From assembly GCA_964620905.1 (NCBI GenBank), contig CAZUKA010000001.1:90890-154889 (forward strand): a stretch of 64,000 bases of DNA. The letters run 5' to 3'. Both the position numbers and the translations under genes were made by a program. This document shows positions 1 to 64,000 of the stretch, one piece after another. Below the pieces are notes generated by a model. That model ran no database searches. It saw nothing but the letters and a program-made list of their open reading frames with translations, and was not told where the DNA came from. Position 1 is the first letter of the stretch, and every line of letters begins with the position of its first letter. The DNA comes from an uncultured Gammaproteobacteria bacterium. GTDB lineage: Bacteria > Patescibacteriota > Patescibacteriia > S139-126.

Positions 1-13
1 TTTTAATCAATAT

Positions 14-1267
14 TTGAGAATAGTTTTTTTAATCGCTTTAGTATGGTTGGCTGTTTTTGCCTGGCAAGGACTTTATACCATCAGTTTACAAAAAAGATTA
101 ATTGATGAGTTAATTCATATCGTGTTTGCTTGTTCGGCCGGTCTGATGGTGATAATCGCTTATATATTTTGGCAACGGGAATTTTTTGATTCTCGTTTTA
201 TCATCTTAGCCGCTTGGATATTGTCCATTGTCTATATTAGTTTTGCTCGCATGATATTGCGTTTTGTCAGACGATTATTGTTGGCTAGAAATTGGGGAGT
301 AACCAATATTGTTTTAATTGGCAGTGACAGTGCCGCTGATGATTTGGCAGCTGTAATTTATCGTCAGCCAGAGTTGGGTTATAGGTTGTGGGAAAGATTC
401 AATGATTTTGTACCTGAACGTTTGTTGCAGACTATGGCCGAACGAAATATTGATGAAGTAATTTTAGCTGAAACAAATTTGGCCAAAGAAACCAGAGCTG
501 ATATTTTGAATTTTTGTCACAGTCACCATTTAGGTTTTCAGTATGTAGCTGATATTTTTGATGCTCAGTCTCACAACGTGGAAGTTCGTTCCCTAGCAGG
601 TATGCCACTGATTGAAATTAAAAAGACGCCGCTGGATGGTTGGGGTAGAATATATAAAAGAATTTTTGATATTATCGCAAGTTTACTATTGCTTGTTTTA
701 GTTTTACCGCTAGGACTGTTGTTGTCTTTGATTGTTGTGATTGATTCTTCGGGACCGGCAATTGTCAAACTGCGTCGGGTTGGTCGTATCAATAAAGTAT
801 TTTGGTTGTATAAATTTCGTTCCATGATTAAAGATGCTCATCTTCTTAAATATGATCAACAGGGAAATTTACGACCCGAATTTGTCAAACAAAATTTGCG
901 TTCTGATGGGCCGTTGTTTAAAAATGAAAATGATGCTCGGATTACTAGATTTGGAAAATTTCTACGTCGAACTAGCTTGGATGAACTACCACAGCTAATA
1001 AATGTTTTACGCGGAGAAATGAGTTTAGTTGGTCCTAGACCACATGAACCAGAAGAAGTAGAAAAATATAAACACCACCAAAAAAAATTACTTTCCATCA
1101 AACCTGGTTTAACAGGACTGGCTCAAGTATCAGGTAGGTCAAATTTGAGTTTTGCTGAAGAGGTTAAACTGGATCTTTATTATATTGAAAATTGGTCGTT
1201 GAAAAATGATTTACAAATACTTTTTAAAACTTTTTGGGTAGTTTTGAAAAAACAAGGGGCAAAATAA
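14..1267 (+). CDS. Polyprenyl-phosphate sugar phosphotransferase (bacterial sugar transferase, WbaP/CpsE-like priming enzyme); N-terminus may lie at or before the window edge
   Basis: C-terminal motif block 'PRPHEPEEV...[34 protein letters not shown]' is typical of the bacterial sugar transferase family. Several N-terminal TM segments. Confidence 0.8.
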
Positions 1268-1270
1268 TTT

Positions 1271-2395
1271 ATGAAGCTGGCTTTGGTTCACGATCATTTA
1301 AACCAATTTGGAGGCGCTGAACGCGTGCTTTTAAATATGCAGAAAAATTGGCCAGACAGCCCAATTTATACTTTACTGTATGACGAACAAGCTCTAGGTA
1401 AATGGTTTAAGAATAGTAAAATCCATCAATCATTCATCAGTCGATTGCCCGGCAGCCGCAAAAGATTTAAATGGTATTTACCGTTGATGCCCGCAGCGTT
1501 TGAACAATTTAATTTGTCAGCTTATGATGTTGTTTTATCATCAGTTTCAGGTCTTGCAAAAAGTGTGATTTTAAGTCCGGAAGCTTTGCATATTTGTTAT
1601 TGCCATACTCCAACCAGATATTTATGGTCAGATACCCATACTTATACCGAAGAATTGCATCAGCCTTGGCTGGTAAAAAAATTACTACCACCTTTACTTA
1701 CTTATTTACGAATGTGTGATTACAATGCAGCACAACGGGTTGATGTCTGGTTGGCCAATTCTCATTTTGTGGCGCGACGCATAAAAAAATATTATCGTCG
1801 GGAAGCACAGGTATTGTATCCACCAGTAGAAGTTGATCAGTTTAGTATCAGCCCGGAAGTTGATAATTATTATGTGATTGTTTCTCGGTTGCGTCCTTAT
1901 AAGCGAGTGGATTTGGCGGTACGAGCTTTCAATAAGCTCGGTTTACATTTAAAAATTATTGGCGTTGGTGAAGAGACTGAACGTTTGCAAAAAATGGCAC
2001 GGTCAAATATCGAATTCATCGGGGCAGTTTCTGATGAGATGAGAAATAAATATTTAGCTCGAGCTCGGGCTTTTATATTTCCCCAAGAAGAAGATTTTGG
2101 TATCACTGCGGTTGAAGCCAACGCTTGCGGTCGGCCGGTGATTGCTTATCGTTCAGGTGGAGCAGTAGAAAGTATCAGCGAAGGAAAAACCGGAGTATTT
2201 TTTGCTGAACAATCTTGGGAAGCATTAGCCGATGCGGTTATCCGTTTCGATCACAAACAATTTGATCCACAAGTTATTCGTGACCACGCTTTACAATTTT
2301 CTTCAGTAAATTTCCGTCAACGACTCCAAGAAATTGTTAGTCAAGAGTGGGAAAAATTTTATAATTATACTCGCGGCTATGAAAATCGGAGTTGA
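1271..2395 (+). CDS. Glycosyltransferase, GT4 family (GT-B fold)
   Basis: E-x7-E region 'EEDFGITAVEANACGRPVIAYRSGG'. Starts 4 nt after the upstream stop. Confidence 0.75.
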   Translation: MKLALVHDHLNQFGGAERVLLNMQKNWPDSPIYTLLYDEQALGKWFKNSKIHQSFISRLPGSRKRFKWYLPLMPAAFEQFNLSAYDVVLSSVSGLAKSVILSPEALHICYCHTPTRYLWSDTHTYTEELHQPWLVKKLLPPLLTYLRMCDYNAAQRVDVWLANSHFVARRIKKYYRREAQVLYPPVEVDQFSISPEVDNYYVIVSRLRPYKRVDLAVRAFNKLGLHLKIIGVGEETERLQKMARSNIEFIGAVSDEMRNKYLARARAFIFPQEEDFGITAVEANACGRPVIAYRSGGAVESISEGKTGVFFAEQSWEALADAVIRFDHKQFDPQVIRDHALQFSSVNFRQRLQEIVSQEWEKFYNYTRGYENRS

Positions 2396-3503
2396 TGCGA
2401 GATGTTTATTGGCTGAAAATTATTCGGGGGTTAGTATTTATACTTGGCAGCTTATCAGGGCCATGGTTGCTAAACTGCCTACTGATCAATTTATTTTGCA
2501 GGCAAATAGTTTTAAACCAGTAAATGTTTGCTCTAAAATTGACGAGATTAAAGTTAAAAAATCTATCACTAGGTATCCCAATAAACTCTTAAATTTATCT
2601 ATGGTTTTTTGGCAATTTCCGCAACTTGATCGTTGGTTGGATGGGGTTGATGTTTATTGGGTACCGGGGAATAATTTTATTAGTTTATCCGATCAGGTAG
2701 TCAAAGTTTATACCTGTCACGATTTATCTTGGTTAGTTTGGCCAGAATTTTATTCAGTGCGGGGAAAATGCTGGCATCGTGCTTTACAGTTGGAAAAAAA
2801 GTATACTACTGCTCAAAAAATTATTGCTGTCAGCGAATGTACAAAAATTGATATTTTAAATTTTTTTCCCCAAGTCAAACCAGACAATGTTGTTGTGGTA
2901 CCGTCAGGAATTTCTTATCCCCAGTTAACTCGAGAGCAAAAAGTTGAGGTTCAACGTGAGCTTTCTTTACCGGATCGTTTTCTGCTTTATGTCGGTAATA
3001 TTGAACCTCGAAAAAATGTTTTAGGTATAATTGAAGCTTTTAAAAAATTACAAACCAAACATCCTGATCTTTATTTAGTTTTGGCTGGGGGTAGTGGTTG
3101 GCACAAAAGATATAGCCAACAAGTACAAAAAGCCATTAATACCAATAACCGCATAATATATCTTGGCTATGTTAATGAAGAACAGAAATGGGTATTATAT
3201 AGTCTAGCTCAGGTTTTTTTGTGGCCGTCTTTTTATGAAGGATTTGGTTTTCCGCCACTAGAAGCTATGAGTCAGGGTTGCCCGGTAGTTGTCAGTCAGA
3301 GTGCGTCATTGCCAGAAGTGGTTGCGGCTGCTGGGATATTGATCAATCCTTTTGACCTTCAAGATTTAGTTTTGGCAGTTGATTCTTTACTGACCAATGA
3401 ATCCTGGCGACAACAATTAATTGCCCGTGGTTATCAAAGGGTCAAAGAGTTTAGCTGGGAAAAATCAGCTCAACTAACTAGCAAAGTATTTCAATCAATA
3501 TGA
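2379..3503 (+). CDS. Glycosyltransferase, GT4 family
   Basis: Internal start 'MKIGVDARCL' at 2379 matches the N-terminus of the next paralog ('MKIGIDARLY'). 'FYEGFGFPPLEAMSQGCPVVVSQSASLPEV'. Overlaps the upstream gene by 17 nt. Confidence 0.75.
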   Translation: MKIGVDARCLLAENYSGVSIYTWQLIRAMVAKLPTDQFILQANSFKPVNVCSKIDEIKVKKSITRYPNKLLNLSMVFWQFPQLDRWLDGVDVYWVPGNNFISLSDQVVKVYTCHDLSWLVWPEFYSVRGKCWHRALQLEKKYTTAQKIIAVSECTKIDILNFFPQVKPDNVVVVPSGISYPQLTREQKVEVQRELSLPDRFLLYVGNIEPRKNVLGIIEAFKKLQTKHPDLYLVLAGGSGWHKRYSQQVQKAINTNNRIIYLGYVNEEQKWVLYSLAQVFLWPSFYEGFGFPPLEAMSQGCPVVVSQSASLPEVVAAAGILINPFDLQDLVLAVDSLLTNESWRQQLIARGYQRVKEFSWEKSAQLTSKVFQSI

Positions 3504-4615
3504 AAATCGGTATTGACGCGCGTCTTTACGGCGCTCAAAAAAATAGAGGTTTGGGTCGTTACCAAGAGAAATTATTAACTCATTTACAGACTATTGATAC
3601 TGTTAATGACTACGTAATTTTTTTGCAACCGGATAATTTTGCTGATTTAAAAATAACTGCAAATAATTTTCATAAAGTCAAAGTTAACATACCTTGGTAT
3701 ACTTGGCGTGAACAAACTGTTTGGCCCTGGATTTTGCGTAGTTATAAATTCGATTTGTTTCATTTTCCTCATTTTAATGTGCCGTTTTTTTATCGTCGGG
3801 CGTATGTTGTGACTATTCATGATTTAATCATGACGCATTATACAGATGATCGCAGTACGACTAAAAATAAAATAATTTATCAAATTAAAATTAAAATTGC
3901 TCGTCACTTGGTAAGATTCGCTGCCCGTCGGGCTGAAGCAATATTTTGTCCCTCGGAATTTACCAAACAGGATATTGTACAAAAATTAAAAATCGTACCT
4001 GATAAATGCGTTGTCACCTATGAAGCTGTAGATAAAATGAATTTTTCATCGTCAGGTAATAATTTTGTTTCGCGACCTTATTTTTTGTATGTGGGTGCTG
4101 CTTATCCTCACAAAAATTTAGAAACAATGATCAATGGTTTTTTGGAATTCAATCAGACAAAAAAATATGATTTAGTTTTGGTAGGTCGACATGATTATTT
4201 TTATAAAAAATTGAAGGAAAAAAATAAAAATCAGCCGGAAATAATATTTTTGGGAGAAGTGTCTGATAACCGATTGGCAATACTTTATCAACACGCGCAG
4301 GGCTTTATTTTCCCGTCTTTAGTAGAGGGATTTGGATTACCTCCTTTGGAAGCTATGAGTCAGGGTTGTGTGGTGATTGCTTCCCGGGCCAGTTGTTTGC
4401 CGGAAGTTTTAGGGGAGGCAGTTTTATATTTTTCCCCAGATAATTCTAGTCAATTGGCTGATTGTTTAAATCAATTGCAGTCTGACCAAAATCTACGAGC
4501 TAAATTATTATCGCTTGGTTTTCAGCAAACTGCTAAATATAGTTGGTCCCGGATGGCAGAACAAACTAAGTTAGTTTTTGATGAAATTTTATTAAAAGTA
4601 AAAAATGTTGTATAA
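3500..4615 (+). CDS. Glycosyltransferase, GT4 family (tandem paralog of the previous gene)
   Basis: 'FPSLVEGFGLPPLEAMSQGCVVIASRASCLPEV'. ATGA start/stop overlap with the upstream gene. Confidence 0.75.
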   Translation: MKIGIDARLYGAQKNRGLGRYQEKLLTHLQTIDTVNDYVIFLQPDNFADLKITANNFHKVKVNIPWYTWREQTVWPWILRSYKFDLFHFPHFNVPFFYRRAYVVTIHDLIMTHYTDDRSTTKNKIIYQIKIKIARHLVRFAARRAEAIFCPSEFTKQDIVQKLKIVPDKCVVTYEAVDKMNFSSSGNNFVSRPYFLYVGAAYPHKNLETMINGFLEFNQTKKYDLVLVGRHDYFYKKLKEKNKNQPEIIFLGEVSDNRLAILYQHAQGFIFPSLVEGFGLPPLEAMSQGCVVIASRASCLPEVLGEAVLYFSPDNSSQLADCLNQLQSDQNLRAKLLSLGFQQTAKYSWSRMAEQTKLVFDEILLKVKNVV

Positions 4616-4639
4616 TTTGTCTAGTAGTCAAACTGTTTC

Positions 4640-7498
4640 ATGAAAAAAAGCTCGACCAAAAAAATAAAACCAGCGGTTAAATTGGTAGTCAAAAATACAA
4701 AGACAACAAAAAAAGTAAAGGCCAACCAAATACCGTCGAGACGAAAAGCAAAAATTTCCCGCCGTCAGTCAGGCACTAGACGGTTACTTAAAAATACTGG
4801 TTTTTTAGTTAAATCCAAACCAACCAAAGTAAAAAAAGTTTTGTCAAAATTATCTCGTTTAGAAGCTGATAGTTTGGCTTTATTTAATGATGATCATGTA
4901 ACCGTTTTTAAAGATTTACAAAAAAATAATTTTGACCAAAAACTAAAATTAGATTCAGCTGCAGATATTGTTAAATCTACCAGCAGTACAACCGAGATAG
5001 CTGGACAAAATGAGTTGATTGTTGATACACAACCAAATGAAATAGGAGCCAAAATTTTATCTGTGCGTCAGCCAGCTCAAAAAATTTCTTCTCCCCACGT
5101 GGTTGATTTAAAGACCAGAGTAGTTTATGAGGACAATAATTATCAGACCGTTGCTCCTCTGACCGCTGCTACTTGGGAAGAAAGAATTTACGCTTGGGAT
5201 AAGAAAATGCAAAATATCAAAACTAACTTTATTACTTCAGATTTGCGTCAACAACAGATTTATAAATCAAATCAAAATAAAAAAGTTGGTTTCTTTTCTA
5301 GGATGATTCGGCGTTTTAGTGGTTGGTTGAGTGCCGGATATTTTTCAATGGTTAATTCTTTTTCCAACTGGGGGGAGACCCAAACAGAAAAAATTTTACA
5401 AACTGCCGCCACTGCTGATACTGATGATTTTGTTGATCAAGTACGACCAGTAAAAAAACGTTTATCACTTTGGCCGCAGGAGCTAGCCGTATCAATGCGT
5501 CTATTTATCATTTTGGCAGTTATTTTAGTTTTACCTTTTCAAGTTTATAATTTTTATTCTGATGTAAAGACACAACAGGAAATGGTTTTGGGAGCTTCTT
5601 CAACAGTTTATAATGATTTTCAGGCAGGTTTCCAAGCCTTTGAAAATTTAGATTTCAGCCAAGCCAGTGATCGGTTTATATCAGCTCAACTTAACTTGCG
5701 CCAAGTTAACGATTGGGTGCAAAAATATCCTTCGTTTTTGTTTATGCTTGCCAAATTTATACCAGGTGCTGGGGGTGAGGTATCAAGTGGTTTAAATTTG
5801 ATGGCCGCGGGTGACAAGATGGCTCAATTGGGAGTGATGCTATCTGATTTATTTACTGATTTACAAGCCAATAGTGGTGATAATTTAGCTGCGCTACAAT
5901 CATTGGAGTCAGGCTTAAATCAAGCAGCGGTTATAATGCAAGAGATTGAACTGATTTTACAAAAAATTGATTTAACTAAATTGCCAGCCAATTATCAGGA
6001 ACAATTTAGTCAATTGAATGAGATTTTACCTATTGCCCGGCAGGTTTTACAGAATGCTAGCTTAGCCAGTGGTTTTAGTGCTGACTTTTTGGGTCGAGAA
6101 CAACCCATGCGTTATTTGTTGGTTTTTCAGAATAGTAATGAATTGAGACCAACAGGAGGTTTTATAGGTTCAATTGCTGAGGTAGATATTAAAGATGCCC
6201 GAGTGCAAAATTTTTATTTACCTCCCGGAGGTGTTTATGATTTACAAGGTAATCTAGAAGTTTTGTTAGCTGCGCCTGAACCGTTGCGTTTATTGAATGC
6301 CAACTGGCAGTTGCAGGATGCCAATTGGTTTTTTGACTGGCCCACTTCAGCAAAAAAAATTATGTGGTTTTACGAAAAGTCGGGTGGTCCGACAGTAGAT
6401 GGAGTAATAGCAGTCAACTCGCAGCTCTTACCAAAGTTATTGCAACTTACTGGTCCAATATATTTAGCGGAGTTTGATCAAATTTTAACGGCTGAGAACG
6501 TTATAGACCAGTTGCAGTATGAGGTAGAAATAAACTATGACCGGTCATTAAACCAACCCAAAAAAATAATTTCCCAACTCATGCCGATTTTACTTGATCG
6601 TTTACAAAAATTGCCGCCGACTGATTTTTTCAGTTTGTTTTCAGTTGTACATAATTCTTTGCAAGCCAAAGAAATTCAATTGTATCATACCAATAGTATG
6701 TTGCAGAAAAAAATTGATACTTTTGGTTTTGCTGGTCAAATTCAACCCACAAATAGAGACTATCTAGCTGTTGTTGATACCAATATCGGTGGTGGTAAAA
6801 CTGACCAAGTGATCGGCAGTCAAGTCTTACTGACTAGCCAAATCGGTCCGCTAGGGGATGTAGTGAATACTCTAAAAATAATCAAACGTCACGATGGTGA
6901 TCCCACTGATCAATTTACCGGTCAAATGTACCGAGATTATCTTCGGATTTATGTGCCACAAGGTAGTCGTTTGCTTTCGGCTAAAGGTTTTACTCCTCCC
7001 GCTCCAACTGAGTATAATCAACCAGCCTCTGGTTTTCAACGAGATGATTATCTTGCTCAGGTAGAAAATAATGAGCGTTTTGATTTAACAACTGGCACCC
7101 GAATTACCGATGAATATGATAAAACCGTATTCGGCAATTGGCTAACACTTAACCCGGGTGAACTAGTAGAAATTGAAATAGTTTATGCTTTGCCAAAAAA
7201 TATTACTTTTAAAAAACAAAATGATGGTAACTTTATTGTTGGCTTAATTGACCAGTTATTGTCTAAATTGAATTTGTCGTTTAGTGCTGAACGCGAAGTG
7301 GCTATGCATACTTTATTTTTACAAAAACAGTCTGGCCAACCACCTTACAATTTTTCGCAGGAAATTATCTTTCCTAGCTCTTGGGAAGTACAGACCAGTG
7401 AACTACTGAAAAATACTACTGCCCAAAGAGACAATCGAGTGTATTATCAAAACCTGATCAAAGCTGATTCTTTGTGGGGATTAATTTTTATCCGTTGA
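4640..7498 (+). CDS. Large membrane-anchored protein with a lysine-rich N-terminal tail; DUF4012-like (assignment recalled from the 'ELRPTGGFIGS' motif, needs checking)
   Basis: 952 aa. First ~75 aa very K/R-rich. Single TM near aa 285 ('LFIILAVILVLPFQVY'). Conserved block 'LLVFQNSNELRPTGGFIGSIAEVDIKDARVQNFYLPPGGVYDLQGN'. Confidence 0.5.
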   Translation: MKKSSTKKIKPAVKLVVKNTKTTKKVKANQIPSRRKAKISRRQSGTRRLLKNTGFLVKSKPTKVKKVLSKLSRLEADSLALFNDDHVTVFKDLQKNNFDQKLKLDSAADIVKSTSSTTEIAGQNELIVDTQPNEIGAKILSVRQPAQKISSPHVVDLKTRVVYEDNNYQTVAPLTAATWEERIYAWDKKMQNIKTNFITSDLRQQQIYKSNQNKKVGFFSRMIRRFSGWLSAGYFSMVNSFSNWGETQTEKILQTAATADTDDFVDQVRPVKKRLSLWPQELAVSMRLFIILAVILVLPFQVYNFYSDVKTQQEMVLGASSTVYNDFQAGFQAFENLDFSQASDRFISAQLNLRQVNDWVQKYPSFLFMLAKFIPGAGGEVSSGLNLMAAGDKMAQLGVMLSDLFTDLQANSGDNLAALQSLESGLNQAAVIMQEIELILQKIDLTKLPANYQEQFSQLNEILPIARQVLQNASLASGFSADFLGREQPMRYLLVFQNSNELRPTGGFIGSIAEVDIKDARVQNFYLPPGGVYDLQGNLEVLLAAPEPLRLLNANWQLQDANWFFDWPTSAKKIMWFYEKSGGPTVDGVIAVNSQLLPKLLQLTGPIYLAEFDQILTAENVIDQLQYEVEINYDRSLNQPKKIISQLMPILLDRLQKLPPTDFFSLFSVVHNSLQAKEIQLYHTNSMLQKKIDTFGFAGQIQPTNRDYLAVVDTNIGGGKTDQVIGSQVLLTSQIGPLGDVVNTLKIIKRHDGDPTDQFTGQMYRDYLRIYVPQGSRLLSAKGFTPPAPTEYNQPASGFQRDDYLAQVENNERFDLTTGTRITDEYDKTVFGNWLTLNPGELVEIEIVYALPKNITFKKQNDGNFIVGLIDQLLSKLNLSFSAEREVAMHTLFLQKQSGQPPYNFSQEIIFPSSWEVQTSELLKNTTAQRDNRVYYQNLIKADSLWGLIFIR

Positions 7499-7556
7499 TT
7501 GAGATTTATTTTATTTTTTAATTTAGCTAATATTAGCCAAATTTTTTAATTGGGTA

Positions 7557-7585
7557 TTGACAAAAATTTTTTTTGGGTGTATAAT
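7557..7585 (+). promoter_or_regulatory. Consensus sigma70-type promoter (TTGACA-17 nt-TATAAT)
   Basis: ttgaca at 7557-7562, 17-nt spacer, tataat at 7580-7585. Lies in a 1-kb ORF-free region. Confidence 0.55.
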
Positions 7586-7591
7586 GATTTA

Positions 7592-7658
7592 TTAATAAAT
7601 TGGAGAGAGAAAATAAGTGGATTTTATATCTCTCCAAGTTCAAGGGAGAGTTTTTTAA
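7592..7658 (+). ncRNA. Candidate small RNA or transcription-attenuator leader: two mutually exclusive hairpins, the second followed by a U-tract
   Basis: Stem tggagaga (7601-7608) / tctctcca (7629-7636). Alternative stem ctctcc (7631-7636) / ggagag (7646-7651) followed by tttttt (7652-7657). Both use the tctctcc strand. Confidence 0.35.
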
Positions 7659-8116
7659 AAATTAAAGGAAGCATGAATTAGGAGGGAAAATTTGGTACTT
7701 ACCAAGTTTATGAGTAAATTTCGTTAGCCCTTTATCCGGTATTCATACTGGGTACGTGCTAAGGAATTTATTCGTTTGACATCCCGCGAGAGCGGGATCA
7801 CTCAAACATTTCCCTCGGAATTTATGTTTTCTTTGTTGGGAGCGGTTATTTGGGGAGAGAGTGACTTGCTCGGCACAAAATATTTTTTTCTGGCCGTCTG
7901 CAGGCTCGCTCCCAAATAACTTTTCCCAAATATTCTTTTCAGTTCTGGGCGTGAATATGCTTTTGCATAGCTCATGCCTTGAACTGAGGAGAATAGCCAG
8001 GTACAATACAATAAAACCAATAAAATCCTGGCAAAAAATTTAAAATAAAATACTGATGACGAATGCGGCGCCCAAATTTTTAGTCAAATTAAATGACTAC
8101 AAAGCTGACATTCGCC

Positions 8117-8229
8117 CTCAGTAATCTGGGTGCTTGGTTCGAGGCTAGTCGGTTGTCCCGCATTTGCGGGAAAATCTCTCTCCTCACAGCCGACCATGCA
8201 ATTCTAGAACCAAGCCCCAGATTAGTGAG
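8117..8229 (+). repeat. 113-nt imperfect palindrome (about 22-bp closing stem) enclosing nested hairpins and a CU-rich single strand
   Basis: Left arm ctcagtaatctgggtgcttggttc (8117-8140) vs reverse complement of gaaccaagccccagattagtgag (8207-8229): one mismatch and one bulge. Inner hairpin tcccgc-attt-gcggga (8156-8171). 'ctctctcctca' at 8177-8187. Confidence 0.5.
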
Positions 8230-8261
8230 TAATTTATATAACTTAAATTTAAGGAGTAAAG

Positions 8262-8414
8262 TTGGAATCATTAAATAGACCCGGAAGATTTTTTTATATA
8301 CTTTTTATTTCAACTATTGCTGTTATAATTTGGGGTTATCCCATTTTAATTTTGATTTTATTATTACTTACAGATGCTAAAGAAGTAAAAAGAAGTAAAA
8401 AAATTAAAAAATAA
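8262..8414 (+). CDS. Putative 51-aa single-TM membrane peptide (TTG start)
   Basis: RBS aaggag (8251-8256) 5 nt before TTG. Translation 'MESLNRPGRFFYILFISTIAVIIWGYPILILILLLLTDAKEVKRSKKIKK*'. Intrinsic terminator immediately downstream. Absent from the ORF track, which lists ATG starts of 60 aa or more. Confidence 0.3.
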   Translation: MESLNRPGRFFYILFISTIAVIIWGYPILILILLLLTDAKEVKRSKKIKK

Positions 8415-8424
8415 ATGATTTATA

Positions 8425-8451
8425 AAACTACTTGAAAAAGTAGTTTTTTTA
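8425..8451 (+). terminator. Rho-independent terminator
   Basis: aaactactt-gaaa-aagtagttt followed by tttt. Confidence 0.6.
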
Positions 8452-8491
8452 TCTTTAAAACTTTTAATTTTTATGTTAAAATATTTACATA

Positions 8492-10090
8492 ATGCTAGAA
8501 AAAATTTGGTTTAAATTGAATAATACCACAACCGGCGGGGCAATCTTGATTGCCTTTTTTTCTGTATTTGCCAAAATTATTGGATTATTTAGAGATCGAT
8601 TATTGGCCGCAAATTTTTCAGGAAGTAATATTGATATTTTGGATGTGTATTATGCCGCGTTTAAATTGCCGGATTTAGTTTTTAATACTTTGGTATTGGG
8701 AGCACTGGCTTCTGCTTTTATTCCCGTGTTTGTAAAATATTTACAAAAAAATAAGGACGAGGCCAACCAAATTGCCAATTCACTTCTCAATTTATTATTG
8801 CTGGTTGTGGGTGTATTGACAGTGGTATTTATAGTTTTTGCTCCTTGGTTTACTCATCTAGTTGTACCGGGTTTTAGTGGTGATAAATTTGAGCTAACCG
8901 TCAGATTTACTCGAATTATGTTTTTGGCTATTTTATTTTTTACGGTTTCCAATGTTCTCTCGGGAATTTTAAATTCTTATAAAAAGTTTTTATCTTTTTC
9001 TTTAGGGCCAATTTTTTATAATTTTGGAATTATTCTGGGTATTTTATTTTTTACTAAATTTCTGGGCCCAGAGGGTCTGGCGTGGGGTGTGGTTTTTGGT
9101 GCTTTGCTGCATTTATTGATTCAGTTGCCAGAAACATTTACAACGGGTTGGCGTTATCGATTTGATTTTTTCTTTAAACATCAAGCGGTGAGACGCATAA
9201 TCACTCTGATGATACCAAGAACATTTGGTTTGGCGGTGGCACAAGTCAATCAAGTAGTAACGGTGATCATTGCTTCTACTTTAACCGCTGGATCAGTCGC
9301 ATATTTTAATTTGGCCAATAATTTACAGTCTTTCCCGATTTCTGTTTTTGGTGTGTCAATTGCTATCGCCTGTTTTCCTGCCTTTTCCCAAGCTTTTGCT
9401 GAAAAAAATCAAGAAAAATTTATGGTCAGTTTTAGTGTCAATTTCAGGCGTATTTTGTACTTGATTGTGCCTTTTTCAGTTTTTCTACTTTTACTGCGAG
9501 CACAAATTGTGCGGTTGGTTTTGGGAACCGGCAATTTTACCTGGACTGATACTATCCAAACCGCCCAAACTCTGGGTTTTTTTTCCTTGTCTTTATTTGC
9601 CCAAAGTTTAATCCCACTTTTATCCAGATCCTTTTATGCTTTTGAAGATACCAAGACGCCGGTGATAGTTAGTATATTTTCTTTTTTAGTAAATATTATC
9701 GGAGCAATTGTTTTGGGACAAAAGTTTGGTATTTTTGGCGTGGCCGTAGCTTTTTCTCTTGCCTCGATTTTAAATTTTATAGCCTTACTTACTATTTTAA
9801 GGTTTAAAGTAGGTTATTTGGATGATAAAAAACTGGCTTGGTCTGCCTTGCAAATAAGTTTTTTAAGTTTACTTTGCGGTTTATTGGGTTATCTGGTGAT
9901 GCATGTCGTTGCGCCACTGGTAAATATGCGTACTTTTTGGGGAATTTTTATTCAAACTATTAGCACCTTGTTTATTGGTGGCGGGGCTTATATAATACTG
10001 TCAGTTTTATTTAGATTTGAAGAAGTTGAGATTATTGGTAAATTTTTTGGAAGATATTTGAAGATTTTTCAGAAGAATAATGGCAACTAA
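8492..10090 (+). CDS. murJ: Lipid II flippase MurJ (MviN)
   Basis: N-terminus 'GGAILIAFFSVFAKIIGLFRDRLLAANFSGSNIDILDVYYAAFKLPDLVFNTLVLGALASAFIPVF' is characteristic of MviN/MurJ. About 14 TM segments. Confidence 0.85.
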   Translation: MLEKIWFKLNNTTTGGAILIAFFSVFAKIIGLFRDRLLAANFSGSNIDILDVYYAAFKLPDLVFNTLVLGALASAFIPVFVKYLQKNKDEANQIANSLLNLLLLVVGVLTVVFIVFAPWFTHLVVPGFSGDKFELTVRFTRIMFLAILFFTVSNVLSGILNSYKKFLSFSLGPIFYNFGIILGILFFTKFLGPEGLAWGVVFGALLHLLIQLPETFTTGWRYRFDFFFKHQAVRRIITLMIPRTFGLAVAQVNQVVTVIIASTLTAGSVAYFNLANNLQSFPISVFGVSIAIACFPAFSQAFAEKNQEKFMVSFSVNFRRILYLIVPFSVFLLLLRAQIVRLVLGTGNFTWTDTIQTAQTLGFFSLSLFAQSLIPLLSRSFYAFEDTKTPVIVSIFSFLVNIIGAIVLGQKFGIFGVAVAFSLASILNFIALLTILRFKVGYLDDKKLAWSALQISFLSLLCGLLGYLVMHVVAPLVNMRTFWGIFIQTISTLFIGGGAYIILSVLFRFEEVEIIGKFFGRYLKIFQKNNGN

Positions 10091-10094
10091 GAAA

Positions 10095-10160
10095 TTAACT
10101 AATAACTAATAACTAATTACTAATGACTAATGAATTTATTAATTAGTTATTAGTAGATTG
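10095..10160 (+). repeat. Low-complexity tandem and inverted 'ACTAAT' hexamer repeats downstream of murJ
   Basis: taactaataactaataactaattactaatgactaatg, then its inverse attagttattagtag. Confidence 0.4.
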
Positions 10161-10262
10161 TGTCATTGATTAGTAATTAATAATTATAGATTATTATACA
10201 TATTGACCACTTGTTTAAACCCGAGTCAGCAGCGAGGCAAGAGTTAAAAATTATTATTTTTT

Positions 10263-12041
10263 ATGGATAGTAAACAAATTCGCAATTTTTGTATCATCGC
10301 CCATATTGACCATGGTAAATCAACTTTGGCTGATCGGTTGTTGGAAATTACCCACACGGTTGATAAAAGAAAAATGAAAGATCAACTTCTTGATCAAATG
10401 GATTTGGAAAGAGAGCGCGGAATTACTATCAAACTAACACCAGTTAGAATGCAGTGGCAGGGAGTAGAGCTTAATCTGATCGATACGCCGGGGCATGTTG
10501 ATTTTGCGTATGAAGTTTCTCGCAGTTTAGCGGCTGTGGAAGGGGCGTTATTGTTGGTTGATGCTACTCAAGGAATTGAAGCTCAAACTTTAGCAAATTT
10601 ATATTTGGCACAAAAACAAAATTTAGTGGTAATCCCAATAATCAATAAAATTGATTTACCAGCGGCGGATGTAAATACAGTTACGGAAGATTTAGTTAAA
10701 TTGTTAAAATGTTCTACCACCGATATTTTGTTGGCTTCAGGTAAAACTGGACAAGGGGTAGAGGGTATATTGAATACAATTATTGAACGGATCCCGCCGC
10801 CCCAGGGACAGGTTGATCTACCTACTCAAGCTTTAGTGTTTGATTCTTTTTATGATGAATATCGAGGAGTGGTGTCCTATGTCAGGTTGAAAAATGGTCA
10901 AATAAACAACAACGATAAAATAAAATTTCTTTCCAATCGCACTTTAACCGAAGCGCTGGAGGTTGGTTGTTTTTCTCCAACTATGACTAAGTTAGATAAA
11001 CTTTCAGCAGGCGAAATTGGTTATATAGTAACTGGTTTAAAACAAGTGGGTGAAGCTAAAATTGGCGATACCATAACCAACCACCTAAGTAGCCAAATCA
11101 CAGCGCTAGCTGGTTATGAAGAAATGAAACCAATGGTATATGCTGGTATTTATCCCAAAGAAGGTGATGCTTTTGCTGAGTTGCGCGAAGCGATGGAAAA
11201 ATTAAAATTAAACGACGCGGCTTTACTCTATGAACCAGAATCATCTTTAGCTTTGGGTTTTGGTTTTCGGTGTGGTTTTTTGGGGTTGTTGCATTTGGAG
11301 ATATTTAAAGAACGAATTAGACGAGAATATGAACTAGAAATAATAGTTACTACACCATCGGTGGCTTATCAAATAGTAGACAAAAAAGGTCAGAGTAAAA
11401 TTATTCATTCCCCAGAAGAATTTCCTTCGCAAGAAAAGCTGGAAAAAGTTTTTGAACCGATTATGCGGGTAGAAGTTTTAACACCTAAACAGTATGTCGG
11501 CAATGTAATGAAATTGGCCAGTGATAAGCGCGGTCAATATGTTGATACGACTTATTTGGATGAACAGAAGGCCATTTTGCATTATTTTTTACCACTTACC
11601 TCGCTGTTGGTTGATTTTTATGATACACTAAAAAGTATCAGTAGTGGTTATGCTAGTTTAAGCTATGATTTTTTTGATTATCAAGTCTGTGAATTGGTTA
11701 AACTTGATATTTTAGTAGCCGAAGAAAAGGTTGAGGCTTTATCGACCTTAGTCTATGAGGATCAAGCTTATCAGATAGCTAGACAAATTGTTAAGTCATT
11801 GAAAGAAGTTTTGCCTCGGCAGATGTTTGAGGTAAAAATCCAGGCTACGATTGGCGGTAAAGTGATTGCCAGCGAAAGATTGTCAGCACTGAGAAAAGAT
11901 GTCACAGCCAAACTTTATGGTGGTGATGTAACAAGAAAAAGGAAGTTATTGGAAAAACAGAAAAAAGGTAAAAAGAAAATGCAGCGCCGTGGTCGAGTAG
12001 AAATTCCCTCCGAAGCCTTTATTGCTTTATTGAAAAGATGA
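10263..12041 (+). CDS. lepA: Elongation factor 4 (LepA)
   Basis: 'IRNFCIIAHIDHGKSTLADRLLE', 'DTPGHVDF', 'NKIDL' G-motifs, and the LepA-specific C-terminus. Confidence 0.95.
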   Translation: MDSKQIRNFCIIAHIDHGKSTLADRLLEITHTVDKRKMKDQLLDQMDLERERGITIKLTPVRMQWQGVELNLIDTPGHVDFAYEVSRSLAAVEGALLLVDATQGIEAQTLANLYLAQKQNLVVIPIINKIDLPAADVNTVTEDLVKLLKCSTTDILLASGKTGQGVEGILNTIIERIPPPQGQVDLPTQALVFDSFYDEYRGVVSYVRLKNGQINNNDKIKFLSNRTLTEALEVGCFSPTMTKLDKLSAGEIGYIVTGLKQVGEAKIGDTITNHLSSQITALAGYEEMKPMVYAGIYPKEGDAFAELREAMEKLKLNDAALLYEPESSLALGFGFRCGFLGLLHLEIFKERIRREYELEIIVTTPSVAYQIVDKKGQSKIIHSPEEFPSQEKLEKVFEPIMRVEVLTPKQYVGNVMKLASDKRGQYVDTTYLDEQKAILHYFLPLTSLLVDFYDTLKSISSGYASLSYDFFDYQVCELVKLDILVAEEKVEALSTLVYEDQAYQIARQIVKSLKEVLPRQMFEVKIQATIGGKVIASERLSALRKDVTAKLYGGDVTRKRKLLEKQKKGKKKMQRRGRVEIPSEAFIALLKR

Positions 12042-12139
12042 TGAAGAAAAAAAATATTCAAAAATTGGTTTGGGTGGTGATTGCTGTTATGGTGACTTTT
12101 ACCATGGTTTTATGGTCGTTGGGAGCGGCTTATTTTTAA
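12041..12139 (+). CDS. Possible 32-aa hydrophobic peptide overlapping the lepA stop
   Basis: ATG overlaps the lepA TGA ('tgATGa' arrangement). 'MKKKNIQKLVWVVIAVMVTFTMVLWSLGAAYF*'. No independent support. Confidence 0.2.
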   Translation: MKKKNIQKLVWVVIAVMVTFTMVLWSLGAAYF

Positions 12140-12143
12140 TTTT

Positions 12144-12785
12144 ATGGTGGAGGTACCACAATATTTTCAAAAAAAATTACACCCTGATGAAGAGTTGATA
12201 CTTTTTGTCAGACCATTTGGTTTAGTTTATACTGGTTGGTTTTTGATGTCGGCAGTTTTACTTTTGGGCGCCCTGTATTATTTTTTCCATTTACTGCGTT
12301 TTGGATATTTTGGTATGTTTATTTTTGTGTTTGTATTTTTGTTGGGATTTTTTAGTTTGGTTAAAACTTTGGTAGTCTGGCGCTTAACTGCAGTAGTGGT
12401 TACCAATAAGCGTATTATTGATTTTGATCAACACGGTTTGTTCGTTCGTCAGTTGTCAGAAGCGCCACTGATCAACGTGCAAGATATAACTTTATCACAG
12501 AAAGGGGTTTGGGAATTACTATTTAATTTTGGTACCATTAAGATTCAGACCGCTGGCACCAGTGCCGTGTTGGAATTATCACATATTCGTTATCCCCGGC
12601 GGGTGCATGAAATTTTAGTTGAGTTAAAAGAACAGGTGAATAGTCAGTCAAAAACACAAACAAATGATTGGTCAACCGATCCGCAATGGCAAGCTTTTTT
12701 GCAGGTTTTGGAAAAAAAGAAACAGGAGATTGGTGAAAAAAATGTTAAGGAAGCTTTGGCCGAATGGTTAAAAAAAGAAGACTGA
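12144..12785 (+). CDS. Membrane protein with a bacterial PH (YdbS/YdbT-like, DUF304) domain
   Basis: Two TM helices followed by 'VVTNKRIIDFDQHGLFVRQL...GTIKIQTAG'. Confidence 0.55.
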   Translation: MVEVPQYFQKKLHPDEELILFVRPFGLVYTGWFLMSAVLLLGALYYFFHLLRFGYFGMFIFVFVFLLGFFSLVKTLVVWRLTAVVVTNKRIIDFDQHGLFVRQLSEAPLINVQDITLSQKGVWELLFNFGTIKIQTAGTSAVLELSHIRYPRRVHEILVELKEQVNSQSKTQTNDWSTDPQWQAFLQVLEKKKQEIGEKNVKEALAEWLKKED

Positions 12786-12822
12786 TTTGGCATAATTTTA
12801 TTTTCCCATTATAATATAATTT

Positions 12823-13212
12823 ATGACCATGGGAAAAAAGGAATTTTGGCTGAAGCGGTTATTTCGCTCCAATATGTTTTTTGTTTTAGTGTTATTGTTA
12901 TTGTCGTTATTTTCAGTTTCATTATTTCGGGAGATTATGCGGAAACTGGAAATTAAAAATGAAGTAAAAAAGTTGGAGACTGAGGTAGCGGAACTGGAAA
13001 ACCGCAATACCGAATTGCAAACAATGATTCAGTATTTTCAAACGGATGAATTTATTGAAAAAGAGGGTAGGGCTAAGTTGGGTTATAAACGACCTGGTGA
13101 AACAGTTGTTGCCGTGGCTACTGCTAGTCAGATAAATCCCGCTACTTCAACTGCACCTGGTAGCGGTGAACGGACAAATTTACAATTATGGTTTGATTAT
13201 TTTTTTAAATAA
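12823..13212 (+). CDS. Septum formation initiator, FtsB/DivIC family
   Basis: N-terminal TM, coiled coil 'LEIKNEVKKLETEVAELENRNTELQTMIQ', then 'DEFIEKEGRAKLGYKRPGETVV'. Confidence 0.7.
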   Translation: MTMGKKEFWLKRLFRSNMFFVLVLLLLSLFSVSLFREIMRKLEIKNEVKKLETEVAELENRNTELQTMIQYFQTDEFIEKEGRAKLGYKRPGETVVAVATASQINPATSTAPGSGERTNLQLWFDYFFK

Positions 13213-13215
13213 AAT

Positions 13216-14511
13216 ATGACAGAAAAAAAATTGGAAAATATAAATGATTCAATTTCTGACGAACAAAAAGCCAACGAGCTTGATCCAAAGTTGTCAAAAA
13301 TTAGAGACTCGGTTTTACAGGCTATAAGTGAACCTACCGAGAGCGAACCAGCCAAGACCAAAAAAACCACCAAAAAAGTCTTATCGGATAAGGCGGTTAA
13401 AAAGTCAGAAGTTTTAAAACTCACCAAAAAAAGTTTTATCGAAAAGAAAAAAAACACAAAAAATAATAGTGATGACAAAATGACACCCCAGGAAATTATC
13501 AGTCAAGAATCCGAGCAACCAAAAGACAAATCTGTCCTTGGTGAAAAAGAGCAAATAGGGGCTAGCTTAGTTGGAAAACAAGATAGTACCAAACAAAAAA
13601 AACCAGCAATATTTAAGATATTTTTTTTAAGTATTTTAAGCACAGCCGTGCTACTGATTTTGGTTTTGAGTGTTGGGGTTTATATATTTGGTTGGCGTCA
13701 ACCTGTGGTTAAACAGATAAGTAGCTATTTGTATTTTCCCGCTGGATTTTATGGTTATCAGCCAATTAGTTTGAAAGCCTATTGGGCAGATATTGACACT
13801 CTGACCTATTTTTATCAGCACCAAGTAGAACAGGGTGCTTACAAAGAGATGCCACCAACAGAGGAAATTCAAAAAATTGTTTGGGACCGTTTATTGAATA
13901 TGGTGATTATACAACAATTAGCCAAAGATTATCAGGTCAGCGTTAGTCCAAGTGATATTTCGTCTGAAATTGATCAAATAGTCAGAGAAGCCGGTAGCCG
14001 AGAAAAATTGGCAGAAAACCTATACGAATTTTATCATTGGGATATTGAAACGTTTAGCGCCAAAGTGATCGGCCCATTTATTTTGGAACAACGGGTGTGG
14101 GAAAAAATAAATGCTGATCCAATTTATGATCAGGCGGCCCAAGCCGAAGCCCAAGAAATTCTGGCCCAAGTTAAATCCAATCCTGAAATATTTTCTCAAG
14201 CCGCCAGTGACAAAAGTGATGACTTAGCTTCCGCAGCCAGGGGTGGGGATTTGGGTTATTTCAATCAGGGGGTAATGGTACCAGAATTTGAGCAAGCTGT
14301 TTTTAAATTGCAGGTTGGTGAAATTAGCGATTTAGTAAAGACTCAGTTTGGTTATCACATCATTAGATTGGACGATAAAATAGTATCCGAGACTGACCCG
14401 AATGATATACAAGTAAAAGCCAGTCATATTTTGATAGCACCGCAAAATTTAAATGATATTTTAGAAAAAAAGAAAATAGACAAAAAAATTATCCAATTGT
14501 TGGATAATTAA
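13216..14511 (+). CDS. Membrane-anchored PpiC-type peptidyl-prolyl isomerase (PrsA/SurA-like foldase) with a lysine-rich N-terminal tail
   Basis: C-terminal parvulin domain 'GGDLGYFNQGVMVPEFEQAVFKLQVGEISDLVKTQFGYHIIRLDDK'. TM near aa 130. K-rich first 120 aa. Confidence 0.75.
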   Translation: MTEKKLENINDSISDEQKANELDPKLSKIRDSVLQAISEPTESEPAKTKKTTKKVLSDKAVKKSEVLKLTKKSFIEKKKNTKNNSDDKMTPQEIISQESEQPKDKSVLGEKEQIGASLVGKQDSTKQKKPAIFKIFFLSILSTAVLLILVLSVGVYIFGWRQPVVKQISSYLYFPAGFYGYQPISLKAYWADIDTLTYFYQHQVEQGAYKEMPPTEEIQKIVWDRLLNMVIIQQLAKDYQVSVSPSDISSEIDQIVREAGSREKLAENLYEFYHWDIETFSAKVIGPFILEQRVWEKINADPIYDQAAQAEAQEILAQVKSNPEIFSQAASDKSDDLASAARGGDLGYFNQGVMVPEFEQAVFKLQVGEISDLVKTQFGYHIIRLDDKIVSETDPNDIQVKASHILIAPQNLNDILEKKKIDKKIIQLLDN

Positions 14512-14540
14512 AATAAAGTCAAAAGAATCGTATAAATGTT

Positions 14541-14616
<76 letters not shown>

Positions 14617-14657
14617 CAAGCAAAATGCAGAATTTAGGATTAAGAATAAAAATAATT

Positions 14658-14731
14658 TGGAGCGGGATACCGGAATCGAACCGGCGCTCTATCCTTGGGA
14701 AGGACATGTACTACCACTATACTAATCCCGC
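14658..14731 (-). tRNA. tRNA-Gly (anticodon CCC)
   Basis: Reverse complement: acceptor gcgggat/atcccgc, anticodon arm tgtcc-ttCCCaa-ggata, T-arm gccgg-ttcgatt-ccggt, CCA encoded. Confidence 0.8.
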
Positions 14732-14734
14732 CGG

Positions 14735-14860
14735 CAACTGCTATGGTGGATAAAGGAAGCTAAGGTACTACCACTTACTATGCTCGCATATTTACAGAGC
14801 AAACTAACTTTACAGGGAAAGCAAGTACACCACCAAGTACCAATCTCGCTGACAATTAAA
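14735..14860 (-). repeat. Two degenerate copies of the tRNA-Gly 5' half (tRNA-like fragments, not complete tRNAs)
   Basis: Reverse complement contains 'gcgagcatagtaagtggtagtac' and 'gcgagattggtacttggtggtgtac', resembling 'gcgggattagtatagtggtagtac' of tRNA-Gly. Neither has a matching 3' acceptor strand. Confidence 0.35.
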
Positions 14861-14898
14861 ATGATATTACTAACTTAGTATAAAGAAAAAAAAGTTTC

Positions 14899-16017
14899 AT
14901 GCCAAGATTTATAAAAAAGACTATTTTATTTGTGGGTATATTTGGCACAATAATTTTTTATACCTCAACTGTCAGGGCCAATGGGGTTAGTTTTGTTGAT
15001 ACCACCAAGTCCGAGCAAACAATTAGTTTATTATCTGATCAGGTTAGTATAAGATTTTCCGTTAGTTCTTTGACTAAACCTAGCCGGGTTGGTTTTTGGA
15101 TTGATGATTCAGTCGTAAATTCCAACGAACAGTTGAGTCCAGTTTATGCCTGGCAAATATTGGATGCTGAAATTAACAGTAAGGTCTTTTTAGAACTACC
15201 CGTCCCGAGTATTGAGACAAGTTGGCAGGTACATTTTTCACCTGATGGAAAAAGTTTTCTACCGACCGCTTATGAATTAGCAGCAGAAAAAATAATTATA
15301 CCTCTACCGGACGTTTCTGGCCGGATTTATCTTAGTAGTTTGGTTCTTTCTGACTTTAGTATTTATTTAGATGCTGAGACAGTAACGAAAGGTTACCCAG
15401 TAAAAACACCGGATAGTTATTTTAATTTTCATATATTACCTGATGCACTGTTGCAACCTACCAATATTACTATCAAACCTCTAAATCTAGCAGCTTTTAA
15501 CATTCCTGCTGGATTGGAGTTAGTTTCGCCAATTTTTTATTTTTATATAGATGCTGCCAACAATGCATTTCCACAAAAAGATTTACCAATTGATATCAAA
15601 TATTTTGGTGACAATACAAATACCAAGGATATTTATTATTGGGATAATGTAAACAAGATTTGGTTGCCTTCACCTTCGATTACTCGTTATTTGGAGGGGG
15701 TGGTTCGAACACACACCCATCAGCGGGAGATGATTTTGGCAATTTTTAGTAATGGTATAATGGAGAAGGGTGTTGCCAGTTGGTATCGATATAAAAATGG
15801 GGATTTTGCTGCTTCACCTGATTATCCCAAAGGTACAAAGTTGAAAGTGACCAATTTAGCCAACTTAAAATCAGTAGTTGTGACTGTCAATGATTTTGGG
15901 CCTGATCGTAGTATCCATCCGGACAGAGTGATTGATTTGGATCGAGTGGCCTTTGCCAAAATTGCTGATCCTAGCGCTGGGGTAGCAGTCGTGGCGGTGG
16001 AAGAAAATTATTATTAA
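14899..16017 (+). CDS. Secreted RlpA-like protein (C-terminal double-psi beta-barrel domain)
   Basis: Signal/TM at N-terminus. C-terminus 'GVASWYRYKNGDFAASPDYPKGTKLKVTNLANLKSVVVTVNDFGPDRSIHPDRVIDLDRVAFAKIA' matches the RlpA/DPBB_1 pattern. Confidence 0.7.
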   Translation: MPRFIKKTILFVGIFGTIIFYTSTVRANGVSFVDTTKSEQTISLLSDQVSIRFSVSSLTKPSRVGFWIDDSVVNSNEQLSPVYAWQILDAEINSKVFLELPVPSIETSWQVHFSPDGKSFLPTAYELAAEKIIIPLPDVSGRIYLSSLVLSDFSIYLDAETVTKGYPVKTPDSYFNFHILPDALLQPTNITIKPLNLAAFNIPAGLELVSPIFYFYIDAANNAFPQKDLPIDIKYFGDNTNTKDIYYWDNVNKIWLPSPSITRYLEGVVRTHTHQREMILAIFSNGIMEKGVASWYRYKNGDFAASPDYPKGTKLKVTNLANLKSVVVTVNDFGPDRSIHPDRVIDLDRVAFAKIADPSAGVAVVAVEENYY

Positions 16018-16020
16018 CTT

Positions 16021-16701
16021 ATGATTGAGTTTAAAGGTATTACCAAATATTATCCACCAGATGTTTACGCTTTGCGTGATGTTAGTTTTAAAATTGCCCC
16101 CAAAGAATTTGTATCTATTGTTGGTCAGTCTGGTACTGGCAAAACTACCTTGGTAAAATTGATAATTGCCGAAGAAAAACCAACCCGAGGGAAAATTTTG
16201 ATTGGTGATTGGGATATCACTCATGTTCGTCCTTATGAATTGCCAGTTCTTAGACGTCAGATTGGAGTGGTTTGGCAGGACTTTAAACTGTTGCCAAAAA
16301 AAACCGTATTTGAAAATGTAAGTTTTGCTTTGGAAGTTTGTGGGCAGTCACCGGAACATATCAATCGAGTAGTGCCGCAAGTTTTGAAAGTAGTGGGGCT
16401 TTTTGACAAACAGCATCGTTTCCCATACCAACTTTCTGGTGGCGAACAACAACGAGTTGTGATAGCTCGGGCTTTAGTGCATAAACCAAAAATTTTGATT
16501 GCTGACGAACCAACCGGCAATTTGGATGCTATCAACACCCAAGGGATAATAGAAATTTTGAAAAAAATAAATGAACTAGGTACTACGGTGATATTGGTGA
16601 CGCACGATCGGGAAATTGTCAACGGTTTGAAAAAAAGAGTGATTACCTTTGATGCTGGTATGGTGGTTTCTGACCAGTCCGAAGGTAAATATATGTTATA
16701 G
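16021..16701 (+). CDS. ftsE: Cell-division ABC ATPase FtsE
   Basis: Walker A 'GQSGTGKTT', signature '[15 protein letters not shown]', Walker B '[12 protein letters not shown]'. Followed by an FtsX-like gene. Confidence 0.85.
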
Positions 16702-16711
16702 TTAGGGTTTG

Positions 16712-16769
16712 CGACTTAGATTTTAGATTGATTTCTAAATCCTAAATCCTAAATCCTAAACCTAATTAA
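16712..16769 (+). repeat. Tandem heptamer repeat (AATCCTA x4) with an upstream inverted copy, between ftsE and ftsX
   Basis: ttagattttagattgatttctaaatcctaaatcctaaatcctaaacctaa. Confidence 0.6.
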
Positions 16770-17687
16770 ATGTTTTTAGTTTCAGTTTTTCGAGTTTTAA
16801 AATTTGCTGTGGTAAATTTTTGGCGCAACATTTGGTTGGCAATAGTAACTACCACCATTATGTCAATGTCTCTGTTTGTAGTGATGGTGTTATTGGGTTT
16901 GAATTTAGTTATCAGTCAAGCAATAAATTCTTTACATGAGCAGGTGGATGTGTCAGTTTATTTTAAGAGTGATATTACGCCGGAAGTAGTACAAGAATTT
17001 CAGACCAACTTACAACAGATCCCTGGTGTCAAAGAGGTGGTTTATATTTCCAAAAGTGACGCTTTGGATAATTTTCGAAATAAATTTGCCGATAATCCCG
17101 TAATCTTGGAATCGCTCAATGAATTGGAAGAAAATCCTTTGGGGGATACATTGATTATTCAAGCCCAATCAATCAATGATTATGATTTGGTTTTGCAAGT
17201 TTTAAATAGTGAGGAATTGTCAGCTTTTATTCAAGAAAAGAATTTCCAGGATTATGACAGTATTATCAGTAAGATTTCAGAAATAAGTTCTACTATCAAC
17301 CGTATTGGTTTATTTTTGAGTGTTTTGTTTTTATTGATTGCCATTTTAGTCACTTTCAATACTATCAGGATTGCAATTTATACTTATCGCAGTGAACTGG
17401 GTATTATGCGTTTGGTGGGCGCCAGTAAAGCCTTTATTGAATGGCCGTTTTTTGTAGAAGGAGTAATGTATGCGGTGTTGTCGGTAATTATTACCACTGT
17501 GGCAATCTATCCTATGGCTGGTGCCGCCCAACCATTTTTGGATAAGTTTTTTGGTACTAGTACCCTGAATTTAATCAGTTATTTCAATAGTAACTTTTTC
17601 AAAATTATCGGTTTGCAGTTATTGGGGGCAAGTTTTTTGAGTATTTTCAGTTCTTGGTTGGCAGTCAGGCGTTATATCAGAAATTAA
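16770..17687 (+). CDS. ftsX: Cell-division permease-like protein FtsX
   Basis: Four TM segments with a large first extracytoplasmic loop. Immediately downstream of ftsE. Conserved C-terminal region 'LVGASKAFIEWPFFVEG'. Confidence 0.75.
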   Translation: MFLVSVFRVLKFAVVNFWRNIWLAIVTTTIMSMSLFVVMVLLGLNLVISQAINSLHEQVDVSVYFKSDITPEVVQEFQTNLQQIPGVKEVVYISKSDALDNFRNKFADNPVILESLNELEENPLGDTLIIQAQSINDYDLVLQVLNSEELSAFIQEKNFQDYDSIISKISEISSTINRIGLFLSVLFLLIAILVTFNTIRIAIYTYRSELGIMRLVGASKAFIEWPFFVEGVMYAVLSVIITTVAIYPMAGAAQPFLDKFFGTSTLNLISYFNSNFFKIIGLQLLGASFLSIFSSWLAVRRYIRN

Positions 17688-17690
17688 TAT

Positions 17691-18329
17691 ATGATCACGG
17701 TAGTAATTCCGGTTTACAACGAAGCGGCGACGATCAGACAAATTGTGACCACTTTGTTAACTGGTAAAGAAAAATTTTCAATCATTGTGATCGATGACGG
17801 TTCAACAGATAAAACTGCTGAAACTTTGCGCGATTTATCCATTGTCTTACTTAAACATCAATTCAACTTGGGTAAAGATCGAGCAGTTTTGACAGGTGTC
17901 AAAGCAGTACTCACCGACAAGGTGCTTTTGCTTGATGGTGATTTGGTTGGGCTTAATAGTGAACATATTAATAAAATTATTTCGTTTGCTGATAATTTTC
18001 GTATGGTTTTGGGAATTTTAAAACCGCGTCATTGGTGGCACTGGTTATTTTTTTTAAATCGTTATTTTATTTCACGGACCGGTATCAGATTAGTCAATCG
18101 CGATGATATTTTGTCTTTGCCCAGTGAGAAACTCGGTCAGTTTCGTCTGGAATCTGTTTTAGCCAGTCTAAGCTACCAAAATAAATGGCCGGTAAAGAAA
18201 GTTATTTTGTCAAGAATCAGGCATTATAGTAAAGAAAAAAAATACGGTTGGAAGTTCGGATTGATTCGTCGCTATCAGATGCTGCGGGATATTTTCAAAT
18301 TTTATGTCGGCAAATACACAATCAACTAA
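17691..18329 (+). CDS. Glycosyltransferase family 2 (short form)
   Basis: 'VVIPVYNEAATI...IIVIDDGSTDKT' plus a 'DGD' motif. Confidence 0.6.
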   Translation: MITVVIPVYNEAATIRQIVTTLLTGKEKFSIIVIDDGSTDKTAETLRDLSIVLLKHQFNLGKDRAVLTGVKAVLTDKVLLLDGDLVGLNSEHINKIISFADNFRMVLGILKPRHWWHWLFFLNRYFISRTGIRLVNRDDILSLPSEKLGQFRLESVLASLSYQNKWPVKKVILSRIRHYSKEKKYGWKFGLIRRYQMLRDIFKFYVGKYTIN

Positions 18330-19176
18330 AACCGCCTTAGCTTTAAGTGGCGGTTTTATCCGCGTGGCAGCTAGTATCGGCGTTTTGCATGAGTTTAACC
18401 TACATAAAATAAATCTAGCCGCCTTGTCCGGATCTTCTTCTGGGGCTTTGGTGGCGGCGGCTTATGGTGCTGGAAAGTTAAAGGAACTAACGGAAATTAT
18501 TTTAGCTTTAAAAAATTTTAAAGATATTTTTATTATCCACCCGGATAAAGAAGCAATTTTTTCCAATGACAAACTAAAATCTTTACTCCTTGAGTTGTTT
18601 GCTGATTTGACCTTTGCTGATTTGGAACATAAAATTTTTATTCAAGCTAGTGATTTGTCAGCTAAAAAAGAAATTTATTTGCACTCAGGTTTGATTAGAG
18701 AAGCAGTTGAAGCAGCACTAGTTATTCCCGGTGTGTTTATGCCTTTAAAACAAAATAATATGGTTTTGATTGATGGCGCGGCTTATGAGCTATTACCAGT
18801 CAGTATTTTAAGACAGAATGGTTATCAGCCAATTTTTGGGGTATTTACCAATCTCAAACCGAGTCTAGCTACTAGGCTACTGGCTGGTTTAAGAAAAAGA
18901 TCAAGCAATTTTGACAAATTGATAAAGCAAAACGTCAAACTATCAGGAAATATGTTTTCTTATATCATAAACGCTCTTGATCAATCCACTTGGCAGTTGA
19001 CTCAGCGATTGGCTATTAGCCACCAAGTAGCTGATTTAGTCATCAGACCAGATTTATATAAAATTGGCCGTTTTGATTTTGATAAAATACCGTCAATGAT
19101 TGCAGCCGGTCGTCGGGCAGCCAGAGCAGCTTTGCCGTTTATTCAAAAGAAAATAAAAGCAAGTGATCCCAGTTGA
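18304..19176 (+). CDS. Patatin-like phospholipase
   Basis: Oxyanion 'SGGFIRV', nucleophile elbow 'GSSSGALVAAAYG' (G-x-S-x-G), catalytic Asp 'DGAAYELLP'. Overlaps the upstream GT2 by 26 nt. Confidence 0.75.
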   Translation: MSANTQSTKTALALSGGFIRVAASIGVLHEFNLHKINLAALSGSSSGALVAAAYGAGKLKELTEIILALKNFKDIFIIHPDKEAIFSNDKLKSLLLELFADLTFADLEHKIFIQASDLSAKKEIYLHSGLIREAVEAALVIPGVFMPLKQNNMVLIDGAAYELLPVSILRQNGYQPIFGVFTNLKPSLATRLLAGLRKRSSNFDKLIKQNVKLSGNMFSYIINALDQSTWQLTQRLAISHQVADLVIRPDLYKIGRFDFDKIPSMIAAGRRAARAALPFIQKKIKASDPS

Positions 19177-19263
19177 CCAAAATATTAATTTTTATTACAC
19201 TATCCAAAGTAAAGGAAATTGAATATCCTTTATTCTTTATTCTAGATTTCAATTCTAATTTAT

Positions 19264-19337
19264 TGGGGGATCGTCTAATGGTAGGACAGCGGCCTTTGGA
19301 GCCGTCAATCGTGGTTCGAGTCCACGTCCCCCAGCCA
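19264..19337 (+). tRNA. tRNA-Gln (anticodon UUG)
   Basis: Acceptor tggggga/tccccca, D-arm gtct-aatggta-ggac, anticodon arm gcggc-ctTTGga-gccgt, T-arm cgtgg-ttcgagt-ccacg, CCA encoded. Confidence 0.85.
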
Positions 19338-19444
19338 CTTCAAAATGCCAATGTTTATTGGTGTTTTTTTATATACCCCTCGTGGACATTAGAACTTTAT
19401 TAATATTTTTTAATAGTGTATTATTAGATATATAAAATATATTT

Positions 19445-20227
19445 ATGAATAATATTGTATCATTATATAACGAAGTGATTAATTATGTACTTGCAGAGGG
19501 CAAGGTTATTGCGGGGAAATGTGGTGTTATACCTGATATAGGTGTGACTAAAAAATATGTAACAGAAGAAGATATCCGTATTGAACGTGAATTAAAAAGT
19601 ATTATTCAAAGTTTTGATTCAAGTCACGAGATTTATGCAGAAGAAGAAAATAATGATTGGAAAGAAAGTAAAAATGTTTGGGTGATTGATCCAATATCAG
19701 GTACGCGTACATTCGTTAAAGGAATTCCTCACTATGGAATGGTTGTCTCGCATGTATTAAATGGGAAACCTCAGTTTGCAGTCGTGTATGATCCATCAAT
19801 TGATGAGTTGTTTAAAGTAACTCGGGGTGGGGGTGCATTTTTGAATGACAAACAGATTCATATGAATAATGATGATAATGAATTTAAATCGATACGATTG
19901 ATACTCAACATGACTCATAAACAATTAGGAAATAATCTTTCAAAAGAAATGATTATGAAATTAAGTGGATCTAATTTGTTTAGGAATTCAAATTCATTTG
20001 CAGTAAATTATTGTTGGGTTGCATGTGGGAGATATGATGGCGTTATAGCTTTAACAAAGGATAGTTTTCCAGAAGTTGCGGGGAGTCTTTTTATTCAAGA
20101 AGCTGGGGGTATATTTACAAATATTAATGGTAATAAAGAGATTGGTCCGGATGATAATTTTTTTGTTGGTGGTAATCAACAGAGTTATGCTCAATTGTTT
20201 GAATTAGTAAAAGATTTAAATAAGTAA
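19445..20227 (+). CDS. Inositol monophosphatase family protein (IMPase/SuhB/CysQ-like), paralog 1
   Basis: 'EEENNDWK...VWVIDPISGTRTFVKGIPHYG' (metal-binding D-P-(I/L)-D-G-T motif). C-terminal 'WD..AG' region present. Confidence 0.8.
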   Translation: MNNIVSLYNEVINYVLAEGKVIAGKCGVIPDIGVTKKYVTEEDIRIERELKSIIQSFDSSHEIYAEEENNDWKESKNVWVIDPISGTRTFVKGIPHYGMVVSHVLNGKPQFAVVYDPSIDELFKVTRGGGAFLNDKQIHMNNDDNEFKSIRLILNMTHKQLGNNLSKEMIMKLSGSNLFRNSNSFAVNYCWVACGRYDGVIALTKDSFPEVAGSLFIQEAGGIFTNINGNKEIGPDDNFFVGGNQQSYAQLFELVKDLNK

Positions 20228-20265
20228 AATTATAAATTCGTCCACAAGCTTCATCCACGATAAAT

Positions 20266-21069
20266 ATGAAAAATTTAAGTCCCATTACTAACTTTCTAAT
20301 TGAGCTTTCAAAAGAAGCATCTGTAATTTTATTAAAGCATTTTTCACCCCTTGGAGTTTTAACAGAAATGAAGGAAGAAATGTCACCTGTGACTAAGGCA
20401 GATATTGAAGTAAACGAGATGGTAATAAAGAAAGTGTGTGATAATTATCCTGAATACGGGGTATTGGCAGAAGAGATATCAACCGATATAACAAAATCAA
20501 ATAAGCTATTTGTTGTTGACCCGCTTGATGGTACACATATGTTTGCGATTGGTGCGACTATGTTTGGTTTTTCGGCTGCTGTTGTCGAAGATGGTGTTAG
20601 CATTGCAGGAGTATTGATGAACCCTCTTGCTAAGAGAACACTTGTTGCTGAAAAAGGTAAGGGGGCATATTTAGTTGAAACACAAACCAAGATTCACGTG
20701 AGTGATAAAGACACTCTGGATCAAGCACTTATAAATGCAGGATGGAAAGATGATCGGGTAACATCTCTTTTACATGCTCTAGGTGCGCGAACGCCCGAGG
20801 TATATTCTATTTGCGAGTCGGCATCTTTAGTAGCACTTTCAGCTTTTGATGGGGATATATTTACTGGACATTATCCCCACGATGTTGCAGCTTTGAAGAT
20901 TGTGGTTGAGGAAGCGGGCGGTAAGGTAACTGATATAAATGGAATGGAACAAAGATATGATAGGGAAATTAGGGGTGCAATTGTTTCTAATGAGAAACTT
21001 CATACCCGGCTTTTAGAGATTGCAAAAAAATCTGGTATTGCGGATGATTTACCAAGTAATAATAAATAG
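20266..21069 (+). CDS. Inositol monophosphatase family protein, paralog 2
   Basis: 'LFVVDPLDGTHMFAIG', 'GHYPHDVAALKIVVEEAGGKVTDINGM'. Close paralog of 23264..24040. Confidence 0.8.
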   Translation: MKNLSPITNFLIELSKEASVILLKHFSPLGVLTEMKEEMSPVTKADIEVNEMVIKKVCDNYPEYGVLAEEISTDITKSNKLFVVDPLDGTHMFAIGATMFGFSAAVVEDGVSIAGVLMNPLAKRTLVAEKGKGAYLVETQTKIHVSDKDTLDQALINAGWKDDRVTSLLHALGARTPEVYSICESASLVALSAFDGDIFTGHYPHDVAALKIVVEEAGGKVTDINGMEQRYDREIRGAIVSNEKLHTRLLEIAKKSGIADDLPSNNK

Positions 21070-21183
21070 TCTATCTACTTGCTTAGTTCGATTCTAACTT
21101 CGTCTACAAGCTTCAGCCACGACTTTTACTTATGCCATTCCTCTAGGAGTGGTTTTTTGATAAAATTAAATAGAAATATAAAT

Positions 21184-22470
21184 ATGAATAAATTGACAAA
21201 AGAGATTAAAGAATTTAGATGGGAGAATCGTGTGTATAGGACCGGATTTTTACAGTCGAAAGATATTTGTAATGAAGCTGAAATTATACCTATAAAACTA
21301 ACTAAAAATTATTTTGTGAAATATCAAAATATTTTTTGGATACAAGACTACAATTTATATGATGAGAATGCAACCAAAAGTTTTGTAAAAGTATTTAATA
21401 AAGCATTCAAAGAAAATAAAAGTTGGCCTTTAAGTCTTTTTTATGAATTAGAGAGAACTGGAAAGAAAGTAAATAATTTTATTACTAAACTAAAAAAGAA
21501 TAAAAACAAGACAAGTCTAATATTGTTTAGAGAATATGTAGAATTATTACACGCTGTACAAAAGTATTATGTTATTGCTGTACCACTTGTTAGTTATTGT
21601 GAAAAAGCTTTAAAAATATATCCAAAAGTATTAGAAAATTATTCCAAACCTTATAAAGAACTCGAAGTTAGTAAATTTAATTACTCAAAAAATACAAAAT
21701 TAAAATTTGCTTGGTTAAAAACTGCTTACAATATTATTGATGAAGTCTCAGATAAAGATGTATTACAAATGAATACAAAAAAAGATTATAAAGAGAAAAT
21801 TTTATTAATTCCAAAAAGAATTAAATATTTAGTAGTCGCGCTACAAGTAGGTATATACTTACGTAATCGAATAAAAGAATTGTCTCAAAAATTATGGTAT
21901 TATATCGAACCCGTAGCAAAGCAACTCGCAAAGGAAATGAAAATTTCTCGTGACGATTTTTTTCTTTTAACTCACCAAGAAGTTGAACAATGTTTAAAAG
22001 GAAATGGTTATATCAATTCGCCTGAATTTGCTAGACGAAGGAAGTCTTTTGTTGTGGGTTTTTGGAAGGGTAAAAAGCAGCTTATATCAGGTACCGAGGC
22101 AAGTTCGTTAGTAAATGTATTTAGAAATAAATCAAAATCTGGAGATTATGTGAAGGGAACGGTGGCATATAAAGGCAAAGTAAAAGGAATAGTAAAAATT
22201 ATTTTAGATAAAAAAGATTTTAAAAAAATTAAAAAAGGGAACATTCTTGTTACATCAATGACCACTCCAAATTTTATTGTATTGATGAAAAAAGTGGCAG
22301 CAATTGTCACTGATGAAGGTGGTTTGTCATGTCACGCGGCGATCGTGAGTCGAGAATTGAAAATACCTTGTATTATTGGCACCAAAGATGCAACTAAAAT
22401 TTTATCAAACAGGGATTATGTTGAAGTGGATGCAATCGATGGTATAGTAAGGGTTTTAAAGCGAGGGTAG
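21184..22470 (+). CDS. Protein with a C-terminal PEP-utilizing enzyme mobile (swivel phosphohistidine) domain; N-terminal ~330 aa of unknown function
   Basis: 'GGLSCHAAIVSRELKIPCIIGTKDATKIL' matches the G-G-x-(T/S)-x-H-A-A-I-x-(A/S)-R-E-x-x-I-P signature of PEP-utilizers. Start taken at 'MNKLTKEIK' (21184); the ORF-track start at 21079 reads through an upstream repeat motif. Confidence 0.6.
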   Translation: MNKLTKEIKEFRWENRVYRTGFLQSKDICNEAEIIPIKLTKNYFVKYQNIFWIQDYNLYDENATKSFVKVFNKAFKENKSWPLSLFYELERTGKKVNNFITKLKKNKNKTSLILFREYVELLHAVQKYYVIAVPLVSYCEKALKIYPKVLENYSKPYKELEVSKFNYSKNTKLKFAWLKTAYNIIDEVSDKDVLQMNTKKDYKEKILLIPKRIKYLVVALQVGIYLRNRIKELSQKLWYYIEPVAKQLAKEMKISRDDFFLLTHQEVEQCLKGNGYINSPEFARRRKSFVVGFWKGKKQLISGTEASSLVNVFRNKSKSGDYVKGTVAYKGKVKGIVKIILDKKDFKKIKKGNILVTSMTTPNFIVLMKKVAAIVTDEGGLSCHAAIVSRELKIPCIIGTKDATKILSNRDYVEVDAIDGIVRVLKRG

Positions 22471-22588
22471 ATCTAACTGTGTCAATTAAATGCGGTTACA
22501 TTTTTTACTTCATATTTATTGATGTTTTTTGTATTAATTTAATACTTTTAAAACTTTGTTAATTGTCTCATGTGGTGTAATATAATTT

Positions 22589-23230
22589 ATGAATATAGAT
22601 AAACTCGCTAAAATTATTTGGGAATATCATAAGATGCATCAAAAGTTAAAAAAGGTTGATTGTATTTTTGTACTTGGTAGTAATGACGTAAGGGTAGCGG
22701 AATATTCCGCTGATATATTTTTAAAAGGATATGCGTCAAATATAATATTCTCAGGAAATGTAGGAATATTGAGTAAAGATATTTTTGATAAACCAGAAGC
22801 AGAAATTTTTGCTGATATAGCTATTAAACACGGTGTCCCAGAACAGAAAATTATTATTGAAAATAAATCAACGAATACTGGTGAAAATATAATATTTACG
22901 AAAAAAATAATTAGTGAACTGGGTTTTAATTTTGATTCATTTATATTAGTTCAAAAACCGTACATGGAACGACGTGCTTATGCAACATTTAAAAAAATAT
23001 GGCCTGAAAAAGATTGTATAGTTACTTCTCCACCTATTAATTATAAAGATTATCCAAATCAATATATTTCAAAGGAAATGTTAATTAATATTATGGTTGG
23101 TGATTTACAAAGAATAAAAATATATGCATCCAAAGGGTTTCAAATATCTCAGGATATACCAAAGGAAGTTTGGCAAGCCTATGAAAAGCTTGTTCATTTA
23201 GGATATACCAATCATTTAATTAGCAACTAA
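22589..23230 (+). CDS. DUF218 (YdcF/ElyC/SanA-like) family protein
   Basis: 'IIIENKSTNTGENIIFTKKII' fits the conserved E..S.nT.eN block of DUF218. Confidence 0.55.
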   Translation: MNIDKLAKIIWEYHKMHQKLKKVDCIFVLGSNDVRVAEYSADIFLKGYASNIIFSGNVGILSKDIFDKPEAEIFADIAIKHGVPEQKIIIENKSTNTGENIIFTKKIISELGFNFDSFILVQKPYMERRAYATFKKIWPEKDCIVTSPPINYKDYPNQYISKEMLINIMVGDLQRIKIYASKGFQISQDIPKEVWQAYEKLVHLGYTNHLISN

Positions 23231-23263
23231 TTTTAAGATATTTTATTTTAATAATATTTATTT

Positions 23264-24040
23264 ATGTATAACCACAAAAATTTTGCAATCAATTTAGCCC
23301 GCGAAGCTGGAAAAATTATTAAAACCAATTTTACACTGGGGATGAAAAAAGAATGGAAAGATGATAATACCCCGCTCACGGCAACTGATTTAAAGATAAA
23401 TCAAATGGTAATTGATGCTGTAAAAAAAGAATATCCTAGTTTTGGTATTATTGCCGAGGAGGGTAGTGATTATTCTAATCAAGAATATACTTGGGTTTGT
23501 GATCCGGTTGATGGAACCATTGCTTTTTCTCACGGTGTACCGACATGTATGTTTTTATTGGCTCTGGTTAAAGAAGGTAAAAGTATATTGGGCGTTGCTT
23601 ATGATCCGTTTATGGATAATATGTATTTTGCTGAAAAGGGTAAAGGTGCTTTTTGCAATGATAAAAGTATTAGAACATCGGGACATACAAAACTTGATTC
23701 AAAAGCAGTAATAGATACATTACTTTGGAAAGAAGCTAAATATCAGTTCCCAAGATTAGTTGATAATTTAAGAGAAAAAGGGGTATTAGATTTTAGTTTG
23801 CCCTCGATAGGTTATGTTGATATGTTGGTTGCTTGTGGTGAGTTTACTGCAAGTATTTTTCCAGGACATTATGCATGGGATGTAGCTGTAACAAAAATAA
23901 TAATCGAAGAAGCCGGGGGAAAAGTAACTGATCTTTATGGCGAAGAATTTGATTTTAGGAATGAAGTAAAAGGACATATTGCATCTAATGGATTGGTACA
24001 TGCTGAATTATTAGAACTAGTACAGACGTATTTAGAATAA
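23264..24040 (+). CDS. Inositol monophosphatase family protein, paralog 3
   Basis: 'YTWVCDPVDGTIAFSHGVP', 'GHYAWDVAVTKIIIEEAGGKVTDLYGEE'. Confidence 0.8.
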   Translation: MYNHKNFAINLAREAGKIIKTNFTLGMKKEWKDDNTPLTATDLKINQMVIDAVKKEYPSFGIIAEEGSDYSNQEYTWVCDPVDGTIAFSHGVPTCMFLLALVKEGKSILGVAYDPFMDNMYFAEKGKGAFCNDKSIRTSGHTKLDSKAVIDTLLWKEAKYQFPRLVDNLREKGVLDFSLPSIGYVDMLVACGEFTASIFPGHYAWDVAVTKIIIEEAGGKVTDLYGEEFDFRNEVKGHIASNGLVHAELLELVQTYLE

Positions 24041-24071
24041 ATTTGAATTTTTTTAAATATTAAATTTTTAT

Positions 24072-25052
24072 ATGAAAATAATGATTAAAGATTTAGAAAA
24101 TTGTTGTGTTAAGATTTTAATGAAAAAAGGGCTTTCTAAAAAAGAGGCTCTTCTTGTTTATAACGATTTTTTAGACTCTGAGCTAGAAGGAAAACCAGAT
24201 CACGGATTCCAGTCTTTTTTGGAATTTGGGATTAAATTAGTACAACCACAAGAAAGACCTAAAATTATTAAACAAAGTAATTCTTTTTTATTTATTGATG
24301 GTAAAAACAACTACGGACAAATTGTTTGTGATAAATATATACCCATTCTAATTAAAAAAGCTAGGAGAAGCGGCGTAGCTATTATGGGTATAAAAAATAT
24401 GCATTCATATCGTTCTCCTGGCAAATTCGCACAAATAATAGCTAAAAAAAATTTAATTGGAATAATAATGAATTATGGTGGTTGGCCAAGAATAGCACCT
24501 TATGGATCTATTGATCCTATTTTTGGAACCAATCCAATCGCTATAGGTATTCCTTCTAAAAATTTTCCTGTGGTACTTGATATGGCAACTTCAAAAGTAG
24601 CCCTAATGAAGATAAGAATGGCTATGAAATTAAGAAAAAAAATTCCTTATGGTTGGGCAATTGATAAAAACGGAGAACCAACCAATGATCCAAATAAAGT
24701 TTTTGAAGGAGCAGTTTTACCGTTTGGAGAACATAAAGGATCAGGATTAGCTTTGATGGTAGAGTTATTAACCAAAACAATTTATAGTATAAATATCAAT
24801 GATAGAAATAAAGCAAACAGAGGATTTTTATTTATATGTATAGACCCTTCAATTTTTCAAAATATAAATAAATATAAAATTGAAGTAGAAAGAGTAATTA
24901 GAAAAATTAAAAAGTCGAGAAAAGCAAAAGGAAAAAGTGAAATTTTTATTCCTGGTGAATATTCTTATAAAAAATTTTTAAAAAATAAAAAAAGAAAATA
25001 TATTGAGATTGATAAAAAAACACTTTTTGAAATTAGATCTAATTCGCTTTGA
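24072..25052 (+). CDS. Ldh_2-family (malate/L-lactate/L-sulfolactate dehydrogenase-type) oxidoreductase
   Basis: 'NPIAIGIP', 'LPFGEHKGSGLALMVELLT' typical of the Ldh_2 family. Confidence 0.7.
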   Translation: MKIMIKDLENCCVKILMKKGLSKKEALLVYNDFLDSELEGKPDHGFQSFLEFGIKLVQPQERPKIIKQSNSFLFIDGKNNYGQIVCDKYIPILIKKARRSGVAIMGIKNMHSYRSPGKFAQIIAKKNLIGIIMNYGGWPRIAPYGSIDPIFGTNPIAIGIPSKNFPVVLDMATSKVALMKIRMAMKLRKKIPYGWAIDKNGEPTNDPNKVFEGAVLPFGEHKGSGLALMVELLTKTIYSININDRNKANRGFLFICIDPSIFQNINKYKIEVERVIRKIKKSRKAKGKSEIFIPGEYSYKKFLKNKKRKYIEIDKKTLFEIRSNSL

Positions 25053-25069
25053 TGTAAAGTTTATTTAAT

Positions 25070-25717
25070 TTGATTTTTATGGAATATATTTTAGGAGTTC
25101 ATATACCAATACCACCCAAGCTGGCAAAATTAATTGTCTCGGTTAAAAGTAAAAATTATATTAATTATCCGGGAAATTATAAATATCAACCACATATAAC
25201 AATATATCTTTGTAGATTTACAAAAGAAAAATTTAGAAAATTATTGAGAAATCTAAAAACAAATAATATTAAATCATTTGTATTGAAAATAGGTAAACTT
25301 AAACAACAAAGTGATGGCAAAATATTATTTATATATTTGTCGCTAGTTAAAAACGAATATCTAATTTCATTCCATAAATATATTTTAAAAATGGCCAACC
25401 CATTACGTGGTATGTTAATAAGATCAAAAGATAAAATTAAGATAAAGTCAGGAGACTATACAAATATTCAAAAAAGATATTTGCTAAAATATGGGTACCA
25501 TCGAGTTTTAAAATTTTTTATTCCTCATATTACCTTAGGTGAATTAGCTGCAAATGATATTAAAAAATTGAAACATTTAAAAAGTGATTTAAATAAATTA
25601 AAAGGAATTGAGTTTAGAATAAATTATTATATCGTCGGTTTGTATAAATATGACATCAAAAAGAAAGATTATTGTGGTACTGTAATAGAAGAGAAAATTG
25701 ATTTGATATTTAATTGA
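25070..25717 (+). CDS. 2H phosphoesterase superfamily protein (LigT/2'-5' RNA ligase-like or cyclic phosphodiesterase-like)
   Basis: Two H-x-T-x motifs: 'QPHITIYL' and 'IPHITLGE'. Confidence 0.55.
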   Translation: MIFMEYILGVHIPIPPKLAKLIVSVKSKNYINYPGNYKYQPHITIYLCRFTKEKFRKLLRNLKTNNIKSFVLKIGKLKQQSDGKILFIYLSLVKNEYLISFHKYILKMANPLRGMLIRSKDKIKIKSGDYTNIQKRYLLKYGYHRVLKFFIPHITLGELAANDIKKLKHLKSDLNKLKGIEFRINYYIVGLYKYDIKKKDYCGTVIEEKIDLIFN

Positions 25718-25745
25718 TTTAAACTTTTTCAAACGAGTAATGACA

Positions 25746-25775
25746 TAAAAAAATCGCCAAACAAGCGATTTTTTG
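25746..25775. terminator. Bidirectional intrinsic terminator at the end of the low-GC islet
   Basis: aaaaaatcgc-caaacaa-gcgatttttt. Confidence 0.6.
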
Positions 25776-25808
25776 CTATAATTAAACAATATTATTAAAC
25801 ACAAACAG

Positions 25809-27410
25809 ATGGAAGAACAAAATTTTATGAGTCAAATTCCCATGGAAAACCAGGAAGTCCAAGTAAAGCCAAAGAGCCACTGGCCAAAAAGGATTTTAGT
25901 TATTCTAGTATCCTTATTGGTTTTAGGTGGGGTAGCTTATGGCGGTTGGTATGGGTACGAAAATTATTGGCCAGGAAGTCCAGAAAAGGTTTTTTGGCAA
26001 GCTTTGCAAAACTTTCAAGTGAAAGACCAAATGTCAATTGCTGGTGAAGTTAATGTTATTCTTACCAAGCTTAAAACCACTACCAATTCTGGCGCGGCAG
26101 GAGTAATGGTTGATATGTTGACTGGGGAAGATCAAAATAAGTTTAAATTTGTCTATCAAACAAAATATGACAATTCCCAAGTAGACAATTTTTTATCTGA
26201 ATCAAGCTTTGACATCCAAGCTGATAATTTATCTTTGTCAGTATCAGCACGGACAATGGAAAAATTTTTGTATTTTAAAGTTTTACAGGCTGATTTGTTT
26301 TTATCCGAACTGGGTATGATGCTACCTGATCAGTGGGTTCAGGTTGATCTAAAAAAAGAGGCACAAGAATTTTTATCCGGACAAGGAATACTGTCAAATG
26401 ACAAAGAAGAATCACCACTGGAAAATATTTTCCAGGCGGCTTATGAAGCTAAACCGTTTATTTTGCAGACAGTTGATCGATCGGACAATACCTTAGGCAA
26501 GTCAGCTTTTGTATATACTTTACAGTGGCAACGGGAAGGATTTGATTTGATGTTGCTAAAATTTGCTGCTTTAGAAACCAATTCCGATAGGCGAGAATAT
26601 TTATTGGATCGTTTAGAACCTTTGGATGACAAAGAGTGGGAAATTTTGCAAAAAGTAAAAGTAAAAATTTGGGTAACTAAAGACGATAAATTGTTGCGCC
26701 AACTGGAGATAAAATACAATAGTGATGAAAAAAGTCTGGGTGCCAATATTGATCTGACCTTTTTAACCAATATTCAGCCTTTGACTGAACCATTGCAAGT
26801 AGAAAAACCCGTTGATTTTTTGACTTGGGATCAACTTTTGGAGCAACTAATGGGTCCCAGTTTAAGCAAATCCCGTGATGCTAAACGTATAGCAGATATC
26901 AAACAAATTCAGACAGCACTTGAACTCTATTTTGCTGATAATAACACCTATCCAGTGGGTTTAAATTTGGCTTTACATAACGGCTTAATGTTTTGTGGTG
27001 ATAAAAGTATTGCACCCCGCGGTTTTATAGCGGTTGACTCTGGATGCATTTCTGATGCACCTTTTTCACAGCGGCCAGTTTATATGAATATAGTACCGCA
27101 AGATCCTGATTTTAGTGCAAGACAATATATTTATACTTCTATCAAATCAGATCAGTATGGTATAAAGTGGCAAATAGACTCTACTGTGGGTGGTTTGCCG
27201 GCCGGGGTGTTGTATGCGACACCAGAAGGTATTGTGCCAGCAAAATCAGAAATTATTGATAGTGACAATGATAGACTGAGTGATGATGATGAAAAGTATC
27301 TTTATCTAACCAATCCGAACAGTCAGGATTCTGATGGTGATGGTTATTTGGATGGTGAAGAATTAAACAATGGTTATAATCCATTGGGAGCAGGTAAGTT
27401 GAGTTTATAG
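25809..27410 (+). CDS. Membrane-anchored surface protein with an internal pilin-like motif and C-terminal calcium-binding (thrombospondin type-3-like) Asp repeats
   Basis: N-terminal TM 'RILVILVSLLVLGGVAYGGWYGY'. 'SRDAKRIADIKQIQTALELYFADNNTYPVG' resembles the pilin/pseudopilin globular-domain start. 'DSDNDRLSDDDE...DSDGDGYLDGEE'. Confidence 0.5.
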   Translation: MEEQNFMSQIPMENQEVQVKPKSHWPKRILVILVSLLVLGGVAYGGWYGYENYWPGSPEKVFWQALQNFQVKDQMSIAGEVNVILTKLKTTTNSGAAGVMVDMLTGEDQNKFKFVYQTKYDNSQVDNFLSESSFDIQADNLSLSVSARTMEKFLYFKVLQADLFLSELGMMLPDQWVQVDLKKEAQEFLSGQGILSNDKEESPLENIFQAAYEAKPFILQTVDRSDNTLGKSAFVYTLQWQREGFDLMLLKFAALETNSDRREYLLDRLEPLDDKEWEILQKVKVKIWVTKDDKLLRQLEIKYNSDEKSLGANIDLTFLTNIQPLTEPLQVEKPVDFLTWDQLLEQLMGPSLSKSRDAKRIADIKQIQTALELYFADNNTYPVGLNLALHNGLMFCGDKSIAPRGFIAVDSGCISDAPFSQRPVYMNIVPQDPDFSARQYIYTSIKSDQYGIKWQIDSTVGGLPAGVLYATPEGIVPAKSEIIDSDNDRLSDDDEKYLYLTNPNSQDSDGDGYLDGEELNNGYNPLGAGKLSL

Positions 27411-27419
27411 TAAAGTTTT

Positions 27420-28163
27420 ATGGAAACAGGTTCAGTATTGACAGTCAAGAATATTAGCAAAAATTATAAATCAATTCGCGCCGTAACTGACGTTTCTTTT
27501 GGAATTTCTCAAGGAGAGGTTGTTGGCTTGCTTGGACCGAATGGGGCAGGTAAAACTACTATTATCAATATAATTTTAGGAGTATTGGAAGCAAGTATTG
27601 GGGAGGTAGAAATTTTAGGAAAAAATTTAAGAACTGATCGATCAGTGATGTCGCAAATAAATTTCGCCGCGGTTTATGCTCAATTGCCTGGCAATTTAAC
27701 CGTTTGGCAAAATCTCTACATTTTTGGCTTATTGTATGGAGTCGTTAATTTAGCAGGACGGATAAAAGAACTATTGTCAGATTTAGAACTGGAAAATTTT
27801 GCTCAAACCAAAGTAGGACTTTTATCTTCTGGTGAGCAGACTAGGGTATCTTTAGCTAAAGCTTTGCTCAATCAACCAAAATTACTACTACTTGATGAAC
27901 CAACTGCATCGCTTGACCCTAGTAGTGCCCAGGTGATACGGGCGAAGATAAAAGATTATGTGCAACAGACAAATTCGGCTGTGTTGTGGACTTCACACAA
28001 TATGCACGAAGTGGCAGCAGTTTGTGATCGGGTAATGTTTATTTCGCGTGGGCAAATCTGTTTGGCTGGTAATCCTCGTGAACTACCCGTAGCTTATGGG
28101 AAAAGAGATTTAGAAGATCTTTTTATCGCAGTAGCCAGAGAAAATTTAAAAGTCAAAATATGA
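27420..28163 (+). CDS. ABC transporter ATP-binding protein
   Basis: Walker A 'GPNGAGKTT', signature 'LSSGEQTRVSLAKAL', Walker B 'LLLDEPTASLD'. Confidence 0.85.
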   Translation: METGSVLTVKNISKNYKSIRAVTDVSFGISQGEVVGLLGPNGAGKTTIINIILGVLEASIGEVEILGKNLRTDRSVMSQINFAAVYAQLPGNLTVWQNLYIFGLLYGVVNLAGRIKELLSDLELENFAQTKVGLLSSGEQTRVSLAKALLNQPKLLLLDEPTASLDPSSAQVIRAKIKDYVQQTNSAVLWTSHNMHEVAAVCDRVMFISRGQICLAGNPRELPVAYGKRDLEDLFIAVARENLKVKI

Positions 28164-28966
28164 ATTTCCGGCGAGTTTATGCAATATTTATACGCCAACT
28201 TTTTTTGATCAGGCATAACTTTACCAGACTGGTAAATATTTTTGTTTGGATAACTGTAGATATAATTTTGTGGGGTTTTATTACCCGCTACCTTGATTCA
28301 GTTACAGCTGTTGGATTTAGTTTTGTACCGGTTTTATTGGGAGCGGTAGTTTTGTGGGATTTTTTAATTCGTATTCAACAAGGAGTGATGCTGGCTTTTT
28401 TTGAAGATATGTGGCAGCGGAATTTTTTTAATTTTTTTGCCTCACCTTTGACTATTCCTGAATATGTTACCGGGTTGGTTATAACAAGTATTATTACCAG
28501 TTTTGCAGGATTAGTAGTAATGTTGGGGCTGGCACTGCTTTTATTTGGTTTTAATATTTTTGTTCTGGGTGGTAGTTTAATCTTATTTTTACTTATTTTA
28601 TTTTTATTTGGTTTGACTTTGGGTATATTTGCGGCCGGGGTAGTGTTGCGTTTTGGTCCGGCAGCGGAATGGTTTGTCTGGCCAATTCCATTTATCATTT
28701 CACCATTGGCGGGTGTTTTTTATCCCACCACTGCTCTACCAGATTTTTTGCAAAATTTTGCTAGTTTAGTACCGCCAGCCTATGCTTTCAATGGCTTGCG
28801 TCAGATTTTACAAACCGGACAAATTCCTGGTTTTGAACTTTTGGTTGGTATTGGTTTAGGATTGGTTTACTTGTTTTTTGCTTATTTATTTTTTGTTCGA
28901 ATTTATAAGTATGTTATTCGAAGTGGTTTAATTTCTCGTTTTACAGCAGAAAATACTTCCAACTAA
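28160..28966 (+). CDS. ABC-2 type transporter permease
   Basis: Six TM helices. Translationally coupled (ATGA overlap) to the upstream ATPase. Confidence 0.65.
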   Translation: MNFRRVYAIFIRQLFLIRHNFTRLVNIFVWITVDIILWGFITRYLDSVTAVGFSFVPVLLGAVVLWDFLIRIQQGVMLAFFEDMWQRNFFNFFASPLTIPEYVTGLVITSIITSFAGLVVMLGLALLLFGFNIFVLGGSLILFLLILFLFGLTLGIFAAGVVLRFGPAAEWFVWPIPFIISPLAGVFYPTTALPDFLQNFASLVPPAYAFNGLRQILQTGQIPGFELLVGIGLGLVYLFFAYLFFVRIYKYVIRSGLISRFTAENTSN

Positions 28967-29026
28967 TTTTTTTAAAATTTTTTAAAGAAAAAGGCTTTTT
29001 TAGTATAAAGAATTTAAAAATTAAGA

Positions 29027-29055
29027 TTGACAAACTAGAAACAATTTAATATATT
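29027..29055 (+). promoter_or_regulatory. Candidate sigma70 promoter for the 29114 ORF
   Basis: ttgaca (29027-29032), 17-nt spacer, tatatt (29050-29055). RBS aaggag 8 nt before the ATG at 29114. Confidence 0.4.
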
Positions 29056-29113
29056 TTTATAATCGTTTCCTTAATAATTAATCCTAACAATCAAAAATCA
29101 AGGAGTACTCATA

Positions 29114-29584
29114 ATGAAATCAAAACACTCTGTATCAGTGGAACAAGTATTTTCTCTCCTGCAAGAGAAGACACCGTGTTGTGAAATAAAGAACGAACAA
29201 ATAAAATGTTCGGCCGCTTTTCATAGCCATCGGTACTGTTATGATCTTTTTATAAAAAAACAGCAAAATGATTTTTCTTTAGTTTTCATGGATACCGAAG
29301 AGGTAAAAAGTCCAGTTGATATATTAGTTGAAGCCGGTATATTTTTTACCGAATTAAATATTTCTGAAAAAAATATTATCCAAAGGGCTGGTAGTGTACA
29401 AGTAATAGTACCGAGTACAAAAATTGTTCCAGTTTTAAAAAAATTGAATATTTATTGTCCGCAAGACGACGAAACAATTTTATTGCCGGAGGATTTTACC
29501 GGCCTAAGTAAAAAGCAGATTGACAATAAATGTTTAGAAATTGAAGACCTGGATGATTTTGATGAAAATTACAATATAGTATAA
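29114..29584 (+). CDS. Hypothetical protein (156 aa, Cys/His-rich N-terminus)
   Basis: Good RBS, own promoter and terminator. 'CCEIKNEQIKCSAAFHSHRYCYD' could be a metal-binding motif. No family recognised. Confidence 0.5.
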   Translation: MKSKHSVSVEQVFSLLQEKTPCCEIKNEQIKCSAAFHSHRYCYDLFIKKQQNDFSLVFMDTEEVKSPVDILVEAGIFFTELNISEKNIIQRAGSVQVIVPSTKIVPVLKKLNIYCPQDDETILLPEDFTGLSKKQIDNKCLEIEDLDDFDENYNIV

Positions 29585-29588
29585 AAAT

Positions 29589-29613
29589 AATCCCGCAAAT
29601 TTTGCGGGATTTA
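29589..29613 (+). terminator. Hairpin terminator (tcccgc stem)
   Basis: aatcccgcaaa-t-tttgcgggatt, then ttt. Confidence 0.5.
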
Positions 29614-29677
29614 ATATTGACAAAAAATATCAGTGGTTGTAGATTGAGTTGACTTAGCAATTAACAAAAATATAGGA

Positions 29678-29938
29678 GTGAAAATGTTCTTTAAAAAATT
29701 TATTGCCCAAAACGGCGATACCTACATATTTGTGGGTGCAAGTGTAAAAGCTATTATGCGTGATACAAATTTTGGCACCGGTTTTGCTGGTGAAGAATTT
29801 ATAAAAAGTGAAAGTTTGACTTTTCATCAAGTGATGCATCTCAAGAATCTTAAACACTATCAGTCGGGGATAGAAGCCATAAACAAAGGCACCCCAAGTT
29901 ATCTGATTGCTATTTTAGATCCGGGCGACTCAATTTGA
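29678..29938 (+). CDS. Hypothetical small protein (84-86 aa)
   Basis: RBS 'taggagtg' upstream. Flanked by promoter-like ttgaca (29617) and a strong terminator. No family recognised. Confidence 0.4.
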   Translation: MKMFFKKFIAQNGDTYIFVGASVKAIMRDTNFGTGFAGEEFIKSESLTFHQVMHLKNLKHYQSGIEAINKGTPSYLIAILDPGDSI

Positions 29939-29950
29939 GTCGCTTTTTTT
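29925..29950 (+). terminator. Rho-independent terminator
   Basis: gcgactcaa-t-ttgagtcgc followed by ttttttt. Confidence 0.65.
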
Positions 29951-30026
29951 AATTTTAAAAAAATTTATTATGAGGTGTAGTAAAAATTGACTAAAAATAT
30001 TAAAATAAAGAAAACAAGGTAAATCT

Positions 30027-30935
30027 ATGAAAAAAAACAAATACCAGTGTGAAGTGGTTGATATTATCACCCCCAATAAAATTCTTTTAAACGGTTTGTG
30101 GTTTGGTACCCAGGCGGCTAAATTTGGTTTTATTTATGTTCACGGTCTGGCTAGTAGTGTTTTTTCCAAGATCGATTTGTTGACTTCTTTGGCAGGAAAA
30201 AATTTTTCTGTTCTCGCTATAAATACGCGTGGCCATGATAAAGTGACTAGAGTGCCAAAGCTTGATAAACGTACTAATAAAGGTTATCGTAGTCTTCGTG
30301 CCGGGGGAGCACATGAAGTTTTTACTGAATGTAAAGATGACCTAGCTGGAGCAGTTGAGTTTATGTTGGCAAGAAAAATAAGAAACATTTATTTGATCGG
30401 ACATTCGACTGGTTGCCAAAAATCAGTATATTATTTAGCGGTAGGTAAGCATAGAGAAAAAGTAAAAGGAGCAATTTTACTTTGTCCGATGAGTGATTAT
30501 GCAGCGGCGGTTAAATTTTTTGGACAAGAGAAATTGAAAAAAATTGCTAGTCTTGCTAAACAAATGGTCCACCGTGGTCAAAAACATCATCTTATACCGC
30601 TTGATTTGTGGCCAAGCTATGATGATGCCCAACGATTTTTAAGTTTGTATACCGCCCATAGCCATGAGGAAATATTTTCTTATGTAACTGCTCACAAAAA
30701 TCCAAAATTTTTAATTGGCGTCAAAAAGCCATTATTGGTGGTGTTGGCTAGTGAAGATGAATATCAAGATCGACCAACCGAACAAATAGCCGATTGGTTT
30801 AAAAAATATTTGTCTAGCACTAGTAGTCGTGTTGTTATTTTGACCAATGCCAAACATTCGTTGTCTGGTTATGAAGTAACAACCGTGAAACTGATCAGAA
30901 GCTGGCTAAATAATTTTAAAAACAAAAAATATTAG
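30027..30935 (+). CDS. Alpha/beta-fold hydrolase
   Basis: Nucleophile elbow 'LIGHSTGCQ' (G-x-S-x-G). 'FIYVHGLASS' oxyanion region. Confidence 0.65.
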   Translation: MKKNKYQCEVVDIITPNKILLNGLWFGTQAAKFGFIYVHGLASSVFSKIDLLTSLAGKNFSVLAINTRGHDKVTRVPKLDKRTNKGYRSLRAGGAHEVFTECKDDLAGAVEFMLARKIRNIYLIGHSTGCQKSVYYLAVGKHREKVKGAILLCPMSDYAAAVKFFGQEKLKKIASLAKQMVHRGQKHHLIPLDLWPSYDDAQRFLSLYTAHSHEEIFSYVTAHKNPKFLIGVKKPLLVVLASEDEYQDRPTEQIADWFKKYLSSTSSRVVILTNAKHSLSGYEVTTVKLIRSWLNNFKNKKY

Positions 30936-31035
30936 ACCAAGTTTTGACCCTAGCTAAGCATTTGCCAGAAAAAAATGTTTTAGCTAAATTTGTCAATTGA
31001 TCTTTTTTGAAAATTAAGCTAAATTTAGTTTAAAT

Positions 31036-32652
31036 ATGGCCAACGAAACCAATAAAAAAGTTTACACTTTGTTTTTACCACTTTTGGAGTTAATTCGGGT
31101 TTTTGAAAAAACTGCCCAAATTGAATTACCTCCCGAAGATTCGCGTCTTAGACTGAATCGCGTGGTTTCTAAGATCTCATTTTTTTATGAAAAGTTGAGA
31201 AACGCAGTTGATTATGCAGACGATCATTTACTTCGCGAACGGGCAATTTTGCGTAATCTTAAACGCACTCTGACCTTACCCAATCGCAAAGGAAATTTGA
31301 TAGCTAAACCTTTGGTTTATGACTTGATTCGTGCTGGTTATTTGCCCAATGATCAGTTACCCGAAGCAATTGTTGGAGAAACTGAAAAGTTGATTGATCG
31401 TTTTATATTATTGAATGATTATATTGGCAGTTATAAAGAAAAACAGGAAAAGGTAGTTTTATTTGATTTTTTACTGCCACTACTAGCGATTGAAATTGAC
31501 GATTTATTGGTACCCAAAGATCGCGATAATGCCTTGGTTGAATGTATGTATCAAGTGGTAAAAAAAGATGTAGTAGTAACTGATACCCGATTTAGTGAGA
31601 CGGATAAAAAAATTCAATTATACGTATCAATCTTACTTTCTTTAATGAAACATGATGAAGCCAGAGTCAGTTTTTATTTATTGCTTCTGTATATACCACA
31701 CTGGAGTCAAGCCACTGATAAGGAAGTATTGTTGATAGCCCAAAATATTGGTGATATTCATACCAAAATTAAGCGTCAAATAGAAAATCCGTTGCGCAAT
31801 TTGTATATTCGAATTTTACGCAAATACAATGTTTTATTTTTAATTATTCGGGATATAATCCAAGAATATCCATTGCAAGCTTTGGAAATTTGGAAACAGC
31901 CATCGTTACTTGAAGAGCGGATTAGGCAAGCAGCCAAACGAAGATATAAGATTTCTCGAACCAAACTGACTCGTAGTATTATTCGCAGTATTATTTATTT
32001 GTTTATAACCAAAATGATTTTGGCGGTTTTGTTGGAATTTCCGCTTGATTTAATGTTGGAAACAACTATCAATTATACTACGGTAATTATCAATGTTTTA
32101 TTTCCGCCAATGCTGATGTTTATAATTGGTCTTTTCATTCGAGTACCGGGTATAAAAAATACTGATAAAATTGTCCAAGGTATCAAAGAAATATCTTATC
32201 AGTTTGAGGAGCGTAATGTGATTAGGAAAATAAAAAAACCCATTAAACGAAGCGTACTTATGACCAGAGCTTTTCGTTTTGTCTATGCAATAATTTTTAT
32301 TTTTACATTTAGTTTGATTGTCTATGGCTTAGATTATCTAGGATTCAATATCGCCAGTATGGTTATCTTTTTATTTTTCCTTAGCGTAGTATCATTTTTT
32401 TCAATCCGTATTTCACAGTCAGCCCGGGAATTGCATATTGTAGAAAAAAAAGAAAACATTTTTACTTTTATCAAAGATTTTTTATCATTACCAATTTTGG
32501 AATCAGGCCGATGGTTGTCAGCTAAATTAAATAAGATTAATTTTTTTGTAGTATTTTTTGATTTTATTATTGAAGCACCATTTAAAGTAATAGTGGAAGC
32601 AATCGAAGAGTGGACCGGCTATGTCCGAGAGAAAAAAGAGGATATTTATTAA
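31036..32652 (+). CDS. Hypothetical protein: ~310-aa soluble N-terminal domain plus 4-5 C-terminal TM helices
   Basis: Long ORF with coding-like composition. No recognisable motif (no Walker A or HExxH). Confidence 0.5.
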   Translation: MANETNKKVYTLFLPLLELIRVFEKTAQIELPPEDSRLRLNRVVSKISFFYEKLRNAVDYADDHLLRERAILRNLKRTLTLPNRKGNLIAKPLVYDLIRAGYLPNDQLPEAIVGETEKLIDRFILLNDYIGSYKEKQEKVVLFDFLLPLLAIEIDDLLVPKDRDNALVECMYQVVKKDVVVTDTRFSETDKKIQLYVSILLSLMKHDEARVSFYLLLLYIPHWSQATDKEVLLIAQNIGDIHTKIKRQIENPLRNLYIRILRKYNVLFLIIRDIIQEYPLQALEIWKQPSLLEERIRQAAKRRYKISRTKLTRSIIRSIIYLFITKMILAVLLEFPLDLMLETTINYTTVIINVLFPPMLMFIIGLFIRVPGIKNTDKIVQGIKEISYQFEERNVIRKIKKPIKRSVLMTRAFRFVYAIIFIFTFSLIVYGLDYLGFNIASMVIFLFFLSVVSFFSIRISQSARELHIVEKKENIFTFIKDFLSLPILESGRWLSAKLNKINFFVVFFDFIIEAPFKVIVEAIEEWTGYVREKKEDIY

Positions 32653-32686
32653 AAATTGATGTTTTTATAAAATTGTCTAATAACGG

Positions 32687-32715
32687 TTGACAAAATCCGT
32701 TTTTTTTGCTATACT
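32687..32715 (+). promoter_or_regulatory. Candidate sigma70 promoter for the CAP-domain gene
   Basis: ttgaca (32687-32692), 17-nt spacer, tatact (32710-32715). Confidence 0.5.
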
Positions 32716-32755
32716 TATTAGTTAATAAAATATTTGCTATAATATAATTAGCATT

Positions 32756-34123
32756 ATGAACAAACAAACAAAGAAAAAACCGGAGAAAAAGAAAGGTCAA
32801 TGGTGGAAACTTTTGGTGGTTTTATGCGGTTTAGGATTTTTGTTTTTTCCCCGCCGACAGCAAATAAAAAAGAATTTGGTTGAACAAAAAAATAGATTTG
32901 CGTTGATTTTAAATGAAGAGTGTAAATATATACCTGAAAAAATAGAAAATTTTAGAAAACGTTGGTTTATTTTTTGGCGAGATTTTTTTATTCCCAACCA
33001 AAACAATAATCATCAACCTCACGGTTTATCAACCCGCTATTTGAAAGCTTATGCGGTAGTTTTAGTTTTAATAAAAGTGATTACGGTAGGATTTTTATTT
33101 TTTACCTATCCAACACCGGCAATTTTATCGCAAAAGATAGCACAGGAAATTTTTGATTTAACCAACCAGTCCCGACAAGCAGAAAATATAAACATTTTAA
33201 ATTGGAACGAGGAGTTAACTCGTGCTGCCCAAGTTAAAGCAGATGATATGGTAACCAATGGCTATTTTGCCCATATCAGTCCTGATGGCAAGCAACCTTG
33301 GGAATGGATAGATAAAGGTGATTATTATTTTCTTTATATGGGTGAAAATCTAGCTATGGATTTTTCTTCCGCTCGAATTGCCCACAGTGCTTTTCAACAA
33401 TCTCCAACTCATTGGAAAAATATTATGAATGCTAAATATCAAGATATGGGCGTAGGAGTGGCGGTAGGCACAATTAATAATCGGGAAACAATCGTGCTAG
33501 TGGAATTTTTTGGTGCGCAAAAACAAGCTCCGACAGTTGTTCCTGTAGCTCAAGCTGCTGAAACAAAACAAGTAGCAGCGGCATCAACACCGATTGAAGT
33601 AAATATGCCAACGGATGAATCAGCTGTCATTCCCGTTGAACCAACAACTGAGAAGCAAGTAGCAAAACCTATTCCTTCGACCGAGCAAATTACTGATCAG
33701 CCAGCCGCAACGCCACCGACCGTAGTCGAATCAGTGGTAAATGAAGATATTAATATCAAAACTGATGAAAGTTTACCTGATAGTTTACCTGCTGAAGTTA
33801 TTGCGCCTCAACCACAAGAATTAACCCCCGAAATAAATGTGCCCGCAGAAGTAAATATTGCTGATCAACCAATAGTTATCACCAGCACCAGTCAAGAAAT
33901 GTCTAAAAGTTTAGTTGATTATGTAATTATATTTACCCGCTATGCTTTGCTTGCATTTTTACTAGCCTTTATAATTATGTTACTTATCAATGTTTTGGTC
34001 AGACCACATATACAGCATGGTCATATGATTGTTCAAAGTTTGGGTTTAATTGCTTTGACTTCAACTTTACTTCTTACTAAGTTTCATTTTGTGGAAGAAA
34101 TATTGGTAGTAATGATTTTTTGA
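32756..34123 (+). CDS. CAP/SCP (cysteine-rich secretory protein-like, YkwD-type) domain protein with a Pro/Thr/Glu-rich linker and C-terminal TM anchor
   Basis: 'YFAHISPDGKQPWEW...GENLAMDF...HWKNIMNAKYQDMGVGVAVG' matches the CAP domain. Confidence 0.7.
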   Translation: MNKQTKKKPEKKKGQWWKLLVVLCGLGFLFFPRRQQIKKNLVEQKNRFALILNEECKYIPEKIENFRKRWFIFWRDFFIPNQNNNHQPHGLSTRYLKAYAVVLVLIKVITVGFLFFTYPTPAILSQKIAQEIFDLTNQSRQAENINILNWNEELTRAAQVKADDMVTNGYFAHISPDGKQPWEWIDKGDYYFLYMGENLAMDFSSARIAHSAFQQSPTHWKNIMNAKYQDMGVGVAVGTINNRETIVLVEFFGAQKQAPTVVPVAQAAETKQVAAASTPIEVNMPTDESAVIPVEPTTEKQVAKPIPSTEQITDQPAATPPTVVESVVNEDINIKTDESLPDSLPAEVIAPQPQELTPEINVPAEVNIADQPIVITSTSQEMSKSLVDYVIIFTRYALLAFLLAFIIMLLINVLVRPHIQHGHMIVQSLGLIALTSTLLLTKFHFVEEILVVMIF

Positions 34124-34146
34124 GCTCAAAAAGTAATTATTTTTTA

Positions 34147-34179
34147 GTCCGAAGGGCAATCCCTTCGGACTTTGCTTTT
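34147..34179 (+). terminator. Rho-independent terminator
   Basis: gtccgaaggg-caat-cccttcggac, then tttgctttt. Confidence 0.7.
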
Positions 34180-34228
34180 ATGGCTGTTTTGTGTTAAAAT
34201 TTTTATGAATTATTATTTTTAAAATAGT

Positions 34229-35227
34229 ATGGTTGAACAAAAAAACATTATCGTTACCGGTGGTGCCGGGTTTATCGGTTCTCACCTCTGTGATGAATTG
34301 GTAAAAAAAGGACACCAGGTTATTTGTCTAGATAATTTTATTAGTGGTAGTAGAAGTAATATTGAATTTTTATTACAACAACCAAATTTTAGATTTATCA
34401 ATCATGACATTACCACCCCGATTGATTTGGCTAATTTGCCAGAATTGAAAAATTTTTATTTGGAAGCCAAGGGTATTCACGAAATTTATCATTTGGCTTG
34501 TCCGATTTCTTATAAAGACTATCGTGATTTACCTTTGGAAACAATTATTACCAACTCTCACGGCACTAGAAACATGCTAGAAATAGCCGTAAAATTTCAA
34601 GCAAAGTTTTTTTTAGCTTCAACCTCTTCCATCTATGGTGAGCCATTAAAAAATATCAGGTATTTTAAGGAAGATTATTGGGGTTATGTAAATCCCATTG
34701 GTCCAAGAAGCGCTTACAATGAAGGTAAACGTTTTGCTGAAAGTTTGACTTTCAATTATGCCCAACATCATCATATAAAAATAAAAATCGCCAGAATTTT
34801 TCAGACATATGGTCCGCGAATGAGATTCAATGATGCTCGGTTGATTCCTGATATAATTAGATCTGCTTTACAAGATGAGGAATTAGTAATCTTTGGCGAT
34901 GAGGGAGTTAGTACTTCATTTTTATATATTTCCGATTTGATAGATGGAATTTTGAAAACGATGGAGACAGAGGAAAATTTAGTTGTAAATTTTGGTCATC
35001 CTAAAGAAGTCAAAGTTGAAGAGGCTGCCCGAATAATCAAAGAGTTAACTGATTCTAAATCAGAAATTGTTTATCGAGAAGCACCACTTTATATTATGAA
35101 ACACGGGCTACCAGATATTACCAAAGCCAAAGAAACTTTGGGTTGGTTCCCTTTGGTTGATTTGCGTAACGGTCTGACTAAAACGATTGAATATATGAAA
35201 GCCCAAAAAAATTTAGTGGAAATTTAA
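34229..35227 (+). CDS. NAD-dependent sugar-nucleotide epimerase/dehydratase (UDP-glucuronate decarboxylase/UXS-like)
   Basis: 'IIVTGGAGFIGSHLCDELVKKGHQVICLDNFISGS', 'FINHDITTPI', YxxxK present. Confidence 0.75.
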   Translation: MVEQKNIIVTGGAGFIGSHLCDELVKKGHQVICLDNFISGSRSNIEFLLQQPNFRFINHDITTPIDLANLPELKNFYLEAKGIHEIYHLACPISYKDYRDLPLETIITNSHGTRNMLEIAVKFQAKFFLASTSSIYGEPLKNIRYFKEDYWGYVNPIGPRSAYNEGKRFAESLTFNYAQHHHIKIKIARIFQTYGPRMRFNDARLIPDIIRSALQDEELVIFGDEGVSTSFLYISDLIDGILKTMETEENLVVNFGHPKEVKVEEAARIIKELTDSKSEIVYREAPLYIMKHGLPDITKAKETLGWFPLVDLRNGLTKTIEYMKAQKNLVEI

Positions 35228-35245
35228 TTATTTACAAATTTTTTT

Positions 35246-36403
35246 ATGGAAAGAAATATATTTACTTCAGAATCTGTTACGGAAGGTCACCCTGATAAAG
35301 TTTGTGATCAAATTTCTGACGCGATTTTGGATGAGTTATTGCGTCATGATTCTCAGGCTCGGGCCGGAATAGAGTGTTTAGTCACCACTGGTTTAGTGGT
35401 GGTAGCAGGGGAGATTAATACTAAAACTTATGTGGATATAGCTAATATAGCTCGTCGGACAGTAAAAGAAATTGGCTATGAAAATCACAGTATGGGCTTT
35501 CATGGAGATGATTGCGGGGTACTAGTTGCTATTGATGAGCAATCACCTGATATTGCTCAAGGAGTTGATAAAAATCGCGGCAAGTATAAAGTTCAAGGGG
35601 CAGGTGATCAAGGCTTAATGTTTGGTTATGCCTGCCAAGAGACGCCAGAATATATGCCGTTGCCAATTATGTTAGCCCATCGGATGGCTAAAAGACTGGC
35701 TGAAGTTAGAAAGAAGAAAATATTGCCTTATTTGGGGCCAGACGGCAAAGTTGAAGTGGCAGTTGAGTATTTAGATGATCGTCCTTATCGACTTGATACG
35801 GTGGTAATAGCGGCGCAGCATTTGCCCGAGGCAAAGTCCAATGTAATTTATCATGATTTGATTGATAAAGTCGTAAAGTTTGTCGGGAAAAAATATATCG
35901 ATTCTCAAACAAGGTTTTATATAAATGCTACTGGTAAGTTTGTTAAAGGTGGCCCGCCAGCAGATGCTGGACTGACAGGAAGAAAAATAATTGTTGATAC
36001 TTACGGTGGCTATGCACCGCACGGCGGAGGTGCATTTTCTGGCAAAGATCCATCTAAGGTAGATCGTAGTGCGGCTTATATGGCTCGTTATATTGCAAAA
36101 AATATTGTTGCCGCCAATTTAGCTACCAAATGTTTAATTCAATTGGCTTATGTTATTGGTGTGGCTGAACCGGTTTCTATTTTGGTAAATACTGAAGGAA
36201 CTGGAAAAGTTTCTGATCGTAAGTTAGAACAAATGGTGCGGAAGATTTTCCCTTTGACACCGGCTGGTATTATTAAACATTTAAATTTATTACGTCCAAT
36301 TTATAGACAAACTGCAGCTTATGGTCATTTTGGTCGCGAAGAGAAAGACTTTACTTGGGAAAAAACAGATCAGGTGGGAAAAATAAAAAAATATTTTTTT
36401 TAG
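35246..36403 (+). CDS. metK: S-adenosylmethionine synthetase
   Basis: '[25 protein letters not shown]', '[12 protein letters not shown]', '[19 protein letters not shown]'. Confidence 0.95.
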
Positions 36404-36406
36404 TTT

Positions 36407-37333
36407 ATGAAAGTATTGGTCACCGGTGGAGCCGGTTTTATTGGTTCTCATTTGGTTGATAGTTTACTCGCGTCAGGTCATGAGGTGGCAGTAGTTGATG
36501 ATTTATCAAGCGGACACAAAGAATATTTACCAACTGGAATATCTTTTTGGCAGCAAAGTATTGACCAATCTGAGCCGCTGACAAAAATTTTTAGTACTTA
36601 CCAACCCGAGATCATTTTTCATTTAGCTGCTCAGAAAGATGTCAGGTTGTCGATAAAAAATCCCAGTATTGATGCTCGTATCAATATTCTGGGGACTTTA
36701 AATTTACTGGAATTGTCTTTGGTAAATAATGTTAAAAAATTTATTTTTGCTTCTAGTGGGGGAGCAATTTATGATGCAGAAGATAGATTACCACTGACGG
36801 AATTAGCACGAGCTAAACCCCTGTCTCCTTATGGGTTGACTAAATATGTTGTTGATAAATATTTAGAGATTTTTTTTCAACTAAAGAATTTAAATTATAC
36901 CAGTTTGCGTTTAGCTAATGTCTATGGTCCGCGTCAGGATCCTTTTGGTGAGGCGGGGGTAGTGGCAATTTTTTTTAAACAATTAATAAAAGGTGAAAAA
37001 GTTTTTTTGAATGGCGGTGGTTTGCAAACTCGTGATTTTGTCTATGTTAAGGATGTGGCCGAAGCGTTTAATCAAGCAGCACAAGTTGATAAATGTGGTA
37101 TTTTCAATATTGGTACTAGTAAAGAAACTAGTATTGTCGATCTTTTTCAATTGCAAAAAAAAGTTTGTCAAAAAAATATTGAAGCAATAAAAAAGTCGGC
37201 TATTGCTGGCGAAGTTGTTCGTAATGCATTAGATTATACTCAGGCTAAAAAATATTTGAATTGGAAGCCTAAATATGATCTACTAGCTGGACTAGAGGAA
37301 ACTTATACCTGGTTTAGAAATAAAATTTTATGA
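36407..37333 (+). CDS. NAD-dependent epimerase (UDP-glucose 4-epimerase GalE-like)
   Basis: 'VLVTGGAGFIGSHLVD', 'SPYGLTKYVVDKY' (YxxxK). Confidence 0.75.
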   Translation: MKVLVTGGAGFIGSHLVDSLLASGHEVAVVDDLSSGHKEYLPTGISFWQQSIDQSEPLTKIFSTYQPEIIFHLAAQKDVRLSIKNPSIDARINILGTLNLLELSLVNNVKKFIFASSGGAIYDAEDRLPLTELARAKPLSPYGLTKYVVDKYLEIFFQLKNLNYTSLRLANVYGPRQDPFGEAGVVAIFFKQLIKGEKVFLNGGGLQTRDFVYVKDVAEAFNQAAQVDKCGIFNIGTSKETSIVDLFQLQKKVCQKNIEAIKKSAIAGEVVRNALDYTQAKKYLNWKPKYDLLAGLEETYTWFRNKIL

Positions 37334-37995
37334 AAATTTTTATTGTTATTCCGGCTTACAATGAAGTTAATAGCATAAAAAAGGTTTTACTTGATTTAAA
37401 AACTTTCAATTATCATAATATTGTAGTTGTAGATGATGGCTCAGACGATGGTACAGCAGAAATGGCTGAGTCTCAAGGGGTGGTGGTATTGCGTCATATT
37501 ATTAACCGCGGTATGGGTGCGGCTTTACAAACCGGGAATGATTATGCTCTTAGTCAGGCGGCAGATATTATAGTTCATTTTGATGCTGACGGACAGATGC
37601 AAGCCAAAGATATTGAAAAGTTGGTCCAGCCAATTATAACTGGTAAAGCTGATATTACTCTGGGTAGCCGTTTTTTGGTAACGAATTCTGATATGCCCTG
37701 GAGTAAAAAAAGATTGGTTTTACCCTTGTCTAAATTGGTAAATTATTTTTTTACTAAGCTCTGGTTGACCGACGCCCACAATGGCTTTCGTTCCCAGTCA
37801 CGTTTGGCAGCTGAAAAAATAAAAATTAGTCACGATCGTATGGCTCACAATACCGAGATTGTGGAAAAAATAAAAAAATATAAATTGAATTATCTGGAAG
37901 TGCCGGTGGAGATAAAATATTTTGAATACGGTCAAGGGGTGAAAGGTGGATTTAAAATTTTAAAAGATTTATTGTTGGGAAAATTAATTAGATAA
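37330..37995 (+). CDS. Glycosyltransferase family 2 (polyprenol-phosphate sugar synthase-like)
   Basis: 'IVIPAYNEVNSI...VVVDDGSDDGT...FDADGQ'. Confidence 0.7.
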   Translation: MKIFIVIPAYNEVNSIKKVLLDLKTFNYHNIVVVDDGSDDGTAEMAESQGVVVLRHIINRGMGAALQTGNDYALSQAADIIVHFDADGQMQAKDIEKLVQPIITGKADITLGSRFLVTNSDMPWSKKRLVLPLSKLVNYFFTKLWLTDAHNGFRSQSRLAAEKIKISHDRMAHNTEIVEKIKKYKLNYLEVPVEIKYFEYGQGVKGGFKILKDLLLGKLIR

Positions 37996-37997
37996 CT

Positions 37998-38342
37998 ATG
38001 AATAGTATCCAATATCTCTTATTGATTATTATTGTTTTTGTTTTATGGCGCGTATGGGCACGTAAGCGTGCACAAGAAATAGATAATCGAGTTTGGTTGG
38101 GTTGGACTATTTTTTGGTTGCTGGCGGGAGTGGCGACATTTTTGCCGCAAACAGCTGATCTAATTGCTAGTCGTTTGGGATTGACTTCTGGTCGTGGTGT
38201 TGATTTGATAGTTTATATTTCCATCCCTTTATTGTTTTATGTTTTATTCCGTTTATTGGTTAAAATTGATAGGTTAGAACAGAATCTGACCAAAATTATT
38301 AGACATTTAGCCATCAAAGAAAAAACTGAAAAAAAAGATTAA
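37998..38342 (+). CDS. Small membrane protein (DUF2304-like, often paired with GT2)
   Basis: Three TM helices, 114 aa, immediately downstream of the GT2. Family assignment from memory of context. Confidence 0.35.
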   Translation: MNSIQYLLLIIIVFVLWRVWARKRAQEIDNRVWLGWTIFWLLAGVATFLPQTADLIASRLGLTSGRGVDLIVYISIPLLFYVLFRLLVKIDRLEQNLTKIIRHLAIKEKTEKKD

Positions 38343-38343
38343 T

Positions 38344-39378
38344 ATGTCGCCAGTCGTAGTTATTATTGTTACATACAATAACCGACAACAAATTGGTGAT
38401 TGTTTGCAATCGGTACAAAACCAAACTTTCAAAGGTGGTTACCAGGTGGTAGTAGTTGATAATAGTTCAACCGACAATACAGCCCAGTTTGTACAAAAAA
38501 ATTTTCCCGCAGTAATATTGCTTCAAAATAAAAATAATGGTTATGCGGGGGGAAATAATTTAGGTATAATTTGGGCAAAAAATCAAGGATTTAGTCGGGT
38601 GGTGTTATTGAACCCAGATATGACAGTGGCGGCTGATTGGTTGGAAGAATTGATCAAAGTAGCTGAGTCCTCACCACGAATAGGTATGGTTCAAGCCAAA
38701 GTTCTTTTTTTTGAAGAAAAATATCGAATCAATACTATTGGCAATCCTTTGCATTTTGTTGGTTTTTCTTGGTCAGGAGGATTCAAACAGTTGAGTAGTA
38801 AATATTTAAATTCTGGTCCGATTTCAGTAGCTTCTGGCAGCAGTGTACTTATTAAGACTGAGTTGTTGGATAAAATCGGTTTATTCAATGAGAAGTATTT
38901 TATGTATCACGAAGATGTGGATCTTAGTTGGCGAACTTGGTTAGCAGGTTATCAAGTATATTTATCAGCTAACGCCAAAGCTTATCATAAATACAGTTTT
39001 TCTTTTGGAACTAAAAAATTTTATTATGTTGAACGTAATCGATTAGCACTGATTTTTACTAATTATCGTTTACTGACTATTTTATTTTTACTTCCGTTTA
39101 TATTGTTTACAGAAGCTGCTATGCTGGTCTATGCTTTTTTTACCGGTTGGACAAAATACAAATTGAAGTCTTGGTTGGGCTTTGTGTGGCTGCTGCCAAA
39201 TATTATCAGCCGACGTTGGTCACTGAGAAAGATAAGAAAAGTAAAAGATCGGGATATTTTTTCACTGCAAATTGCGAAATTAGAATTTGAAGCAATAAGC
39301 AGTCCTTTTCTTAAATATGCCTATAATCCTTTAGCAGTTGTTTATTTTAATTTTATTAGATTATTAGTTCGTTGGTAG
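38344..39378 (+). CDS. Glycosyltransferase family 2
   Basis: 'VVVIIVTYNNRQQIGDCLQSVQNQTF...VVVVDNSSTD'. Confidence 0.75.
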   Translation: MSPVVVIIVTYNNRQQIGDCLQSVQNQTFKGGYQVVVVDNSSTDNTAQFVQKNFPAVILLQNKNNGYAGGNNLGIIWAKNQGFSRVVLLNPDMTVAADWLEELIKVAESSPRIGMVQAKVLFFEEKYRINTIGNPLHFVGFSWSGGFKQLSSKYLNSGPISVASGSSVLIKTELLDKIGLFNEKYFMYHEDVDLSWRTWLAGYQVYLSANAKAYHKYSFSFGTKKFYYVERNRLALIFTNYRLLTILFLLPFILFTEAAMLVYAFFTGWTKYKLKSWLGFVWLLPNIISRRWSLRKIRKVKDRDIFSLQIAKLEFEAISSPFLKYAYNPLAVVYFNFIRLLVRW

Positions 39379-39382
39379 AATT

Positions 39383-40489
39383 ATGAAAATTGCTCAAATA
39401 TCAGCAGTTTTTCCCCCCTATCGGGGAGGGATTGGACAAGTGGCTTATAATTATACCCAAGGTTTATATGATTTGGGTGAAAAAGTAGAGGCTTTGACGA
39501 TTAACTATGGTCTTAAGCAAACCTACAAATTTCCTGTTCACTATCTTCGCGCTTGGATACGTTGGGGAAAAGCAGGTTTTTGTCCTCAATTATTATGGCG
39601 ACTGAATAAATATGATATTGTACAATTGCACTATCCGGCTTTTGGCCTGGCAGAAACTGTTTGGTTGTGGCGTCGTTTAAATAAGAATAAAAAATTATTT
39701 TTATTTTATCATCACGATTTAATTGGACAAGGTATTTTAGGTAATATATTTTCTTTCTATCAAACATTTTTTTTGCCACTATTACTGCGACAAGCCGACG
39801 TAATCATGGTGTCTTCATTTGATTATGCAGCAAGTAGTCAAATAAAAAAATATTATCAACAACGACCAGAAAAATTTGTCGCTCTTCCTTTTGGTGCTAA
39901 AGAAATTTATCAACCAGCCCAAGACAGAATTGCCCAACAACCTATTGAGAAAAATATTTTGTTTGTAGGTGGACTGGATCGTAATCACTATTTTAAAGGT
40001 GTAGATAAATTAATATCTGCCTGTGGTTTATTGCACTTTAGTAATTGGCGTCTACTGATTGTGGGCAGTGGAGAGTTAGTTGATCATTACCAGTCCTTAG
40101 CTGAAGAGTTAGGTATTGCAGATAAAGTTGTTTTTAGGGGAGGAATAGTCGATGAAGAGTTGGTACGTTTGTATCAACAAGCAACGGTTTTTTGTTTACC
40201 CAGCATTGATCAGACTGAAGCTTTTGGTATTGTTTTAGTGGAAGCGATGGCCTGCGGACTTCCGGTGATTGCCTCTGATTTGCCCGGCGTGAGATCAGTA
40301 GTTGAAAATGGTCAATCTGGTTATTTAGTTAAACCTAAAGATGTTAAGGACTTAGCAAGTAAAATTGAAAAAATTTTAACTGATGACAATTTGGGAAAAT
40401 TTTTCAGTCAGCAGTCTAGCCTGCGGGTGGAAAAATTTTATCGTTGGCCGGAAATTATCAAAAAATTAAAAACCATCTATCAAGTTTGA
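39383..40489 (+). CDS. Glycosyltransferase family 4
   Basis: 'EAFGIVLVEAMACGLPVIASDLPGVRSVVENGQSGYLV'. Confidence 0.8.
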   Translation: MKIAQISAVFPPYRGGIGQVAYNYTQGLYDLGEKVEALTINYGLKQTYKFPVHYLRAWIRWGKAGFCPQLLWRLNKYDIVQLHYPAFGLAETVWLWRRLNKNKKLFLFYHHDLIGQGILGNIFSFYQTFFLPLLLRQADVIMVSSFDYAASSQIKKYYQQRPEKFVALPFGAKEIYQPAQDRIAQQPIEKNILFVGGLDRNHYFKGVDKLISACGLLHFSNWRLLIVGSGELVDHYQSLAEELGIADKVVFRGGIVDEELVRLYQQATVFCLPSIDQTEAFGIVLVEAMACGLPVIASDLPGVRSVVENGQSGYLVKPKDVKDLASKIEKILTDDNLGKFFSQQSSLRVEKFYRWPEIIKKLKTIYQV

Positions 40490-40491
40490 AT

Positions 40492-42717
40492 ATGTTTGGG
40501 GTAGAAACTGTCAATCAATATAAAAAAATTATTAACTTGGTTTTTGTAGTTAACTTGGTTTTTTTAATTATTAATTTTTTATTTTACAAAATTTCCTTTT
40601 TGGTTTTTTTTGGTTTTTTACTTTGCCTTATTTTAGCTGGAATTTATTGGGGGACGCTGTATCAACGCTTATTATCCTTACGAATTTTTACTTCTTTGGT
40701 TTTTGGTTATTTGACTTTGTTTTATTTATTAAGTTTTACTATTTCTATTTTTGTTAATTTTTACAAATATGATGAACTATTTTCTTTGCTGTCAGTTGTG
40801 GTACTGGGTGTAATTTCTTATTTAATTGGTTTTAAATATAATTGGCTTGATGATTTACCTGAATCAAAAACAGCGGAGTTGGTTATCAGACCTCCCTTTT
40901 ACTTGGTGGTAGCTTTACCATTATTGTTGTTTGTGAGCTTAGTGCTTTTATTTTTGTCACGGAGCGAAGAATATTTGATTACTCCCTGGCAGGTGATTCC
41001 TAAAATTTACATTTATTTATTTTTATTAATCACTTTTACGGTTAGTTCCTTGTTGTTCAGCCGATTGAAAACTGGCGTAGTAATATTTTTAATTATTATT
41101 CACTCTTATTTTTTACATGCTTATTTACCCTTAGTATATGAGACCGGTTTTGGTGGTGATAAATGGCGTCATTTAGCCTCAGAAAAATTTTTGGCTGCTG
41201 GTGAAATCTATAGCCCAAGTTTAATTGGCGAGCCGATTAAAATGGTGACTTTGGGTCCAATTAGTTTACCCGAAGTATTGGTAGCTGGCAATAAAACTTC
41301 ATATGGAAATCAATGGGGCTTAACTTTACTACTGAGTGAATTTTTATCAATAGATATTTTTTGGATTGATTATTGGTTAATTTTTGGGTTGTGGTCGTTT
41401 TTTGTGCCCTTACTTTTATATCATTTGTCGGGGTTGATATATAATAAAAAACAGTTTAGGTTGTTAGTATCGTTTTTGCCCACATTGTTTTACACCTTAC
41501 AAGTATTTGGTGCTATCACCATCCCAGTATCTTTGGGGGCAATTTATTTTCTGCTGATTTTATACTTGTGGTTTTATTATTTGCGTTACCAGGAAAGGCG
41601 AGTAAGAAATTTGGCAATAATTTTAACTTTATTTTCTTATTTGGGTTATGTTCTTTATTTTATTTTATTATTAGTAATTGGTTTGGGATGCTTACTTATT
41701 GGGGAAATAAAAAAAATAAAAATACAACGATTTTTATTAATTTTATTTATCGCTGGATCCTGTTTGGTTATTCCGGCATTGGAATCATTGATGGGCTATG
41801 GCAGTTTAAAGGCAGAAGTTTTTTCTTCGCCTCAAGGAATAATTTATCAAACGGCTGAAGCTTTTGGAACTTTAACTGGGGTGGTAGCTTTTATTCCTAG
41901 ACCCACTCATATTGATCAAGGCAACTGGCTTTATAATCAAACTCGACAAACCCAGAGTCAGGCTTCTTTGTTTGGTCTGCGCATTCTTCCCTTTTTTTTC
42001 ACCGGCTTGGTTTGGTTATTGGCTTTATTGGGTATACAAAAAATTAGAAAGCTTGATAATAAAAAAATTGCTTGGTTTATCTTGGTAGCTTTAGGAATTA
42101 TGATTTTTAGTTATGTTTTTTCCTGGTATTTTATGACGGGCAATCATATTTTAGCTAGACGTTTGGATGTAACAATAACTTTTTTTTGGTTGATTCTTGT
42201 GGCTTTGGGAATTTTTTATTTACTGGAAAATGTTTTTACCAAGGTTGATGAGTTTACAAAAGTTTATGCTATTGCTGTTATGTTGGCGGTAGTGGCAGCG
42301 TCGACTTATAGTTCTGGGCCGGTTTTAGAAGTAGTAACTAAAGACGAAGTTTCGGCGGCTGAATATGTTTGGGAAAAAATTGATAAAAACTCACCTTATT
42401 GTGTAGTAGCCAATACTTGGCCATTATTGGGGCTTGAATATGTTTCCGGTAGGAAAATAATTGCTGGCGGGTTTCCGGTTTATTTGGAGTATGCTCAGCC
42501 AGAAAGAGTAAAAATTTTTGAAGGTTTGATAAGAAAACCAAAGACTGACGATTGGTTAAAAAAAGCTTTTGAGGTAACTAAAAGTAGTGAATGTTGGTAT
42601 CTAACAGAAAAGAGATGGATGTCTGATAAAGTGTGGGAAGAAAATCTAGAAATTTTTGGGCCACCGCAAGCGCAGGTTGGGAAAGTCTTTATTTGGCAAA
42701 TAAAAGCAGGGGAATAG
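40492..42717 (+). CDS. Large polytopic membrane protein, putative GT-C-type glycosyltransferase or glycan polymerase/ligase
   Basis: About 15 TM helices followed by a ~150-aa soluble C-terminal domain. Sits in the glycan cluster. No sequence-specific motif recognised. Confidence 0.45.
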   Translation: MFGVETVNQYKKIINLVFVVNLVFLIINFLFYKISFLVFFGFLLCLILAGIYWGTLYQRLLSLRIFTSLVFGYLTLFYLLSFTISIFVNFYKYDELFSLLSVVVLGVISYLIGFKYNWLDDLPESKTAELVIRPPFYLVVALPLLLFVSLVLLFLSRSEEYLITPWQVIPKIYIYLFLLITFTVSSLLFSRLKTGVVIFLIIIHSYFLHAYLPLVYETGFGGDKWRHLASEKFLAAGEIYSPSLIGEPIKMVTLGPISLPEVLVAGNKTSYGNQWGLTLLLSEFLSIDIFWIDYWLIFGLWSFFVPLLLYHLSGLIYNKKQFRLLVSFLPTLFYTLQVFGAITIPVSLGAIYFLLILYLWFYYLRYQERRVRNLAIILTLFSYLGYVLYFILLLVIGLGCLLIGEIKKIKIQRFLLILFIAGSCLVIPALESLMGYGSLKAEVFSSPQGIIYQTAEAFGTLTGVVAFIPRPTHIDQGNWLYNQTRQTQSQASLFGLRILPFFFTGLVWLLALLGIQKIRKLDNKKIAWFILVALGIMIFSYVFSWYFMTGNHILARRLDVTITFFWLILVALGIFYLLENVFTKVDEFTKVYAIAVMLAVVAASTYSSGPVLEVVTKDEVSAAEYVWEKIDKNSPYCVVANTWPLLGLEYVSGRKIIAGGFPVYLEYAQPERVKIFEGLIRKPKTDDWLKKAFEVTKSSECWYLTEKRWMSDKVWEENLEIFGPPQAQVGKVFIWQIKAGE

Positions 42718-42742
42718 ACCAGGTTAATATTAGAAATATTAA

Positions 42743-43762
42743 CTAATTAATATTTATAAATTTTTTTGTTGGTAAGTAATCACTGTCAACAATTTTTTTG
42801 GTGATGAAAGGTTTGATGTCGGTTGTAATTTTGGCTTGGATAACCGAACGTTTATATTTGAATTTATTTAAGTTTTTTAGAGCAGAGTAAAAGGCCGCTA
42901 CATAAGTTTTTAGTTGTTTTCTTTTTAAACAGTTTAGCTTAATAATAATTTGTCCCATTAGTAAAAATGGTCCGTATTGCCACCAAACTTTAGTAGGAAA
43001 ATTTTTGTAAAGAGCAAAAATTAAATTGCGATAAGTATGATATATTGCAAAGTCAGACATTACAGCGGTAGTAGCGGAACCTTTGTGATAGCAAATAGCA
43101 TCAGCTGCTAGAATAGCTTGGAAACCAAAAAGCCTGGCTCTGAATCCTAAATCAAAATCTTCCGCATAGGCAAAAAAACTGGAATCAAAATAATCATAAA
43201 CAATTCTTGATTCAAAACCAGTTGAAACTTGCTTTTCTTCGCGACATTTTTCTAGTAATTTGCGGCTGTAAAGGGCAGCGCCAGCTGACGGGCAAAACAA
43301 AATTTTTCCTGAAGATTTGATATTGAAAGTAAGTCCAGACATCATTAGTTCAATTCCCAAACAATCAGTTTCGCTAGGTTTGTCCATTTTCATCATTTTC
43401 GCCTGTACCATATCAATTTGACTAGTGGTGGTAGCGTTGACTAATTCTTGTAAAAAATTAACTTCTACTACAATGTCATTGTTTAAGGTGATAACGTATT
43501 CAATGTTATTGTCAGCTAGAGCTTGCCTGATATTGATATTGTTGCCTTCGGCAAAGCCTTTATTTTCTGGCAAAATATTTATTGTAATGTTTTTTTCTTG
43601 AGCGTATAGGTTTTGCAAAGTGATTTCGTCCGAGTGGACTGCTCCTTGAATCAGCAAATGAATATGAAAAAATTTATAACTTTGTTTTTTTAAAGATTCT
43701 AAACAGTTGATGGTCAATTGGGTGTTTTTATGATGGAGAATAGAGATAGCAACTTTATTCAT
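42743..43762 (-). CDS. Glycosyltransferase family 2
   Basis: 'AISILHHKNTQLTINCLESLKKQSY', 'AYAEDFDLGFR'. Confidence 0.7.
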   Translation of the reverse strand: MNKVAISILHHKNTQLTINCLESLKKQSYKFFHIHLLIQGAVHSDEITLQNLYAQEKNITINILPENKGFAEGNNINIRQALADNNIEYVITLNNDIVVEVNFLQELVNATTTSQIDMVQAKMMKMDKPSETDCLGIELMMSGLTFNIKSSGKILFCPSAGAALYSRKLLEKCREEKQVSTGFESRIVYDYFDSSFFAYAEDFDLGFRARLFGFQAILAADAICYHKGSATTAVMSDFAIYHTYRNLIFALYKNFPTKVWWQYGPFLLMGQIIIKLNCLKRKQLKTYVAAFYSALKNLNKFKYKRSVIQAKITTDIKPFITKKIVDSDYLPTKKFININ

Positions 43763-43765
43763 ATA

Positions 43766-45049
43766 TTAAATTGGTTTGTTTAATTTGGGCATAGGAATCT
43801 CTTTTATTTGAATAAATTTTTTGTTCAAATAGTATTCCACAGCCAAAAATATCAAAAGACCGGTAATAATTTCTGTTAGTACTGTTGACCAGGCTGCACC
43901 CAGATAAGAAAATTTTGGTATCCAAAAAAAATTAAGAATAACATTTATCACTAAACCTAAAAAAGTTGCCAAGGTATAGGCAATTTGTTTACCCAAGGCG
44001 TTCAAAGTATAGAGCCAGACATGAGCGAGAAAGGAAAAAAATACGGCTAAAGACAAAATATAAAATATTTTGACCGCTGGAAGAAAGTCAGGTCCATAAA
44101 GATAAACAATCAACCATTTAGCAATCAAAGTAGATAGTCCAAGTATTATTAGTCCTGCGCCAGTCATTAAATATAAAGTTTGGCGATATAATAGGCGAAA
44201 TTTAGTGATAGATTCTTTGGCTAAGAGCGATAGTTTGGGAAAAACTGACATAATCAAAATGTAAGCTACAAAAGTCAAGGAAAAGATCAGCAAATAGGCA
44301 GCGTTGTATAAACCAGTATCTAGGTCGCCTTTCAGTAAGGAAAGCATTACGGTATCAATACGAAAATAAATAATCACAAACATATTAGCCAACGCTAGTG
44401 GCCAAGCTTGACGAATAATTTGTTTGATAAAATGATTATCCCAATGCCAAGCTAAAACGTTGTATTTCTTTTTAATCAGCCAGCTACTGATTAGCAAAGA
44501 ATAACAACCAGCTATAAAGTATGCCCAAACGACCGAAGATAGAGATTTTTGCCAGACAGCAAAAATAATAATAAGAAACAGTAATAGGTGCTGACTGATT
44601 TTTATTAAAGTTTCATATTTGAAATGTTCATAAGCACGAAAAACAGCGCGCATAAGTTCGGCTGCGGTGTAAACTAGTAAATAAGCCCCGGCAATTAATA
44701 TTAATTGTTTAATGTTTATTGGTTTGTTTATCAGCCAGGTAACAGTTACAATTAAAATATAGACTAAAACACTCCAAATAAGTTTAAATGATAAGTAGTT
44801 TCCTAAGATTTTTTTGGCATTGTCTTTGTCAACACTGATATCACGTACAGCTAATAGAGTTAAACCAAAATCAGCCACTACTTGCCAAATTTGGGCGTAA
44901 GCTAAAATAAAAGCAAATTGGCCATAAACCGTACTACCCAAATTTCTAGCTATCAGTACGCTGATAAAAAAAAGTATCAGCATAGATATACCTTCGGACA
45001 GAGCTAAAAAAGAAGTATTTTTTTTCAGGATTTTCTGTAAAGAGACCAT
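43766..45049 (-). CDS. Polysaccharide biosynthesis flippase (Wzx-like, MOP superfamily)
   Basis: 12 TM helices. N-terminal 'LSEGISMLILFFISVLIARNLGSTVYGQFAF'. Confidence 0.75.
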   Translation of the reverse strand: MVSLQKILKKNTSFLALSEGISMLILFFISVLIARNLGSTVYGQFAFILAYAQIWQVVADFGLTLLAVRDISVDKDNAKKILGNYLSFKLIWSVLVYILIVTVTWLINKPINIKQLILIAGAYLLVYTAAELMRAVFRAYEHFKYETLIKISQHLLLFLIIIFAVWQKSLSSVVWAYFIAGCYSLLISSWLIKKKYNVLAWHWDNHFIKQIIRQAWPLALANMFVIIYFRIDTVMLSLLKGDLDTGLYNAAYLLIFSLTFVAYILIMSVFPKLSLLAKESITKFRLLYRQTLYLMTGAGLIILGLSTLIAKWLIVYLYGPDFLPAVKIFYILSLAVFFSFLAHVWLYTLNALGKQIAYTLATFLGLVINVILNFFWIPKFSYLGAAWSTVLTEIITGLLIFLAVEYYLNKKFIQIKEIPMPKLNKPI

Positions 45050-45119
45050 ACATATATTGTAGCAGGAAAATATTTTTGTAGGAATGAAAAATCTGTTTAA
45101 TTTGTTATAATAGTATCAA

Positions 45120-45953
45120 ATGACTAAAACTGACAAAATAACTCGTTTTTTGAATTTAGCTATTGCCTTGGCTTCAGTTTTCTTTTTAGTTTACTTAATT
45201 TGGTATGATATTAATCCAAAAGGTATTCGAGATATTAGTCATGCCATTGATAAACATCATACTCTGGTAAATGGACCAGTTCCAGTTGATCGTTTACAGA
45301 CATCTGAGGACTATTGGGAAATATTTATTGATCCGGTGTATTTTGATTTATATATTCCCAGACTTTATCAAAGAATTAATTTTTCTTTGTTGATGAAAAA
45401 TCCAGGTCAACCAGTAGTAGAGCTTGGAGGGCTAGGGAGTGATCAGGGTTGGCAGATAACACTCAAACCAGGGATCAATGACTTTATTGATAATCTAAAT
45501 CTGGACTGCCAAGATTTTTCCGAAGTGCAAATTTGTGCTGGAAAAAAAGTATTACCTGCTGACTTAACTGCCTGGGATGAAATTTTATTACTTTACCCCG
45601 ATGCTGTGTATTCTACTTATTTTTTTGCTGATCAGAAACTTGCTAATCATCAAGTAATAAATTGGGACAATAAATTTACCAATTCAGATTTTGATTTTTT
45701 ACTTACCACCTATCGAAAGCCAGTTGTTTTGAGTGAAGGTTGGCGGTTGGTACAAGCAACTTTTTATCCCAATGAATTGTGGCTGGCAGGGCATATTTAT
45801 AAATTTGTCATTTCCGCGCCCAATCTAGCTGAATCTGGTGGTCGAGTGCTGATACGTCGAGTTGATTTTTCTTTGGTTAAGGAACCAATTACCCTAAATA
45901 ATCTGGGAATAAAATTAACCCGTTTTTGGCAGCGCTTTAAAAACAAATGGTGA
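45120..45953 (+). CDS. Hypothetical membrane-anchored protein
   Basis: N-terminal TM 'LAIALASVFFLVYLIW'. No family recognised. Confidence 0.4.
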   Translation: MTKTDKITRFLNLAIALASVFFLVYLIWYDINPKGIRDISHAIDKHHTLVNGPVPVDRLQTSEDYWEIFIDPVYFDLYIPRLYQRINFSLLMKNPGQPVVELGGLGSDQGWQITLKPGINDFIDNLNLDCQDFSEVQICAGKKVLPADLTAWDEILLLYPDAVYSTYFFADQKLANHQVINWDNKFTNSDFDFLLTTYRKPVVLSEGWRLVQATFYPNELWLAGHIYKFVISAPNLAESGGRVLIRRVDFSLVKEPITLNNLGIKLTRFWQRFKNKW

Positions 45954-45957
45954 AAAT

Positions 45958-46323
45958 ATGTCAAAATATTATTTGACTAGAACAATTAAGGTACTTTTAT
46001 TTTGGAGTTTGGCTTTATTTATCGGTCTTTTGTTATTGGAAGATTTAAAACCTTTTTTAGTAAGGATTCATTTTTCACCACATTGGTTGGTTGTGGTCAT
46101 AGTTTTGCTCTTTTTACTTCAACTTTTTACCAATGACAGTTGGCAACCAAAAATACCCAGTAAAAAAAGATTAATTCTTTTTTCTTGGTTAGTAGCAATA
46201 GCTTGTTGTCTGATTGTTTATTTTCTAGCAACAAATAAAGTGTTTGGCATTTTGTCTGGAATCTTGTTATTTTTTTTAGTCTTATTTATTAATCGTTTTT
46301 GGTTGAAAAACTTATTGTTCTGA
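45958..46323 (+). CDS. Hypothetical small membrane protein (4 TM)
   Basis: Hydrophobic ORF following the previous gene. Confidence 0.35.
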   Translation: MSKYYLTRTIKVLLFWSLALFIGLLLLEDLKPFLVRIHFSPHWLVVVIVLLFLLQLFTNDSWQPKIPSKKRLILFSWLVAIACCLIVYFLATNKVFGILSGILLFFLVLFINRFWLKNLLF

Positions 46324-46853
46324 TTTGCCACTCTAAAGATTATCATTTAATATATAGACACATGATTGACGGAGTAATAATAAAAAAATTAAAAGTTCAT
46401 GCTGACATACCAGATACCGACGAAATTTTGTCGCAACCTGGGTTTTTGATGGAAGTATTACGAGCTGATGACAAATTACTCAAAAAATTTGGACAAACAA
46501 CTTTTACTGTCGCTTATAAAGGTACCATCAAAGCTTTTCATTTCCATGCGAAACAGGATGATTTATGGTTTGTAGCCACGGGGAAAGCTATGGTTGTATT
46601 ATATGATTTAAGAGAAGGTTCACCCACCCAAGGTCAAACCCAAGTTATTTGCGCAGGTGAGGGTGATTATAAGTTGATAGTTATTCCGGTTGGCGTGGCT
46701 CATGGTTATAAAGTTTTATCCACTGAGCCAGTATTGCTTTTTTATCATACAACTGAAAGTTATAACTCTTCTAATCCAGATGAAAAAAGAATCGCTTTTG
46801 ATGATGATAAAATTGGTTTTGATTGGAATAGTAAACCAATAGTTAAGGATTAA
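46299..46853 (+). CDS. rfbC: dTDP-4-dehydrorhamnose 3,5-epimerase (true start probably the ATG at 46362)
   Basis: 'FHFHAKQDDLWFVATGKAMVVLYDLREGSPTQGQ...IPVGVAHGYKVLS' is the RmlC cupin signature. Confidence 0.75.
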   Translation: MVEKLIVLICHSKDYHLIYRHMIDGVIIKKLKVHADIPDTDEILSQPGFLMEVLRADDKLLKKFGQTTFTVAYKGTIKAFHFHAKQDDLWFVATGKAMVVLYDLREGSPTQGQTQVICAGEGDYKLIVIPVGVAHGYKVLSTEPVLLFYHTTESYNSSNPDEKRIAFDDDKIGFDWNSKPIVKD

Positions 46854-46854
46854 T

Positions 46855-46910
46855 ACTACTTCGTAATTCTTAATTTGTAATTCTTAATACTAAATTCTTA
46901 ATTCTAAATT
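46855..46910 (+). repeat. Three spaced copies of 'AATTCTTAAT' in the rfbC-HIT intergenic region
   Basis: cgtaattcttaatttgtaattcttaatactaaattcttaattctaaatt. Confidence 0.4.
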
Positions 46911-47327
46911 ATGCATGACTGTATTTTTTGTAAAATTGTAGTCGGTGAAATACCTAGCGAAAAAGTTTATGAAGATGAAAACACGGTAGCTTTTTTGGAT
47001 ATTTCACCGGTTACCAAAGGGCACGTTTTAGTTATTCCTAAAAAACATTATAAAGATTTATTGGAAACACCACTACTTGAACTTGAAGGTTGTTTGAAAA
47101 CAATAAAAAAAATAGCCCCTAAACTTATGGTGGCATTAGAAGCCGATGGATTTAATATTGGTTTAAATAATGGTCAAGCTTCGGGACAGGTAGTGAAACA
47201 TCTTCATTTTCATATTATTCCTCGTTTTGATAGTGACAATTTAAGAATGTGGGAAGGACAGGCTTATCAAGCAGGAGAGATGAATGATTATGGTAATAAA
47301 ATAAGAAAATTTACAATTGAATTATGA
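46911..47327 (+). CDS. HIT-family (histidine triad) hydrolase
   Basis: 'CIFCKIV', 'GHVLVIPKKH', 'HLHFHIIPR'. Confidence 0.85.
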   Translation: MHDCIFCKIVVGEIPSEKVYEDENTVAFLDISPVTKGHVLVIPKKHYKDLLETPLLELEGCLKTIKKIAPKLMVALEADGFNIGLNNGQASGQVVKHLHFHIIPRFDSDNLRMWEGQAYQAGEMNDYGNKIRKFTIEL

Positions 47328-48580
47328 TTAAAAGTAAAATAAAAAATATTCATCTAGCCGAAGCAGGTAGAAAAAAAATTATTTGGGCAAAAAAAGCCAT
47401 GCCCGTGCTTGATTATTTACAAAGAAAATATAAACAAACTAAACCGTTGCACGGTTTAAATATTGCTGCTTGTATGCATGTTACCAGTGAAACGGCCAAT
47501 CTGATGATTTTATTGAAAAGTTCTGGAGCTAAGGTAAAACTTTCAGCTTCCAATCCTTTGTCCACTCAGGACGAAATCGCTGCCAGCTTGGTAAAGGACT
47601 ATGGAATCAGTGTGTTTGCTGTTAGAGGTGCTAAAAGACAAGAATATTTTCAACAATTGCATGCTACCTTAGATAAAGACACTAATTTTACCATGGATGA
47701 TGGGGCAGATTTGGTAAAAACTTTACATAGCGAAAAAAAGTTTTTTTTAAAAAATATTTGGGGTGGTACTGAAGAAACCACTACTGGTGTTATTAGATTG
47801 AAAGCATTGGCTAAGCAAAAAAAACTGGCTTATCCGATCGTCGCTGTTAATGATGCACAGACCAAGCATTTATTTGATAATCGTTATGGTACAGGTCAAT
47901 CAACAGTGGACGGTCTAATTCGTGCCACCAATGTGTTGTTGGCCGGAAAAACTTTGGTGGTAGCAGGATATGGTTGGTGCGGACGCGGAGTAGCTATGCG
48001 AGCTAAAGGTCACGGGGCAGATGTAGTGATAACTGAAATAAATCCGGTGCGAGCTTTGGAAGCAAAAATGGACGGATTTCGCGTGTTACCGATGAGTCAG
48101 GCGGTTAAACTAGGTGATATTTTTATCACCGCAACTGGGGATATAAATGTTTTGGATGCAAAACATTTTCGCCAAATGAAAGCTGGTGCAATAATGGCTA
48201 ATACCGGTCATTTTGATGTAGAGATAAATATCAAGGCTTTGCGTAATTTAGCGCGGACTAGTAAAGAGGTTAGACCTGAAGTCACTGCTTATGAATTGCC
48301 AAATAAAGTTTTATATTTATTGTCTGAGGGCAGGCTGGTAAATCTATCAGCGGCTGAAGGTCATCCAGCGCAAGTGATGGATATGAGCTTTGCGGGTCAG
48401 TTTTTAGCAGCTAAATTTGTCAAAGACAATAAAAATAAATTAGTACCTGATGTTTATAATTTGCCAGAAAAGTTAGATTTGGAAATTGCCAAATTGAAAT
48501 TGAAAACTATGGGTGTAGCAATTGACTATTTAACTAGTGAACAGAAAAATTATTTAGCCAGTTGGGAAGTAGGTACTTAG
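47324..48580 (+). CDS. ahcY: Adenosylhomocysteinase
   Basis: 'GKTLVVAGYGWCGRGVAMRAKGHGADVVITEINPVRALEAKMDGF', 'HFDVEI'. Confidence 0.9.
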   Translation: MIKSKIKNIHLAEAGRKKIIWAKKAMPVLDYLQRKYKQTKPLHGLNIAACMHVTSETANLMILLKSSGAKVKLSASNPLSTQDEIAASLVKDYGISVFAVRGAKRQEYFQQLHATLDKDTNFTMDDGADLVKTLHSEKKFFLKNIWGGTEETTTGVIRLKALAKQKKLAYPIVAVNDAQTKHLFDNRYGTGQSTVDGLIRATNVLLAGKTLVVAGYGWCGRGVAMRAKGHGADVVITEINPVRALEAKMDGFRVLPMSQAVKLGDIFITATGDINVLDAKHFRQMKAGAIMANTGHFDVEINIKALRNLARTSKEVRPEVTAYELPNKVLYLLSEGRLVNLSAAEGHPAQVMDMSFAGQFLAAKFVKDNKNKLVPDVYNLPEKLDLEIAKLKLKTMGVAIDYLTSEQKNYLASWEVGT

Positions 48581-48616
48581 CTCAATTTTAAATTATAAAT
48601 TATTAATTATAAATAA

Positions 48617-48672
48617 TGTCATCCCGAACTAGTTTCAGGATCTAGAGATTCCGATATAAATTCGGAATGACA
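48617..48672 (+). promoter_or_regulatory. 56-nt hairpin (12-bp stem, 1 mismatch) spanning the ahcY-rfbB junction and overlapping the first rfbB ATG
   Basis: tgtcatcccgaa...ttcggaatgaca. Inner ctag...ctag. Confidence 0.4.
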
Positions 48673-49653
48673 AATAACTTTATGAAACTTTTAGTCACAG
48701 GCGGAGCTGGGTTTATTGGCAGTAATTTTATTCATTATTGGTTAGCCATCCACCCTCAAGATAAAATTGTAAATTTGGATAAGCTTACTTATGCCGGGAA
48801 TTTGGATAATTTAGTAAATGTTGTTGATAATCCAAATTATACTTTTATCAAAGGTGATATTGGTGATGGTAAATTATTAGATGAAATACTACCCAATATT
48901 GATTTGGTTGTTCATTTTGCAGCTGAATCACATGTAGACAGGTCTATTACTGGTCCGGCTGTTTTTATTGAAACAAATGTTTTAGGTACTCAGGTACTTT
49001 TGGATGCTTGTTTAAAGCATAAAATTGCCCATTTTCACCATGTATCTACTGATGAGGTATTTGGTGCCTTAGAGCTTGATAGTAAGGCCAAATTTAGCGA
49101 AATAACGCCTTATAACCCCCATTCACCTTATAGCGCCTCAAAAGCTGCTTCTGACCATCTAGTGAGATCATATGGCACTACTTTTGGCCTTAAATATACT
49201 ATTACCAACTGTTCAAACAATTTTGGCCCTTATCAGTATCCAGAAAAGTTTTTGCCAGTGATGATAATTAACTTACTTCAAGACAAAAAAGTCCCAGTAT
49301 ATGGTGATGGTTTATATGTTAGGGATTGGTTGTATGTGGAAGATCACTGTCGGGCAATTGATTTAGTTATCAATTCCGGCAAGACTAGTGAAACATATTG
49401 CATTGGTGGACAAACCGAAGATGTGAATAATATTGATATTACGAAAAAAGTTTTAGCTCTTATGGATAAAGATGAATCATATATTGAATATGTTAAAGAC
49501 CGTCCTGGTCATGATCGTCGGTATGCAGTTGATTGGAGTAAGGCTAAAACTGAACTCGGCTACAAACCTGCTCATGATTTTGATACCTATTTACAAAAAA
49601 CTGTTGAGTGGTATCAACAAAATCAAGAATGGTGGAAGAAACTTATAAAATAA
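48667..49653 (+). CDS. rfbB: dTDP-glucose 4,6-dehydratase (start probably the second ATG at 48682, 'MKLLVTGGAGFIGS')
   Basis: 'LLVTGGAGFIGSNFIHYW', 'HVSTDEVFG', 'YSASKAASDHLVRSY'. Confidence 0.9.
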   Translation: MTNNFMKLLVTGGAGFIGSNFIHYWLAIHPQDKIVNLDKLTYAGNLDNLVNVVDNPNYTFIKGDIGDGKLLDEILPNIDLVVHFAAESHVDRSITGPAVFIETNVLGTQVLLDACLKHKIAHFHHVSTDEVFGALELDSKAKFSEITPYNPHSPYSASKAASDHLVRSYGTTFGLKYTITNCSNNFGPYQYPEKFLPVMIINLLQDKKVPVYGDGLYVRDWLYVEDHCRAIDLVINSGKTSETYCIGGQTEDVNNIDITKKVLALMDKDESYIEYVKDRPGHDRRYAVDWSKAKTELGYKPAHDFDTYLQKTVEWYQQNQEWWKKLIK

Positions 49654-49720
49654 ATTAATGGATACTTTAAATAAAAAAGTTAAAAAGCAGACTTGTTTAT
49701 AATAATTCATAATAAAAAAT

Positions 49721-50293
49721 ATGAAATATAAGATTTTTTCTTTAATTACTTTAAGTTTATTGTTAAGTGGTTGTAGTTTATTAAATCAATCTCAACAAAC
49801 AAAAGTGAGTTTTGAACAACCAATAAATAATAATTTACCTGTTGACACAGAAACAAAAAATTCAGAGCCTACTTCACCGGTTAATAATACGGAAGCACCT
49901 AAAGTTGAGGTTGCCAACAAAAATACTTTAAATTTAAGTAAGCAAAATTTGAGTAAGATTCCAGACAATGTATTTAAGCAAACAAATTTACAAGAATTAA
50001 ATGTATCCAATAATCAATTGACAGGGGCAATTCAAGGGGAGATAAGATTTTTACAAAATTTAATAATCCTAAATGCCAGTAACAATCAGATGACTGGAGT
50101 ACCAGCTGAAGTTGGTCAACTTAAAAATTTATAAGTTCTTAATTTATCAAACAACCAACTAACAGGACTTCCTTATGAGTTGGGTAATTTGCAAAACCTT
50201 AAAACTTTAAATATTTCTGGAAATAATTATTCAGAATTGGATCTAAGTATAATTGTCGAGAAATTACCTGCCAGTGTAAAAATAATAAAATAA
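49721..50293 (+). pseudogene. Leucine-rich-repeat lipoprotein-like gene interrupted by an in-frame TAA (50132-50134)
   Basis: Signal/lipobox-like 'LLLSGCSL'. LRR units 'LQELNVSNNQLTG...', '...LKNL*VLNLSNNQLTGLPYELGNLQNLKTLNISGNN' continue in the same frame after the stop, which replaces a repeat position. Confidence 0.55.
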
Positions 50294-50321
50294 ATTATTT
50301 AACTAGTTAGATAATTTATAG

Positions 50322-50795
50322 ATGAAAGAAAAAAATCACAATATATTAGTTGATGGAATAGAACGTAACACTCACGTGCCAGCAGTATATGCGTTATTTA
50401 TACGTGACAATAAAATATTTTTAACCAGGCGTTTCAATACTGGATATAAAGATGGAAAATACATGGTGCCTTCTGGCCACGTAGAGGCAGGTGAGACATA
50501 TACCCAGGCACTTTTACGCGAGGTTAAGGAGGAAGCCGGAATAGAGTTGAAAGACCATTCGTTTAGCTTTGTTCATATTATGAACCGGTTATCAGGTACG
50601 AAATATCAACGAGTAGATGTATTTTTTAAAATAACAAATTGGGATAATGAGCCTTTCAATAATGAACCTGAAAAGTGTGATGAAGTTGGCTGGTATAATC
50701 TGAACAATTTGCCAAATAACACAGTTGAGTATTTGGCTTATGCGTTAGATCAAATTAAAAATAATATATCATACAGCGAATACGGGTGGGAATAA
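50322..50795 (+). CDS. NUDIX hydrolase
   Basis: Canonical Nudix box 'GHVEAGETYTQALLREVKEEAGIEL'. Confidence 0.8.
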   Translation: MKEKNHNILVDGIERNTHVPAVYALFIRDNKIFLTRRFNTGYKDGKYMVPSGHVEAGETYTQALLREVKEEAGIELKDHSFSFVHIMNRLSGTKYQRVDVFFKITNWDNEPFNNEPEKCDEVGWYNLNNLPNNTVEYLAYALDQIKNNISYSEYGWE

Positions 50796-50811
50796 ATTAT
50801 TAAATTATATA

Positions 50812-51660
50812 ATGAAAAAAATATTGATTTTGGGTGCACAAGGAATGCTCGGCCATGATCTGGCTGAAGCTTTCAAAGACTATCATCCGATTTTGTGGGA
50901 CCGGGATGAATTGGATATAACAAATCAAGCAAAGGTGTCAGAAAAATTTAAAGAAGTCTTACCTGAAATAGTTATCAATGCAGCTGCTTATACTAATGTT
51001 GATGGAGCGGAAAAAGAAATAGAATTAGCTTATGCTATCAATGCTGATGCGGTTGGTTATGTTGCTTTGGCAGCTAAAGAAATTGGTAGTAAAGTTGTGC
51101 AGCTTAGTACGGAATATGTTTTCAATGGAGAAAATATGTCTGGTTATAATGAAGAGGCAACAACCAATCCAATCAATGTTTATGGCCAATCAAAAGCTAA
51201 GGGTGAAAAAATTTTGATTGATTCGGGAGTTGATTATTTTTTAGTTAGAACATCTTGGTTGTATGGACAGGCGCCGCAAAAAGGTAAACCCAGGGGTAAA
51301 AATTTTATTGATACAATTTTAGAAAAGGCAAGATTGGGAGAAAAATTTCAAGTGGTAGATGATCAGTGGGGCAGACCAACTTATACTAAAGATTTAGCCC
51401 AGGGAATAAAAAAACTAGTAGCTAATAACTACCAAAAAGGTATTTATCATTTGGTGAACGAGGGACAGATTAGTTGGTATGGGTTAGCTTGTGAAGCGTT
51501 GCGGCAGATGAATATAAATGCTAAAATTAATCCGTGTCAGAGCATTGATTTTCCCAGTGTTGCTAAACGACCACGCTATTCACTGCTCAACAATAATAAA
51601 TTTCCCAAATTTAGAAATTGGTCACAAGCACTGGCAGAATATATTCAAACTAAATTTTAA
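50812..51660 (+). CDS. rfbD: dTDP-4-dehydrorhamnose reductase
   Basis: 'KILILGAQGMLGHDL', 'ELDITNQAKV', 'YGQSKAKGEK' (YxxxK). Confidence 0.8.
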   Translation: MKKILILGAQGMLGHDLAEAFKDYHPILWDRDELDITNQAKVSEKFKEVLPEIVINAAAYTNVDGAEKEIELAYAINADAVGYVALAAKEIGSKVVQLSTEYVFNGENMSGYNEEATTNPINVYGQSKAKGEKILIDSGVDYFLVRTSWLYGQAPQKGKPRGKNFIDTILEKARLGEKFQVVDDQWGRPTYTKDLAQGIKKLVANNYQKGIYHLVNEGQISWYGLACEALRQMNINAKINPCQSIDFPSVAKRPRYSLLNNNKFPKFRNWSQALAEYIQTKF

Positions 51661-51685
51661 TTTCTTTTATACTTAATACAATTTT

Positions 51686-52135
51686 ATGGGCCATGACTTT
51701 TTAATATCAGTCAATGCCATTATTGAAAAAGACGGAGAAATTTTATTGGTTAAACGATCTGACCGTGATATGTGGAGACTTCCGGGTGCGGAGATGAGTT
51801 TAGGTGAAACCATAGATGAGTCAATTATCAAGGCAATTCATCAAAAATTAGGACTGACAATTAGCATTGATAGAGTGATTGGTCTTTATTCAAAACCAAT
51901 ACAGAATGAACTGGTGGTTTTATTTTCTGTCAGATTGATGAATAAAAAACAGACTCCTAAACCAAGCAGCAATTATGTGGCAGCTGATTATTTTTCAACA
52001 GATAAATTGCCAGAGAATTTTCCTGACAAAAATTGGGAACGGGTAAAAGACTATTTGGAAAAATCAAATGAAGTATTTATTAAGACCCAGATGTCACCGC
52101 CCTCCAGTTTAAAATACCCACCACTTCATAAATAG
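51686..52135 (+). CDS. Nudix-fold protein with a degenerate Nudix box (likely non-catalytic or altered chemistry)
   Basis: 'GAEMSLGETIDESIIKAIHQKLGL' aligns to G-x5-E-x7-REUxEExGU with REx..EE replaced by KAx..QK. Confidence 0.5.
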   Translation: MGHDFLISVNAIIEKDGEILLVKRSDRDMWRLPGAEMSLGETIDESIIKAIHQKLGLTISIDRVIGLYSKPIQNELVVLFSVRLMNKKQTPKPSSNYVAADYFSTDKLPENFPDKNWERVKDYLEKSNEVFIKTQMSPPSSLKYPPLHK

Positions 52136-52142
52136 ATAAACC

Positions 52143-52871
52143 ATGAAAGGAATTATTTTAGCGGGCGGCAAAGCTACTAGATTGCGGCCGTTGACATTGG
52201 TGACAAGCAAACAATTATTACCGGTATACAATCGGCCTATGATTTTTTATCCCTTGTTTACTTTATTGACCGCAGGGATTAAAGAAATACTCATTATCAT
52301 TGCTCCAGATTATGCTGGACATTTTTTGCATCTACTTGGTACTGGCAGACAGTTTGGCGCTAAGTTTACTTATGAAATTCAGGAAAGCCCCAGGGGACTA
52401 GCTGATGCTTTTATTATTGGTGAGGATTTTATTGACAATGGCGATGTAGCTATGATTTTGGGTGATAATATTTTTGGTGATGATCTAAGTCAAGATATTA
52501 AATCATTTGCTGGTGGAGGTCGTGTTTTTGCTAAACAAGTTCCCGATCCGGAAAGATATGGTGTTGTTTCTTTCAATAAACAAGGACACGCTTTGTCTAT
52601 TGAAGAAAAACCAAAACAACCCCAAAGCAATTATTGTGTAACAGGTCTTTATGTTTATGATCAACAGGTAGTTGAAATAGCTAAAAATTTACAACCTTCA
52701 AATCGTGGTGAAATAGAGATTACTGATATCAATAATGTTTATTTAAAAAAACAAGAATTAGATGTGCGGATAATCAAGGGCGATTGGTTTGATACAGGTA
52801 CATTTGATTCTTTGCTTATGGCCTCAAATTGGGCGGCAAAAAACCAGCATCGGTGGGCAGAATTTCCCTAG
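52143..52871 (+). CDS. rfbA: Glucose-1-phosphate thymidylyltransferase (short, C-terminally truncated relative to typical RmlA)
   Basis: 'MKGIILAGGKATRLRPLTLVTSKQLLPVYNRPMIFYPL', 'GLADAFIIGEDFI', 'DTGTFDSLL'. Confidence 0.8.
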   Translation: MKGIILAGGKATRLRPLTLVTSKQLLPVYNRPMIFYPLFTLLTAGIKEILIIIAPDYAGHFLHLLGTGRQFGAKFTYEIQESPRGLADAFIIGEDFIDNGDVAMILGDNIFGDDLSQDIKSFAGGGRVFAKQVPDPERYGVVSFNKQGHALSIEEKPKQPQSNYCVTGLYVYDQQVVEIAKNLQPSNRGEIEITDINNVYLKKQELDVRIIKGDWFDTGTFDSLLMASNWAAKNQHRWAEFP

Positions 52872-54204
52872 TGAACAAATCTTGTGAGTCATTGTCATTG
52901 CTTTGACTATAAAAAATCTGAGTACCGGTTTTATTGAACCGGGCTTTTTGAATCTTATTATTATTTAGCAATTGGGCACGATTTCTTTTGTCACGATTAT
53001 CAAGTTCTATCATTTCCAAACCATTTTGATTTGCAATTAATAAATGGTTATTGGAATTATACCATAATACTTCTTTGATAGGAGTTGATTCGCGAGTAAT
53101 CAAAGAAATATTGTCACCTTGTTTGTGCCATATTTCCCAATTATCATAAAAAATCAAGGTTTGTTGGGGTGAAAAAAAAGCTTTTTTCACATCGTTAAAA
53201 ATACGAGAATAATTGTTGAAACCATCTTCGTCTTTATTTAAACTCAGGGTATAAAGTTTTAAATTTTTTTGATCTAAAATTACTGCTTGTCGATCAAGCA
53301 CACGAATAAATCGGTAACCATCTGAGAAGGGTAGTAGATAATTTGGCCAAACTTGATTGTCAAGGCCAGTTTGCTTGGTGCGTAGGTAAATGTTGTTGTC
53401 AGATAATTTATTTTCTAAATAATAGATAAGATTATTTTCCGTAAAAAAATCAATTAGCAAAGAATTGGTGCTACTGACAACAGTTTCTAGGCGAGTAAGG
53501 GTAAAAGGATCAAAAAAATATATTTGGTTTGCTTGGGCACAAATCACTGAATTGTTTAGTTCTCCCCATAAACGACAGTTTAATATTTGATTGTTTGTGT
53601 TTTTTGGCCAACTGGACAATTTATTTGGATCAGATAAGCGCCAAAAATAGTAAGACTCAGCTGTTACTAACAGTAAAGCTTGATTATTTTCTGACCAAGT
53701 GTAATCTATGATTGAATTTGCTAAATCTCCAATCAATTGTTGTTGGTTATTTTGATAATTTAAAAGCCACAATTTTCCGGCTTTTTGAAAAATTATAATT
53801 TGTTGCTGGTCATGACTAGTCCAAAAATTTATATTGGAGAGCAAAATTGAGCTGGTAGCATTTTCTTGGAAAAGGTAAACATGTTCGGCAAAGGTTGTTT
53901 CACCGGAGTTAACAGAAAGATTTTTTTCCCAAGTTGAAAAACCCTCACGGTAAATTTTAACTCGATAAGTATTGGCAAGTAAATTGTTGAAACGCCAAGG
54001 AGTATTTTTTTCATAAAGATCATCATTAAGACTGATCAACACTTTTTTAGGTGTGGTCTTAATAACTAAATTGCCAATTTTTTCCACTCGATTTTTATAA
54101 TGATTCCAACGATATCCGGTTGTATAAAGTACTACTAGTGGAGCAGTAATAAGAAAAAGCAAAACAAATATAAGATATATAAGTCGCCTAGTTTTTAGTT
54201 GCAT
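52816..54204 (-). CDS. Membrane-anchored protein with an N-terminal PEGA-like domain and a beta-rich C-terminal region
   Basis: TM 'LIYLIFVLLFLITAPLVVLY', then 'NLVIKTTPKKVLISLNDDLYEKNTPWRFNNLLANTYRVKIYREGFSTWEKNLSV' (PEGA-like). 3' end overlaps rfbA by 56 nt. Confidence 0.5.
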   Translation of the reverse strand: MQLKTRRLIYLIFVLLFLITAPLVVLYTTGYRWNHYKNRVEKIGNLVIKTTPKKVLISLNDDLYEKNTPWRFNNLLANTYRVKIYREGFSTWEKNLSVNSGETTFAEHVYLFQENATSSILLSNINFWTSHDQQQIIIFQKAGKLWLLNYQNNQQQLIGDLANSIIDYTWSENNQALLLVTAESYYFWRLSDPNKLSSWPKNTNNQILNCRLWGELNNSVICAQANQIYFFDPFTLTRLETVVSSTNSLLIDFFTENNLIYYLENKLSDNNIYLRTKQTGLDNQVWPNYLLPFSDGYRFIRVLDRQAVILDQKNLKLYTLSLNKDEDGFNNYSRIFNDVKKAFFSPQQTLIFYDNWEIWHKQGDNISLITRESTPIKEVLWYNSNNHLLIANQNGLEMIELDNRDKRNRAQLLNNNKIQKARFNKTGTQIFYSQSNDNDSQDLFTREILPTDAGFLPPNLRP

Positions 54205-54303
54205 AATATAAGGATTATAGTCTGTTATATATTATACCATTTTATATTTCTTGAATAAAATTAATTTATCAATTACAATAAATAATGTAATTTTAGTTTT
54301 TAA

Positions 54304-55563
54304 ATGTCCAAATACATTATCGAAGGTCAAAACAAGCTAGCCGGCGAAGTGTCTATATCTGGGGCAAAAAATATGGCGACCAAAGTCTTGGTGGCTTCTT
54401 TACTATCCGAACAAGTTATGAAAGTGGGAAATGTGCCTGAAATTGAGGATGTAAAAAGATTATTAGAGATTTTAGCTTCACTGGGTGTTGAGGTAAAAGA
54501 TTTAGGCAAGGGTTCTTATCAACTAAATCCTGGGAAAGTCGACCCTAAGAATTTAAACATTGATTTAGTAAGTAAATTTAGGGCATCAATTTTATTACTC
54601 GGGCCACTTTTAACTCAGTTTAATGAAATTAAATTTCCTCATCCAGGAGGTTGCACTATTGGCAAAAGACCAATTGATATGTTTTTAAATGGTTTTGAAA
54701 AAATGGGGGTAGATGTAAAAATGGATGAAAAATTTTATACTTTTCGCTCGCACGGTTTACAGGGTGCAGATATTGTATTCCCTCAAATTAGTGTTACTGG
54801 TACGGAAACTTTGTTATTAGCAGCAGTAAGAGCTAAGGGCAAAACTAGATTGTTAAATGTTGCTCAAGAACCGGAAGTTGTTTCCTTGGGTGAATATCTC
54901 ATTCAACAAGGAGCTAAAATATCCGGTTTAGGTAGTAGTTTATTAGAGATTGAGGGTGTTTCAACGATAGGTAATGGAGCTGTGGAAATAATTCCTGATC
55001 GCATTGAGACTGGATCATTTTTAGCCTTAGCTTGTGCTAGTAATAGTCATTTGAAAATTATTGATTGTCAACCCGAAGATTTACGTATCCCCATAGCTTT
55101 ATTGGAACAAATGGGTGCCAATATTAAAGTTGGTGCTAATTATTTAGAAGTATTGCCAGGAGAAAATTTACACTCAGTGAATATAAAAACCCACGAATAT
55201 CCGGGGATGCCCACTGATTTACAAGCCCCCTTTACAGTTTTAATGACCCAAAGTCATGGTCAATCCTTGATTCATGAAACTATTTTTGAAGGGCGATTAT
55301 TTTATACTGATTTTTTGAATCGGATGGGTGCCAATATCATTATGTGTGATCCACAACGAGTTATAGTTAGTGGTCCAACAGAGTTGCGAGGTAAAAAACT
55401 TGAATCACCTGATTTGCGGGCCGGTATTGCTATGGTAATAGCAGGTTTGATTGCTCGGGGAGTAACAGAAATTGAAAATATTTATCAAATTGAAAGGGGA
55501 TATGAAGGATTAATTGATAAGCTGCTAAAAATCGGCGCTAAAATTCAAAAATTTGAAGATTAA
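54304..55563 (+). CDS. murA: UDP-N-acetylglucosamine 1-carboxyvinyltransferase
   Basis: 'KLAGEVSISGAKNMATKVLVASLL', 'KFPHPGGCTIGKRPIDMFLNGF' (active-site Cys), 'DLRAGIAMVIAGL'. Confidence 0.9.
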   Translation: MSKYIIEGQNKLAGEVSISGAKNMATKVLVASLLSEQVMKVGNVPEIEDVKRLLEILASLGVEVKDLGKGSYQLNPGKVDPKNLNIDLVSKFRASILLLGPLLTQFNEIKFPHPGGCTIGKRPIDMFLNGFEKMGVDVKMDEKFYTFRSHGLQGADIVFPQISVTGTETLLLAAVRAKGKTRLLNVAQEPEVVSLGEYLIQQGAKISGLGSSLLEIEGVSTIGNGAVEIIPDRIETGSFLALACASNSHLKIIDCQPEDLRIPIALLEQMGANIKVGANYLEVLPGENLHSVNIKTHEYPGMPTDLQAPFTVLMTQSHGQSLIHETIFEGRLFYTDFLNRMGANIIMCDPQRVIVSGPTELRGKKLESPDLRAGIAMVIAGLIARGVTEIENIYQIERGYEGLIDKLLKIGAKIQKFED

Positions 55564-55591
55564 ATAAAGTTTAATTTTTATTACAAGATAT

Positions 55592-56824
55592 ATGGGTTTA
55601 TTTAAAAAATTAATTCTAGCCATTTTTATTGGTTTTTTTATTTTGGGTTTATTTTTTTCAGGTATATTTATTGGTGTACAAAATCGCAATTTTATAGTAG
55701 GTGCTCTGGTTAAAACCGGAACAGGTAAGGTATTTAATAAAAATTTTTTACCAGATTATCTGAGCCAAGATGTTGACTTTAATCTTTATTGGCAGGTTTG
55801 GGAAACTATAAAAAATAGGTATTATGATCGGGAAGAAATAAAAGAAACAGAAATGCTTTACGGTTCATTAGCAGGATTAGTAGGTTCTTTGAATGATCCT
55901 TATTCAATTTTTCTTAATCCCCAAGTCAATCAAGAGTTTGTTCAAGAATTAAGTGGTAAATTTGAAGGCATAGGAGCTGAAATTGGTATACGCAAAGATC
56001 AATTAACCGTAATTGCGCCTTTACCAGATACCCCAGCGGCCAGAGCTGGTTTAAAAAGTGGTGACAAAATTTTAGCCATTGATGGTGTTGATACCCAAGG
56101 TATGGCTTTGGATAAAGCGGTTAGTTTGATTAGAGGTGAAAAGGGAAGTAAAGTGAAATTACTTATTGGTTTTTTGCAAAATGGTGAAGCAAAGGAGTTG
56201 GAAATAGTACGTGATACTATCAAAATAGTTAGTGTTGTTTGGGAACAAAAAACTAATAAAGTCGCATATATAAAGCTATCATATTTTAATGAAGATACGA
56301 CTGATAATTTTCGTCAGGTCATAAATGAAGTGTTAGCTGCTAATCCCGAAGTAATAATATTGGATTTACGCAACAACCCCGGCGGTTTTTTAGATGTAGC
56401 TGTAAAAATCGCAAGCTATTGGGTTGAAAACGAACCTGTAGTTTTGGAAAAGACTTATGACCAAACTGTGAAACCATTTCCAGCAGTTGGTAAACCGATT
56501 TTGAAAAACAAAAAGACCTATGTTTTATTAAATGAAGGATCAGCTTCTGCCTCTGAAATTGTCGCCGGCGCTTTGCAAGATTATGGTTTGGCAACAATAA
56601 TTGGTGAACAATCTTTTGGTAAGGGTAGTGTACAAGATCTAATTGAATTTACTGATGGTTCCTCAGTAAAATTGACCGTAGCTAAATGGTTGACTCCTAA
56701 AGGTAAAGAGATTGATGAAGTGGGAATTACTCCCGATTTAGTGGTAGAAATGACCAATGAAGATTATGATGAAAATAAAGACCCACAAATTGATAAAGTG
56801 ATGGAAATTATTTCTCAAAATTAA
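55592..56824 (+). CDS. ctpA: Carboxyl-terminal processing protease (S41 family) with PDZ domain
   Basis: PDZ 'AARAGLKSGDKILAIDGVDTQGM'. Catalytic 'LDLRNNPGGFLDVAV', 'GSASASEIVAGALQD', 'GKGSVQ'. Confidence 0.85.
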   Translation: MGLFKKLILAIFIGFFILGLFFSGIFIGVQNRNFIVGALVKTGTGKVFNKNFLPDYLSQDVDFNLYWQVWETIKNRYYDREEIKETEMLYGSLAGLVGSLNDPYSIFLNPQVNQEFVQELSGKFEGIGAEIGIRKDQLTVIAPLPDTPAARAGLKSGDKILAIDGVDTQGMALDKAVSLIRGEKGSKVKLLIGFLQNGEAKELEIVRDTIKIVSVVWEQKTNKVAYIKLSYFNEDTTDNFRQVINEVLAANPEVIILDLRNNPGGFLDVAVKIASYWVENEPVVLEKTYDQTVKPFPAVGKPILKNKKTYVLLNEGSASASEIVAGALQDYGLATIIGEQSFGKGSVQDLIEFTDGSSVKLTVAKWLTPKGKEIDEVGITPDLVVEMTNEDYDENKDPQIDKVMEIISQN

Positions 56825-56833
56825 TTTATTAAC

Positions 56834-57274
56834 ATGAAAGTAATTTTTATTAAACAAGTTTCCAATGTTGGTCGGGTCGGGGAAATGAAAGAAGTAAGCG
56901 ATGGTTATGCCAGAAATTATTTGATACCTCAAGGATTTGCTAAAATCGCCGATGAGAAAAATTTAAAAGATTGGCAGTTGAATATGCTTAAGCAGCAGCA
57001 AGTAAAAAATAAACAATCTGATCGTTGGTTAAGTTATGTTCGCAAACTGTCTAAACTTAATTTAACAATACATCGTAAAGCCAATGATCAAAATCATCTT
57101 TTTGCTCAAGTAAAAAGTGAAGATATTATTCAAGAATTGAGTAGAATCAACTTATATTTACCGGAAGTAAAAATAGTTGCTCAATCTTTTAAAACCCTTG
57201 GCGAACATCAGGTAGAGATAGCTTTTCCAGGGCAGAAAAACATTTATTTTAAATTAACAATTTTACCCGAATAA
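56834..57274 (+). CDS. rplI: 50S ribosomal protein L9
   Basis: 'MKVIFIKQVSNVGRVGEMKEVSDGYARNYLIPQGFA'. Confidence 0.9.
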   Translation: MKVIFIKQVSNVGRVGEMKEVSDGYARNYLIPQGFAKIADEKNLKDWQLNMLKQQQVKNKQSDRWLSYVRKLSKLNLTIHRKANDQNHLFAQVKSEDIIQELSRINLYLPEVKIVAQSFKTLGEHQVEIAFPGQKNIYFKLTILPE

Positions 57275-57275
57275 A

Positions 57276-58928
57276 ATGAGAAATACCAAGACAAAATTTA
57301 TTTTTGTTATGGGTGGTGTATTATCTGGTTTAGGTAAAGGTATTGCCACCTCATCAATAGCTAAATTGTTACAAAGTAGGGGGTTTAAAGTGACAGCAAT
57401 GAAAATTGATCCCTATATCAATGTAGATGCTGGTACTATGAATCCTACTGAGCACGGTGAGGTTTTTGTTACCAAAGACGGGTTGGAAACTGATCAAGAT
57501 ATTGGAAATTATGAGCGATTTTTAGATTTAGAGTTAGATGCAGACAATTATATGACGCAAGGTTCGGTTTGGCAAACAGTGATAAATAAAGAACGTAATT
57601 TAGAGTATGGAGGAAAATGTGTTGAACCGGTGCCTCATATACCTGATGAAGTTATCCGACGAATAAAAAAATTAGCCAATAAAAGTAAAGCTGATTTTGT
57701 GATGATTGAAATTGGCGGTACAGTTGGGGAATACCAAAATTTTATTTTTTTAGAGGCGGCTCGCATGATGAAATTAAAAATGCCCAATAAAGTTATGTTT
57801 ATCATGGTATCTTATTTACCCATACCATCAAAAATTGGTGAAATGAAAACTAAGCCCACTCAGACAGCAGTTAAAACATTGAATTCTGCTGGAATTCAAC
57901 CGGATTTTATTTTAGCTCGTAGTGAACGCCCGCTTGACAATAAGCGCAAAGAAAAAATTTCTATTTTTTGTAATGTAGCTGTCGAGGATGTTATTTCTTC
58001 TCCTGATGTTGATAGTATTTATCAAGTACCAATAGTTTATCAACAGCAAAACTTGGATAAGAGGATATTGTATAAGTTTGGTGGTCAGACTAGTCAGCGA
58101 GATTTGCGAGAGTGGAAAAAAAAGTTATTAGAAATACCTAGAAAATCTAAGAAAAAAGTAAATATTGCCCTAGTGGGGAAATATTTTTCTACTGGTTCGT
58201 TTACATTGTCCGATTCATATATTTCAGTTATCGAATCATTGAAATTTGCTGCCTGGTATAACCGGGTAGGAGTGGAATTTGTTTGGCTGGATAGTGAAAA
58301 TTTTGAGAAGAAGAAAGTTGATTTATTGGTTTTAAAAAAATTTGATGGTGTTGTAGTACCTGGCGGTTTTGGCAGTCGGGGGGTAGAAGGGATTGTAAAA
58401 GCAATTGAATATGTAAGAAAAAATAATATTCCTTATTTTGGTTTATGTTATGGTATGCAGTTAGCTTGTATAGAATTTGCTCGCAATGTTTTGAAGTTGA
58501 AAGATGCCAACACTACTGAAATTGACCCGCAAACCAAAGAGCCAATAATAGATTTAATGATTGAACAAAAACAGAATTTAAAAGATTTTCGTTATGGTGG
58601 TTCAATGCGTTTGGGTAATTTTCAATGTCATCTCATTCCGACAACAAAAGTCGCACAATTTTATAACCAAACTTCTACTGTCGAAAGACATCGTCATCGC
58701 TATGAATTCAATAATAAATATCGAAATAAACTTGAACGCAAAGGTCTTATTATTTCCGGAATTAATAAGCAACGAGATTTAGTAGAAATAGTTGAACTAA
58801 AACAGCACCCCTTTTTTGTGGGGACACAATTCCATCCTGAATTTAAGTCTCGACCCCTAAGACCCCATCCTTTGTTTGCTGCCTTTGTAAAAGTTGCCAT
58901 CAAAGAAAAAAACAAAAAATCATCTTAA
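57276..58928 (+). CDS. pyrG: CTP synthase
   Basis: 'KFIFVMGGVLSGLGKGIATSSIAKLL', 'DPYINVDAGTMNP', GATase 'GLCYGMQLA', 'HRHRYE'. Confidence 0.95.
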   Translation: MRNTKTKFIFVMGGVLSGLGKGIATSSIAKLLQSRGFKVTAMKIDPYINVDAGTMNPTEHGEVFVTKDGLETDQDIGNYERFLDLELDADNYMTQGSVWQTVINKERNLEYGGKCVEPVPHIPDEVIRRIKKLANKSKADFVMIEIGGTVGEYQNFIFLEAARMMKLKMPNKVMFIMVSYLPIPSKIGEMKTKPTQTAVKTLNSAGIQPDFILARSERPLDNKRKEKISIFCNVAVEDVISSPDVDSIYQVPIVYQQQNLDKRILYKFGGQTSQRDLREWKKKLLEIPRKSKKKVNIALVGKYFSTGSFTLSDSYISVIESLKFAAWYNRVGVEFVWLDSENFEKKKVDLLVLKKFDGVVVPGGFGSRGVEGIVKAIEYVRKNNIPYFGLCYGMQLACIEFARNVLKLKDANTTEIDPQTKEPIIDLMIEQKQNLKDFRYGGSMRLGNFQCHLIPTTKVAQFYNQTSTVERHRHRYEFNNKYRNKLERKGLIISGINKQRDLVEIVELKQHPFFVGTQFHPEFKSRPLRPHPLFAAFVKVAIKEKNKKSS

Positions 58929-58946
58929 AATTAAGATGATTTTTTG
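58913..58946. terminator. Bidirectional intrinsic terminator between pyrG (+) and rpmA (-)
   Basis: aaaaaatcatcttaa-aa-ttaagatgatttttt. Overlaps the pyrG stop. Confidence 0.6.
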
Positions 58947-58953
58947 TTAAGAC

Positions 58954-59232
58954 TTATTTTTTTATAATATGGACGAATTTGGTAAGTTTTTTTTGTCCGT
59001 TGAAACGGGTAACTTTTTTTGTCTGAAATGAAACCACACCTGCCGCTATAGCAACTAAAGTATCATCACCACTACGAATAACATTTTTTCCCGGCCTAAT
59101 TTTTGTACCTCGTTGTCGGACAATAATATTTCCTGGTTTTGCTAATTGTCCAGCAAACATCTTTACCCCCAGTCTTTTACTGACTGAATCTCGCCCTAGA
59201 CTTGTTGAGCCGCCAGCTTTTTTATGGGCCAT
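58954..59232 (-). CDS. rpmA: 50S ribosomal protein L27
   Basis: '[29 protein letters not shown]...[15 protein letters not shown]'. No rplU adjacent. Confidence 0.9.
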
Positions 59233-59360
59233 AAATTGATTTCAAGAATTAATTTATTTAATTGGTATAAATACCGCAGTAGTATTTATTTTATATTGAC
59301 TTCACGTTTTTGTCAAATATCCGGACTTTATTTATTATTAGTTTTTGTTAAAATATAAAT

Positions 59361-59630
59361 ATGACAAAAAAAACAAGTAAAAATAAATCACCTAGTGTGA
59401 CTTTTAAAAAAATTGAAAAATATATTGAAAAAAATATAAAACCTTACATTCAACTTGATGGAGGGGACATTGAGTTTATTGCCTATGATAAAATTTCCAA
59501 GCAGGTGAAAATAAGACTGATGGGTGCGTGTGTCGGTTGCCCACTTTCCTCGGTTACTTTAAAGATAGGCGTGGAGAAACAGTTACAAAAAGCTTTTTCA
59601 GCTATAAACGAAGTAATAATGATTGACTAA
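59361..59630 (+). CDS. NifU-like (Nfu-type) Fe-S cluster assembly domain protein
   Basis: 'IKPYIQLDGGDIEFIAYDKISKQVKIRLMGACVGCPLSSVTLKIGVEKQL' (CxxC motif). Confidence 0.7.
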   Translation: MTKKTSKNKSPSVTFKKIEKYIEKNIKPYIQLDGGDIEFIAYDKISKQVKIRLMGACVGCPLSSVTLKIGVEKQLQKAFSAINEVIMID

Positions 59631-59632
59631 GC

Positions 59633-59983
59633 TTAAAAACTTATTTTTGGGCTAATATCGCTGTCGATAGAGTCTTGATTATTTGTAACTGTTAGATTTC
59701 CAGAAAAAATATTCTTAAAGTTGTCCCAGTTAATATTTTTAGTCTGGGTTTTTATTTTAAATTTATTTTCAACTTGTTCGAGTAAACGTATATCAACAGT
59801 AGATGGGGCAATATCAGATTGCAGGATAATTATTTGTTTAGCAGAGATTATAGTTTGATAGAAATTATAGTATAAAAATAAACCAACACCAGTTACAATT
59901 AAGATTGAAAAAAGTATAGTTAACGTTTTGATATGATTTAATAATGTATTTTTTAATTTTTTGAAAGTAGTGATGATTTTCAT
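59633..59983 (-). CDS. Hypothetical single-TM protein, last gene of the pilM-N-O cluster
   Basis: TM 'LTILFSILIVTGVGLFLYY'. Operonic position after the pilO-like gene. Confidence 0.35.
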   Translation of the reverse strand: MKIITTFKKLKNTLLNHIKTLTILFSILIVTGVGLFLYYNFYQTIISAKQIIILQSDIAPSTVDIRLLEQVENKFKIKTQTKNINWDNFKNIFSGNLTVTNNQDSIDSDISPKISF

Positions 59984-59987
59984 ATAG

Positions 59988-60521
59988 TTATTGCCAATAC
60001 ATTTTAGCTTCTAGATTGGCTGTAATTTCTGATGTTTGTTTATCAAAAGATATATTGTAAATATTAAAATAATACGGTTTGGTGTCTAGGGCAGAAATAA
60101 ATTTTAAAACATTAACATAAGAGCCATTCAAAGTAATTTGTATTGAGACTGGGGAGGGAAATTTTGGTTTTTCAAAATTAGGTAATAATATTATATGTTT
60201 TACATTATGTATTTCTGCGGTTTTTTCTATATCATTGATAAAATTCAAAGTATTATCAGTATTTAAAATTATTTGATTTATATTTTCTAAACGTTCTCTT
60301 GATTGTTCTATTTCCAAATTTGTTTTTTTCAAAGATAAACCTTGTAAATATTTAGTCTCCAATTCGACCCTTTTTTCATAAATTTGTTTATTTAAGTTTA
60401 AAATATCAAGAATAGTCAAAATAGTAAAAAAAGTACTTCCTACCAATAAAAACATTAGAAGTATAATAGTAATGTTCAGAGTTAAAGACGATTCTTTATC
60501 TTGCGTTTTTAAGTTAATCAT
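59988..60521 (-). CDS. pilO: Type IV pilus inner-membrane assembly protein PilO-like
   Basis: Single N-terminal TM plus coiled coil. Follows the pilN-like gene with a 4-codon overlap. Confidence 0.5.
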   Translation of the reverse strand: MINLKTQDKESSLTLNITIILLMFLLVGSTFFTILTILDILNLNKQIYEKRVELETKYLQGLSLKKTNLEIEQSRERLENINQIILNTDNTLNFINDIEKTAEIHNVKHIILLPNFEKPKFPSPVSIQITLNGSYVNVLKFISALDTKPYYFNIYNISFDKQTSEITANLEAKMYWQ

Positions 60522-61053
60522 GGCAGTTTGGTTCGTTTATAATTCCGTTAATATTGAAGTCAATATTTTGTTTTTTTAAAAGGGTGTTTAAAGGAATATT
60601 GATTTCACTAACCAAGTTACATTTTTCTAAACTAGTTTTAAAATTTAATAAATCTTCTCTAGTATTGGCTATACCTTCAAAGGTTAAACTTTTTTCCGAA
60701 AGATTAATTGTTAAACGTTGTAAGTGAATACCTTGACTAATTGCTTGATTAACATTAAAAAGTGTTTCTGGCCAAATATAGTATTCATTTTGGATGTCAT
60801 TTAGTAATCTGATTTGTCGGTTGTAGGCATTGACCCGCTCATTAATTTTTTGGTGAGTGATGTTTACAACTTTTGATTGTTCCTGAACTACCGCAAATTG
60901 TTTCAATAAAATCAATTTTGCTCCAAATAAAACCGCGCTAATGACAAAAGACAAAGTCAAAATAATGACTATAATGGTTTTAGCCATGACATATTTCCAC
61001 AATAAAGAAGAATTAATTTTTTCTTTGTAGGGTAGTAGGTTTAGCTCAATCAT
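60514..61053 (-). CDS. pilN: Type IV pilus assembly protein PilN-like
   Basis: N-terminal 'IELNLLPYKEK' (PilN 'NLLP' signature) followed by a TM. Located between the pilM-like and pilO-like genes. Confidence 0.65.
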   Translation of the reverse strand: MIELNLLPYKEKINSSLLWKYVMAKTIIVIILTLSFVISAVLFGAKLILLKQFAVVQEQSKVVNITHQKINERVNAYNRQIRLLNDIQNEYYIWPETLFNVNQAISQGIHLQRLTINLSEKSLTFEGIANTREDLLNFKTSLEKCNLVSEINIPLNTLLKKQNIDFNINGIINEPNCHD

Positions 61054-61057
61054 AAAG

Positions 61058-62104
61058 TTATTTCATAGTTAAACCAATAGCGGTAGTAAAGGACAGCCAG
61101 TCGGTATTAGGCAATTTTATTTTTGGCCCCAAAGTAATATGTTTTTCTAGTGGAGCGGTCTCTGATTTTAAACCAGTTTTTTCCGTTAATACATCGTTTA
61201 AACGTTTTAGGTTTCCACCGCCACCGCATAAGTAAATTTTATCGATTGGTTGGGTGTCTGTAAAATTATTTTGGTAATATTTGATGCCATTTACAATTTT
61301 ATCAGCTAAAAGATTTAATTCTTTTTCTAAAATTATTTTAATACCACCAGCACATTTTTCCGGGTCCAAACCACATACAACTTTTGCTTTTTCTGCTTGG
61401 GTAGGGGATATCTTTAATGTTTGACTAATAATCTGAGTAATTTGATTTCCACTTTCTGGTAAACTAAGACTAAAGAGTACAGCATGTGAGTTGGCAATTA
61501 TTAAACTACTCCGACTCGCACCTAAATCTACAATGGCTGTCGTAGTAGCTGAGTTATTTTTTTCAGGGAAAATTGCCCGTGCAATAGCAATCGCTTCAAT
61601 TTTAAAAGATAAAGGTATTAAATTTGCTAATTTTACCAATTTCGTGTAGTCATCAACAATTTCTTTGGGGGCAGCGCCAATAATAATAGAAATTTCATCT
61701 TGAGAATTTTGTGTTGGAATAATTTGGTAATCAAAATAAATTTCATTGAGTGTAAAAGGAAGATGGTGTTCTGCAGCCCATTCTACTGCTGTTGGTATTT
61801 CTTGCTCTGACATGATTGGCAATTTGATTAATTTAATAAAAGTGTGTTTTTCTGGGAGACAAACGTGGGCAAATTTTGTTTTAATTTTTGGCCCTTGGGC
61901 AGAATTTATTAATTCCCTAATTAACAAGGCACTATCTTGCATTTTAACAATTTTGCCGTTATCAAAATAGCCTGGTGGTACAGTTGCTCGGTTAAGATTT
62001 GTTAGTTCAAACTTATTTTTTCTTTTTTGTAATCCGGCTAATTTAAAAGATAAATCGCTTAAATCTAGTCCAAAGTAAGTAATTTTTTTATTATGGAAAA
62101 TCAT
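61058..62104 (-). CDS. pilM: Type IV pilus assembly protein PilM (actin-like ATPase fold)
   Basis: 'YFGLDLSDLSFKLAGL', 'AIVDLGASRSSLII', 'IYLCGGGGNLKRLNDVL'. Start taken at 'MIFHNKK' (62104) to avoid overlap with the upstream gene. Confidence 0.75.
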   Translation of the reverse strand: MIFHNKKITYFGLDLSDLSFKLAGLQKRKNKFELTNLNRATVPPGYFDNGKIVKMQDSALLIRELINSAQGPKIKTKFAHVCLPEKHTFIKLIKLPIMSEQEIPTAVEWAAEHHLPFTLNEIYFDYQIIPTQNSQDEISIIIGAAPKEIVDDYTKLVKLANLIPLSFKIEAIAIARAIFPEKNNSATTTAIVDLGASRSSLIIANSHAVLFSLSLPESGNQITQIISQTLKISPTQAEKAKVVCGLDPEKCAGGIKIILEKELNLLADKIVNGIKYYQNNFTDTQPIDKIYLCGGGGNLKRLNDVLTEKTGLKSETAPLEKHITLGPKIKLPNTDWLSFTTAIGLTMK

Positions 62105-62117
62105 ATCTATATTATAA

Positions 62118-63506
62118 CTAATTTGGTAATTCTTCCCAAGTGATAAATGAATAATCACCACTGGTAGGAAAGTATGGTGGTGGTGAAAATATCAATTTAC
62201 TGTCAAAAATACTTTTTGTATTGGTATAACCATCAATAACATTTATACCCGATACCCAAGTCCAGGTCCAAATTTTATTGGTAATAATTCCTCCGTAAAC
62301 TTCAATATAATTTTTAATTGAGCGACTATAATAAAGTCCCCGATAAACTCTTCCTTTTTGAGCTAGTAATATGGCATCAATAGATAAATTTGTCGGTGCA
62401 TGACGAGGTACTTGTACATTTTTTTGGGCAATCAGTCCTAAACTATGATTTCCGTCCCTGGCTAAGTAACGAAGATTATTATTGATAAAAATGCTAGTGT
62501 TAGTGAGTGGCGAGTCAGGAAAGCGCGCTGAAACTAAAGTAACCTTACCATTGATTGTGCCTTGAACCCAAACGTTGTCTTCAATAAAAATTAGTCCATT
62601 ACTAGGTAAAGGGTAGTTACCAACAAAACTTGTACTGTCAATTCGCTCGGATTTATATTCATAATCTGTGAAGTTATCATTAATTTGTAAAATGGCAGGG
62701 TATAATTGAGTAACACGGTAGATATCATAAGTGCTATTATCACGGAAAGAAACTAAATAACCATAATTTTTTGGTTGATAATAATGCCCATTGTTTTGGG
62801 CGGCTGTTTTCATGTTTGCTAGATCCAATGTCAAAGTATTGAAATCAATTTCTGGTACAGGGAAATCCCAGAGATCATTGTTTGGGCCAATACCCCAAAT
62901 ACCTGATTTTTCTTCATCACTACAGCCATGAGCCGTTGTGCAGATGTAGGTTTCTTTGGCAGAAGTTACCAGTGAATCATTTTCTCCATCCATTCTAATA
63001 CCGCCGTTTGAGTGCATTTCTCCTGAAACTGATTCATTTGATCCTAACCAGATATCTGAATTTGTTAAAAAAGAATAGCGTGCAAGTGAAGGTTTACCAT
63101 ATTTAACCTCAATAGTTCTTTTTAGTTGAGGATATTTGTTGGTCCAACCAGTAGAACGAATCGTAACTACAGTCGAACCAACTGGTGGCGGATCAATTTC
63201 CAGACTGTATTTACCCACGCTATTGCTAGTTGGATCAGAGTAGTCAAAAAGATAAGGACCAGGTTGGCCGGTGTTATTGGTAAAATCATTTGGTGCGTGA
63301 GCTAAATGCCAGCGATAATAGTTTATTCCGGCTTCGGCTATATGTAAGGCTTGGATTTTTGCTAGGTATTGATCATTTAATTTTCTTTGATAAAAAACAA
63401 CTCCCATTAATCCAGTTATAACAACCAAAAAAATTCCTGTAAAAACTACAATTAAAATCAATACGCCACCTTTTTTATTTGATATAATATTTGTATTTAA
63501 GTTCAT
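62118..63506 (-). CDS. PilX-N-like large minor-pilin/pilus-associated protein
   Basis: N-terminal hydrophobic segment 'KKGGVLILIVVFTGIFLVVITGL', then 'YLAKIQALHIAEAGINYY' (A-x-A-E-A-G block seen in PilX_N-type proteins). 462 aa. Confidence 0.45.
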   Translation of the reverse strand: MNLNTNIISNKKGGVLILIVVFTGIFLVVITGLMGVVFYQRKLNDQYLAKIQALHIAEAGINYYRWHLAHAPNDFTNNTGQPGPYLFDYSDPTSNSVGKYSLEIDPPPVGSTVVTIRSTGWTNKYPQLKRTIEVKYGKPSLARYSFLTNSDIWLGSNESVSGEMHSNGGIRMDGENDSLVTSAKETYICTTAHGCSDEEKSGIWGIGPNNDLWDFPVPEIDFNTLTLDLANMKTAAQNNGHYYQPKNYGYLVSFRDNSTYDIYRVTQLYPAILQINDNFTDYEYKSERIDSTSFVGNYPLPSNGLIFIEDNVWVQGTINGKVTLVSARFPDSPLTNTSIFINNNLRYLARDGNHSLGLIAQKNVQVPRHAPTNLSIDAILLAQKGRVYRGLYYSRSIKNYIEVYGGIITNKIWTWTWVSGINVIDGYTNTKSIFDSKLIFSPPPYFPTSGDYSFITWEELPN

Positions 63507-63509
63507 AAA

Positions 63510-64000
63510 TCAAAGGTTGTTTTTCAAATTTCTAAGTTGAATATCAGTATATAAATCAAAATCATCTGGCGCACGTAAGGGATCAATATTAACTCGTAAG
63601 AAAACATTAATCAATTTTGTTTCAATCAATCTAGCAGGTGCTGGTAGAGGATTATTAGTAATGTCATAGGGATAATCACTATTGTAATAAATAAAAATTG
63701 GTTCGGTGTTATTTCGAACGTATTCAGAAACAACAGAGATTTCTTCATTGTTAAAATCATAAGTTAGAGGATTGCCAGTAGGTTCGACTATACCTTTTTT
63801 TAAATTTTCATTTTCCAAAAAATATCGTACGCGTTCAGTATAGACATCTTGATCAATATCAGAGTAAAAAATAATTTCCTGATCTCCTGCTAATTCTAAG
63901 CCATAAGAACCGTTTTCAGCAGTTGATAATTCACGTAATTCTTTAGCCATTAAGTCAATACCTTTTTGTGCTTGTCTAATTGCTTCCAATTGTTCTTGAC
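63510..64000 (-). CDS. Hypothetical pilus-cluster protein; N-terminus probably beyond the window edge
   Basis: The minus-strand ORF runs to the window end (the codon upstream of the listed Met is sense). First gene upstream of the PilX-like and pilMNO genes. Confidence 0.35.
   Translation of the reverse strand, partial: QEQLEAIRQAQKGIDLMAKELRELSTAENGSYGLELAGDQEIIFYSDIDQDVYTERVRYFLENENLKKGIVEPTGNPLTYDFNNEEISVVSEYVRNNTEPIFIYYNSDYPYDITNNPLPAPARLIETKLINVFLRVNIDPLRAPDDFDLYTDIQLRNLKNNL

Follow-up and report, generated by a model that had tools for sequence, protein, structure and literature searches.

The gap between the DUF4012 gene and murJ

The window (the whole 64-kb stretch of DNA that was analysed) contains a gap in which a promoter, a series of RNA hairpins, a small ORF and an intrinsic terminator follow one another. 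The flanking genes scanned (2334-12041) encode GT4 glycosyltransferases, DUF4012, MurJ and LepA, with no reverse transcriptase or transposase among them. The features of the gap are as follows:

7526-7537, no strand assigned: palindrome GCTAATATTAGC, centred at about -60.5 from the predicted start; candidate transcription-factor operator
7557-7585, plus strand: sigma-70-type promoter TTGACA-17-TATAAT, 12/12 consensus matches; predicted start at ~7592
7600-7637, plus strand: leader hairpin 1:2, antiterminator-like; the GGAGAGAG tract (7602-7609) pairs with CUCUCC (7630-7635)
7630-7656, plus strand: leader hairpin 2:3, terminator-like; CUCUCC (7630-7635) with GGAGAG (7645-7650), 9-nt loop, U6 at 7651-7656
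7665-7834, plus strand: domain 1, three-way branched, with a closing helix of ~26 bp containing GGAGGG/CCCUC (inverted repeat I2)
7836-7929, plus strand: domain 2, a long hairpin with invariant GGGGAGAGAGUGA (7853-7865) pairing with CUCGCUCCC (7905-7913)
7931-7995, plus strand: domain 3, a hairpin with GGGCGUG/CAUGCC and GAGGAGAA (helix 10: 28 pairs, 18 changed on both sides)
7996-8055, plus strand: domain 4, hairpin GCCAGG/CCUGGC (7996-8032) plus an A-rich linker, from the minimum-energy fold
8060-8114, plus strand: domain 5, hairpin CGAAUGCGG/...CAUUCG (helix 11: 8 pairs, 4 changed on both sides)
8117-8230, plus strand: 3' signature domain, with P1-P2, a conserved loop-helix, P3, the P4 hairpin and unpaired AAAUCUCUCUCCUCA (8172-8186)
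8262-8414, plus strand: 50-aa hydrophobic ORF with a TTG start and AAGGAG (8251-8256) 5 nt before it
8424-8450, plus strand: intrinsic terminator and predicted transcript end, with a 10-bp stem, a GAAA loop and a U run

A preliminary description of this DNA had taken the gap for 1 kb free of ORFs. This holds in that the homologues of the gap share no ORF of conserved frame or length, but not literally, as the 50-aa ORF with its Shine-Dalgarno sequence lies at 8262-8414. Pfam searches with this ORF and with four mechanically called gap ORFs returned nothing above threshold. The same description had presented the promoter-proximal hairpins and U run as a self-contained unit of 65 nt, which has to be revised: covarying structure resumes at 7665 and runs to ~8230, and the unit is only the 5' end of a non-coding RNA of ~640 nt (7592 to ~8230, both ends predicted) that is highly structured and transcribed independently. 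We are nearly certain that a large structured non-coding RNA is encoded here and that the hairpins described earlier are its leader. This RNA, absent from the preliminary description, is the main feature of the gap.

Structure and covariation of the large RNA

The region 7592-8260 folds to -266.8 kcal/mol, compared with -161 kcal/mol in shuffled sequences (z = -13.7), and its minus strand folds 46 kcal/mol worse. The conserved structured body begins 8 nt past the U run, at 7665, and extends over 570 nt; no second promoter that could serve it was found in the window or in any homologue. Across 146 pairs assessed in 10 long-form sequences, 94.7% of positions are paired versus 85.0% in shuffles. 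Both sides have changed in 76 out of 146 pairs, as opposed to 28.5 in shuffles (0 out of 500 reach the observed number) and 15-24 in slid controls.

The body comprises six domains, the last being the signature 3' domain. RNAalifold assigns 60 pairs to domain 1, 29 of them changed on both sides. Domain 2 (helix 9) has 22 pairs, and the nine that show changes on both sides lie in its outer part; the inner nine pairs are uninformative, since seven are invariant, one changes from G-C to G-U and one contains an unpaired cell. In relatives, domain 4 aligns as GCAAGG/CCUUGC, a C-G to A-U exchange, and it is not part of the RNAalifold consensus. The same fold of the 3' domain was recovered in 17 distinct homologues folded singly. 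Its conserved loop-helix joins GAGGCUAG (8141-8148) to CCAUGCAAU (8194-8202), P3 covaries by exchange of G-C with U-A or A-U, the loop pair R7:Y2 occurs as A-U, G-C or A.C, and the CUCUCUCC loop is unpaired in every fold. P3 and loop pairs were counted by anchor position, because MAFFT misaligned P2/P4 of the short forms and alignment A7 mixed in reverse-strand self-hits. This domain, with its invariant unpaired AAAAUCUCUCUCCUC loop, constitutes together with the GGAGAGAG tracts the signature of the RNA. A covariance model of the domain (R1) scored 134 bits on the forward strand of window positions 8117-8230 and 36 bits on the reverse; it detects every family member and no controls, with forward scores ~100 bits above reverse ones.

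Invariant tracts of 8-15 nt occur in the full-length RNA. Two local motifs were considered and rejected: CUGAUGA (8053-8059), which could be read as part of a hammerhead or as a C/D box, is lost in L009 and L012, and a possible leader peptide (GGAGG plus TTG, 7681-7694) loses its start codon in L007 and coincides with a covarying helix.

Distribution and relation to known RNA families

Seventeen distinct loci, whose hosts are assigned to Patescibacteria / Ca. Paceibacter, have the RNA between a DUF4012 gene and murJ, and 16 of these copies are full-length. The gap is conserved at syntenic loci with MurJ identities from 89% down to ~57%, and the RNA is present in a single copy per locus at this fixed site. 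Scanning 185,579 species genomes for the sequence pattern returned 5 matches, all true, and the metagenome scan returned 7 true matches and 3 chance ones (L022, L025 and L028). The pattern was too strict in its CYATRCAWT part, and therefore these 12 true matches underestimate the family; the scan missed L031 (CCAUGCCAU) and L033 (UCACGCAAU), which were found by synteny alone and possess the same invariant loop. In most loci murJ follows the RNA in the same orientation; in L012 the two are convergent. The DUF4012, murJ and lepA neighbourhood is also present in relatives without the RNA (e.g. L032), so this context says little about function.

Searches with Rfam 15 at gathering level over the whole window retrieved 3 tRNAs, none in the gap, which thus has no match to RNase P, tmRNA, SRP, 6S, HEARO, raiA, group I/II introns, riboswitches or any other Rfam family at that level. 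At E <= 10, positions 7400-8600 yielded only chance-level microRNA and lncRNA matches. Rfam searches of 8 homologous loci gave no matches, ARAGORN detected no tRNA or tmRNA in the gap, and full-text literature searches retrieved no description of this RNA. The RNA combines P1-P2, the GANGYURG/CYAYRCAWU loop-helix, P3, the P4 hairpin and unpaired AAAAWCUCUCUCCUC with a TTGACA near-consensus promoter 350-770 nt before the loop and one or more GGAG(G)GAGAG purine tracts. We propose it as a new, previously undescribed family, the DUF4012-murJ large RNA of Patescibacteria.

Among large bacterial RNAs, OLE RNA (RF01071) offers several parallels: a length of ~600 nt, many hairpins, patches of invariant nucleotides, chromosomal single-copy location, vertical inheritance within one bacterial lineage, and a position among membrane/envelope genes, with a small membrane-protein gene next to it in some genomes. 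The differences are also clear. The OLE model does not match even at E <= 10, the host phylum is Patescibacteria/Minisyncoccota and not Bacillota, the neighbours include no oapA, oapB or oapC genes, and the small ORF is not conserved. Furthermore, a promoter and a terminator of its own are predicted for the present RNA, whereas OLE RNA is described as part of a larger operon. OLE forms a membrane-associated ribonucleoprotein with OapA (PMC9723947, PMC12265935). ROOL and GOLLD are likewise large, ornate, multi-hairpin bacterial RNAs with no assigned function (PMC12286853). The present RNA differs from them in having no Rfam match, no phage or viral association and no linkage to tRNA genes, and in its fixed chromosomal site and long, strictly invariant tracts.

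Promoter and upstream palindrome

The TTGACA-17-TATAAT promoter of the preliminary description was confirmed. A perfect TTGACA-N16-18-TATAAT occurs only at 7557-7585 in the 64-kb window (0.07 expected), and all 16 full-length homologues have a near-consensus promoter, with TTGACA followed by TATAAT, TATACT or TATATT.

Upstream of it, GCTAANNTTAGC occurs once in 64 kb, in the palindrome at 7526-7537 (0.10 expected). The palindrome is present in 11 out of 16 RNA loci and was not found at loci lacking the large RNA. The distance from its centre to the start of the -35 box is 25.5 nt in seven loci, 26.5 nt in L031, 36.5 nt in L020 and 46.5 nt in L033, so that, depending on the lineage, the palindrome is centred near -60.5, -71.5 or -81.5 relative to the predicted start. 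The CRP sites of class I promoters lie at -61.5, -71.5 and -82.5. As in such activator-dependent promoters, the palindrome stands upstream of the -35 box at distances that differ by ~11 and ~21 bp between lineages, and these spacing differences are those of helical phasing. The phased palindrome near -60 suggests a transcription-factor site. Unlike at class I promoters, however, the -35 and -10 boxes are already consensus, so that there seems to be no need for an activator; the candidate factor could equally be a repressor or have an architectural role. A weak hairpin with a U run behind it (7520-7547; -4.3 kcal/mol) is built around the palindrome, which doubles as such a hairpin in several loci.

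Downstream end of the transcript

In this genome the predicted transcript extends through the small ORF to the predicted terminator at ~8450 (8424-8450; -9.4 kcal/mol, z = -3.7). A separate promoter-like site (8454-8482) lies ahead of murJ. Only in the window, L002, L007, L019 and L021 is the RNA followed by a small hydrophobic ORF with a Shine-Dalgarno sequence; these make up 5 out of 10 long-form loci, and no short-form locus has such an ORF. The ORFs of L007 and L021 are unrelated despite RNAs that are 94% identical. In L005, L009, L020, L012 and L026, a terminator comes directly after the 3' domain. The 50-aa ORF is thus best described as putative optional cargo, predicted to be co-transcribed with the RNA. 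A type I toxin-antitoxin system or structured 5' UTR was considered and set aside, as no conserved hydrophobic ORF is linked to the RNA.

Two competing hairpins in the leader

The upstream hairpin had been placed at 7601-7636 with a 20-nt loop, and our calculations agree. Its stem (7601-7608/7629-7636) encloses 20 nt, the minimum-energy fold extends it to 7600-7608/7629-7637 with an additional inner helix, and its energy of -13.2 kcal/mol (z = -3.9) was equalled by none of 200 shuffles. Eight out of 10 long-form homologues have hairpin 1:2, with energies between -13 and -18 kcal/mol. The second stem with its six-U run exists too, one base lower than originally given (stem 7630-7650, U6 7651-7656). 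As expected of an attenuator, CUCUCC/GGAGAG and U6 make up a promoter-proximal terminator-like hairpin, with a weak stem and a 9-nt loop: it folds to -8.0 kcal/mol (z = -2.0; 8 out of 200 shuffles equally good), and a standard terminator scan does not pick it up, its loop being outside the range of the scan. Across homologues, the terminator-like stems measure 4-6 bp and -4 to -8 kcal/mol.

Both stems use 7630-7635 and are, therefore, mutually exclusive, as the preliminary description had proposed. The alternative helix typical of attenuators (7600-7608/7629-7637) is the more stable by ~5 kcal/mol, which makes read-through the predicted default. At equilibrium, the terminator-like helix has a probability below 0.003 in the unperturbed leader; it would thus be present in <0.3% of leader molecules, with the long RNA as the default product. 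When GGAGAGAG is blocked, this probability rises to 0.78-0.93 in five homologues and remains poor in L007 (0.015) and L020 (0.34).

Folded by itself, the 69-nt unit reaches only z = -1.4, so the case for a leader beyond chance comes from the homologues, which keep both promoter and leader. The three-element leader with a run of 6-7 U is retained in 8 out of 10 long-form copies, and the run in 8 out of 8 copies having element 1; L012 keeps hairpin 2:3 (6/6 pairs) without element 1 or the U run. L009, L012 and all short-form relatives lack the leader module, which is consequently not essential to the RNA: about 65 nt are missing in half of the family, where promoter and body are still kept. The elements are conserved rather than covarying, with one compensatory change (a C-G to U-A double change in hairpin 2:3) and one mismatch, both in L007/L021. 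The comparison of the two stems among relatives, which the preliminary description had proposed as a check, thus supports their conservation (8 out of 10 long-form copies) and gives a single compensatory change as covariation. No conserved loop sequence was found for the leader hairpins among the homologues aligned.

The GGAGAGAG octamer occurs three times in the 64 kb, always inside this RNA (two sense copies and one complement; 0.4 expected). Pairing of the CUCUCUCC loop with the leader tract would give a duplex of -16.6 kcal/mol, stronger than the -13.2 kcal/mol of the leader hairpin. With no Rfam aptamer or leader at the locus, this complementarity of GGAGAGAG to the RNA's own CUCUCUCC loop is the candidate selector between the two hairpins. 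The "classic" attenuator of the preliminary description therefore survives in its strand alternation and its promoter, and falls short of the textbook arrangement in that no sensor was identified, the terminator stem is weak, only one compensatory change was seen and L009, L012 and the short forms have no such module.

The leader shares with terminator/antiterminator attenuators (riboswitches, T-boxes, PyrR/TRAP-type and ribosomal-protein leaders) its promoter-proximal position, one strand common to exclusive helices, a U run directly after the downstream helix and a thermodynamic two-state switch set by whether the first element is free. It departs from them in that it would control a non-coding RNA rather than an mRNA, in its default read-through, in a candidate effector that is a loop of its own body, and in its unusually weak terminator stems; moreover, no aptamer, leader peptide, tRNA-binding fold or known protein-binding fold was found in it (no Rfam match).

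Alternative explanations

Taken as a whole, the explanation that we favour, and consider reasonably probable, is that of a large structured RNA with these hairpins as its leader, which we read as a read-through-by-default attenuator. The leader might instead be purely structural, a reading to which we give appreciably less credence. Hairpin 2:3 would then be permanent, GGAGAGAG would form a pseudoknot with CUCUCUCC that joins the RNA ends, and no termination would occur; the U run would be a linker or pair with A-rich 8036-8044, and hairpin 1:2 would exist only in passing during transcription, or be an alternative that the RNA never adopts. Several results agree with this: the RNAalifold consensus takes helix 2:3 and not 1:2, the minimum-energy fold of the full-length RNA pairs GAGUUUUUU with AAAAAAUUU after domain 4, GGAGAGAG and CUCUCUCC are invariant as well as complementary (-16.6 kcal/mol), the terminator stems are weak, and L012 has an intact hairpin 2:3 without U run or element 1. 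The last observation, however, cuts both ways, as a U run kept in every copy with element 1 and lost in the hairpin-only L012 is the pattern of a terminator/antiterminator. In addition, the U/A pairing is of low complexity and was not recovered as conserved, and short forms without the 5' tract keep the loop along with a different GGAG(G)GAGAGAG tract, which means that the 5' copy is not the universal partner of the loop.

We find it improbable that the RNA is a long cis-regulatory 5' UTR, either of the small ORF, in the style of type I toxins, or of murJ. The window, L002, L007, L019 and L021 have no terminator between RNA and ORF, the AAGGAG 5 nt ahead of the TTG is a good Shine-Dalgarno sequence, and murJ lies downstream on the same strand in most loci. 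Nevertheless, L005, L026, L020, L009, L012 and the short forms have no ORF and end the RNA directly with a terminator, the ORFs of L007 and L021 differ while their RNAs hardly do, and murJ is separated from the RNA by a terminator and a promoter-like site in the window and convergent with it in L012. The preliminary description had also offered a stand-alone, terminated small RNA of ~65 nt, with the downstream sequence as a separate element. Although promoter, hairpin and U6 run are all there, this is highly improbable: the terminator helix is disfavoured (equilibrium probability <0.003), structure continues for 570 nt from a point 8 nt further on and has a separate promoter in none of the homologues, the loops of the hairpins lack sequence conservation, and the module is missing from half of a family that keeps promoter and body. 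As for non-functional DNA (a decayed gene, mobile-element remnant or repeat), mechanical ORFs of 60-98 codons do occupy both strands of the window gap. These are not conserved and have no Pfam match, and the gap contains no notable direct repeats, which rules out a TIGR- or CRISPR-like array. The RNA is single-copy at a fixed syntenic site, blastn found nothing among 50,697 phage records and the pattern scan of viral contigs gave 0 matches. The extensive compensatory substitutions effectively refute this reading, whose probability we consider negligible.

Proposed mechanism and significance

According to the attenuator model, the strong conserved promoter would drive the RNA, probably modulated by a factor at the phased palindrome near -60. 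The leader would emerge in the order GGAGAGAG (element 1), CUCUCC (element 2) and GGAGAG with U6 (element 3), followed by the body. Element 1, transcribed first, would capture element 2, so that the weak 2:3 hairpin and its U run are blocked and the full RNA is made. If GGAGAGAG were occupied, the 2:3 hairpin could form and transcription would stop on reaching the U run. As occupant, the complementary CUCUCUCC loop of finished, unengaged RNA acting in trans is the strongest candidate; another is a factor able to bind the internal GGGGAGAGAG tract as well. Copy-number feedback would result from either. We consider it quite conceivable, if somewhat short of an even chance, that the leader acts as an attenuator, whereas self-sensing through the CUCUCUCC loop is a speculative proposal that we think unlikely. 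We infer that the polymerase stops at the U run, and likewise the nature of the GGAGAGAG occupant and the long-range purine/pyrimidine pairing; as purine tract and pyrimidine loop are both invariant, the proposed pairing has no covariation support. An oligonucleotide, AAAAUCUCUCUCCUCA, is proposed for inducing termination at the U run. For the body, our guess is a ribonucleoprotein scaffold or a regulator tied to the envelope gene neighbourhood.

To our knowledge, few non-coding RNAs that exceed ~400 nt and show dense conserved structure occur in bacteria, and nearly all large ones that have been solved are ribozymes or cores of large ribonucleoprotein machines. Cryo-EM has been applied to OLE, ROOL and GOLLD. 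We also know of almost no experimentally characterised RNA biology in CPR/Patescibacteria, whose genomes are minimal. OLE, ROOL, GOLLD and raiA are unsolved, active research targets (PMC12286853, PMC10861870).

There is a small chance that the RNA represents a previously unrecognised class of ornate large non-coding RNA of these ultra-small bacteria that senses its own free pool. In that case, the single-stranded CUCUCUCCUC loop of the finished RNA would kiss the nascent GGAGAGAG and flip the leader to its terminator form, providing copy-number autoregulation at the RNA level with no protein sensor. The GGAGG-like and CCUCC-like tracts would then mimic a Shine-Dalgarno/anti-Shine-Dalgarno duplex, and through such mimicry the body might act on ribosomes or translation initiation. 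The cell would be spending on this RNA ~0.1% of its genome (assumed to be ~1 Mb) and the only perfect consensus promoter of the 64-kb window. A far larger feature lay behind the pattern first seen. With its clear predicted ends, mutable invariant tracts and a leader open to a simple in vitro switching assay, the RNA offers a concrete handle on an unassigned RNA function and on a possible attenuator controlling a non-coding RNA in Patescibacteria.

A structured RNA between the DUF4012 and murJ genes

The window comes from a Patescibacteria chromosome and is densely packed with genes, with the order GT4, GT4, DUF4012, gap, MurJ, LepA around the gap. Within the gap, the sequence at 7592-8260 folds to -266.8 kcal/mol, compared with -161 ± 8 in shuffles (z = -13.7), and has a GC content of 42-55%, against 13-30% in the flanks. 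Covariation was assessed in ten long-form sequences of 54-89% pairwise identity, for which RNAalifold predicted 148 pairs. An independent count of 146 pairs found 94.7% paired (85.0% in shuffles) and 76 pairs changed on both sides, compared with 28.5 in shuffles (0 of 500 as high) and 15-24 in slid controls. Domain 1 alone accounts for 60 pairs, 29 of them double-changed, including a 26-bp closing helix from 7665. The plus strand is favoured by the many conserved G-U pairs, by a difference of 46 kcal/mol from the opposite strand (-220.8 kcal/mol) and by the covariance model of the 3' domain, R1, which scores 134 bits on the plus strand and 36 on the other. No reading frame in the gap is conserved among homologues, and nothing there matches Pfam. 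The existence and extent of a new RNA family are, in our view, near certain.

Features of the locus in the window
7526-7537, palindrome
7557-7585, promoter
7592-7656, leader
7665-7834, domain 1, three-way junction
7836-7929, domain 2, hairpin with invariant GGGGAGAGAGUGA
7931-7995, domain 3
7996-8055, domain 4 and A-rich linker
8060-8114, domain 5
8117-8230, 3' domain
8262-8414, 50-aa hydrophobic ORF with Shine-Dalgarno sequence
8424-8450, terminator (-9.4 kcal/mol)

No Rfam 15 family matched the window gap or eight homologous loci, and no description of the RNA was found in the literature. A tmRNA and a repeat array were ruled out at the gap, as was a phage- or virus-borne element, given that no phage record or viral contig matched. 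In size and ornateness the RNA resembles the large, ornate OLE, ROOL and GOLLD RNAs (PMC9723947, PMC12286853), but none of the three has a model match, host range or partner genes in common with it.

Distribution and subgroups

Relatives of the window MurJ carry the names Parcubacteria, Komeilibacteria or Patescibacteria, and the same gap and sequence blocks were present in contigs whose MurJ proteins are 89%, 86%, 80%, 72%, 68% and 57% identical to that of the window. Pattern scans built from the most conserved block picked out five of 185,579 species genomes. All five are true members, and one is a Candidatus Paceibacter (phylum Minisyncoccota). Ten metagenome contigs matched (7 true members and 3 chance matches), and no viral contig did. 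Two further loci, L031 and L033, came to light through synteny alone, their variant loop sequences having escaped the pattern; the family is thus wider than the scans show. The comparison locus L032, where the DUF4012-murJ spacing is only 80 nt, lacks the RNA.

Long forms, with 500-770 nt from promoter to loop, comprise the window, L002, L005, L026, L019, L007/L021, L020, L009 and L012; short forms (350-455 nt) comprise L014, L017 and L024/L030, and L031 and L033 are further variants. Shared by all of these are the 3' domain, the promoter, a helix based on UUGGAGGG/CCCUCC and one or more GGAG(G)GAGAG tracts.

Individual loci show peculiarities. In L012 (4600-5035, minus strand), at least three copies of a ~100-nt repeat (…GTCGGAATGACAAGG…CATCCCGAGCG.AGTCGAGGGATCTCTTAG…) lie upstream of the RNA promoter, before the next gene, and resemble a small repeat element of dispersed or tandem type. 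The metagenome contig L029 has a bona fide 3' domain, upstream of which short tandem repeats (GATGATTGATGATCGATGA..., CTTCTAGTCTTCTAATCTTC...; 1955-2259, minus strand) stand where the body and promoter would normally be, so this copy may have been disrupted or rearranged. L018 and L019 have the RNA and the DUF4012-murJ synteny, yet their records are titled 'uncultured Gammaproteobacteria bacterium'. Across the RNA region L018 shows no difference from L014 and L015, which are Patescibacteria contigs, and both labels seem to be errors of binning or taxonomy.

Anatomy of the RNA

The 3' domain is the signature of the family. Its layout (P1-P2, conserved loop-helix, P3, P4, unpaired AAAUCUCUCUCCUCA) was the same in 17 of 17 distinct homologues folded singly. 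P3 positions alternate between G-C and U-A or A-U across subgroups, the loop pair R7:Y2 is A-U, G-C or A.C, and P1 of short forms is AAAAAGCUGCG.../...CGCAGCUUUUU. In short forms, the 3' domain itself serves as the predicted intrinsic terminator; a separate terminator lies directly 3' of it in L005, L009, L020, L012 and L026.

At 7681-7727, inside domain 1, GGAGG precedes by 6 nt a TTG opening an 11-codon frame; a start codon at the same spacing is found in L002 and L020, not in L007. As this segment forms one side of a covarying helix, it is taken as a Shine-Dalgarno-like structural element and not as a peptide gene.

The promoter and the leader

The preliminary description had placed a TTGACA-17-TATAAT promoter at 7557-7585. 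This was borne out, with 12 of 12 consensus matches; no other perfect TTGACA-N16-18-TATAAT occurs in the 64 kb (0.07 expected).

The two alternative helices proposed for the leader were both found. In RNA from the predicted start (~7592), an antiterminator-like hairpin 1:2 (UUGGAGAGA/UCUCUCCAA, 7600-7608 with 7629-7637) has -13.2 kcal/mol (z = -3.9), and a terminator-like hairpin 2:3 (CUCUCC/GGAGAG, 7630-7635 with 7645-7650, 9-nt loop) has -8.0 kcal/mol (z = -2.0); strand 7630-7635 is common to both. The second stem and the U6 directly 3' of it (7651-7656) exist as first described, one base below the positions originally assigned. Eight long-form copies, spread over three or four separate lineages, carry the three-element leader with U6-7, the homologues having -13 to -18 kcal/mol for hairpin 1:2 and -4 to -8 for hairpin 2:3. 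L012 has hairpin 2:3 without element 1 (the 5' purine tract) or the U run, and the module is entirely missing from L009 and the short forms. Compensatory change in the leader stems amounts to one innermost 2:3 pair, C-G to U-A in L007/L021, with a mismatch adjacent to it.

An attenuator was one of the two functions originally suggested. In the nascent leader, helix 2:3 has a computed probability below 0.003; when GGAGAGAG is blocked, this rises to 0.78-0.93 in five copies but only to 0.34 in L020 and to 0.015 in L007. Taken with the other leader observations, this supports, short of proof, a leader that functions as an attenuator with read-through by default, a reading we hold tentatively. Since no separate promoter serves the RNA body, termination at the U run, if it occurs, can only be partial or conditional. 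In form the leader is close to a terminator/antiterminator expression platform, but it would regulate a non-coding RNA, and no sensor was found in it. A serious rival is structural: hairpin 2:3 would be permanent, and the 5' tract would pair with the pyrimidine loop of the 3' domain inside the same molecule. GGAGAGAG occurs three times in the 64 kb (0.4 expected), always inside the RNA (7602, 7854 and, as the complement, 8176), and the duplex of the CUCUCUCC loop with the leader tract, at -16.6 kcal/mol, is stronger than hairpin 1:2. Displacement in trans is thus energetically possible. Self-sensing by the RNA seems unlikely.

A palindrome, [G/C/T]CTAA-NN-TTAGC, lies upstream of the RNA promoter in the window (7526-7537, its single occurrence in 64 kb), L002, L005, L026, L019, L009, L017, L031, L020 and L033. 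Its centre precedes the -35 element by 25.5 nt in seven lineages, 26.5 in L031, 36.5 in L020 and 46.5 in L033. The resulting positions, about -60.5, -71.5 and -81.5, show helical phasing, as at a transcription-factor site, making it a candidate for one. In L009, L007, L019 and L020 the gene upstream ends in a GC-rich terminator distinct from the palindrome, which is therefore not required for termination.

Downstream genes and possible role

Hydrophobic ORFs of 50-68 aa with a good Shine-Dalgarno sequence lie 3' of the RNA in the window (8262-8414), L002 (3672-3878), L007, L019 and L021. Judged by eye, each apparently encodes two membrane helices; no Pfam family matched. Those of the window and of L021 show a clear relationship (RPGR...YPILILI), and that of L007 is unrelated to that of L021, though the two RNAs are 94% identical. 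The ORF looks like a swappable cassette. The murJ ATG (8492) lacks a Shine-Dalgarno sequence and is preceded by a promoter-like TTTAAA-17-TAAAAT, TG-extended and ending at 8482 (window 8454-8494), so the murJ mRNA may have little or no leader.

A conserved 5' UTR of the small ORF was rejected because the ORF is optional and variable, and one of murJ because in L012 the RNA and murJ converge and because in the window a terminator separates them. As a working guess, based only on its size, invariant single-stranded tracts and neighbourhood, the body of the RNA might act in the cell as an RNP scaffold or a regulator.

What the first reader, a model, noticed from the sequence alone, without database searches (positions are those of the whole stretch)
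7660..8250. About 600 nt of densely structured, GC-enriched non-coding sequence ending in a 113-nt palindrome
Only three short, low-complexity ORFs lie between 7498 and 8492, and two of them are mirror artefacts of the palindrome. The stretch is GC-richer than the flanks and packed with perfect hairpins:
- ttggt-actt-accaa (7692)
- tcccgc-gaga-gcggga (7782)
- ttgggagcg (7837) vs cgctcccaa (7911)
- tatgc-tttt-gcata (7956)
- gccagg...cctggc (7997/8028)
- tagtca-aattaaa-tgacta (8082)
- a ~22-bp closing stem, 8117-8140 vs 8207-8229, enclosing tcccgc-attt-gcggga and an exposed CU-rich run 'ctctctcctca'

I looked for RNase P RNA P4/CR-V motifs, the tmRNA 5'/3' ends and the SRP domain IV sequence on both strands and found none. 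This may therefore be a structured RNA not covered by the common housekeeping families, or a cis-regulatory leader for the downstream mini-ORF.
Basis: partly seen in the sequence, partly recalled or inferred. Interest (0 to 1): 0.8.

Follow-up and report, generated by a model that had tools for sequence, protein, structure and literature searches.

The report
New large structured RNA, CPR bacteria
The flagged stretch is a real gene for a roughly 640-nt, highly folded non-coding RNA with its own promoter; it is conserved with many compensating base-pair changes in at least eleven related uncultured Patescibacteria (CPR) lineages, matches no known RNA family, and has no known function.

Summary
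Window ~7592-8232 (+) folds far better than shuffles (z = -16.6; minus strand -9.0). A perfect TTGACA-17-TATAAT promoter precedes it. It contains no conserved ORF.

Homologues turned up in 11 distinct lineages of one Patescibacteria clade, with MurJ identity from 57% to 99%, always beside murJ. Ten-sequence alignment:
- 191 pairs, 92% paired.
- 73 pairs changed on both sides, against 30±4 in shuffles and 10-22 in slid controls.

The 3' hairpin is 97-98% identical between genomes whose murJ and lepA coding sequences are only ~80% identical. Every member keeps three things: the promoter, an unpaired AAAAWCUCUCUCCUC loop in the 3' hairpin, and a complementary GA-rich strand.

Rfam 15 (4227 models, E ≤ 10, three divergent members), ARAGORN, phage and plasmid BLAST and literature searches gave nothing. 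The downstream mini-ORF is present in only 4 of 11 lineages. In one lineage the RNA is convergent with murJ. A stand-alone, trans-acting RNA is therefore favoured over a leader.

Function is unknown. My best guess is a scaffold RNA organised by GA·CU pairing, within one molecule or between molecules. This is a new RNA family.

The parts
7526..7537 (.). Perfect 12-bp palindrome GCTAATATTAGC, operator-like, 19 nt upstream of the -35 box
   Evidence: It is the only exact match to GCTAAWWTTAGC in the 64-kb window. The same palindrome sits 19-20 nt from the -35 box in the close homologues, in L059 and in L083, and further upstream in L085. That it binds a regulator is inferred, not shown.
7557..7585 (+). 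Sigma-70 promoter TTGACA-17-TATAAT (12/12 match); inferred transcription start ~7592
   Evidence: Found. A TTGACA box with a 16-17 nt spacer and TATAAT/TATACT is kept in all seven homologues examined, and is visible in L072 and L085. In L083 the -10 box is less clear (GATATAT).
7592..8232 (+). The structured non-coding RNA (~640 nt)
   Evidence: z = -16.6. Conserved from the promoter to 8232 and no further. 191 consensus pairs, 73 with compensatory changes. No conserved ORF, no codon periodicity, and indels mostly not multiples of 3.
7601..7636 (+). H1: 5'-terminal hairpin, UGGAGAGA / UCUCUCCA stem with a variable loop
   Evidence: Variable or absent in distant members (L062, L072), so it is probably a 5' protective hairpin.
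7664..7835 (+). 5' multibranch domain. It is closed by a 25-bp stem (GGAGGG...CCCUC) and carries three arms: 7690-7707, 7712-7773 and 7774-7807.
   Evidence: Helices 2-8: 24 of 66 pairs show changes on both sides. The domain is recognisably homologous in all 11 members (A9).
7837..7928 (+). H3: long hairpin holding the invariant GA-rich strand GGGGAGAGAGU (7852-7862) opposite the invariant CUCGCUCCC (7905-7913)
   Evidence: GGGGAGAGAG occurs once in the 64 kb.
7931..7995 (+). H4: 28-bp hairpin rich in G-U pairs (GGGCGUGA...UCAUGCC core)
   Evidence: Helices 14-15: 10 of 28 pairs changed on both sides (8 of the 26 in helix 15). The G-U pairs argue for the + strand.
7996..8057 (+). H5 (GCCAGG...CCUGGC, 7996-8032) plus an A-rich linker (8033-8057)
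   Evidence: Present in the window clade only; absent in L059 and L062.
8058..8116 (+). H6: stem GACGAAUGCGGC / GCUGACAUUCGCC enclosing a variable hairpin (8081-8099)
   Evidence: Helix 16. The inner hairpin differs in sequence and length between genomes but is always a hairpin.
8117..8229 (+). H7: the 113-nt 3' hairpin. It comprises a 25-pair basal stem, an internal-loop region (8141-8147 / 8195-8206), an inner stem 8148-8155 / 8187-8194 and a small hairpin 8156-8171.
   Evidence: 11-sequence alignment A8: 42 pairs, 23 changed on both sides, 90.8% paired against 30-47% in slid controls. 97-98% nt identity to genomes whose murJ and lepA are ~80% identical.
8172..8186 (+). Unpaired loop AAAAUCUCUCUCCUC, the most conserved element of the family
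   Evidence: AA[AT]CTCTCTCCTC occurs exactly once in every RNA-bearing locus and never in the RNA-less related loci. Invariant in all 11 members. Complementary to the GA-rich strand: 10-12 bp, -16 to -21 kcal/mol in every member.
8251..8414 (+). AAGGAG ribosome-binding site (8251-8256) and a 50-codon ORF (TTG 8262 to TAA 8414) for a small hydrophobic peptide; probably co-transcribed with the RNA
   Evidence: ORFs comparable in position, with an AGGAG site, occur in L002, L066 and L057/58, but the peptides are not alignable. They are absent in L001, L003/L069, L059, L062, L072, L083 and L085. No Pfam family.
8424..8450 (+). Weak AT-rich terminator-like hairpin (AAAACUAC-N8-GUAGUUUU) followed by a U run; likely end of the transcript in this genome
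   Evidence: Read from the sequence. Not reported by the scan, which requires 3 G-C pairs. In L001, L003 and L059 a clear hairpin plus T-run follows the RNA directly.
8454..8482 (+). Promoter-like site with an extended -10 (TGTTAAAAT), about 10 nt before the murJ start codon (8492)
   Evidence: The -10 region is conserved in close homologues. The distant members L083 and L085 also have a TGnTAWAAT element between the RNA and murJ. This suggests that murJ is a separate transcription unit.

Best explanation
Window ~7592-8232 (+) is the gene for a previously undescribed large structured non-coding RNA. Members range from ~390 to ~670 nt across the family.

**Shown.**
- It has its own consensus promoter.
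- Its elaborate secondary structure is maintained by compensatory substitutions.
- It has no coding capacity.
- It is conserved in a clade of Patescibacteria, next to murJ.
- Its 3' hairpin is under stronger constraint than the neighbouring housekeeping genes.

**Inferred.**
- It works in trans as an RNA or RNP scaffold rather than as a leader.
- Its active core is the pair of universally invariant, mutually complementary elements: the single-stranded AAAAWCUCUCUCCUC loop displayed on the 3' hairpin and the GA-rich strand (GGGGAGAGAG or GGAGGGAGAGAG).
- These two either pair within one molecule, as a long-range pseudoknot that locks the 5'/central domains onto the 3' hairpin, or pair between molecules to give dimers or oligomers.
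- They may also serve as a protein-binding surface.
- Expression is probably controlled through the conserved palindrome upstream of the promoter.
For: **Folding.** Energy z = -16.6 on the + strand against -9.0 on the - strand. Distant members also fold far better than shuffles: z = -9.4, -7.7 and -14.5.

**Covariation.**
- 17 compensatory pairs with 4 sequences.
- 55 with 8 sequences.
- 73 of 191 pairs with 10 sequences, 0 of 500 shuffles as high, slid controls 10-22.
- 3' hairpin across 11 lineages: 23 of 42 pairs.

**Transcription unit.**
- The promoter is kept in every homologue checked.
- A terminator follows the RNA directly in L001, L003 and L059. In L072, L083 and L085 the base of the 3' hairpin ends in a U-run.
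- An extended -10 promoter for murJ lies between the RNA and murJ.
- In L062, L063 and L064, three independent assemblies, the RNA lies downstream of murJ on the opposite strand, separated from it by a bidirectional terminator. There it cannot be a leader of anything, yet it keeps the promoter, the GA strand and the CU loop.

**Constraint.** The 3' domain is 97-98% identical where murJ and lepA coding sequences are 78-82% identical.

**Core motifs.** They are unique to the RNA within the 64 kb, invariant in all members and complementary in all members.

**Not coding**. **Not any Rfam family**.
Against: - There are no expression data, so the promoter, the RNA ends and the trans action are all inferred from sequence.
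- In 10 of 11 lineages the RNA lies upstream of, and in the same orientation as, murJ or a small ORF. That fits a leader as well.
- The GA·CU pairing cannot be tested by covariation because both strands are invariant. In pseudoknot-free folds the GA strand is already paired locally. A scan for covariation-supported extra helices found none that was convincing.
- No partner protein is identified.
- Homologues were looked for only around murJ, apart from one DNA-pattern scan of the metagenome collection, which returned only another murJ-adjacent locus, and two DNA-pattern scans of viral contigs. The constant neighbourhood is therefore largely an ascertainment effect. Copies elsewhere in these genomes, or in other clades, were not excluded.
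Confidence: 0.55

Rival explanations
1. It is a giant cis-acting leader or attenuator. The RNA, together with the terminator at or after its 3' hairpin, would control read-through into the downstream small membrane-protein ORF and/or murJ-lepA. It would act as a sensor (riboswitch-like) or as a processive-antitermination element, of the kind known for polysaccharide operons.
For: - The RNA is upstream of and co-oriented with murJ in 10 of 11 lineages, across MurJ identities of 57-99%, even where other genes were inserted nearby.
- In the window, L002, L066 and L057 an AGGAG site and a small ORF follow with no terminator in between.
- In L072, L083 and L085 the 3' hairpin ends in a U-run like a terminator.
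- The two alternative CU-rich partners for the GA strand could form a switch.
Against: - In L062, L063 and L064 the RNA is convergent with murJ and has no downstream gene.
- The mini-ORF is absent in 7 of 11 lineages, and where present it is not conserved in sequence.
- A separate extended -10 promoter for murJ lies between the RNA and murJ in close and distant members.
- Sister lineages run DUF4012-murJ with no RNA at all.
- Nearly all genes in this region are on one strand anyway, so co-orientation carries little weight.
- No Rfam riboswitch or leader model matches.
Confidence: 0.25
2. It is a type I toxin-antitoxin-like or small-membrane-protein mRNA. The long structured 5' part would control translation or stability of the hydrophobic mini-ORF product.
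For: Four lineages carry a 50-68 codon, strongly hydrophobic ORF with a good ribosome-binding site directly after the RNA. Type I toxin mRNAs are known, from general knowledge, to have structured 5' UTRs.
Against: - Seven lineages have the RNA but no ORF.
- The strongest conservation lies in the RNA, not in the ORF.
- The peptides are not alignable and match no family.
- AT-rich spacers readily give hydrophobic ORFs.
- 640 nt is far longer than any such UTR that I know of.
Confidence: 0.05
3. It is a highly diverged member of a known RNA family: RNase P RNA, tmRNA, SRP RNA, 6S RNA, OLE, ROOL, GOLLD, a group I or II intron, or an IscB/TnpB guide RNA.
For: The size and ornateness are in the range of RNase P, OLE and ROOL. 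CPR lineages are often divergent.
Against: - cmscan against all 4227 Rfam 15 models finds only tRNAs in the window and in ten homologous loci at the gathering threshold.
- At E ≤ 10 it returns only unrelated miRNA-precursor-type hairpin hits, and these differ between the three divergent members tested.
- ARAGORN finds no tmRNA.
- No transposase, reverse transcriptase or nuclease gene is adjacent.
Confidence: 0.04
4. It is non-functional: decaying intergenic DNA, a pseudogene, or a relic of a palindromic repeat or mobile element.
For: - It is present in some lineages and absent from the same DUF4012-murJ junction in sister lineages.
- Its position and orientation differ in L062, which also has repeat elements next to it.
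Against: - It is more conserved than the adjacent coding genes.
- It shows compensatory substitutions in 73 pairs.
- It keeps a consensus promoter.
- There is one copy per locus and one in the 64-kb window.
- There is no match in phage, plasmid or viral collections.
- It has no reading frame or codon periodicity.
Confidence: 0.03

Closest known systems
OLE (ornate, large, extremophilic) RNA of Bacillota
   Same: - About 600 nt, with many stems interspersed with invariant nucleotides.
- A stand-alone RNA embedded in a conserved operon-like block.
- Function unknown.
- OLE forms a membrane-associated RNP (abstracts of PMC12265935 and PMC9723947). Here the neighbours are membrane and envelope genes (MurJ, DUF4012), and some lineages have a small hydrophobic ORF directly downstream.
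   Different: - No match to the Rfam OLE model at E ≤ 10.
- Different phylum: Patescibacteria, not Bacillota.
- The downstream small ORF is present in only 4 of 11 lineages and is not conserved.
- No OapA, OapB or OapC partners identified.
ROOL and GOLLD large ornate RNAs
   Same: Large (≥ 500 nt), multi-hairpin bacterial RNAs of unknown function. Cryo-EM shows that these, and OLE, form RNA-only homo-oligomers through intermolecular contacts (PMC12286853). The invariant self-complementary GA/CU pair here could play such a role. That is an inference only.
   Different: - No Rfam match.
- Not associated with phages or tRNA clusters: nothing in phage, plasmid or viral collections.
- Fixed chromosomal location in a housekeeping gene block.
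6S RNA and other long-hairpin regulatory RNAs
   Same: Strong constitutive-type promoter, an own terminator, and a long irregular hairpin with a conserved asymmetric internal loop (the 3' hairpin).
   Different: - Three to four times larger than 6S.
- The internal loop is single-stranded on one side only, with a hairpin opposite.
- No 6S model match.
Processive-antitermination and leader RNAs of polysaccharide or envelope operons (for example the EAR element of Bacillales eps operons; from my own knowledge)
   Same: A structured RNA placed inside a glycosyltransferase/flippase gene cluster, co-oriented with the downstream genes and followed by terminators.
   Different: - It has its own consensus promoter.
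- It is five times larger.
- It stands alone and convergent with murJ in L062.
- murJ has its own promoter.
- No Rfam match.

Membership tests
Independent structured ncRNA gene (generic criteria) | Secondary structure maintained by compensatory substitutions | tested here: met
   73 of 191 pairs changed on both sides, against 29.7 ± 3.9 in shuffles and 10-22 in slid controls; 92.1% of cells paired. 3' hairpin: 23 of 42 pairs.
Independent structured ncRNA gene (generic criteria) | Own promoter and own terminator | tested here: met
   Tested by sequence only. A TTGACA-16/17-TATAAT/TATACT promoter is present in all members checked. A terminator follows directly in L001, L003, L059 and L062. No transcript data.
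Independent structured ncRNA gene (generic criteria) | No conserved reading frame | tested here: met
   The longest open frames differ in strand, frame and position between homologues. Only 0-5 of 13-25 gap runs have lengths that are multiples of 3. No codon periodicity.
Any Rfam 15 family (4227 models, including RNase P, tmRNA, SRP, 6S, OLE, ROOL, GOLLD, HEARO, raiA, introns, riboswitches, leaders) | Covariance-model score at or near the family's gathering threshold | tested here: not met
   At the gathering threshold only tRNAs are found in the window and in 10 homologous loci. At E ≤ 10 on three divergent members there are only sub-threshold hits, mostly miRNA-precursor hairpins, and almost none recurs between members.
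tmRNA | tRNA-like domain plus tag-peptide ORF | tested here: not met
   ARAGORN reports three tRNAs and no tmRNA in the window.
OLE RNA | Occurrence in Bacillota, with an oapA membrane-protein gene directly downstream | tested here: not met
   The organism is a Patescibacteria MAG. The downstream ORF is absent in 7 of 11 lineages and matches no family. Homology to OapA itself was not tested.
ROOL / GOLLD | Homo-oligomeric RNA-only assembly | not testable with these tools
   Only a complementary invariant motif pair that could mediate self-association was found. Native gels or cryo-EM are needed.
Riboswitch / cis-acting leader | Always upstream of, and co-transcribed with, the regulated gene | tested here: not met
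   L062, L063 and L064 have the RNA downstream of and convergent with murJ, with no gene downstream. A separate murJ promoter is present in other members. Still, 10 of 11 lineages are compatible with a leader.
Mobile element or phage-borne RNA (omega/guide RNAs, MITEs) | Adjacent transposase or nuclease gene, multiple copies, or presence in phage or plasmid collections | tested here: not met
   Neighbours are GT4, DUF4012, MurJ and LepA. One copy in 64 kb. No phage, plasmid or viral homologue.

The most novel reading that the evidence does not exclude
This would be the first large, ornate RNA class specific to the Candidate Phyla Radiation: a 390-670 nt RNA under tighter constraint than translation factor LepA. 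Its invariant GA-rich and CU-rich elements would mediate a long-range or intermolecular (possibly triplex-capable) interaction. It would perform a so far unknown, possibly envelope-linked or catalytic, function in organisms with minimal genomes.
Probability: 0.45. Interest if true: 0.85.

Novelty: categorically new. Interest (0 to 1): 0.75.

Why it matters
Bacterial non-coding RNAs of ≥ 400-600 nt with dense, conserved structure are rare. The few known classes (rRNA, RNase P, tmRNA, group I/II introns, OLE, ROOL, GOLLD, HEARO/omega RNA) have each turned out to be catalytic, RNP-forming or self-assembling.

CPR bacteria have tiny genomes with almost no spare DNA. An RNA of this size with a consensus promoter, and with a 3' domain more conserved than the adjacent housekeeping genes, is therefore very likely doing something important for these uncultured, episymbiotic organisms.

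The family now has eleven diverged sequences and a well-supported secondary structure. That is enough to build a covariance model, survey all CPR genomes, and take the RNA into chemical probing or cryo-EM. Its strictly invariant GA and CU elements give a directly testable hypothesis.

Tried and rejected
1. **Known RNA families.** Rfam at the gathering threshold and at E ≤ 10 on the window and on L059 and L062, plus ARAGORN. Nothing found.

2. **Protein-coding or pseudogene.** No conserved frame or periodicity. No Pfam match for the mini-ORFs.

3. **Phage, plasmid or mobile origin.**
- blastn against phages and plasmids gave nothing.
- A first viral pattern scan gave 0 hits.
- A looser 17-mer gave 9 viral hits, a number I estimate is consistent with chance, and none scores with the covariance model.

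4. **Metagenome pattern scan.** The scan with CTCTCTCCTCA-N8-CATGCAATTC returned only one locus, near-identical to L001. In hindsight the J2 part of the pattern was too specific, because the distant members differ there.

5. **Kink-turn or box C/D reading of CUGAUGA...CUGA at 8053-8108.** Inspection of the sequence shows that the flanks pair in the wrong topology. Rejected.

6. **Alternative helix UACUGA (8051-8056) / UCAGUA (8118-8123).** It came up in a covariation scan but does not hold in L059 or L062. The basal stem of the 3' hairpin is the supported pairing.

7. **Search for covariation-supported pseudoknots.** None convincing. The GA/CU pairing remains untestable because both sides are invariant.

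8. **Long palindrome upstream of murJ in L014.** It scored 27 bits on both strands with the model. It is an unrelated GC-rich inverted repeat without the signature loop.

9. **Literature searches.** Searches for CPR or Patescibacteria structured or large ncRNAs found no description of this RNA.
Full report
**1. The observation**

The 993-nt gap between a 952-aa DUF4012 protein gene (4640-7498) and murJ (8492-10090) was read directly.
- The interval 7660-8250 has 40.6% G+C. The window mean is 34.2% and the 95th percentile of equally long windows is 39.5%. The immediately flanking spacers are 18%.
- As RNA, 7590-8260 folds to -266.8 kcal/mol on the + strand, against -166.8 ± 6.0 for dinucleotide shuffles (z = -16.6). 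The minus strand gives z = -9.0. The + strand gains from many G-U pairs.
- A 12/12 match to the sigma-70 consensus (TTGACA-17-TATAAT) lies at 7557-7585.

**2. It is none of the known RNAs**

- cmscan against all 4227 Rfam 15 models finds only three tRNAs in the 64 kb.
- At E ≤ 10 on 7400-8600 it returns only sub-threshold matches to generic hairpin models, such as miRNA precursors.
- The same holds for ten homologous loci at the gathering threshold and for two divergent homologues at E ≤ 10. Almost no family recurs between members.
- ARAGORN finds no tmRNA.
- blastn against phage and plasmid collections finds nothing.

**3. Organism and homologues**

MurJ-anchored searches place the window in a Patescibacteria (CPR) MAG. 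The nearest named record is 'Candidatus Paceibacter sp.', and more distant relatives are labelled Komeilibacteria or Parcubacteria. The block GT4 - DUF4012 - murJ - lepA is syntenic across this group.

| Loci | MurJ identity to window | Arrangement |
|---|---|---|
| L001/L056, L002, L003/L069-70, L066-68 | 86-89% | between DUF4012 and murJ, + strand |
| L057/58 | 80% | same |
| L059 | 72% | same |
| L062-64 | 68% | downstream of murJ, opposite strand |
| L072/73, L083/84, L085 | 57% | DUF4012-murJ interval, + strand |

- The three most distant members were detected with a covariance model of the 3' hairpin (30-41 bits, E 1e-7 to 1e-10).
- Sizes range from ~390 nt (L072) to ~670 nt.
- Loci with MurJ ≤ 56% (L004-L017, L086) have DUF4012 abutting murJ, or no hit even with filters off.
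- L060, L061, L065 and L071 are too short to decide, or lack the RNA next to murJ.
- The signature AA[AT]CTCTCTCCTC occurs once in each positive locus and never in the negative ones.
- There is a single copy in the 64-kb window.

**4. The structure is real**

| Alignment | Consensus pairs | Pairs changed on both sides |
|---|---|---|
| 4 sequences | 207 | 17 |
| 8 sequences | 174 | 55 |
| 10 sequences | 191 | 73 |
| 3' hairpin, 11 lineages | 42 | 23 |

- In the 10-sequence alignment 92.1% of cells are paired. The 73 covarying pairs compare with 29.7 ± 3.9 in column shuffles (0 of 500 as high) and 10-22 when partners are slid by 1-3 columns, where pairing drops to 36-50%.
- For the 3' hairpin, pairing is 90.8% against 30-47% in slid controls.
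- The covariance model prefers the + strand: 150.8 bits against 32.3.
- No reading frame is conserved, indels are mostly not multiples of three, and substitutions show no codon periodicity.

**5. Anatomy in window coordinates**

| Element | Coordinates | Notes |
|---|---|---|
| H1 | 7601-7636 | 5' hairpin |
| 5' multibranch domain | 7664-7835 | closed by a 25-bp stem (GGAGGG...CCCUC), three arms |
| H3 | 7837-7928 | carries invariant GGGGAGAGAGU at 7852-7862 |
| H4 | 7931-7995 | |
| H5 | 7996-8032 | clade-specific |
| Linker | 8033-8057 | A-rich |
| H6 | 8058-8116 | variable inner hairpin |
| H7 | 8117-8229 | 113 nt |

- In H7, the asymmetric internal loop 8172-8186 (AAAAUCUCUCUCCUC) is predicted unpaired in every member and is invariant in all eleven.
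- The 5' domain is homologous across the whole family.
- In the short members the GA-rich strand directly follows the GGAGGG closing stem. In the window clade it sits in H3. L085 has both arrangements.

**6. Constraint**

Against genomes whose murJ and lepA coding sequences are 78-82% identical to the window, the 3' domain (8104-8232) is 97-98% identical and the whole RNA 80-82%. DUF4012 is 64-66%. Conservation begins at the promoter and stops abruptly at 8232.

**7. Transcription unit**

- The -35 and -10 boxes are kept in every homologue examined.
- A palindrome GCTAAWWTTAGC (window 7526-7537) lies 19-20 nt upstream of the -35 box in the window clade, L059 and L083, and further upstream in L085. 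This suggests a dimeric regulator.
- A hairpin plus T-run follows the RNA directly in L001, L003 and L059, and a bidirectional one in L062. In L072, L083 and L085 the base of H7 itself runs into a U-tract.
- In the window, L002, L066 and L057/58 an AGGAG site and a 50-68-codon hydrophobic ORF are interposed before the terminator. The peptides do not align convincingly and match no Pfam family.
- Between the RNA and murJ there is an extended -10 promoter in close and distant members.

**8. Interpretation**

Shown: this is a conserved, structured, non-coding RNA gene.

Inferred: it acts in trans.
- The strongest argument is L062-L064. Three independent assemblies have the RNA convergent with murJ and nothing downstream, yet they retain the promoter, the GA strand and the CU loop.
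- The patchy, unconserved mini-ORF and the separate murJ promoter point the same way.
- The leader or attenuator model remains a serious rival, because 10 of 11 lineages have the RNA upstream of and co-oriented with murJ. However, almost all genes here share one strand, and I looked almost exclusively around murJ.

Mechanistically, the only universally invariant elements are the CU loop and a GA-rich strand. They are complementary in all members (10-12 bp, -16 to -21 kcal/mol) and unique to this RNA within the 64 kb.
- I propose that they pair either as a long-range pseudoknot or between molecules. The GAGAGAG/CUCUCUC symmetry would also allow a pyrimidine-motif triplex with the locally paired GA strand.
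- Because both are invariant, covariation cannot test this, and a scan for other covariation-supported tertiary helices found none.
- Their invariance may equally reflect protein binding.

**9. Comparison with known systems**

- The closest in character are the large ornate RNAs OLE, ROOL and GOLLD. They are similar in size and ornateness, their function is unknown, and cryo-EM has recently shown self-assembly (PMC12286853). OLE is membrane-associated (PMC12265935).
- Membership of any of these families was tested through Rfam models and not met.
- Three literature searches found no description of such an RNA in CPR bacteria.

I therefore classify it as a new RNA family.

Noticed in passing
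L062:4700-5100: Three tandem-like copies of a ~130-nt element lie between the RNA gene and lepA. The motifs are AAGAGATCCCTCGACTTC...GGGATGACAT...CTTGTCATTCCGACCGAG. It looks like a MITE or repeat family.
   Followed up: no
window 8454-8491, and the equivalent spacers in L001-L003: The conserved extended -10 element (TGTTAAAAT) ends only ~10 nt before the murJ ATG, and no Shine-Dalgarno sequence is present. In this clade murJ may therefore be translated from a leaderless or near-leaderless mRNA. In L083 and L085 the -10 lies ~50 nt upstream instead.
   Followed up: partly
L014:5913-6003: A GC-rich near-perfect inverted repeat (GTCATCCCGGCGCAGGCCGGGATCC...GGATCCCGGCCTGCGCCGGGATGAC) lies just upstream of murJ in a more distant Patescibacteria genome. 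It has a similar element at 9486-9579. It scored ~27 bits on both strands with the hairpin model but is unrelated to the RNA.
   Followed up: partly
L083:9673-11556 versus L084:9673-11442: lepA is split into two ORFs (364 + 195 aa) in the NCBI MAG, but is intact (589 aa) in an otherwise near-identical ENA contig. This is either a frameshift or an assembly error.
   Followed up: no
L059:4333-4738 and L084:7811-7963: Public gene calls overlap the RNA: a '30-aa product' spanning 406 nt in L059, and a 50-aa minus-strand ORF across the 3' hairpin in L084. Both are probably spurious calls caused by the unannotated RNA.
   Followed up: no
window 1-42700: All ORFs of ≥150 aa in the first ~42 kb are on the + strand. 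Two tRNA genes (Thr, Gly) at 14541-14731 are the only minus-strand features noted there. This is strong strand bias.
   Followed up: no
L085:12171-12656: A DDE_3 transposase fragment and an HTH_23 gene lie a few kb downstream of lepA in one RNA-bearing lineage. They are not adjacent to the RNA.
   Followed up: no

Follow-up and report, generated by a model that had tools for sequence, protein, structure and literature searches.

The hairpin between the DUF4012 and MurJ genes as the likely 3′-terminal domain of a large structured non-coding RNA

Gene order and transcription signals at the locus

The window (by which we mean the whole 64-kb stretch of DNA that was analyzed) is tightly packed with genes, and contains only one long non-coding gap, a 993-nt interval (7499-8491) that separates a DUF4012 gene (4640-7498, recognized by its Pfam match) from the gene for MurJ (8492-10090). 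The hairpin that we followed up lies within this gap of approximately 1 kb, where it closes a series of about seven long helical domains (Table 1). Upstream of the DUF4012 gene, we also noted an 85-nt direct repeat (3207-3291 and 4295-4379, 73% identity), which corresponds to two tandem paralogous GT4 glycosyltransferase genes and is ordinary.

The gap displayed transcription signals of its own. A perfect TTGACA-17-TATAAT promoter was found at one site in the 64 kb, against 0.07 sites expected by chance, and TTGACA, the 17-nt spacer and a TATAAT-like box were kept in every homologue, including the distant members of the series described below (L030, L032, and L034; relatives are referred to by locus number). 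The palindrome that precedes this promoter was perfect in L003, L004, and L007, with related palindromes in L011 and in the distant L034, and it may act as an operator-like site to which a regulator binds, or else weakly terminate transcription of the DUF4012 gene. We placed the ends of the transcript from the promoter and terminator sequences alone. On this basis, the 5′ end of the RNA would lie about 7 nt past the -10 box and the transcript of the window lineage probably extends as far as the terminator at 8424-8450; the 3′ boundary given for the RNA (8229) is the end of its last conserved helix. MurJ has a promoter of its own, and its mRNA may be nearly leaderless, since the ATG is only about 9 nt past the -10 box. 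We considered and rejected the possibility that the RNA is a MurJ leader, as the terminator and the MurJ promoter intervene, and as in L030 the RNA lies downstream of MurJ on the other strand.

Table 1. Positions of the features identified in the gap between the DUF4012 and MurJ genes, with the basis for each.
Feature	Positions	Strand	Basis
Palindrome TTAGCTAATATTAGCCAA	7523-7540	+	About 17 nt upstream of the -35 box of the RNA promoter
Sigma-70 promoter: TTGACA, 17-nt spacer, TATAAT, with TGTG before the -10 box	7557-7585	+	Consensus match (12/12)
Structured non-coding RNA, whole (~640 nt)	7592-8229	+	Fold; covariation in alignment A2; negative Rfam search
5′ hairpin P1: GGAGAGAG (7602-7609) x CUCUCC (7630-7635)	7602-7635	+	Helix 1 of the consensus
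Multi-branched domain 2	7664-7834	+	Helices 2-9, many compensatory pairs
Domain 3, long helix 7837-7862 x 7904-7928	7837-7928	+	Helix 10, 7/22 pairs changed on both sides
GA-rich strand UGGGGAGAGAG	7851-7861	+	Invariant in alignment A2
Hairpin 4, with invariant GGGCGUGA, UCAUGCC, and GAGGAGA	7936-7990	+	Helix 12, 8/23 pairs compensatory
Hairpin 5, GCCAGG x CCUGGC around an A-rich loop	7996-8032	+	MFE fold
Hairpin 6, 8060-8069 x 8104-8114, variable loop	8060-8114	+	Helix 13, 99.1% of cells paired
Hairpin under study, likely 3′-terminal domain	8117-8229	+	Fold statistics; alignment A3; covariance model R1
CU-rich strand AAAAUCUCUCUCCUCA, 3′-side bulge between the apical and inner stems	8171-8186	+	MFE folds; alignments
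RBS AAGGAG (8251-8256) and 50-aa hydrophobic ORF, TTG at 8262	8251-8414	+	ORF listing
Intrinsic terminator AAAACUACUU-GAAA-AAGUAGUUUUUUU, likely transcript 3′ end in the window lineage	8424-8450	+	Inverted repeat I20 followed by a T-run
MurJ promoter, extended -10, TTTATGTTAAAAT	8454-8482	+	Conserved in L004, L007, and L026

Examination of the hairpin confirmed the geometry given for it in the first-pass annotation: the outer stem is formed by arms of 24 nt (8117-8140, CTCAGTAATCTGGGTGCTTGGTTC) and 23 nt (8207-8229, GAACCAAGCCCCAGATTAGTGAG), and comprises 22 pairs, one G.G mismatch (8121/8225), and one bulged T/U (8131). An internal loop (GAGGCUA, 8141-8147, opposite CAUGCAAUUCUA, 8195-8206) connects it to two further helices that had not been recorded, an inner stem of 8 bp (8148-8155 x 8187-8194) and an apical stem of 6 bp (8156-8161 x 8166-8171). 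Within the internal loop, both GAGGCU(A/G) and CCAUGC are conserved, and neither has an obvious RNA partner. In the minimum-energy fold, a 15-16-nt stretch (8171/8172-8186) is unpaired and includes CTCCTC (8180-8185), in agreement with the earlier remark that the hairpin exposes a ctcctc element. The + strand RNA of the hairpin folded with an MFE of -59.3 kcal/mol, compared with -28.8 +/- 3.4 kcal/mol for 200 shuffles (z -8.9), none of which (0/200) folded as well; the - strand folded nearly as well as the + strand, at -56.4 kcal/mol. For the 673 nt downstream of the promoter, the corresponding values were -266.8 kcal/mol and -164.9 kcal/mol for shuffles (z -19.6). We also observed that 8051-8065 (ACUGAUGACGAAUG) is able to pair with 8109-8123 (CAUUCGCCCUCAGU), a segment that includes the opening bases of the hairpin (8117-8123); this alternative pairing would compete with the hairpin base.

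The hairpin was not called in our terminator scan, and its stem is followed by TAATTTATATAAC, with no direct U-tract, as had been stated before. We therefore rejected the hairpin itself as an intrinsic (Rho-independent) terminator; the terminator identified in the gap is the separate one listed in Table 1.

Conservation of the RNA and selection on its structure

We gathered relatives of the locus by protein search with MurJ, which yielded a graded series of homologues whose contigs were then compared; about 12 distinct lineages make up the whole comparison sample. All relatives down to 72% MurJ identity displayed a DUF4012 gene, a gap of 790-1170 nt, and MurJ, in that order, and the gap sequences were homologous. 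The conserved part of the RNA measures approximately 640 nt in the window organism and roughly 375 to 670 nt among its relatives as a whole. Where MurJ was 86-89% identical and DUF4012 only 55-59% identical at the amino acid level, the RNA displayed approximately 80% nucleotide identity. The hairpin was the best-conserved part of the RNA and gave the strongest blastn match remaining in the 72% lineage (L011). Wherever it was found, the remainder of the RNA gene accompanied it, and down to this level of MurJ identity its position was the same in every relative. In L011, a JGI gene call of 406 nt with a 30-residue product (5333-5738) lies atop the RNA homologue, and is probably an annotation artefact. 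Separately, L017 (CAZBLW010000003.1) is labeled as a MAG of an uncultured Gammaproteobacteria, yet displayed the Paceibacter-type synteny of DUF4012, RNA, MurJ, and LepA, with proteins 86-88% identical to those of the window, and this contig was probably misbinned.

To reach more distant members, we searched loci L030-L034, L037, and L038 with the hairpin covariance model, its filters switched off, and this added three lineages (L030, L032, and L034), the first of which was also recovered by nhmmer with the full RNA alignment. L030 (MurJ 68%) scored 74.6 bits, and its RNA gene has moved to the far side of MurJ, where it lies on the opposite strand. L032 and L034 (MurJ 57%; the latter is the lineage whose MurJ is named Parcubacteria GW2011_GWA2_43_17 in one source) scored about 37-41 bits and still carry the RNA between DUF4012 and MurJ. 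Because these two scores were no higher than the reverse-strand echoes of true members, we based the membership of L032 and L034 on the features that they share with the family: synteny, a TTGACA-17-TATAxT promoter, a GGAGGGAGAGAGAG element at the 5′ side, the GA-rich element, the architecture of the hairpin, and an identical AAAAUCUCUCUCCUC bulge. The same unpaired strand, AAAAUCUCUCUCCUC, was invariant in L030 as well, and the RNAs of L030, L032, and L034 folded beyond their shuffles, with z-scores of -14.0, -7.6, and -11.7. In L038, a relative with 56% MurJ identity, the gap measured only 79 nt and the whole RNA gene was absent from the orthologous site.

Two further observations concern these distant loci. 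In L030, a ~100-nt repeat array at about 4700-5130 (minus strand; GTCGGAATGACAA ... GTCATCCCGAG.GAAGTCGAGGGATCTCTT) adjoins the relocated and inverted RNA gene between MurJ and LepA; it looks like genuine dispersed or tandem repeats and may be linked to the rearrangement. LepA itself appeared fragmented in L034 (8673-10556, GCA_003450745.1, 364 + 195 aa) and in L036 (9873-10406, GCA_001001425.1, only a 177-aa C-terminal piece) and intact (589 aa) in the near-identical L035 and L037, and the fragments could be assembly errors or pseudogenization.

Searches for a second copy of the hairpin at any one locus returned none. The arm, allowing up to three mismatches, had no second copy in the 64-kb window, and covariance model R1, run over the window and the loci of close relatives, gave one + strand match per locus and no second copy. 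Our repeat checks also comprised a repeat search of the whole window and blastn against phage and plasmid collections, in which neither phage nor plasmid records matched the RNA, and no direct repeat suggestive of a target-site duplication flanked 8117 and 8229. A scan of GTDB representative genomes with an exact pattern drawn from the invariant loops identified two true matches, at one site each, in a Candidatus Paceibacter MAG and in a Gammaproteobacteria-labeled MAG with the same synteny; three more true matches came from JGI metagenomes, and the scan of viral contigs gave no true match. Every true match was a single copy with the same DUF4012-MurJ synteny. We set aside as chance matches the Clostridia/Bacillota loci L014, L015, and L018 and eight metagenome loci, which displayed neither the hairpin nor similarity outside the pattern. 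Candidatus Paceibacter is placed by NCBI in Minisyncoccota (formerly Parcubacteria), within the candidate phyla radiation.

We then compared the structure between homologues. For the whole RNA (alignment A2, 11 sequences), the RNAalifold consensus contained 167 pairs, 54 of which displayed compensatory double changes, and by an independent count 96.3% of cells were paired. When the partners were slid by 1-3 columns as a control, only 2-15 pairs changed on both sides, and 0/500 column shuffles reached the observed values. For the hairpin alone (alignment A3, 9 distinct sequences), 11 of 38 pairs were compensatory and 99.4% of cells were paired, compared with 0 compensatory pairs in the slid controls. 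As an example, GCUUGGUUC/GAACCAAGC of the window is replaced in L011 by UUCUAAGACUU/AAGUCUUAGGG, with a matching 2-nt insertion in both arms. The hairpin also contains several G.U pairs (e.g., 8153/8189) that are compatible only with the + strand, and its covariance model R1 scored 138.8 bits on the + strand and 37.9 bits on the - strand. From the G.U pairs, the strand scores, and the compensatory changes, we concluded that selection acts on the + strand RNA and not on a DNA palindrome. The hairpin is thus a conserved structure at the level of RNA, on the + strand, and in single copy. We also considered protein coding of the region, which we rejected: only short, unconserved ORFs were present, and the apical loop displayed a 1-nt indel between the window and L003, which are 98.6% identical across the gap, and therefore no reading frame spans the hairpin.

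Conservation within the RNA was concentrated in particular elements. The CU-rich strand was unpaired in the MFE fold of 12/12 lineages, with CUCUCUCC identical in all 12, and in the alignments it was invariant save for one U/A position. Domain 2 (helices 7664-7675/7823-7834, 7677-7686/7812-7821, 7688-7709, 7712-7773, and 7774-7807) contained invariant GGAGGG, GAUCACUCAAAC, and UUCCCUC sequences. The closing helix of domain 3 covaried, with GGGGAG/CUCCCC in L030 vs. GGAGGG/CCCUCC in L032 and L034, and the GGGAGAGAG core of the GA-rich strand was found in all three of these lineages. Hairpin 5 appeared in relatives as GCAAGG/CCUUGC, a C-G to A-U exchange that we read directly from alignment A2, since MAFFT had misaligned this region and RNAalifold consequently lacked the helix. 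P1 was restricted to close lineages, being missing from L030, L032, and L034.

Between the RNA and its terminator, the window encodes a small ORF (8262-8414) whose product contains two hydrophobic segments and which is preceded by a good RBS, the aaggag at 8251 to which the first-pass annotation had pointed, and this ORF is probably co-transcribed with the RNA. It was homologous to an ORF of L020 (61% over 36 aa, E 5e-15). At the same place, L004, L009, and L017 displayed different hydrophobic ORFs, unrelated to that of the window, and L007, L016, L026, L011, and L030 displayed no ORF; in L007/L016, L026, L011, and L030, an intrinsic terminator lies directly 3′ of the hairpin. In total, a hydrophobic ORF was present on the transcription unit in 7/12 lineages, not all of them homologous, and the product of the window ORF had no Pfam family match. 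We concluded that the small ORF is a lineage-variable accessory of the locus and not the reason for the hairpin.

Identity and proposed working of the RNA

We compared the region with known RNA families. At the gathering score, none of the 4227 families of Rfam 15 matched in the region, in the window or in its homologues, and at E-values up to 10 (window and three homologue sets) we obtained only scattered miRNA-type hairpin matches that differed between homologues. The covariance models of OLE, ROOL, GOLLD, HEARO, 6S, RNase P, tmRNA, and SRP gave no match in the region, ARAGORN detected no tRNA or tmRNA in it, and full-text literature searches found no description of the RNA. A hammerhead (suggested by CUGAUGA at 8052) and a C/D-box k-turn were rejected by eye, as the required GAA and box-D geometry were absent. 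The RNA displayed the features of the large-structured ("ornate") non-coding RNA class, namely a length above approximately 400 nt, covarying helices, invariant unpaired nucleotides, and transcription signals of its own, and we regard it as probably a new family within a general kind of large non-coding RNA that is already known.

We next asked with what the invariant CU-rich strand might pair, by calculating its duplex energy with every 15-nt window across the 64 kb (12,797 windows). The best partner was the GA-rich strand of the same RNA, UGGGGAGAGAG (7851-7861), at -19.1 kcal/mol, compared with a 1st percentile of -10.1 kcal/mol; with a 19-nt query, this duplex reached -19.3 kcal/mol. The P1 strand GGAGAGAG (7602-7609) was also among the top four partners, and the GA-rich element was present in all lineages, whereas P1 was not. 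Given that the GA-rich strand was the best duplex partner and that its element occurs in all lineages, we infer that the CU strand most likely pairs with it over a distance of approximately 320 nt. Both strands are invariant, and covariation is therefore uninformative on this pairing. A predicted local helix with CUCCC, which does covary, also draws on the 5′ portion of the GA strand, and the two interactions would therefore be in partial competition.

Taken together, we consider it likely that the gap carries a single-copy gene, inherited vertically, for a large structured non-coding RNA, with a consensus sigma-70 promoter and an intrinsic terminator of its own, and that the hairpin is the 3′-terminal domain of this RNA and the best conserved one; we propose that the CU and GA strands of the RNA pair. 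The hairpin would be a rigid support from which the invariant CU-rich stretch of 15-16 nt projects as a single strand, and this strand would pair with the RNA's own GA-rich strand UGGGGAGAGAG. Within one molecule, such pairing would form a long-range pseudoknot and thereby fix the successive helices in a compact arrangement; between two copies, it would link molecules to one another. Alternatively, the CU strand could bind SD-like sequences of mRNAs in trans, or a protein.

Alternative readings and relation to known RNAs

A more specific possibility, which we hold to be less likely than not, is that Paceibacter-like members of Minisyncoccota (Parcubacteria, candidate phyla radiation) have in this RNA an undescribed class of large structured RNA that is peculiar to them. 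Such an RNA may be kept in these ~1-Mb genomes for a housekeeping or envelope-linked role, it may act with the small membrane peptide encoded beside it, and its GA and CU strands might switch between conformations or join copies into multimers as in OLE, ROOL, and GOLLD. Like OLE, ROOL, GOLLD, and HEARO, the RNA is several hundred nt in size, contains many covarying helices and invariant unpaired blocks, and occupies a stand-alone gene of restricted phylogenetic distribution. Next after OLE there is typically a gene for a small membrane protein (oapA), and in many lineages a small hydrophobic ORF likewise lies 3′ of the RNA. According to one account, GOLLD, ROOL, and OLE form homo-oligomers (PMC12286853), and the self-complementary GA/CU strands could in principle allow the RNA to do likewise. 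The RNA differs from OLE, ROOL, GOLLD, and HEARO in that it displayed no sequence or structure homology to them even at E-values up to 10, and its host here belongs to Minisyncoccota/Parcubacteria.

Staphylococcus aureus RNAIII and similar sRNAs of Firmicutes bind SD regions through unpaired C/U-rich motifs. We regard it as rather unlikely that the RNA acts in this manner, as a trans-acting regulator whose CU strand blocks or modulates the SD regions (GGAG, GAGGAG) of mRNAs and which in some lineages also encodes a hydrophobic peptide. The likeness lies in a chain of hairpins, in an unpaired pyrimidine motif that is complementary to the SD and in a peptide gene in some lineages; the strong promoter, the single-stranded and invariant state of the CU strand, its complementarity to GAGGAGAGA, and the good RBS of the small hydrophobic ORF found on the transcription unit in 7/12 lineages would also be in keeping with such a role. 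However, the best complements of the CU strand in the window were inside the RNA itself, and no gene start in the window emerged as a target; the covarying structure of ~640 nt far exceeds what a seed-presenting sRNA needs; and conservation of the small ORF does not extend to the whole family, the peptide gene being dispensable. The RNA also lacks homology to RNAIII, and its pyrimidine strand is a helix-internal bulge, unlike the hairpin loops in which RNAIII and the other C/U-rich-loop sRNAs carry theirs.

It is improbable that the role of the hairpin is confined to protecting or defining the 3′ end, in a terminator-like or exonuclease-blocking manner, with its conserved loops bound by protein and not by RNA. 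The hairpin is always the last domain, its GAGGCU(A/G) and CCAUGC loops lack an obvious RNA partner as noted above, and in L032 and L034 the outer stem ends in a U-rich run that may itself terminate transcription. Yet the hairpin of the window has no U-tract and a separate terminator is present, and 16 + 7 + 12 invariant unpaired nucleotides are more than a simple protective stem would require.

We consider it very improbable that the hairpin exerts cis-acting control over translation of the small ORF, with CUCCUC sequestering or mimicking the AAGGAG at 8251. Such a function formed part of the earlier suggestion of an anti-SD-presenting stem, of which one half stood, the stem indeed presenting an unpaired CU-rich strand with CUCCUC that is invariant in 12 lineages. 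The hairpin lies 21 nt from the RBS, CUCCU can pair with AGGAG, and the small ORF is conserved between the window and L020. The sequestering half did not survive comparison between lineages: the hairpin and bulge were unchanged in L007/L016, L026, L011, and L030, in which a terminator takes the place of the ORF and RBS, and because four close lineages and L030 keep the strand without the ORF, regulation of the small ORF through its RBS is unsupported. The duplex of the CU-rich strand with the RBS reached only -6.7 kcal/mol, vs. -19.3 kcal/mol with the RNA's own GA-rich strand, and the ORFs of L004, L009, and L017 are unrelated to that of the window. This reading is thus largely refuted by the lineages without the ORF. 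The locus also resembles type I toxin mRNAs with fold-back anti-SD elements, such as hok, in that a structured RNA precedes a hydrophobic ORF of ~50 aa and contains a CU-rich element able to pair with an SD; it differs from them in that the RNA persists without the ORF in several lineages, no antisense RNA gene is evident, and the structure is far larger than a toxin leader.

Finally, the first-pass reading of the palindrome as a MITE-like or REP-type element inserted between genes, which called for further copies of the arm, can be practically dismissed, for although the hairpin shares with MITEs, REPs, and other palindromic repeats a long, near-perfect intergenic inverted repeat, and although the RNA gene is missing as a whole from the orthologous site of L038 and is relocated and inverted beside a repeat array in L030, we found one copy in 64 kb, only two genomes with single-site matches in GTDB, single syntenic copies besides chance matches in the GTDB, JGI, and viral scans, no viral, phage, or plasmid match, no target-site duplication at the arms, a divergence of the RNA that follows that of host genes, and, in the comparison of orthologous intergenic regions, arms that are conserved in relatives and covary, with compensatory changes and G.U pairs that reflect RNA-level selection within a larger transcription unit.

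Returning to the reading that we prefer, in which the hairpin is a domain of a large structured non-coding RNA, we note that large structured RNAs of unassigned function are rare, and that OLE, ROOL, GOLLD, and HEARO each opened new biology. The genomes of the candidate phyla radiation are very small and dense, and their hosts are mostly uncultured and poorly understood. That approximately 1 kb of such a genome is spent on an RNA that is better conserved than the adjoining protein gene points to an important function. With its invariant 16-nt CU strand and 11-nt GA strand, the RNA family is a defined object that is open to mutation and probing.
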